From Elusimicrobiota bacterium (lineage in GTDB: Bacteria > Elusimicrobiota > Elusimicrobia > Elusimicrobiales > UBA9959), in the NCBI GenBank assembly GCA_027340875.1, contig DAIENX010000092.1:1-22617 (forward strand): a stretch of DNA of 22,617 nucleotides, given 5' to 3'. The notes beneath the pieces were generated by a model. The model made no database searches and was not told the DNA's origin. It worked only from the letters and a program-made list of their open reading frames with translations. Both the position numbers and the translations under genes were made by a program. This document shows positions 1-22,617 of the stretch, piece by piece (position 1 is the stretch's first letter; every line of letters begins with the position of its first letter).

Positions 1-1
1 C

Positions 2-100
2 GGCAAGATGCGCACGCTGCTGATGGACGGCATCCTGAAGGCCCGCTCGGGCGTCACGACGCTGTCCGAGATAATCCGCGTCACCGCCACTATGGTCTAG
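2..100 (+). CDS. C-terminal fragment of a PilB/GspE-family (type IV pilus / type II secretion) assembly ATPase, 5'-truncated by the window edge
   Basis: Frame 2 reads GKMRTLLMDGILKARSGVTTLSEIIRVTATMV-TAG, matching the typical PilB/GspE C-terminus (GMxTLxxDGxxKxxxGxTTxxExxRV). Not in the ORF track. Confidence 0.8.
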   Translation, partial: GKMRTLLMDGILKARSGVTTLSEIIRVTATMV

Positions 101-128
101 CCGCCCCATCGGCGGCGGCCCACTTCAG

Positions 129-1103
129 ATGAAGATCATCGTCATGAAGTTCGGCGGCAGCTCCCTGGCCGACCCGGACAAGATACGGCGCGCCGCCGCC
201 GCCGTGCTCGCCGCCCGCCGCGATGCCCGCTTCCCGGTCGCGGTAGTCTCCGCCCCTGCCGACTCCACGGACGACCTGCTGGCCCTGGGCCGGCTGTGCG
301 CCGGCGACGAGCTGCCCCCGAGGGAGGCCGATGCCCTGATGGCCGCCGGAGAGCAGATCAGCGCCTCGCTGCTGGCCGCGGCCGCGGCAGACCTGGGCGC
401 CAGGGCAGTATCGCTCACCGGCCAGCAGGCCGGCATACGCACCGATTCCCGCTTTTCCTCCGCAACCGTCCTCTCCGTCCGCCCCGCCAGGCTCCGCAAG
501 GAGATCGGGAAAGGGAATATCCCGGTCGTTGCCGGATTCCAGGGATCGGACCGGGAGGGCAATATAACCACGCTCGGCCGCGGCGGCTCCGACCTGACGG
601 CGGTGGTCCTGGCGCGCGCGCTGAACGCCTCCGTCTGCGAGTTCCTCACCGACGTGAAGGGTATCTACACCGCGCATCCGGCCATCGTCCCTTCGGCGCG
701 CAGACTGGCCGAGATCTCCTACGCGGAAGTGCTGGCCCTGGCCCGCCTGGGCACCGAGGTCCGGCAGCTCCGGGCCGTCGCCTACGCCGCTCGCCACTCC
801 ATCCCGCTGCACCTGCGCTCCGCCTTCCACGACGAACCCGGCACGCTCGTCACGGCAGGCGCCGGTCGGAAGCCCGGAGTATCCTGCCTTTCGCTCCTGA
901 AGGAGGGCGCCGTGGCCAGGATAGGGCTGGTCGGCACCGGTCTAGGCCGCGGACACGCCGCCGACGCCCTTAAGGCCGCCGGCCCCCGCGCCGGAGTCCG
1001 CTCCAGCTCCCGGAGGGAGATCGTCATCTCCGTACCCGCCGCTTCCGCGGAGGATGCCGTGCGGGCGCTCCATAGCCGTTTCTTCCCCGGCGCGCAAGGT
1101 TGA
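129..1103 (+). CDS. lysC: Aspartate kinase family protein, 324 aa, with short regulatory region (about one ACT-like domain)
   Basis: Motifs MKFGGSS, VVSA, GEQIS, VVAGFQG, TTLGRGGSDLTA, TDVKGIYT, ISYAE and a C-terminal AVRALHSRF. Some nucleotide-site residues are substituted (see findings). Confidence 0.85.
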   Translation: MKIIVMKFGGSSLADPDKIRRAAAAVLAARRDARFPVAVVSAPADSTDDLLALGRLCAGDELPPREADALMAAGEQISASLLAAAAADLGARAVSLTGQQAGIRTDSRFSSATVLSVRPARLRKEIGKGNIPVVAGFQGSDREGNITTLGRGGSDLTAVVLARALNASVCEFLTDVKGIYTAHPAIVPSARRLAEISYAEVLALARLGTEVRQLRAVAYAARHSIPLHLRSAFHDEPGTLVTAGAGRKPGVSCLSLLKEGAVARIGLVGTGLGRGHAADALKAAGPRAGVRSSSRREIVISVPAASAEDAVRALHSRFFPGAQG

Positions 1104-1128
1104 CTTGGCAAGGTTTAAATCTTAGAAT
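1100..1128 (+). promoter_or_regulatory. Sigma70-type promoter TTGACT-N17-TAGAAT
   Basis: -35 TTGACT at 1100-1105 overlaps the aspartokinase stop. Spacer is 17 bp. -10 TAGAAT at 1123-1128. It lies in an AT-rich patch of otherwise GC-rich DNA. Confidence 0.75.
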
Positions 1129-1134
1129 TCAACT

Positions 1135-1359
1135 ATGGCAAACATCATCCGGGCCGTTTTCGCTCTCTTCTGGCTCGTCTCCGCCGGCTTCCTGGCCCTG
1201 CTGGCCTACATCGTGGTCCAGACCGAGCCCAACCCCGCCCGGCTCTGGGGCTGGATGGTAATGTGCGGCCTTTCCTTCATCTCCGCGACCCTGCTCGCGT
1301 ACATGATAATCTTCGGAGGCCGCTACGCCCGCGGGCCGGAGCATCCGCACGGCGGCTAA
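1135..1359 (+). CDS. Small membrane protein, 74 aa, two predicted TM helices, unknown function
   Basis: Two hydrophobic stretches (AVFALFWLVSAGFLALLAYIVV; LWGWMVMCGLSFISATLLAYMIIF). It fills the gap between the promoter and the amidohydrolase gene and has GC3-rich codons. Confidence 0.75.
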   Translation: MANIIRAVFALFWLVSAGFLALLAYIVVQTEPNPARLWGWMVMCGLSFISATLLAYMIIFGGRYARGPEHPHGG

Positions 1360-1363
1360 CGAC

Positions 1364-2755
1364 ATGAGCTTCGACCTGGTCATACGCGGCGGCAGGGTAA
1401 TCGGCGGAGGGAAAGTTTCCCTCCGCGACGTTTTTATCCGGGAAGGTAAGATCGCGGCCCTGAAGCGCCCGTCGCGCGGCCACGTAAGGGCGGCGAGAGT
1501 GATAGACGCCAGGGGCCTGCTGGTCCTGCCAGGTATTATCGACGCGCACGCCCATTTCCAGCTAAGGCTGGGCCCGGGACGCTACACTTCCGACGACTTC
1601 GCCTCCGGTTCGGCCGCCGCCGTCTGCGGAGGAGTGACCACTTTCCTGGACTATACGGGGCAGGGGCCCGGGGAAAGTCCTCTGGCCGGCCTCAGGAACA
1701 GGATGAAGGAGGCCGCGGGCCGCTGCCACGCCGACTATTCCTTCCACTGCATGCTGACCGGCTGGAAACATCTCCGGTCGCCAGGAGAACAGATATCCGC
1801 CTGCGTCAGGGCCGGAGCCCCTACCTTCAAGATGTTCACCGCCTACGGGGCGCGCGGCCTGATGTCGGACGACTCTGACCTGCGGGAGGCGCTCTCGGAA
1901 GCCGCAGCGCGCGGCGCGCTAGTCTGCGTGCACGCCGAGAACGGCCCGGTCATAGACGCGCTCGCCGCCCTTATGCCTCCGGGCGCCGGGATAAAGTCCC
2001 TGTCCTTCACGCGCCCTGACTTCACCGAGACGGAAGCAGTGGGACGCGTGGCCGCCCTGGCCGCCGCGGCGGCCGCTCCGGTCTATTTTGTCCACCTCTC
2101 CTCTGCGGGGTCGGGCGTCATCGTGGCAGGCGCACGCGCCGCCGGCGCGAAGGTGATGGGAGAGACCTGCCCGCAGTACCTGGCCCTGGACGAGCGCGTC
2201 CTCTCCAGGCCCGACGGGCATCTTTATTCCTGCTGCCCCCCGGTAAGGACCGCGACCGACAACGCCGCGCTCTGGAAGAGGTTGAAGAAGGGGGAACTGC
2301 AGGTTATCGCCACCGACAACTGCACTTTCTCCGTCGCCCAGAAGAACGCCTGGCGCGGCGCCATACGTAAACTCCCGATGGGGCTTCCCGGTTCGCAGAC
2401 GCTGCTGGCGGCGGCCTACACCTACGGAGTGAAGGCAGGGAAGCTTTCGCTGCAAGGCCTGGTCAGGGCGCTCTGCGAGAACCCGGCCAGGATAATGGGG
2501 CTTAAGGGAAAGGGCTTCATCCGGCCCGGCTACGACGCCGACCTGGCACTGATAGACCCGGAATGCGCTGTCAAGGCGGATTGGAGAAGGCTGCAGCACC
2601 GGACGGAGTATTCTCCCTGGCAGGGGAGGCTCCTGTACGGCTTCCCAAGATACACGGTGCTCCGCGGCCGGGTCGCCGCCGAGGCGGGCGAGCTCGCCGA
2701 GCCGAAGTCCTTCCGCGGCCGCTTCCTGCGGCGCGAAGAGCCCTGTTTCATTTGA
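1364..2755 (+). CDS. hydA: Dihydropyrimidinase / D-hydantoinase-family cyclic amidohydrolase
   Basis: PGIIDAHAH (HxH), GGVTT, TFKMF (carboxylated Lys), VHAEN, VHLS, GETCPQYL, ATD, GLPG, NPARIMGL, KGFIRPGYDADL, YSPWQG. Confidence 0.85.
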   Translation: MSFDLVIRGGRVIGGGKVSLRDVFIREGKIAALKRPSRGHVRAARVIDARGLLVLPGIIDAHAHFQLRLGPGRYTSDDFASGSAAAVCGGVTTFLDYTGQGPGESPLAGLRNRMKEAAGRCHADYSFHCMLTGWKHLRSPGEQISACVRAGAPTFKMFTAYGARGLMSDDSDLREALSEAAARGALVCVHAENGPVIDALAALMPPGAGIKSLSFTRPDFTETEAVGRVAALAAAAAAPVYFVHLSSAGSGVIVAGARAAGAKVMGETCPQYLALDERVLSRPDGHLYSCCPPVRTATDNAALWKRLKKGELQVIATDNCTFSVAQKNAWRGAIRKLPMGLPGSQTLLAAAYTYGVKAGKLSLQGLVRALCENPARIMGLKGKGFIRPGYDADLALIDPECAVKADWRRLQHRTEYSPWQGRLLYGFPRYTVLRGRVAAEAGELAEPKSFRGRFLRREEPCFI

Positions 2756-2766
2756 AAGAAACCGTT

Positions 2767-3657
2767 TCAGCTACGGGAGAAGAAGCGTCGTGCTGCGGCG
2801 ATGTCGGACCTGATGTGCCTGACAAGCGATTCCTTCGAGCCGAACCTGCGTTCGGGGCGAATGTGCCTCAGGAAGGTGACCTCCAGCTCGCGTCCGTATA
2901 TGGAGCGGGAGAAATCCAGTATGTGGGCCTCCAGTACCACCCGGGAGCAGAGCGTGTCCACGGTGGGTCGCCGCCCGACGTTCACGACCGCCTGGTGAAC
3001 GCCGCCGGCCACCTTTACCCTAGCCGCGAATATGCCCGGAGGCAGTATCTTGGCAGGATTAGCTCCGACGTTAGCCGTAGGGAAGCCGAGCTTTCGCCCG
3101 AGGCCGGCCCCGCGGATCACCGGGCCGGAAACGCTGTAATCCCAGCCCAGGCAGACGTTCGCCTCCTCGACGGCTCCGGCGCGGAGATGCGCCCTGATCA
3201 GGCTGGAAGAGATGCGGTGACCGCCGCGCAGCGAGAACGGGACCTTCCTGAGCGCTATGCCGGAAGCGCGGCTGGCAGCGCGCAGGAAGCTCAAATGCCC
3301 CTCGCGGCCGCGGCCGACGGCGAAATCGGGGCCCACGCAGAGCCCGCCGGCCTGGTAGCGTCCCAGTATCATCGCCGAGAAGAACTCCTGAGCGGACATC
3401 AGGGCCACCTCGCGGTTGAACGGGAGCTGCTCGACCGCGTCGGGCCGCAGGGAGCCGATAAGCCTCTCGCGCTCTTCCGGAAGGGTTATCAGGCAGTTCT
3501 GCTGCTCTCCGGAGAAGAAGAACTTGGGAGGAACGGGAAAATACACCACCCTGCTCCGCATGCCGCGGCGCAGCGCCTCCCGCATGGCGGCGCGTATCAT
3601 CCTGCGGTGGCCGCGGTGCACGCCGTCAAAGCTGCCTATGGCCACGAAATCAGGCAC
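2767..3657 (-). CDS. ribF: Bifunctional riboflavin kinase / FAD synthetase
   Basis: AIGSFDGVHRGH, VGPDF, ISSSLIR, GRKLGFPTAN, NVGRRPTV, EAHILDF, IRPERRF. Start refined to GTG at 3657, preceded by AGGA and overlapping the truB stop. Confidence 0.95.
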   Translation of the reverse strand: MPDFVAIGSFDGVHRGHRRMIRAAMREALRRGMRSRVVYFPVPPKFFFSGEQQNCLITLPEERERLIGSLRPDAVEQLPFNREVALMSAQEFFSAMILGRYQAGGLCVGPDFAVGRGREGHLSFLRAASRASGIALRKVPFSLRGGHRISSSLIRAHLRAGAVEEANVCLGWDYSVSGPVIRGAGLGRKLGFPTANVGANPAKILPPGIFAARVKVAGGVHQAVVNVGRRPTVDTLCSRVVLEAHILDFSRSIYGRELEVTFLRHIRPERRFGSKESLVRHIRSDIAAARRFFSRS

Positions 3658-4354
3658 GGGAATCCTCGCTGACAGGCAGCAGGCGGGCAAGGGTCTCTTC
3701 CCTGGTCATCGCCGCCAGAGCCTCCGCCGTAGCGGCGCCGCCCACGCTGACGGCGCCTATCGCGGTGCGCCGGAGGGCGGACAGGTGGGCCCTGGAGCCC
3801 AGGAAACGTCCCAGCTCGCAGGCTACCGAGCGGATATACGTGCCGCCGGAGCATTCTATCTCGAAATCCAGCAGCGGAGGCCGGGGGGTCCAGGAAAGCC
3901 AGCGCAGCTCCGCCTCGCGTCGGACCTCGGGCATCGGCGCGCCCTTCCTGGCCAGCTTGTACATGGGCTTTCCCTGCATCTTGACGGCAGAATGGGGGGG
4001 CACCTGCTGTATTATCCTGCCGCTGAACACCTTCACGGCCGCGGCCAGGGACTCGGCGTCCAGCGCCGGCGGGGGCGCCTCGGCGACCACCTTGCCTTCC
4101 GCGTCCCAGGTATCGGTCTCCGCGCCGAAAGAAACGGTGCCTGAATAAACCTTGCGCGAGCCCTGCATAGAGGCCTGAGCGGAGGTAGCGGAGCCCACCA
4201 GCATTATCAGCAGGCCGGTGGCCATCGGGTCCAGCGTGCCGGTATGGCCTATGCGCTGCACGCCGAGCTTCCGGCGCAGCAGGTACACCGCGTCATGGGA
4301 CGTGATGCCGCGGGGCTTGTCGAACAGGAACATTCCCGAGGGGGAGGAGGTCAT
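3650..4354 (-). CDS. truB: tRNA pseudouridine(55) synthase, short form without an obvious C-terminal PUA domain
   Basis: DKPRGITSHD, GHTGTLDPMATG (catalytic Asp), QVPPHSAVK, YKLARKG, CSGGTYIRS, LRRTAIG. Canonical operon position. Confidence 0.95.
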   Translation of the reverse strand: MTSSPSGMFLFDKPRGITSHDAVYLLRRKLGVQRIGHTGTLDPMATGLLIMLVGSATSAQASMQGSRKVYSGTVSFGAETDTWDAEGKVVAEAPPPALDAESLAAAVKVFSGRIIQQVPPHSAVKMQGKPMYKLARKGAPMPEVRREAELRWLSWTPRPPLLDFEIECSGGTYIRSVACELGRFLGSRAHLSALRRTAIGAVSVGGAATAEALAAMTREETLARLLPVSEDSRA

Positions 4355-5340
4355 CAGGCTAGCAGGCGGGTGAGGACGGAAAGGACCTTTTCCTTGGCCT
4401 CGGTCAGAGTGCCGCGCACGCGGCAGCCAGAGGCGTTGCGGTGGCCGCCGCCGCCGAAGGCCTTGGCGATCAGGCTGACGTCCAGGTGGCCGCGGGAGCG
4501 GAACGTGACGCTGACGCGGTCGGCCTCCTCGCGGAACATCACCGCGGCCTTGACGCCCGGCGGCATCATGCCGTAGTTGATGACGTTCTCGCTGTGCTCC
4601 GAGCGGGCGTCGAAGGCCTTGAAGTCGGAGAGCTTGAGCGTCAGGACGGCCAGCTTGCCGCCGGCCTTGAACTCCAGGCTCTCCAGCGCGCGGCCGAGTA
4701 TCTTAAGCGATTCGCAGACCTTGGTCGCGTAGAGCAGGTCGTTGATGCGGGAGAACTTGAAGCCGGTTTCCAGCAGCCTCGAGGCCACCTCGAGGGTGCG
4801 CGGGCTGGTGGCCGGGAAATGGAAGCGGCCCGTGTCGGTGACGATGCCGGTATAGAGGCAGGCGGCCTCCCGCCTGCTCACGTTCACGTTCATGTTATAG
4901 AACAGGCGGTAGACTATCTCCGCCGTGGAGGAGGAATGCGTCTCCACGATATTGATGTCCCCGTAGAACTCCGACGTCTTGTGGTGGTCTATGTTGACCA
5001 CGGTGCCGCAGCGCTTAAGGACCGGTTCCAGACTGCCGCCCCGGGACGGGACGGAACACTCCAGCAGTATGGCCGCGTCGAACTTCCCCGCCGGCAGTCG
5101 GGAGCGGATGCTGCGTACGTGCGGCAGGAAGCGGAGGTTCTCCGGGACAGGGTCCTGCGAGAACAGTCGCGCCTTCTTACCGAGGCGCTTCAGCACGGAG
5201 GAGATCGCCAGCATGGAGCCGATGGTGTCGGCGTCCGGGTTTAGATGGCCGGCCAGGAAGAACGTCTCCGACCTGACTATCAGCTCCTCGAGGCGCTTGA
5301 ACTCCGCCTCAAGGTCCGGTATTTTCATCGTTCTTTTCAT
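4354..5340 (-). CDS. nrnA: DHH/DHHA1 bifunctional oligoribonuclease / pAp phosphatase (NrnA family)
   Basis: HLNPDADTIGS, NIDHH, SSTAE, GIVTDTGRF, SFRS-like TFRS, GGGGHRNASG. Usual position between rbfA and truB. Start is 5340 or 5328. Confidence 0.9.
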   Translation of the reverse strand: MKRTMKIPDLEAEFKRLEELIVRSETFFLAGHLNPDADTIGSMLAISSVLKRLGKKARLFSQDPVPENLRFLPHVRSIRSRLPAGKFDAAILLECSVPSRGGSLEPVLKRCGTVVNIDHHKTSEFYGDINIVETHSSSTAEIVYRLFYNMNVNVSRREAACLYTGIVTDTGRFHFPATSPRTLEVASRLLETGFKFSRINDLLYATKVCESLKILGRALESLEFKAGGKLAVLTLKLSDFKAFDARSEHSENVINYGMMPPGVKAAVMFREEADRVSVTFRSRGHLDVSLIAKAFGGGGHRNASGCRVRGTLTEAKEKVLSVLTRLLA

Positions 5341-5683
5341 TTTCCGAACGTATACGCTTGAAGATATCCTCGAGATGCGAGGCCTTCTCCGGGGTCTCGT
5401 CGAACTTGAAGACTATCTCCGGGATGACCTTCAGCCTCAGCCGTCTGAACAGCAGGGAGCGTATATCCCTGATGTTGGCGTTCAGCAGCAGCTCCTTGCG
5501 GCGGCGGTCCTCAGGGGTGCCGAGCACCGAGTAGTAGACGTAGAGGATCTTCCCGTCGCGGGTCAGGTCCGTGCCGGTCAGCGTCAGCAGGCCGTGAGAA
5601 TTGAGCCCGTTGACGCCGCGCAGCGCGGCGCTGATCTCGTGAAGGAACAGCTCCCTGAGCCTCTCGTTGCGTTTGCCCGCCAC
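5309..5683 (-). CDS. rbfA: 30S ribosome-binding factor A
   Basis: RNERLRELFLHEIS, LTRDGKILYVYYS, RLRLKVIPEIVFKFDET. Directly downstream of infB. Confidence 0.92.
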   Translation of the reverse strand: MAGKRNERLRELFLHEISAALRGVNGLNSHGLLTLTGTDLTRDGKILYVYYSVLGTPEDRRRKELLLNANIRDIRSLLFRRLRLKVIPEIVFKFDETPEKASHLEDIFKRIRSENEKNDENTGP

Positions 5684-5689
5684 TTAAGA

Positions 5690-8179
5690 TCACGCGCCCG
5701 GCGCCGCTAGGCGCCGGATGCGCTCCTCCTTGGTTATGACTTCGACGACGTCCTCGGCCTGGAAGTCCTTGAAGCCGTCGATCAGGATACCGCATTCCAT
5801 ATCCTTCTGTACGATCTCCCGGACGTCCTCCTTGAAGTGCTTGAGGCCGCTGATCTTGCCTTCGCCGACCTTCTCGCCGGCCCGCATGATGCGGACAACC
5901 TGGTTGCGCACCAGCTTGCCCTCGAACAGGCGGGAGCCGGCGATCTTGCCGGAGCTGAGGTCGAAGATCTGGAGGATCTTCGCCCGGCCGGTGACCGTCT
6001 CCACGATCTCCGGGGCCAGCAGACCGCTCATAGCGGCGCGCACGTCCTCGAGCAGGTCGTAGATGATGCTGTACTCGCGTATCTCGACGTCGGCGACCTT
6101 GGCCGCCTCGCGCACCTTGGTATCGGCGTCCACGTGGAAGCCGAGAATGACCGCCGAGGAGGCCTTGGCCAGCAGCACGTCGGACTCCGTGATGTTGCCG
6201 ATGCCGGTGTGGAGCATCTGGATGGCCACCTCGTTGGTGCTCATGCGCTCCAGCGAGTCCTTGATGGCCTGCTGGGAACCGAAGACGTCCGTCTTCAGCA
6301 CTACGTTGAGGTTCTTAAGCTGGTGCTGGTCCACCTGCGACTTCAGCGACAGCAGCGTCACATGCTTCTGGTGGGAGAGGGCCTCCTCGCGGCGGTTGAG
6401 CTTGCGCTTGTCGGCCACATGGCGGGCTTCTTTCTCGCTCTCGGAGACCTTCAGCACGTCGCCGGCGGTCGGGACCTCTCCGCTGATACCCAGCACCTCG
6501 GCGGGCTGGCTGGGCTTGAGTTCGTCGAGCCGGTTGCCGTGGTCGTCCACGAGAGCGCGCACCTTGCCGTGCGCGGCCCCTACAACGAACGGGTCGCCGA
6601 CCTTGATGGTGCCGGTGACGTTTATGATCGTGGCCACGATGCCCTTCTTAGGGTCCAGTCTGGACTCGATCACGATGCCCTGGCCCGGCTTGTCCGGGTT
6701 GGCCTTCAGCTCCATCAGCTCCGCCTGGATGCTGACTATCTCCAGCAGCTTGTCCAGGTTCAGGCGCTTCTTGGCGGAGACCTCCACCATCGGCGTCTTG
6801 CCGCCCCAATCCTCCGGCAGCAGGCCGTGATTGGCCAGCTGCTGCTTGATCTGCTGGGTGTTGGCGGTGGGCAGGTCTATCTTATTAATCGCCACGATGA
6901 TCGGCGCGTCGGCGGCCTTGGCGTGGTTGATGGCCTCCAGCGTCTGGGGCATCACTCCGTCCACGGCCGAGACCACCAGCACGACGATGTCGGTTATCTT
7001 CACGCCGTGGGCGCGCATGGCCGTGAAGGCCTCGTGACCGGGGGTGTCCAGCACGGTGATGTTGCCGCGCGAGGTCTTGACCATATAGGCGCCGATGTGC
7101 TGGGTGATCTGCCCGGCCTCGGTGTCCACCACGTTCGACTCGCGCAGGGCGTCCAGCAGAGTCGTTTTGCCGTGGTCGACATGGCCCATGATGGTGATGA
7201 TCGGGGAGCGGGGCTTGAGGTCCTCCGGCTTCTCCTTCTCTATCTCCTCGGCCAGCTCGTCCTCGCCGTACATCGGGATCAGCTCGAGGTCGTAGCCGAA
7301 GTCGGCCGCGATGAGCTGCGCCGCGTCGGCGTCGAGACGCTGGTTGATGGTGGCGAACACGCCCATACCCATCAACTTCTTGATGAGGTCGGTGGTCTTG
7401 ACGTTCATCTTCTCCGCCAGTTCGCGGACGATGATGTTGGTCGGGACCTTCAGCTTGGGCAGCGCGCCCTTTTCGGCCGGCTGCGCCTGCGGCGCCGGTA
7501 CCGGCTCGGGCTTAGGGACCGGCTTCGGCGCTGGCTTCGGGGCGGGCTTGCCGTGATACCTCGGCGGGTGATGCGCCGGCCCGGAAGGGGGGCGCTGCGG
7601 CTGCTGGGGAGCAGGCTTGATGATGGCCGGGCCGGGGCGCATGGCCGGAGCCGACGGTTTTATCAGCGGCGGGACGATCAGCCTTGGCGCGGCCCTCGGA
7701 GTAGGCGGCGCGGCGGGACGCAGCGGCGGCTTAGGGGCCTGGACCGGAGGCTTGGCCGCGGCCGGAGCCGGAACGGCCGGCTTGTCCGGCGCGGGCGCCG
7801 CGGGCGGCTCCTGTTTCGGCGGCTCGGCGGGCTTCGGCTCTTCCTTGGCCCCGGTGGGGCCGGAGGCTATAGTGCCCTCCGCGGTGGAATGGGAGAACAT
7901 GAAGCGCTTGAAGTCCGGGATCTTCGGGAGCTCGGGCGGTTCCGCCGGTTCCTCGGTCTTGGCCTTGCGGGACGACTTGGCGGTCGCTTTGGCCGGCTTA
8001 TCCTCGCCCTCGGCCTTCTTCTTGGGCGCGACTTTCTTCGCCGGGACCTTCTTCTCCCCGTCCGCCTCGCCTTCGGCCTTCTTTTTCGGCGCCGCCTTCT
8101 TCTTGGGCTTCGCCTCGACCTCAGGTTTTGCCACCGAGTCCTTTTTCTCTAGATCGTCATTTTCCTTCTTCGCTGTCAT
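5690..8179 (-). CDS. infB: Translation initiation factor IF-2
   Basis: [36 protein letters not shown]-terminal ECGI. Lys/Pro-rich N-terminus. SD GAGGTG. Confidence 0.98.
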
Positions 8180-9506
8180 TTTTCACCTCTTCAGTCTCGG
8201 GGGCCTCTTCCTGGGCCGGCTCCTGGCCGTAATTCGGGTTCTCTTCGAGGAATTTCTTGGCGCCGGCGATGATCTTCTGCGCGGTCTTCTCGCCTATGCC
8301 CTCGAGGGAGCAGAGCTCCTCCTCGGTGATGCCGGCGAGCGTGCGTATGTCGAGGACGCCCATCGTTATCATGGTCTCGGCCACCTTGGCGCCCACGCCG
8401 TCGATCTTGAGCAGGTCGTGCATGGCCTGGTCGGTGGTCTTGCGCTGCTCCTCCTGGCGCTGGCCCTCTGACTTCACCTCGATCTCCCAGCCGGTCAGGC
8501 GGCTGGCGAGACGGATGTTCTGACCCTCGCGGCCTATGGCCATCGCGAGCTGGTCGTCGGGAACTATGACCTGGGCCCTCTTAGCCTCCTTATCCAGCAC
8601 CCTCACGGAGCTTACCGTGGCGGGGGAGAAGGACTTGGCTATCATCGTCAGCGTGTCCTCTATATAGGGAATAAGGTCGATCTTCTCGTTGGCGAGCTCG
8701 CTCATGATGACGCGGATGCGCGAGCCGCGGATACCGACGCAGGCTCCGACCGGGTCGACCTTCGGGGAGTTACTGCGCACTAGCACCTTGGCGCGGAAGC
8801 CCGGATCACGGACGACGTCCACTATCTCTATGACCTTCTCGGCGATCTCGGGCACCTCGGCCTCGAACAGCGCCTTCAGGAAGGCTCCGGAAGCGCGGGA
8901 GAGGACTATCTGCAGGCCCTTGTTCTCCTTATCGACGCGGTGGATGATGGCGCGCACGCGCTGGTTGACGCTGTAATGCTCGCGGCGGATCTGCTCCGAG
9001 AAGGGCAGTATAGCCTCGGCCTTGCCGAGGTCCACGAAGATGTCGCGGCCGGCCACGTGGTGCACCAGGCCGGTTACCACCTCGCCCTCGCGCGGTTTGT
9101 ATTCGTCGTAGATGCGGACCTTCTCGATCTCGCGGATCTTCTGGATCAGCACCTGCTTGGCGGTCTGGGCCGCTATGCGGGAGAAGTCCTGTATCGGCAC
9201 CGGGATGTGCACGTCGTCGCCCAGCTTCGCGCCGGGCTGATACTTCTGCGCCTCCTCGGCGGTGATCTCCAGCTCGGTGGAGACCACGGGATCGGAGACC
9301 TTCTTGACCAGGAAGCCGGCCATCTCGCCGGTCTCGGGGTCTATGCCGGCCATGATCTGGGCGGTCTTGCCGAAATACTTGCGCAGCGCGCTGACGAGGG
9401 AGTCCGTGATGGTCTTGAACACGTCCTCGCGCCTGATGTTCTTTTCGCGCTCGAGCTGCTCGAGCGCGAGTAAAAGTTCCGATTTGGTCTTCTGTTCCTT
9501 GCTCAT
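8157..9506 (-). CDS. nusA: Transcription termination/antitermination factor NusA
   Basis: FSRIAAQTAKQVLIQKIRE, S1 domain, EVPEI, RDPGFRAK, DPVGACVGIRGSRI, AIGREGQNIRLASRLTGW, C-terminal HhH-like repeat. Confidence 0.98.
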   Translation of the reverse strand: MSKEQKTKSELLLALEQLEREKNIRREDVFKTITDSLVSALRKYFGKTAQIMAGIDPETGEMAGFLVKKVSDPVVSTELEITAEEAQKYQPGAKLGDDVHIPVPIQDFSRIAAQTAKQVLIQKIREIEKVRIYDEYKPREGEVVTGLVHHVAGRDIFVDLGKAEAILPFSEQIRREHYSVNQRVRAIIHRVDKENKGLQIVLSRASGAFLKALFEAEVPEIAEKVIEIVDVVRDPGFRAKVLVRSNSPKVDPVGACVGIRGSRIRVIMSELANEKIDLIPYIEDTLTMIAKSFSPATVSSVRVLDKEAKRAQVIVPDDQLAMAIGREGQNIRLASRLTGWEIEVKSEGQRQEEQRKTTDQAMHDLLKIDGVGAKVAETMITMGVLDIRTLAGITEEELCSLEGIGEKTAQKIIAGAKKFLEENPNYGQEPAQEEAPETEEVKNDSEEGK

Positions 9507-9521
9507 TTTAGTCTTACCCCT

Positions 9522-9986
9522 TTATTTCCTTTTGAGGATCTCGTCGTCGGTCGGGTGCAGCCTGGCCTCGTCGATGTCCTCCAGCTTGAATTTAAGGTCC
9601 CCGGTCAGTATTACCTGTCCGTTTTCAAAGCCGGCGATGTCGCCGTAGAACACGCGCGAGCCGTTAAGCGGGAGCTTAAGGCGGACCTTCGCGTGCTTGC
9701 CGGTGAAGCGCTTGAAATCCTTTTCCTTCTTAAGGACGCGGTCCATGCCGGGGGAGGAGACCTCCAGGAAGTACCCGTTCTCGTAGAAGTTGTTCATGTC
9801 CAGGCAGGCGCCGACTTTCTCGCTCAGGGCCCCGCAGTCGTCCAGCGTGACGCCGCCCCGCTCTCGGTCCACGAAGACCTGCAGCAGCGGCTTGCCGTTA
9901 TGGCTGCCGTACTTGATGTCCACAAGCTCGAACCCGCTCAGGTCCAGCGTATTCGCCACTTCGGTCTCGATCTTGGTCTTGTCCAT
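9522..9986 (-). CDS. rimP: Ribosome maturation factor RimP
   Basis: GVTLDDC, YFLEVSSPGMDRVL, FKRFTG. Start refined to ATG at 9986 (MDKTKIE), since the upstream extension runs through the leader hairpin. Confidence 0.95.
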   Translation of the reverse strand: MDKTKIETEVANTLDLSGFELVDIKYGSHNGKPLLQVFVDRERGGVTLDDCGALSEKVGACLDMNNFYENGYFLEVSSPGMDRVLKKEKDFKRFTGKHAKVRLKLPLNGSRVFYGDIAGFENGQVILTGDLKFKLEDIDEARLHPTDDEILKRK

Positions 9987-10005
9987 GATAGCCTGCCTAT
10001 TTAGT

Positions 10006-10037
10006 AAAAAAAGCGGCCTGAACAACAGCCACCTTCC
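10006..10037 (-). terminator. rimP-leader intrinsic-terminator-like attenuator hairpin
   Basis: The transcript reads GGAAG-GUGGCU-GUUGUUC-AGGCCGC-UUUUUUU: a GC stem followed by U7, located between the promoter and the rimP start. Confidence 0.65.
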
Positions 10038-10044
10038 ATATATA

Positions 10045-10073
10045 ATAATAGCAAATCCCCCGATGCATTACAA
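10045..10073 (-). promoter_or_regulatory. Sigma70-type promoter of the rimP-nusA-infB operon, TTGTAA-N17-TATTAT with extended -10 TG
   Basis: Minus strand: -35 TTGTAA (10073-10068), 17 bp spacer ending TGC, -10 TATTAT (10050-10045). Confidence 0.7.
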
Positions 10074-10123
10074 CCCGAAATCCCCGGCGCCCCGGCTTGA
10101 TCTCCTCGCAATGGGCTACCAGG

Positions 10124-10408
10124 TCATTTGTGGGAGGTGACGGCGTCAGCGGGAGCGGTAGAGGTCTGGAGCTGGTCAAGCTTTCTGAGTATTTCCGGAT
10201 CGCCTTTGAGGTCTACGGTCCGGGCTTCATCCAAAATAGGCTCGATGCGGGGCAGGACCTTCGCGCCGGGAGGAAGCGGCGTCGTACCGTCGGATACCGG
10301 CACCTTCGGGGACAGCAGCACGGGCGCGGAGGGTCTTGGAAAGAGGAAATAAACCGCCGCGCCGGCCGCGAGAACGGCCAGAGCGGCGTATATCAGCGTC
10401 CTCCGCAT
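10124..10408 (-). CDS. Hypothetical membrane-anchored or exported protein, 94 aa
   Basis: MRR followed by a hydrophobic helix (TLIYAALAVLAAGAAVYFLF) and a Pro-rich tail. ATG is 1 nt after the stop of the DUF1116 gene. Confidence 0.6.
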   Translation of the reverse strand: MRRTLIYAALAVLAAGAAVYFLFPRPSAPVLLSPKVPVSDGTTPLPPGAKVLPRIEPILDEARTVDLKGDPEILRKLDQLQTSTAPADAVTSHK

Positions 10409-10409
10409 T

Positions 10410-11804
10410 CTATTTCAGAGCCTTCGCGAAGTGCTCGAAGGCTCGGGCGAAGGGCTCGGGGGGGGCGCTGAGCACGCCCGCGCCCACCTGGCCCACGCCC
10501 GGCTCCTTGTGCGCGACGCCGGTGTCGATGAACGGCAGGATGCCGGTCTTCGCCACCTTTATAACGTCTATGCCCGTAGGAGTGCCGCGGAAGTCCAGCG
10601 CCGGTATCTTGTAGATACTGCTCTCTGCCGCCGTTATCCCGTACATGGCCATAGTATAGCCGGCCGCGTCCGAGGCGCTGCCGCCCACGAACTGCACTAT
10701 AGCCGGCGCCGCAGCTATAGCGAAGCCGCCGAGGCCGTTGGTCTCGGTGATGGCCGAATCTCCGATATCGGGGTTCGCGTCCGCCTTGGAGTAGCCGGGG
10801 AAGTACAGCGCGTCCGGCACCGGCGCAGGTCCTGTGAACCACTTACCGCCCGTGCCCGACAGCTGCACGCCGAAATCCGTGCCGTTGCGCGCCATCACCA
10901 CCACGACGCTGGAGTCCTTGATGTTCCGGCCGGCGTCCAGCGAGGCCTTGGACAGCGCCATGGACAGGTTCAGGAAGAAATGGTCGTTGCCGTTGACGAA
11001 ATCCAGCACCTTGGCGGCCGTCTCGGGGTCCTTGCAGGTCCTGATGACGGCCGGAGCTATCGCGCGGTAGAACAGCGAGGTGCCGGCGCGGTTGCGGTTA
11101 TGCACCTCGTCGCCCATATGCAGGGCCTGCGCCACCATGGACTTAAGGTCCACCCTCCCGAGGAACTCTATGGCGTCCCTGAGCGCCGGGTAGAGCACCT
11201 TCTCCATCCATTTCAGGCGCTCTATCACCTCCGGGGAGTAGGCGCCGTAGCGCAGCACCTTGCCGAGGCCTTCGTTCTGCGTGGCATAGGCTAAGTTGCC
11301 GTGCTCCTCGTTCTTCACGATGAAGACCGGCATCGACGCGGAAATAATGCCCGCCATAGGCCCTACGGCGCCGTGCTCATGGCAGGGCTCGTACTTGATC
11401 CTGCCGGAGGCCGCCAGCCGCTCCGCCTCCTCAGGCGTTTTCGCGAGGCCCTCGTACATCAGCGCGGCCATGATGCCGCCTCGCATGGGCCCGCACATCC
11501 GGTCCCAGGTCACCGGGGGCCCGGCGTGGAGTATCAGGTCCTTGCGCATCCCGGGGATAACGTCCAGGGCTGTGCCCATGCCTACGAGGGCCGGCTTCGC
11601 GGCCAGTATCCTCTCCATGGCCTTCCGGTTGGCCTTCTCGACGCGAACGGAGGCTTTCGCCGCTTTCGCGAAGAGAGAAGCGTCGGATACCAGCGGCGGC
11701 TTGAACTTGGCATGCACCGCTTTCACTCCGGAATCGCGGAGCCCCTGCATGAAAGATTCCAGGCCGATATTCACCACTTTGAGCTCGGTTTCGAAAAATC
11801 CCAT
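10410..11804 (-). CDS. DUF1116 YahG/YlbE(AllG)-like protein, putative oxamate carbamoyltransferase subunit
   Basis: ILHAGPPVTWDRMCGPMRG, PCHEHGAVGPMAG, GKVLRYGA, QALHMGDEVHNRN, NDHFFLNL, MARNGTDFG, DIGDSAITET, GVGQVGAG. It has a YahG-type N-terminal extension (VVNIGLESF). Start refined to ATG 11804 behind SD GAGGTG; GTG 11813 is an alternative. Confidence 0.88.
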   Translation of the reverse strand: MGFFETELKVVNIGLESFMQGLRDSGVKAVHAKFKPPLVSDASLFAKAAKASVRVEKANRKAMERILAAKPALVGMGTALDVIPGMRKDLILHAGPPVTWDRMCGPMRGGIMAALMYEGLAKTPEEAERLAASGRIKYEPCHEHGAVGPMAGIISASMPVFIVKNEEHGNLAYATQNEGLGKVLRYGAYSPEVIERLKWMEKVLYPALRDAIEFLGRVDLKSMVAQALHMGDEVHNRNRAGTSLFYRAIAPAVIRTCKDPETAAKVLDFVNGNDHFFLNLSMALSKASLDAGRNIKDSSVVVVMARNGTDFGVQLSGTGGKWFTGPAPVPDALYFPGYSKADANPDIGDSAITETNGLGGFAIAAAPAIVQFVGGSASDAAGYTMAMYGITAAESSIYKIPALDFRGTPTGIDVIKVAKTGILPFIDTGVAHKEPGVGQVGAGVLSAPPEPFARAFEHFAKALK

Positions 11805-11809
11805 AGCGT

Positions 11810-13360
11810 TCACCTCTTAGCGGAAAGCCGTATTATCTCTCCGGCCAGGCGGCAGGCCGCCGCGTTGGAAGGCATGACAAGCACGCCCTCGGCCTCCAGG
11901 GCCTTGACCACCCTGGAGCGCACCTGGGGATCGGCCTCGGTCCCGGTGACGGAAGCCACGATGGAAAGCGCGCGATCGGACCTGAAGGCCTCGCGCAGCG
12001 GGGGGAGTATATCATCGAGCGGCTTCAGGTTGGAACCGTAGCCGAGGACCAGGTCCAGGAGCAGCACCGAGACCTCGGGCTTCCTGGCCTCCGCGACTAT
12101 CATCCTGTTGCGCAACGAGAAGTCTATCATCGGATGGGGACGCCCTACGGTGAACTCGTCCTCGCCCAGGTCTATCACGGCGTGGCCGGAAAGCTTCATG
12201 GAGTCCGACAGCTTGAGCTTCCTATCCAGCGGAGCGTTGGACCTAACCTCGCCTATCAGCTCCGGGAGTATCACCTGGGCCTCGCTGACGAAAGTGCCGC
12301 CGGAGAACAGGCCGCGCAGGAACCCGGCTTTCTTCTTGGACGCGGCGGCCTTCTTCGCGAGGGCGGCGGCCTTGAGGTTCATATCGTAGATGACCTCCCT
12401 GGCCTTGCCTATTTCCTGCCCTTTACCCAGCGCCGAGGCCTTAAGCGCGGCTTCCTCCAGCGTCCTGGCCGGATAGAAACCGTCCCTCACCTTCTCCTTT
12501 ATGTCGCCGCCCAGCAGCACGGCCACCACGGGCTTCTTTATACGCTTCACCTCGGCCAGTATCTTCTTAAGTATCGCCGGGTGCGGCGGCTTGGCCACCA
12601 GCAGTATCACTCCCGTGCCGGGATCAGCGGCGAGCATCCTGAGAGCCTGCAGGAAGGTCAGAGCGCCGACCTCCCGCTTCACGTCCCGGCCGCCGGTGCC
12701 GATGCACTGGGAGATGCCGGACCCGTCGTTGGAGATCAGCGTGGTGACCTCCTGCGCGCCGGTGCCGGATGCGGCGACCACGCCGATATTCCCGCGGCGC
12801 ACCGCGTTGGCGAAGGCTATGGGCGAGCCGTTGATGATGGCGGTGCCGCAGTCCGGCCCCATGACCAGCAGTCCTTTCTTCACGGCGGCCTTTTTCAGCG
12901 CCACCTCGGTTGCCACCGGGACGTTATCGGAAAAAAGCATCACGTTCATACCCCGCTCGATACAGTCGGAAGCCAGCGCGCCGGCGAAGCGCCCCGCCAC
13001 GGAGATGACGGCCAGATTGGCGCCGTCGAGCATTCCGGCGGCCTCGTCCAGGCCGGAGGCCTTGCGGTCCGGGCCCGCCGCGGACTCCGCCTTCTTGTTC
13101 AGCAGGTCGTCAGCCGCTTTCAGCGCCGCCTCCGCGGCTTCCGGACCGCGCGCGCTTACGGCTATGGCCAGGTCATTGTCCCCGGCGCTCTGTATCTCCG
13201 GTGTAAGCAGCCCCGAGGCCTTGATGATGCCCTTGTTCTCCGGTGTGGCCATGACCACGGCGGACTCCTCCACCCCAGGCATCGAGCGCAGCACGCTCGC
13301 GGCCTGCATCAGCATCACCGAGTCGTAATACGCGCCTTTCTTGATAACAGTCTTGATCAT
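11810..13360 (-). CDS. fdrA: Acyl-CoA-synthetase-like FdrA/YahF(AllF) protein
   Basis: YYDSVMLM, MATPENK, MLFSDNV, LVMGPDCGTAII, ASGTGAQE, IGTGGRD, GLFSGGT, DLGEDEFTVGRPHPMID, DLVLGYGS, VTGTEADPQ. SD AAGGA. Confidence 0.92.
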   Translation of the reverse strand: MIKTVIKKGAYYDSVMLMQAASVLRSMPGVEESAVVMATPENKGIIKASGLLTPEIQSAGDNDLAIAVSARGPEAAEAALKAADDLLNKKAESAAGPDRKASGLDEAAGMLDGANLAVISVAGRFAGALASDCIERGMNVMLFSDNVPVATEVALKKAAVKKGLLVMGPDCGTAIINGSPIAFANAVRRGNIGVVAASGTGAQEVTTLISNDGSGISQCIGTGGRDVKREVGALTFLQALRMLAADPGTGVILLVAKPPHPAILKKILAEVKRIKKPVVAVLLGGDIKEKVRDGFYPARTLEEAALKASALGKGQEIGKAREVIYDMNLKAAALAKKAAASKKKAGFLRGLFSGGTFVSEAQVILPELIGEVRSNAPLDRKLKLSDSMKLSGHAVIDLGEDEFTVGRPHPMIDFSLRNRMIVAEARKPEVSVLLLDLVLGYGSNLKPLDDILPPLREAFRSDRALSIVASVTGTEADPQVRSRVVKALEAEGVLVMPSNAAACRLAGEIIRLSAKR

Positions 13361-13391
13361 AAATCGTCCTTAGAGCAATCAATCTACAGGA

Positions 13392-13510
13392 GGAAGAGAG
13401 CCGGGATGAAAAACCGTCGCGGAGGGAGGAGCTTGCTTAAGCGCGACGACTGAGTGACGAGGCGCGCGCACGGTGTGCGCGACGCCGTGTTTTTCAGACC
13501 GATCTCTTCC
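13392..13510. repeat. Nested inverted-repeat intergenic element (MITE/REP-like or structured RNA)
   Basis: Paired arms are GGAAGAGA(13392-99)/TCTCTTCC(13503-10), TGAAAAAC(13407-14)/GTTTTTCA(13489-96) and CGTCGCG(13415-21)/CGCGACG(13478-84). There is also an inner hairpin GCGCAC-GGT-GTGCGC. Confidence 0.6.
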
Positions 13511-13514
13511 GATC

Positions 13515-14276
13515 CTACTGCCAGGGAAAGCTTTTTCTCTCTCCGATGAACGGGAAGCGCTCGCGGGTCTTGGCCACCAGTTCCTTGTCCAGCGGCGCGT
13601 CGGCGAGGTAGATGCCTTCCTTAGTGCCGGCATCCACTACCACCTTGCCGAGCGGGTCGAAGCACATCGAATTACCGGAGTACTCGATCTTGCCTTCCAT
13701 GCCCACCCGGTCCACGCCTATGCAGTAGGCCTGGTTCTCCACCGCCCTGGCGCGCAGAAGCGTCATCCAGTGTTCCGCGCGGCGCATCGGCCAGGCCGCT
13801 ATAACCACGTACACGTCGACGTCCTTGGCCTTGTTCCAGAACAGATAGGGGAAGCGCAGGTCGAAGCAGACGGCCGGCATGACCCGCAGGCCGTCCAGCC
13901 TGAAGACCTCCTGCTTCGAACCGGAATTGTAGTGCTTGTCCTCGCCACCGAACGCGTACAGGTGGATCTTGGAATACGTGTTGACCCGGTTGCCCTTGCG
14001 GTCGAGCGTGATCAGGTTGTTGTAGCTCTTCTCCACTCCGCCGTAGGAGATATTGATGCCGTTCTCCGCGGCCAGGCCCGAAAAGAACGCGTGGTCCTCG
14101 TCGGTGAGCTCGGCCACGGCCGTGTTCATCGTGAAGCCGGAGAGGGTCATCTCGGAGAAGACCAGCCAGTCCATCTCGGAGCGCCGCTTGTAATCCGTAA
14201 GCAGGTCCTCGATCCTGGTCTTGTTGGCGTCCTTGTCCTCCCACTTGATGTCGTACTGGCAGAGCGCTACTTTCAT
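13515..14276 (-). CDS. Carbon-nitrogen hydrolase (nitrilase superfamily), omega-amidase YafV/MtnU-like
   Basis: Glu-Lys-Cys triad in FSEM, YSKIHLY and VCFDLRFP. Also AAWP, HWMTLLRARAVENQ and YSGNS. SD AAGGAG. Confidence 0.88.
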   Translation of the reverse strand: MKVALCQYDIKWEDKDANKTRIEDLLTDYKRRSEMDWLVFSEMTLSGFTMNTAVAELTDEDHAFFSGLAAENGINISYGGVEKSYNNLITLDRKGNRVNTYSKIHLYAFGGEDKHYNSGSKQEVFRLDGLRVMPAVCFDLRFPYLFWNKAKDVDVYVVIAAWPMRRAEHWMTLLRARAVENQAYCIGVDRVGMEGKIEYSGNSMCFDPLGKVVVDAGTKEGIYLADAPLDKELVAKTRERFPFIGERKSFPWQ

Positions 14277-14296
14277 GTTGTCTCCTTAAGAACCGT

Positions 14297-16696
14297 TCAC
14301 TTCTTCCCGGGCCGGGATGCCAGCGCCACTTTCTCCTTAGTGACCGGCATGGATCTCACCCGCACGCCCAGCGCGTCGGCTACCGCGTTGGCTATCAGCG
14401 GCGCGCAGGGGATCATCGTGTGCTCGCCGACGCCGCGGGCCCCGAAAGGGCCGTCCGGCTGTGCCACCTCGATGATTATCGGCACCACCTCGTCCGGCAT
14501 GTCCATGGAGGTAGGGATCTTGTAATCCGAGAAGTTAGGGTTGAGGAGCTTGCCCCTGGCGTCATAGCGCATGTCCTCGTAGAGCACCGTGGCGAAGCCC
14601 TGAAGCAGGCCGCCTACCACCTGGCCCCTGACGAGATCGGGATTGATGGCCTTGCCGCAGTCCACGGCGAGCGCAACCTTCTTTATCTTCATCCTGCCCG
14701 TCTCGCGGTCTATCTCCAGTATGATGCCTGCCGCGCCGGTGGTATAGTGGACGTTCGGGTGGCCGCCCTGGCCGGTCTCGGGGTCGCTGATCGCCGAAGC
14801 GAACTCGGGCATGAACACTCCTGAGCCCATGATCGGCCCGCCCTTGAAGGTATGGTCGTCCGCCTGTATGCCGTTTATGACGAAATCCCTGAACGGCAGG
14901 GAGAAGGCCGGCTTGGTGCGGCACTTCACCTTCTCGTCCTCGAGGTACAGGGTGCTCTTGTCCAGGCAGTGCACGCGCTGCACCAGGTCGAAGATGCGCT
15001 CGCGCGCCTCCAGCGCGGCGCGCTTGACCGCGTTGCCGCAGCCCCACGTCACGTGCGAGCCCACGGTCTGCCACTCGTAAGGGTTACGGTCCGTGTCCGG
15101 AGTTTCCACGCGTATCTTGGAGACCGGCACGGAAAGCACCTCGGAGGCTATCTGCGCCATAACGGTCAGCAGGCCCTGGCCTATCTCCATGCCGGAGACC
15201 AGGAGGTTGATGCTGCCGTCCTCGTTGAACTTCAGGAAAGCGCTGGAGCTGGCGTTGGGCGGCATCGCCGGGGACTTCCAGAAGCAGACCAGCGACTTGC
15301 CTATGGCCTTCTTCGGGTCCCTGGACTTCTCCTTCCTTCCCCAGCTTATCTCCTGCTCCACTTTCTCGATAGCCTCGTGGATGCCGGTGGGGTTCATATG
15401 CGCGCCGTAGGGAAGGGTATCGCCCTCCTTGATGGCGTTGCTCTTGCGGAACTGCACCGGGTCCACTCCGAGCTTCTCGGCCATGCGGGTGATGTGGGAC
15501 TCCAGGCCGAAGAGGAACTCGGAGTAGCCGAAACCGCGGTAGGCTCCGCAGGGGGGAAGGTTGGTATAGGTGCACATCGAGTCCACGCTCAGGTTGTCCA
15601 CCTTGTAAGGGCCGCTGGCAGACAGGCCGGCGGCGTTGACGACGTTGGCGCCGTACTCGACGTAGGCGCCCGCGTCCCAGTGCAGCTTGAAGTCGAGGGC
15701 GGTTATCTTGCCGGTCTTCGTGGCGCCCATCTTTATTTTCGCGGTGACGCCGAGGCGCTGGTAGGTGTTGTAGAACTCCTGCGCGCGGCTCCACAGCAGC
15801 TTGACCGGGCGGCCCGGGACCGCTATGGCCAGCGCGGCCGCTATGATCTCCATCGTGACGCCGGCCTTCCCGCCGAAGCCGCCTCCGATGTAGGTGCTGA
15901 TCACTCGCACGTCCTTATGGCCGATGCCGAAGGCCTTCAGCGTCTCGGCGAAGACGTGGCGCTGGGTGAACGGCGACTGGGACGAGGTCCACATCGTCAG
16001 GCGGCCGGAGGCGTCGTACAGGCCGACGGCCGAATGCGGCTCGATAGCGCAGTGGGCGTAGCGCGGGACGTAATAGGTGTCCTCCAGCACGAGATCGGCC
16101 TCTTTGAATCCCTTCTCCAGGTCTCCCTTGCGGATCTTGCGCCAGTGGGCGATGTTTGTGCCCGGCTTCGGGAAGAACCAGGGCACGTGCTGGTAATCCT
16201 TGAGGTCGGGATGGACGAGGGGGGAGTCCTTCTCCAACGCCTTCACTGCGTCCAGCACGGCCGGCAGCTCCTGGTAGTTCACCTTGACCAGGGCGGCGCC
16301 GCGCAGGGCCACTTTAGGGTCCGTGGCCACCACGGCGGCGACCTGCTCTCCGACGAAGCGCACGACGTCGCTGGCGAAAATGTACCTGTCGTTCATGTAC
16401 AGGCCGAACTTGTGGATGAAATTGCGTCCGGTGACCACCTTGACCACGCCGTCGAGCTTCTCGGCCTCGGAGGTGTCTATGGATTTTATCCTGGCATGGG
16501 CGTAAGGGCTCTCCACGAGCGCCGCATAGAGCAGGCCCGGTCCGAATTCCAGATCGTCCGTGTATTTCGCCGCGCCGCGTATCTTCTCCCAGCCGTCGAC
16601 GCGCTGTACCGATTTGCCGACCACCTCGAGCCCGCCCATCTTTTCGGCGCGGACGCCGTTTTTCCCCGGCTTGCTCTTTACTTTCGGAAGATGCAT
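14297..16696 (-). CDS. Xanthine dehydrogenase-family molybdenum hydroxylase, molybdopterin-binding subunit
   Basis: SPYAHARI, VRFVGEQVAAV, HCAIEPH, IGGGFGGK, GAYRGFG, EIGQG, DCGKAINP..GQVVGG, FSDYKIPT, GPFGARGVGE (catalytic Glu). SD GGAGG. Confidence 0.95.
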   Translation of the reverse strand: MHLPKVKSKPGKNGVRAEKMGGLEVVGKSVQRVDGWEKIRGAAKYTDDLEFGPGLLYAALVESPYAHARIKSIDTSEAEKLDGVVKVVTGRNFIHKFGLYMNDRYIFASDVVRFVGEQVAAVVATDPKVALRGAALVKVNYQELPAVLDAVKALEKDSPLVHPDLKDYQHVPWFFPKPGTNIAHWRKIRKGDLEKGFKEADLVLEDTYYVPRYAHCAIEPHSAVGLYDASGRLTMWTSSQSPFTQRHVFAETLKAFGIGHKDVRVISTYIGGGFGGKAGVTMEIIAAALAIAVPGRPVKLLWSRAQEFYNTYQRLGVTAKIKMGATKTGKITALDFKLHWDAGAYVEYGANVVNAAGLSASGPYKVDNLSVDSMCTYTNLPPCGAYRGFGYSEFLFGLESHITRMAEKLGVDPVQFRKSNAIKEGDTLPYGAHMNPTGIHEAIEKVEQEISWGRKEKSRDPKKAIGKSLVCFWKSPAMPPNASSSAFLKFNEDGSINLLVSGMEIGQGLLTVMAQIASEVLSVPVSKIRVETPDTDRNPYEWQTVGSHVTWGCGNAVKRAALEARERIFDLVQRVHCLDKSTLYLEDEKVKCRTKPAFSLPFRDFVINGIQADDHTFKGGPIMGSGVFMPEFASAISDPETGQGGHPNVHYTTGAAGIILEIDRETGRMKIKKVALAVDCGKAINPDLVRGQVVGGLLQGFATVLYEDMRYDARGKLLNPNFSDYKIPTSMDMPDEVVPIIIEVAQPDGPFGARGVGEHTMIPCAPLIANAVADALGVRVRSMPVTKEKVALASRPGKK

Positions 16697-16718
16697 ATCC
16701 CCTCCAGATATCTGCGCG

Positions 16719-17156
16719 CTATTTGGAACGTTTCCGGTACGCGTCCGGAGCCTGCGGCGCGGGTGCGCAGTTGGTCATGGTGAAGTTTACCGGCGAAGGC
16801 ACCCTCTGGTTCCCCTGGCCGTAAAATCCGCCCTGCACGCACTGCCCGGCAGCCACGGGCAGCGCCTCTATCTTCACGGGATCCAGCGTCATCATCCCAG
16901 GCTGGCCGCGCCAAAGCCTGCGGACGCGGTAGCGAAGCGGGGCGTAGCCGGCAAAACCGTCGTTCACCTGGATGCGCGCGCCCGGAGGCTCGGACGCGAC
17001 GTCAACGGTCTCGTCTACGTACGGGGCGCTCTCCTGAGGCTGGGACATAAAAGGAAGGGGCTTCTTCGCGGCCGGGGAGGCGCCGTACCTCCCCGGCTGG
17101 GGCATGGCGCAGGCGGAAAGGCACAGAAGCGAGAAAAGGGACAGGGCCGTTCTCAT
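16719..17156 (-). CDS. PEGA-domain lipoprotein
   Basis: Signal peptide with lipobox LSA-C. VASEPPGARIQVNDGFAGYAP matches the PEGA pattern SxPxGAxVxVDGxxxGxTP. ATG is 1 nt after the Fe-S subunit stop. Confidence 0.75.
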   Translation of the reverse strand: MRTALSLFSLLCLSACAMPQPGRYGASPAAKKPLPFMSQPQESAPYVDETVDVASEPPGARIQVNDGFAGYAPLRYRVRRLWRGQPGMMTLDPVKIEALPVAAGQCVQGGFYGQGNQRVPSPVNFTMTNCAPAPQAPDAYRKRSK

Positions 17157-17157
17157 A

Positions 17158-17625
17158 TCAGCGCCCCTTGGCCGTCTCAGCTATGGCCCTGACTATCGGC
17201 TCGTAGCCGGTGCAGCGGCAGAGATTCCCGGCGATGGCCTCTTTTATGTCGTGCTCCGAGGCGGCCGGGTTCTTTTCCAGCAGCTCGGTGGCTGAAAGGA
17301 TGACGCCGGGCGCGCAGAAGCCGCACTGGAACGCGTTCCTCTCATGGAACTTCTTCTGCAGTTTCTGGGTCCACTTGCGGTTATTGGCGCCTTCCAGCGT
17401 CACTATCTGCGCGCCGTCGGCCTCCACGGCAAGGGCCAGGCAGGAGCGCACGGTACGGCCGTTCATCAGCACCGTGCAGGTGCCGCAGTCGCCGCGGTCG
17501 CAGCCGACCTTAGGGCTCTTTATCCCCAGCCTTCCGCGCAGAACGTCCAGCAGCACGTCGTTGGGGTCCACCGTGACGGCGACCGCCTCGCCGTTGAGTT
17601 CGAACTTTATATCGTGGCTTTTCAT
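17158..17625 (-). CDS. Molybdenum hydroxylase 2x[2Fe-2S] subunit (XdhC/CoxS-like)
   Basis: GCDRGDCGTC...SC and QCGFCAPG...GNLCRCTGY. Confidence 0.95.
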   Translation of the reverse strand: MKSHDIKFELNGEAVAVTVDPNDVLLDVLRGRLGIKSPKVGCDRGDCGTCTVLMNGRTVRSCLALAVEADGAQIVTLEGANNRKWTQKLQKKFHERNAFQCGFCAPGVILSATELLEKNPAASEHDIKEAIAGNLCRCTGYEPIVRAIAETAKGR

Positions 17626-17637
17626 CGGGATCTCCGT

Positions 17638-18531
17638 TCAGCAGATGCTGCCGGCGCCGTACTTCGGGCCCTTGCCGAAAAGGCGGGAAACCGCCGCCTG
17701 CAGAGCGCGCTCCAGCATCACCTGCGCCATGTGCAGGCGGTATTCCTTCGAGGAGCGTATATCGCTGATGGGCGAGAGTTCGCCCAGCAGCGCCTCCTTG
17801 GCCTTCTCCAGCACCTTCGGGCCGAGCTTACTGCCGTTCAGTACGGCCTCGGTCTTAGGACAGCGTCCTGGAACGGGGCCAAGCGCGCAGGCCGCGACCC
17901 GGTAGGTAGTATCGGAGAGGACGAGGGCCGCTATCCCGCCCTGGGCGAGGTCCTCTCCCTCGTAGCGGGAAAGCTTCATGTAGCTTCCGCCGTGCTTCAG
18001 CACGGGGACAGGGAGCTCTATCGCGGTCAACAGTTCTTCGGGCTGCAGCGCGGTGCGCTTCGGGCCGGTGAACCAGTCCGCCAGCGGGATCCGGCGCTCG
18101 CCCTTGAGGCTGCGGACCAGCACCTCGGCTTCGTACAGGGCCAGGGCCGGGGCCGAATCGGCGGAAGGGACGGCGGAGCAGATATTCCCAGCGACGGTAG
18201 CCCTGTTGCGTACTCCGGCGGAAGCCACGGTCAGAGCGGCCTCCCAGAGCACAGGGAACCGCTCCTTCACCTGCGCGGACTCGATGATGTCCGTGAACGT
18301 CGCCAGAGCGCCGATGCGCAGCGTGCGGGCGCTGAGCGAAAGACCGCCGAGCTCCGGCAGGGACTTCACGTCGACCACCACCTCCGGCCTGACCAGCCCT
18401 TCCTTTAGGTGGACGACAAGATCGGTCCCTCCGGCCAGAGCCCTGGCCTTCTCCTTGTAAAGCGAAAAGACATGGAGAGCCTCCTCCATGTCCTTAGGTC
18501 TGACGTACTCGAATTCTGCGGTTATAGGCAT
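17638..18531 (-). CDS. Molybdenum hydroxylase FAD-binding subunit (XdhB/CoxM-like)
   Basis: LAGGTDL, RIGA, VRNRATVAGN, AVPSAD, PISDIRSSKEYR. SD GGAGGAG. Confidence 0.95.
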   Translation of the reverse strand: MPITAEFEYVRPKDMEEALHVFSLYKEKARALAGGTDLVVHLKEGLVRPEVVVDVKSLPELGGLSLSARTLRIGALATFTDIIESAQVKERFPVLWEAALTVASAGVRNRATVAGNICSAVPSADSAPALALYEAEVLVRSLKGERRIPLADWFTGPKRTALQPEELLTAIELPVPVLKHGGSYMKLSRYEGEDLAQGGIAALVLSDTTYRVAACALGPVPGRCPKTEAVLNGSKLGPKVLEKAKEALLGELSPISDIRSSKEYRLHMAQVMLERALQAAVSRLFGKGPKYGAGSIC

Positions 18532-18552
18532 ATCTCCTCCGGCCTCGCCGGC

Positions 18553-18577
18553 GGGCCGGCCGATAATCGGCCGGCCC
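18553..18577. other. Intergenic GC-rich palindrome / hairpin
   Basis: GGGCCGGCCGAT-A-ATCGGCCGGCCC: perfect 12-bp arms with no U-tract on either side. Confidence 0.7.
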
Positions 18578-18586
18578 TTGGCGGTC

Positions 18587-19399
18587 TCAGGCGGTCCAGG
18601 CCACTACGCGGCCCATCGACGACTCCAGCTCCATGCCCTTCAAGGGGAAGAAGCCGAGCCAGCAGCGCTTGTTCGAGAGCTTGTCTATCTCGCCGCCGAG
18701 GTTCTCGGCGTGCACGAGGCGCTTCGGGAACAGCTTCAGGTGCATCACCTGATAGTACTCCTCGGTCGGGAACATGTCGTCCCACTTCTGGCCGTACGTT
18801 GCCACCAGCTTGTTCTCGGCCTCGATGAACAGCTTCGGGTGCCAGTTGCGGATGATCGTGTTCATCGGGTGGTCGGCGGAGCCGCAGTCCACGCCTATCC
18901 ACTTGAACTTCATGTCCAGCGCCCATTTATGGAAGCGCGGCCCCGGTCCGGGATGCTTGCAGAAGTAACGCACCTCGTCGGAGTTCTTCTCGTACCAGGC
19001 GTACTTGTGGTAGCCGGTGTTGATGATAAGGATGTCGCCCTTGCGGATATCGGCGCGCTTCATCAGCGTCTCGGGCTCGTAGAGGCCGTAGTCCCCTACG
19101 TCCTTGGAGATGTCGACCACTACGGCGGGGCCGGTCCACTCGCGCATCGGCACCTGCCCTATCGTGCGGCCGGCGCCGAAAAAGTGTATCTCTCCGTCCA
19201 TATGCGTGCCGACATGGTTGGAGGTCTTTATTATCTGGCCGTTGGCGCCCTGGCCCATGTGCGCTCCGGCTATCCGCTTGAAGTACTGTACCTGCAGCGG
19301 CATGTAGCTGGGCCACGGGGGGGTATGCACGCTGAGCGGCTGCGTCAGGTCGTACATTTTGGCCTTATCTAGGAATTTTATAAAGTCGTTGGGTTTCAT
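18587..19399 (-). CDS. Cyclase-family (kynurenine formamidase / isatin hydrolase-like) metal-dependent hydrolase
   Basis: YDLTQPL, HVGTHMD (HxGTHxD), GPAVVVDI, GDILIINTG, HPG, GVD..SAD, HAENL, FPLK...RVVA. Start refined to ATG 19399 (MKPNDF) with SD AGGAG. Confidence 0.9.
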   Translation of the reverse strand: MKPNDFIKFLDKAKMYDLTQPLSVHTPPWPSYMPLQVQYFKRIAGAHMGQGANGQIIKTSNHVGTHMDGEIHFFGAGRTIGQVPMREWTGPAVVVDISKDVGDYGLYEPETLMKRADIRKGDILIINTGYHKYAWYEKNSDEVRYFCKHPGPGPRFHKWALDMKFKWIGVDCGSADHPMNTIIRNWHPKLFIEAENKLVATYGQKWDDMFPTEEYYQVMHLKLFPKRLVHAENLGGEIDKLSNKRCWLGFFPLKGMELESSMGRVVAWTA

Positions 19400-19498
19400 C
19401 GCATCTCCTGTCGCCTGCGCTTGGACTTGCCGGAAAACACCCGGCGTCCGCCGTTTTTCCCGGCGAGCCGCGCAGAAACTCCAGGTGCCTTCCCTCAC
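19400..19498 (-). promoter_or_regulatory. Structured ~100 nt 5' leader of the catabolic operon (candidate cis-regulatory RNA)
   Basis: A 13-bp stem GGAAGGCACCUGG/CCGGGUGUUUUCC encloses the hairpin CGCCG-GGAAAAA-CGGCG. The loop segment UCUGCGC is complementary to GCGCAGG next to the SD. Confidence 0.45.
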
Positions 19499-19503
19499 TT
19501 AGG

Positions 19504-19532
19504 ATTCTAACAAATGCAGGGGGGCAAATAAA
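19504..19532 (-). promoter_or_regulatory. Putative extended -10 promoter, TTTATT-N17-TAGAAT (TGn-TAGAAT)
   Basis: Minus strand -10 TAGAAT (19509-19504) is preceded by TGT. The weak -35 TTTATT (19532-19527) is at 17 bp. The -10 hexamer is the same as at 1123. Confidence 0.55.
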
Positions 19533-19557
19533 GGCGGGAAGATGGGCCGGCGCAGAG

Positions 19558-20148
19558 TCAGCCGGCGGTCTTGGGATAAAGACTCCGGGCGCAGTCCGGG
19601 CACAAACCGTGGGAGAGGTTAACGTCAGGCGAGGCTTGCTTGATGTAGACTTCCACGCGCTCCCAGACGCCGTCGGACGAGCGGATACGCTTGCATGAGG
19701 AGCAGATGGGGAGCAGGGAGCGCATCTCCACCAGTTCGGAGATGTCCTCCAGCACTACTATGGCGTAAAGTCTGTCCCCATAGGAAAAAGGCGAGGCAGA
19801 TATCAGAACCGAGACGCCACGCGCGATGCCGGCATGCTTGACAGTGATGTCGAGGCGGCGCCGTTTGACGCTGGTACCGGCAAGCGCCTCGCTCACCGAG
19901 CCCCGGATGACGCAGTCGGCGCAGGAAGGGCCGCTGCCGCATCCTTCTGAGACATCGTCGGAGTGGATGCAGTGCATCAGCTCCCCGGCGCGGGTCCCGT
20001 ACAGTCTGCCGTCCTCTCCGGCCAGCAGTTCCGCCGCGGCCTTGTTGCGGAAGAAGACGCGGGCGTCGTCGTCCATCACCATCACGATGGACGGCACCGC
20101 GTCCAAGGCGTGGCGCATGAACGCCGCGGTGCCGGAAAGATCCGCCAC
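19558..20148 (-). CDS. Cys-rich PAS-domain protein with C-terminal CxxC...HxxCxxC putative zinc-binding module
   Basis: PAS-like ALDAVPSIVMVMDDDARVFFRNKAA...VVLEDISE. Internal C-x9-C-x5-C-x2-C. Tail LLPICSSCKRIR..W..VEVYI..NLSHGLCPDC. GTG is 1 nt after the proS stop. Confidence 0.8.
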   Translation of the reverse strand: MADLSGTAAFMRHALDAVPSIVMVMDDDARVFFRNKAAAELLAGEDGRLYGTRAGELMHCIHSDDVSEGCGSGPSCADCVIRGSVSEALAGTSVKRRRLDITVKHAGIARGVSVLISASPFSYGDRLYAIVVLEDISELVEMRSLLPICSSCKRIRSSDGVWERVEVYIKQASPDVNLSHGLCPDCARSLYPKTAG

Positions 20149-20149
20149 T

Positions 20150-21706
20150 TCAGTATGACCTGGACATCAGCACCCGCTGCTTCGAGGGCTTGCCTGTCAG
20201 GATGCACTTGCCCTCGCCCCTGGCCTCCGGCGGGATCTGGTCCTCGAACGGGATGTTGCGGACGCTGGTCTCGAAGCGTTTGGCCATCTCGTCCTCCTGC
20301 TCGGGCGTGCCCGCCCAGTGCACCCAGGCGAACCCGCCGCCCTCGTCCTTGAAGAACTTCTCGTAATCGTCCAACCTGTCGATCACGCGCGTGCGGGCGG
20401 CGCGGAGGTTCCGGGCGCGCTCCAGCAGCTCTTTCTGCATAGCCTCCAGGGTCGGAACTATGGAGGCGATGGCCTCCGCCCTGGGGAGGAAGACCTTGCG
20501 GCGCTTGCGTTGCGCCTCGGGCGCCTCGCCCGGGATCTCCGCCACGAAGCGGCGCGCGATACAGAGGGACCCCTTCTCGAGGTCCTTCGGGCCGATCTCT
20601 ATGCGGAGCGGGACGCCCTTCCCCTCCCATTCGTAGTACTTGGCGCCGGGCATTATGCCGTCGCGGTCGTCTATCCTGACGGCCACGCCCTTGGCCTTCA
20701 GCTCGGCCGCGACCTTCCCGGCCTCTTCCGAGGTCTTGGCGCGCTCCTCGTCGCTCTTGTAGATCGGCACTATGACCACCTGCACCGGAGCCAGCTTCGG
20801 CGGAAGCACGAGCCCGTTGTCGTCCGAATGGGTCATTATAAGCGCGCCGATCAGGCGGGTGCTTACTCCCCAGCTGGTGGCGTAGACGTATTCGAGCTGG
20901 CCGTCCTTGTTCTGGAACTTCACATCGGCGCCTTTGGAGAAGTTCTGACCCAGGTAGTGGCTTGTGCCCATCTGCAGGGCCTTGCCGTCCTGCATCATGC
21001 CCTCTATCGAGAGCGTCTCGATGGCGCCGGCGAAGCGCTCGCCCTCCGTCTTGCGGCCCTTGACGACCGGAACCGCCATCACGTTCTCGTCGAAGTCGGC
21101 GTACACGTCAAGCATGCGCCAGACCTCCTCCATAGCCTCCTTCTCTGTGGCGTGGGCGGTGTGGCCCTCCTGCCAGAGGAACTCGGCGGTGCGCAGGAAC
21201 AGGCGCGTGCGCATCTCCCAGCGCACGACGTTGGCCCACTGGTTTATCAGCAGCGGCAGGTCGCGGTAGCTCTGGATCCAGTTCTTGTACTGCGCCCAGA
21301 TGATGGTCTCGCTGGTGGGGCGCACCACGAGCGGCTCCTCCAGTTTGGACTCCGGGTCGGGCACGACCTCGCCGTCCACCGACTTGAGCCGGTGATGCGT
21401 TATCACAGCGCATTCCTTCGCGAATCCGGAGGCGTGCTTCTCTTCTTTCGTCAGGAAAGAAAGCGGGATGAAGAGGGGGAAATAAGCGTTCTCATGGCCG
21501 GTGGCCTTGAAACGGTCGTCGAGCTCGCGCTGCATCTTCTCCCAGATGGCGTAGCCGTGCGGGCGTATCACCATGCAGCCGCGCACCGGCGAATGCTCGG
21601 CGAGAACGCCCTGCTTTATAACGTCGAGGTACCACTGCGCGTAGTCCTTGGCGCGCGGAGTGACCGCTGAGGATGCATTATTCTGCTGGTTAGCTGGTTT
21701 GTTCAT
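20150..21706 (-). CDS. proS: Proline--tRNA ligase, archaeal/eukaryotic type (no INS editing domain)
   Basis: SPVRGCMVIRPHGY, VRPTSET, NQWANVVRWEMRTRLFLRTAEFLWQEGHT, ALQMGTSHYLGQNF, TSWGVSTR, C-terminal SRSY. Start refined to ATG 21706, an ATGA overlap with the ispG stop. Confidence 0.96.
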   Translation of the reverse strand: MNKPANQQNNASSAVTPRAKDYAQWYLDVIKQGVLAEHSPVRGCMVIRPHGYAIWEKMQRELDDRFKATGHENAYFPLFIPLSFLTKEEKHASGFAKECAVITHHRLKSVDGEVVPDPESKLEEPLVVRPTSETIIWAQYKNWIQSYRDLPLLINQWANVVRWEMRTRLFLRTAEFLWQEGHTAHATEKEAMEEVWRMLDVYADFDENVMAVPVVKGRKTEGERFAGAIETLSIEGMMQDGKALQMGTSHYLGQNFSKGADVKFQNKDGQLEYVYATSWGVSTRLIGALIMTHSDDNGLVLPPKLAPVQVVIVPIYKSDEERAKTSEEAGKVAAELKAKGVAVRIDDRDGIMPGAKYYEWEGKGVPLRIEIGPKDLEKGSLCIARRFVAEIPGEAPEAQRKRRKVFLPRAEAIASIVPTLEAMQKELLERARNLRAARTRVIDRLDDYEKFFKDEGGGFAWVHWAGTPEQEDEMAKRFETSVRNIPFEDQIPPEARGEGKCILTGKPSKQRVLMSRSY

Positions 21707-22617
21707 TTCGTGTTCCTGATCTTGCGTATCACTTCGTTGACCCACTCGCTTTCCTTGACTACCTTGATCTGCTTGCCCTTCTCTATCCAGATGCCGCGGC
21801 CCTTGCCGCCGGCCACTCCGAAATCCGCAGAGCGCGCCTCTCCGGGTCCGTTGACCACGCAGCCCATCACGGCTATCTTCATGCCTTCGGACTTCTTCAA
21901 AAGCGCGCCGTCGGAGTATATCCGGTCCTCCAACTGGTGTATGACCCGGCCTACGTCCACCTGGCAGCGGCCGCAGGTCGGGCAGGAGACCAGGTCGGGG
22001 CCGTAATGACGAAGGCCGAGGGCCTTGAGTATCTCGTAGGCTGCCCGCACCTGCATGACCGGGTCCTCGGTAAGTGAGACGCGGATGGTGTCCCCTATTC
22101 CCTGCGTCAGCAGCATCCCTATGCCGAGGGAGGACTTGACGGTTCCGGAGAGGAAGCTGCCCGCCTCGGTGACGCCGAGGTGCAGCGGGATATCCGACTT
22201 GGAGGCGAAGAGCGTGTTGGCCATCAGCGTGCGCTCGATGTCGTCGGCCTTCAGCGAAACGACTATGTCGCGGAAGCCGAGGCCCTCCAGGATGCGGACC
22301 TCGTCCAGCGCTTCTTTCACCATCTGCCTGGCCCAGTCGTACGGCTTCCAGGCCGGTTTGGGGTTATCCTTCAGCGCCTTCAGCGAGCCGGCGTTGACGC
22401 CGATGCGTATGGGAATACCGGCGGACTTGCAGATTTTCACGACCTCGCGCACCTTGTCCTTCTCGCAGATATTGCCAGGGTTGATGCGGACCTTGTCCAC
22501 GCCCTGCTTCACAGCCTCTACGGCGAGGCGCCAGTCGAAGTGTATGTCCGCCACCAGCGGTATGGATATACCGCGCTTAATGCGCCCCAGTGCCCTCGCG
22601 GCCTCCATGTCCGGCAC
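21703..22617 (-). CDS. ispG: (E)-4-hydroxy-3-methylbut-2-enyl-diphosphate synthase, 5'-truncated by the window edge
   Basis: PLVADIHF, RINPGN, IRIGVNAGSL, PLHLGVTEAG, GIGDTIRVSLT, SCPTCGRC, AVMGCVVNGPGEA. Confidence 0.97.
   Translation of the reverse strand: MPDMEAARALGRIKRGISIPLVADIHFDWRLAVEAVKQGVDKVRINPGNICEKDKVREVVKICKSAGIPIRIGVNAGSLKALKDNPKPAWKPYDWARQMVKEALDEVRILEGLGFRDIVVSLKADDIERTLMANTLFASKSDIPLHLGVTEAGSFLSGTVKSSLGIGMLLTQGIGDTIRVSLTEDPVMQVRAAYEILKALGLRHYGPDLVSCPTCGRCQVDVGRVIHQLEDRIYSDGALLKKSEGMKIAVMGCVVNGPGEARSADFGVAGGKGRGIWIEKGKQIKVVKESEWVNEVIRKIRNTK

Follow-up and report, generated by a model that had tools for sequence, protein, structure and literature searches.

A recurring Mo hydroxylase-cyclase-AllF/AllG operon as a candidate route for uracil or thymine breakdown via barbiturate

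Gene content and recurrence of the operon

The window, which is the whole stretch of 22,617 nucleotides analysed, comes from an Elusimicrobiales genome and carries eight co-directional open reading frames on the minus strand at 10410-19399. Both the ORF listing and the family assignments confirmed the eight genes described in the first-pass annotation. In gene order, the locus contains the following features:

19504-19532, minus strand: promoter-like motif, TG-n-TAGAAT extended -10 (blastn matches in related loci)
18587-19399, minus strand: cyclase (PF04199)
17638-18531, minus strand: FAD subunit, XdhB-like (PF00941, PF03450; under every NCBIfam cut-off)
17158-17625, minus strand: 2x[2Fe-2S] subunit, XdhC-like (PF00111, PF01799; eight Cys)
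16719-17156, minus strand: PEGA-like lipoprotein, 145 aa (sub-cut-off PEGA match in Pfam)
14297-16696, minus strand: molybdopterin subunit, XdhA-like, of a distinct clade (profile searches, motifs)
13515-14276, minus strand: nitrilase-family amidase, C-N hydrolase (PF00795)
13410-13493, no strand: dispersed non-coding repeat (other genome copies, fold prediction)
11810-13360, minus strand: FdrA/AllF (NF004760, 484 bits against a cut-off of 433)
10410-11813, minus strand: AllG/DUF1116 (PF06545, 327 bits)
10124-10408, minus strand: 94-aa ORF (ORF listing; no family assigned)

The intergenic gaps along the operon are 55, 12, 1, 22, 20, 154 and -4 nt. Of the best 80 cyclase loci, 77 have xdh genes adjoining the cyclase gene, and two of the three exceptions end at a contig edge; the association of the two is not due to chance. 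A search of the species-genome set gave 531 stretches that match the cyclase clade. A survey of co-occurrence across phyla had been suggested with the first-pass annotation, and the cyclase, xdh and AllF/G genes do co-occur. The operon itself is genuine and turns up repeatedly in uncultured microbes from several phyla. Two genes that had been counted as part of the proposed set, those for the PEGA lipoprotein and the amidase, are lineage-specific and lie outside its core.

Non-coding elements and passenger genes

The promoter-like motif precedes the start of the cyclase gene by about 100 nt, is single copy in this genome and recurs ahead of the cyclase in 26 related loci (blastn). It was aligned in 16 of 19 rows, which were picked partly from those blastn matches. 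A sigma-70 scan did not list the motif (19532-19504) among its predictions, and an Rfam search found no riboswitch. The dispersed repeat of about 76-84 nt, with two predicted hairpins, fills the 154-nt gap between amidase and allF, the site where relatives have allH. It has 41 other matches in the genome, shows a read-depth spike in four runs and is also found upstream of allH in relatives.

The PEGA match of the lipoprotein is below the Pfam cut-off in all ten homologues, and an ESM Atlas search placed PEGA clusters on top (0.96). The gene is present in 25 of 160 loci, all inside L003-L048. Within L003-L057, 39 of 51 loci have more than 300 nt between xdhC and xdhA, compared to 3 of 89 others. 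The lipoprotein gene is likely a passenger, placed where insertions are frequent, and outside the pathway. The 94-aa ORF starts 1 nt after allG and has a hydrophobic N-terminus. No Pfam or NCBIfam match and no homologue in the compared loci or the rest of the genome were found for it, and it is likewise a likely passenger. This ninth ORF, the repeat in the 154-nt gap and the missing allH had gone unmentioned in the first-pass annotation.

The Mo hydroxylase is a distinct clade of the XDH family

The three Xdh subunits carry the hallmarks of an XDH-family Mo hydroxylase, with Moco motifs, the catalytic Glu in GVGE and eight Fe-S cysteines (Cys 42, 47, 50, 62, 101, 104, 136 and 138 of the XdhC-like subunit). 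XdhC chaperone and MocA-like genes are located on contig C71 of the genome. XdhA scores below every xanthine dehydrogenase equivalog cut-off (508 against 780 for XdhA, 296 against 850 for the XdhB type), and its best NCBIfam score is 532 against a cut-off of 995 (4-HBCR). Ala replaces both the Glu after GGGFGGK and the Arg in the following helix, positions that we take to be purine-binding (Glu802/Arg880 numbering) and that are kept in the canonical XDH of the genome, also on contig C71. Together with the sub-cut-off scores, these replacements led us to reject a canonical xanthine dehydrogenase.

XdhA orthologues are encoded together with barbiturase and uracil permease, a matter of gene context, as the comparison included no characterised uracil/thymine dehydrogenase sequence. 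The operon XdhA is 66-70% identical to the barbiturase-linked orthologues, with active-site motifs common to both, and the XdhAs of cyclase-type and barbiturase-type loci form one clade with a support of 100. The Mo enzyme probably acts on uracil/thymine.

A barbiturase takes the place of the cyclase in related loci

An AtzD-family enzyme together with allF/allG stands in for the cyclase module in 14 of 80 metagenome loci that carry an XdhA orthologue. Among 160 loci, the cyclase was found in 96 and the barbiturase in 14, and no locus carried both. When one AtzD-family neighbour was compared with the PDB, barbiturase 5HWE was closest, with 531 bits versus 307 for cyanuric acid hydrolases. Of the 14 neighbours, 13 have the complete barbiturase signature Asn/His/Lys/Val/Ala (PMC3758960), and the truncated fourteenth shows four of five residues; the TrzD control carries Arg/Thr/Arg/Gly/Gly at these positions. 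A GNAT-thiolase-ChsH2 block flanks both types (all 14 barbiturase loci and four cyclase loci). Because the swap looks like a single evolutionary event, we count it as one observation, not 14.

The cyclase itself shows a metal motif (H62-x-G-T-H66-x-D68, H176, E232) whose residues are invariant in 53 homologues. Its AF2 model (pLDDT 81) matched 3KRV, KynB and isatin hydrolases in Foldseek. The enzyme has the KynB-type Glu (HAE232), which may mark linear-amide activity, a point left open (PMC6117287). It is not an isatin hydrolase, as the GLAS/GLQC signature (PMC6117287) is absent and HAEN stands at the equivalent place. Nor is it a KynB kynurenine formamidase: TIGR03035 gives 46 versus 223 bits, and Glu70 replaces the Pro of HxGTHxDxPxH. 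Having a KynB fold, the cyclase falls outside the AtzD/Toblerone family, of which no homologue was found in the genome by tblastn, though it may do the job of a barbiturase. More distant cyclases (about 46%) occur on haloarchaeal plasmids in other contexts; one of them has a permease of xanthine type and an unrelated XDH as neighbours. The cyclase of the operon probably acts as a barbiturase, opening the barbiturate ring, and would then be a ring-opening enzyme of a fold not previously linked to this reaction.

AllF/AllG, the missing AllH and the amidase

AllF and AllG share 39% and 45% identity with their E. coli counterparts, for which conversion of oxalurate to oxamate has been shown (PMC11326118). 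AllF matches 3DMY and resembles succinyl-CoA synthetase alpha. AllG is a long form that carries the segment ending E. coli AllF, so that the AllF/AllG boundary is shifted. Both frames are intact, and near-invariant residues are kept at 92 of 94 columns in AllF and 148 of 148 in AllG. Because AllF/G homologues also flank the cyanuric acid hydrolase TrzD, the family is not tied to oxalurate. We consider it rather probable that AllF/G acts on ureidomalonate.

The third subunit of AllFGH is absent: AllH (PF11392) had no match in the genome, which is 92% complete. In 31 of 35 related loci allH sits between amidase and allF; here it is deleted. It is missing from 2 of 21 allF-bearing genomes of the genus and was lost independently at least twice, with the rest of the operon left whole. 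E. coli allFG without AllH restored only about 7% of oxamate (PMC11326118), and an efficient AllF/G step without AllH is somewhat doubtful.

The amidase is YafV/omega-amidase-like, with a Glu-Lys-Cys triad (E42-K103-C137), and its best NCBIfam match is PRK10438 (156 bits against a cut-off of 249). Across the 160 loci it never shares a locus with an AS amidase or the GNAT/thiolase module. An AS-family amidase replaces it in six loci, and the one checked had malonamidase E2 as best PDB match. We moderately favour malonamate as the substrate of the nitrilase-family enzyme.

Neighbouring genes and the rest of the genome

All six NCS2 permease neighbours scanned score higher for UraA or RutG than for xanthine permease, one of them above the uracil-permease cut-off. 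Uracil-type permeases flank two cyclase loci, and a 70% identical permease is encoded in this genome on contig C65. An Embleya locus combines barbiturase, allHFG, carbamate kinase, CoA-transferase and carboxyltransferase genes. Carbamate kinase was found in none of the 160 loci; elsewhere in the genome, a carbamate-kinase-like enzyme scores under the arcC cut-off. Malonate decarboxylase alpha, GNAT and a thiolase/ChsH2 partner were not found in the genome.

A search of the rest of the genome for allantoin and ygeWXY genes had been proposed with the first-pass annotation. The genome carries xdhD-, ssnA-, hyuA-, ygeW- and ygeY-like genes, matching the reductive urate pathway (PMC12507026); uricase and AllC families were not found. 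The genome gave no allA, allC or allE match and an allD-like match of only 28%.

Proposed pathway and alternatives

Taken together, the operon probably encodes uracil/thymine breakdown via barbiturate, with all enzyme roles predicted by comparison. XdhABC would hydroxylate uracil to barbiturate, and the cyclase-fold hydrolase would open this to ureidomalonate. AllF/AllG would then split ureidomalonate with phosphate into carbamoyl phosphate, thereby capturing the urea part of the ring, and malonamate, which the amidase would convert to malonate and ammonia. Carbamoyl phosphate might yield ATP via the carbamate-kinase-like enzyme or enter biosynthesis. The route is likely oxygen-independent and oxidative. 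It agrees with the first-pass annotation in the conserved, uncharacterised N-heterocycle operon and in its logic, with Mo hydroxylation followed by opening of the ring, cleavage by AllF/G and hydrolysis of an amide.

It differs in the ring and the product. The earlier proposal, in which a ring of purine, pterin, lumazine or hydantoin type is hydroxylated by the Mo enzyme to a vicinal dioxo form, opened by the cyclase to oxalurate or an oxamide and turned into oxamate by AllF/G, appears quite improbable to us. The identity of AllF/G to the E. coli enzymes fits it, as does a family III CoA-transferase in Cloacimonadota loci whose best, sub-cut-off score is for CoA:oxalate transferase, and an omega-amidase-like enzyme could act on oxamate. 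However, the orthologous Mo enzymes adjoin signature-positive barbiturases, the permeases are uracil-type, the alternative amidase is malonamidase-like and urate is served by other genes of the genome. XdhA also lacks the presumed purine-binding Glu and Arg of the canonical XDH. Comparison with relatives instead favours barbiturate, a 1,3-dicarbonyl ring, with malonamate as the product; in view of it, the earlier statement that sequence does not reveal the substrate was too pessimistic.

It is unlikely, though less so, that cyclase-type loci diverged and took to a different but related ring, for example a pyrimidine that is substituted or modified, with AllF/G still cleaving an acyl-urea. In an AU test, placing the cyclase-type and barbiturase-type XdhAs in clades of their own was not rejected (p 0.52), which leaves room for a change of substrate when they diverged; the AllF/G proteins of the two locus types belong to different clades, and XdhA differs slightly near the active site (TVGSHVTWG versus TVASHVTWS). 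On the other hand, the branch between the types is short (0.059), the pocket motifs are for the most part identical, GNAT and thiolase share about 70% identity between the types and uracil-type permeases stand beside cyclase loci. With uracil retained as substrate, AllF/G in lineages without allH might instead cleave in a CoA-dependent manner or hydrolyse to urea or carbamate; alternatively, the step might be nearly dead in a decaying operon. The absence of allH, the 7% obtained with E. coli allFG and the resemblance to succinyl-CoA synthetase alpha speak for this, but the kept residues, the intact frames and the repeated allH loss from an otherwise whole operon make it improbable.

Uracil/thymine breakdown via barbiturate would have wider consequences. 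Oxidative pyrimidine breakdown has been described as rare and ending in urea (PMC3758960). The cluster suggests a version across several bacterial phyla and some archaea in which the ureido carbon is kept as carbamoyl phosphate, worth one ATP; searches of an open-access library gave no paper on this uracil route. It offers candidate substrates for the cyclase clade and for DUF1116/FdrA proteins outside allantoin use, and its XDH-family clade is easily misannotated as xanthine dehydrogenase. Copies without allH offer a natural test of the role of AllH; a working two-subunit AllFG would show that AllH is accessory and AllFG(H) a general acyl-urea phosphorylase family. Only tentatively do we suggest the full set of three new activities (Mo-hydroxylase clade, a KynB-fold barbiturase with no relation to the known enzyme, and ureidomalonate AllF/G carbamoyltransferase) plus a two-subunit AllFG, widespread and oxygen-independent.

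Comparison with known systems

The known oxidative pyrimidine pathway consists of uracil/thymine dehydrogenase, barbiturase and ureidomalonase (PMC3758960, citing Soong et al. 2001, 2002). Like the route predicted here, it begins by converting uracil to barbiturate and this to ureidomalonate, but it uses a Toblerone-fold barbiturase instead of a KynB-fold cyclase, and ureidomalonase, giving malonate and urea, in the place of AllF/G and the amidase. The Mo enzyme of the Embleya barbiturase cluster is only 30% identical to that of the operon. KynB and isatin hydrolase (PF04199; PMC6117287) share fold and metal ligands with the cyclase at 16-20% identity, with HxGTHxDxPxH where the operon enzyme has HxGTHxDGExH.

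The reductive urate (2,8-dioxopurine) pathway (PMC12507026) also degrades nucleobases anaerobically, using an enzyme of the XDH family and a step that releases a carbamoyl group, but its enzymes are different and mostly encoded at other loci of this genome. On plasmid pSR8 of Aminobacter sp. SR38, the trzD cluster contains fdrA, DUF1116, cyanuric acid hydrolase, carbamate kinase and DUF2877. AllF/G likewise adjoin a cyclic-ureide ring-opening enzyme there, whereas the substrate is a triazine, a Mo enzyme is lacking and the role of AllF/G comes from context only. E. coli AllF-AllG-AllH with AllK (PMC11326118) resembles the operon in the predicted chemistry, acyl-urea phosphorolysis. The operon has neither AllH nor AllK and no allantoin genes, and its predicted substrate is one CH2 longer.

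Conservation of the operon and its putative promoter region

The eight co-directional genes described in the first-pass annotation were all found, closely spaced on the minus strand, and family searches placed them in the families that it had named. Only FdrA passed a function-specific NCBIfam cut-off; the Mo-enzyme subunits, the cyclase and the amidase all scored below theirs.

10410-19399, minus strand: the eight-gene operon
19532-19504: promoter-like motif of 29 nt
19558-20148: gene between proS and the cyclase gene, for a PAS-domain protein whose C-terminus has a Cys-rich motif

A promoter and a leader had also been proposed. The promoter-like motif recurs in 26 related loci, but the leader beyond it is not conserved. 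A riboswitch or structured leader was rejected on this lack of conservation, together with the absence of an Rfam match of note. An operator in common with purine genes was ruled out, as the motif occurs only once in the genome. The PAS-domain protein has homologues in 22 loci and may be a sensor. DNA of the window is present in four mine-drainage metagenome runs of a single study; no RNA dataset containing it was among the matches listed.

A scan of species genomes yielded 531 stretches encoding a relative of the cyclase, the best 80 of which were examined. Among these 80, the closest relatives are from Elusimicrobiales, where the operon is flanked by proS on one side and rimP-nusA-infB on the other. 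Among the record titles are Elusimicrobiota, Cloacimonadota, Ignavibacteria, Acidobacteriota, Verrucomicrobiota, Edwardsbacteria, Planctomycetota and Undinarchaeota. The survey across phyla that the annotation had proposed gave a positive result for co-occurrence of the cyclase with xdh and fdrA/DUF1116: xdh adjoins the cyclase in 77 of the 80, and allF or allG lies inside the fetched flank in 51, with many loci ending early. In the Undinarchaeota loci L067, L068 and L102, a cyclase of 80% identity is found with xdhBCA, and the flanks lack allF, allG and allH; one Planctomycetota cyclase is solitary. Cyclases of about 46% identity occur in unrelated haloarchaeal contexts. Close cultured plasmid relatives were not found (identities reached at most 36% with XdhA and 47% with the cyclase), nor was an XdhA relative in viral contigs. 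Tandem double-cyclase proteins were also seen (P0003, P0026 and similar ones, some named from Chloroflexota); the metal motif is incomplete in the first of their two domains.

In some loci a barbiturase takes the place of the cyclase

A metagenome search with an archaeal XdhA orthologue gave 252 loci. In the best 80 of these, the cyclase is present in 16, while 14 carry an AtzD-family enzyme with allF/allG instead. The label ‘AtzD’ arises because the NCBIfam models do not separate barbiturase from cyanuric acid hydrolase. Compared with solved structures, one of these enzymes is closest to barbiturase (531 bits versus 307 for cyanuric acid hydrolases), with which the others share 81-100% identity. 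The barbiturase signature of five residues given in PMC3758960 is complete in 13 of the 14, and the truncated 14th has four of the five. Across 160 loci, 96 have the cyclase, 14 the barbiturase and none has both.

XdhA proteins from cyclase-type and barbiturase-type loci share 66-72% identity with that of the window, form one clade and have common Moco-pocket motifs. Both lack a Glu and an Arg that the genome's canonical XDH retains, which we take to be substrate-binding residues. 4-Hydroxybenzoyl-CoA reductase, although the best PDB and NCBIfam score, was rejected: the score is about half of the cut-off, and no Cys cluster for an extra 4Fe-4S centre is seen in the FAD subunit (297 aa). Barbiturase-type loci carry a different AllF/G clade from the cyclase type. 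The simplest reading of these gene contents is that a middle module, the ring-opener plus AllFGH, has been exchanged between fixed ends. The swap appears to be a single event; an AU test does not decide between a nested position of the barbiturase-type XdhAs within the cyclase type and a sister position (p-AU 0.52).

The neighbouring genes were also compared. Six of 21 NCS2 neighbours were scanned, and each of them scored higher as a uracil or RutG permease than as a xanthine permease; a 70% identical NCS2 gene lies on contig C65 of the window's genome. The nitrilase-family amidase (41 loci), an AS-family amidase replacing it (6) and a GNAT/thiolase block (45) never share a locus among the 160, an exclusion that reflects lineage and truncated loci in addition to function. 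One AS amidase was tested, and its best solved match is malonamidase E2. The block consists of a conserved GNAT-fold protein lacking a Pfam match (as at L072:3903-6171), thiolase and ChsH2; it accompanies both cyclase and barbiturase types and is absent from the window's genome. Tried as a malonyl-CoA decarboxylase, the GNAT-like protein showed the GNAT fold, with no decarboxylase among the matches listed. Malonate decarboxylase alpha was not found in the window's genome. A CoA-transferase pair on contig C13, 56-63% identical to the pair of L066/L069, adjoins methylcitrate-type genes and was not linked to the operon. Carbamate kinase occurs in none of the 160 loci, and an ATP gain is therefore a guess.

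Insertions in the operon and the missing AllH

Within one lineage (L003-L057), to which the nitrilase-family amidase and the PEGA gene (25 loci) are both confined, the xdhC-xdhA and neighbouring junctions are insertion hot spots, in which small genes of various kinds take up as much as 5 kb. At the xdhC-xdhA junction, insertions occur in 39 of 51 loci of this lineage versus 3 of 89 others, which makes a passenger the best reading of the PEGA gene. With its patchy distribution limited to one lineage, the lipoprotein was rejected as a pathway component.

In relatives, the ORF between amidase and allF is AllH (PF11392), present in 31 of the 35 loci spanning both genes; within the genus, 21 genomes have allF and 19 of these also have allH. 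Neither a gene elsewhere nor a remnant was found in the window's genome (92% complete). The place is taken by a repeat:

13410-13493: dispersed non-coding repeat (76-84 nt, two predicted hairpins) in the 154-nt amidase-allF gap

This repeat has 41 other matches in the genome and also occurs at related loci of Elusimicrobiales; it has no Rfam match. Mis-assembly is unlikely to explain the absence of allH, because L004, which comes from a different genome, is arranged alike and the gaps in L006, L018 and L038 are 31-64 nt. One run contig extends from allF into the repeat, and none among those listed bridges it entirely. A tree of 28 loci, leaving out L038 (partial allF), requires two allH losses. 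Nearly all invariant residues of AllF and AllG are retained in the window. According to PMC11326118, E. coli allFG without allH restored oxamate to 7% (2.9 ± 3.3 mM versus 38.3).

Purine genes in the genome and the proposed oxamate route

Homologues of ygeW (68%), ygeY (54%), xdhD (43%), hyuA (35%) and ssnA (33%) are scattered over the window's genome.

Window 1364-2755: dihydropyrimidinase/HyuA-like enzyme (342 bits against a cut-off of 393; allantoinase, 255), beside aspartate kinase
G000:C71:22958-45792 (L001, L002): purine-type region with ssnA-like gene, MocA, XdhC chaperone, near-canonical XDH and XdhD-like enzyme
G000:C65:7016-16416: ygeW, ygeY and a carbamate-kinase-like gene of 366 aa (its match is split and under the arcC cut-off), not contiguous

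The ssnA-like gene adjoins a PF01180 oxidoreductase. The C71 region also encodes an 823-aa fused GltD/PreA-like (UacX-like) oxidoreductase and an 8-oxoguanine deaminase above cut-off. A search for ygeWXY and carbamate kinase, proposed in the annotation, was thus answered in part: ygeW, ygeY and a carbamate-kinase-like gene are present, but ygeX gave a weak match only. By homology, these genes match the reductive urate pathway, which PMC12507026 notes in Elusimicrobiota; the enzyme at 1364-2755 is probably its HyuA.

The annotation had the operon funnel to oxamate as the AllF/G product, fed by oxalurate. A Cloacimonadota family III CoA-transferase scores best as an oxalate transferase, albeit under cut-off. 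On the other hand, uricase and AllC were not found in the window's genome, so no oxalurate supply is seen, and we regard the oxamate route as very improbable. The operon is instead probably a genuine, so far uncharacterised form of oxidative pyrimidine breakdown, with predicted enzyme roles. XdhABC would convert uracil and water to barbiturate, and the cyclase would hydrolyse barbiturate to ureidomalonate. From ureidomalonate and phosphate, AllF/G would form malonamate and carbamoyl phosphate, and the amidase would release malonate and ammonia; malonamate presumably falls within the substrate range of omega-amidases. Thymine as substrate would lead to methylmalonate. Several results count against this reading. 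The window cyclase carries the KynB-type Glu, which, according to PMC6117287, may accompany linear amides; the single swap with its change of AllF/G clade, the p-AU value on XdhA placement, the haloarchaeal cyclases, the oxalate-transferase score and the lack of carbamate kinase in the loci belong here too.

Comparison with known systems

In the open-access literature, no paper was found on the cluster or on ureidomalonate phosphorolysis. The model of the cyclase (pLDDT 81) has the fold of KynB and isatin hydrolase, and the family takes in cyclic amidohydrolases. The predicted AllF/G reaction would be that of E. coli AllF/G, one carbon longer. Genes of the cyanuric acid hydrolase family adjoin fdrA and DUF1116 genes in Aminobacter plasmid pSR8 (L097) and in many plasmids of enterobacteria, which suggests that the FdrA and DUF1116 proteins may capture carbamoyl phosphate in triazine breakdown. 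A cluster in Embleya (NZ_CP108785.1; L182:9440-33642) encodes a barbiturase, carbamate kinase, carboxyltransferase, CoA-transferase, allHFG, an NCS2 permease, a C-N hydrolase and a CODH-like Mo enzyme. Its C-N hydrolase is only 26% identical to that of the window, and its Mo enzyme belongs to another clade. As predicted from its genes, this cluster likely gives a cultured actinomycete its own version of the route.
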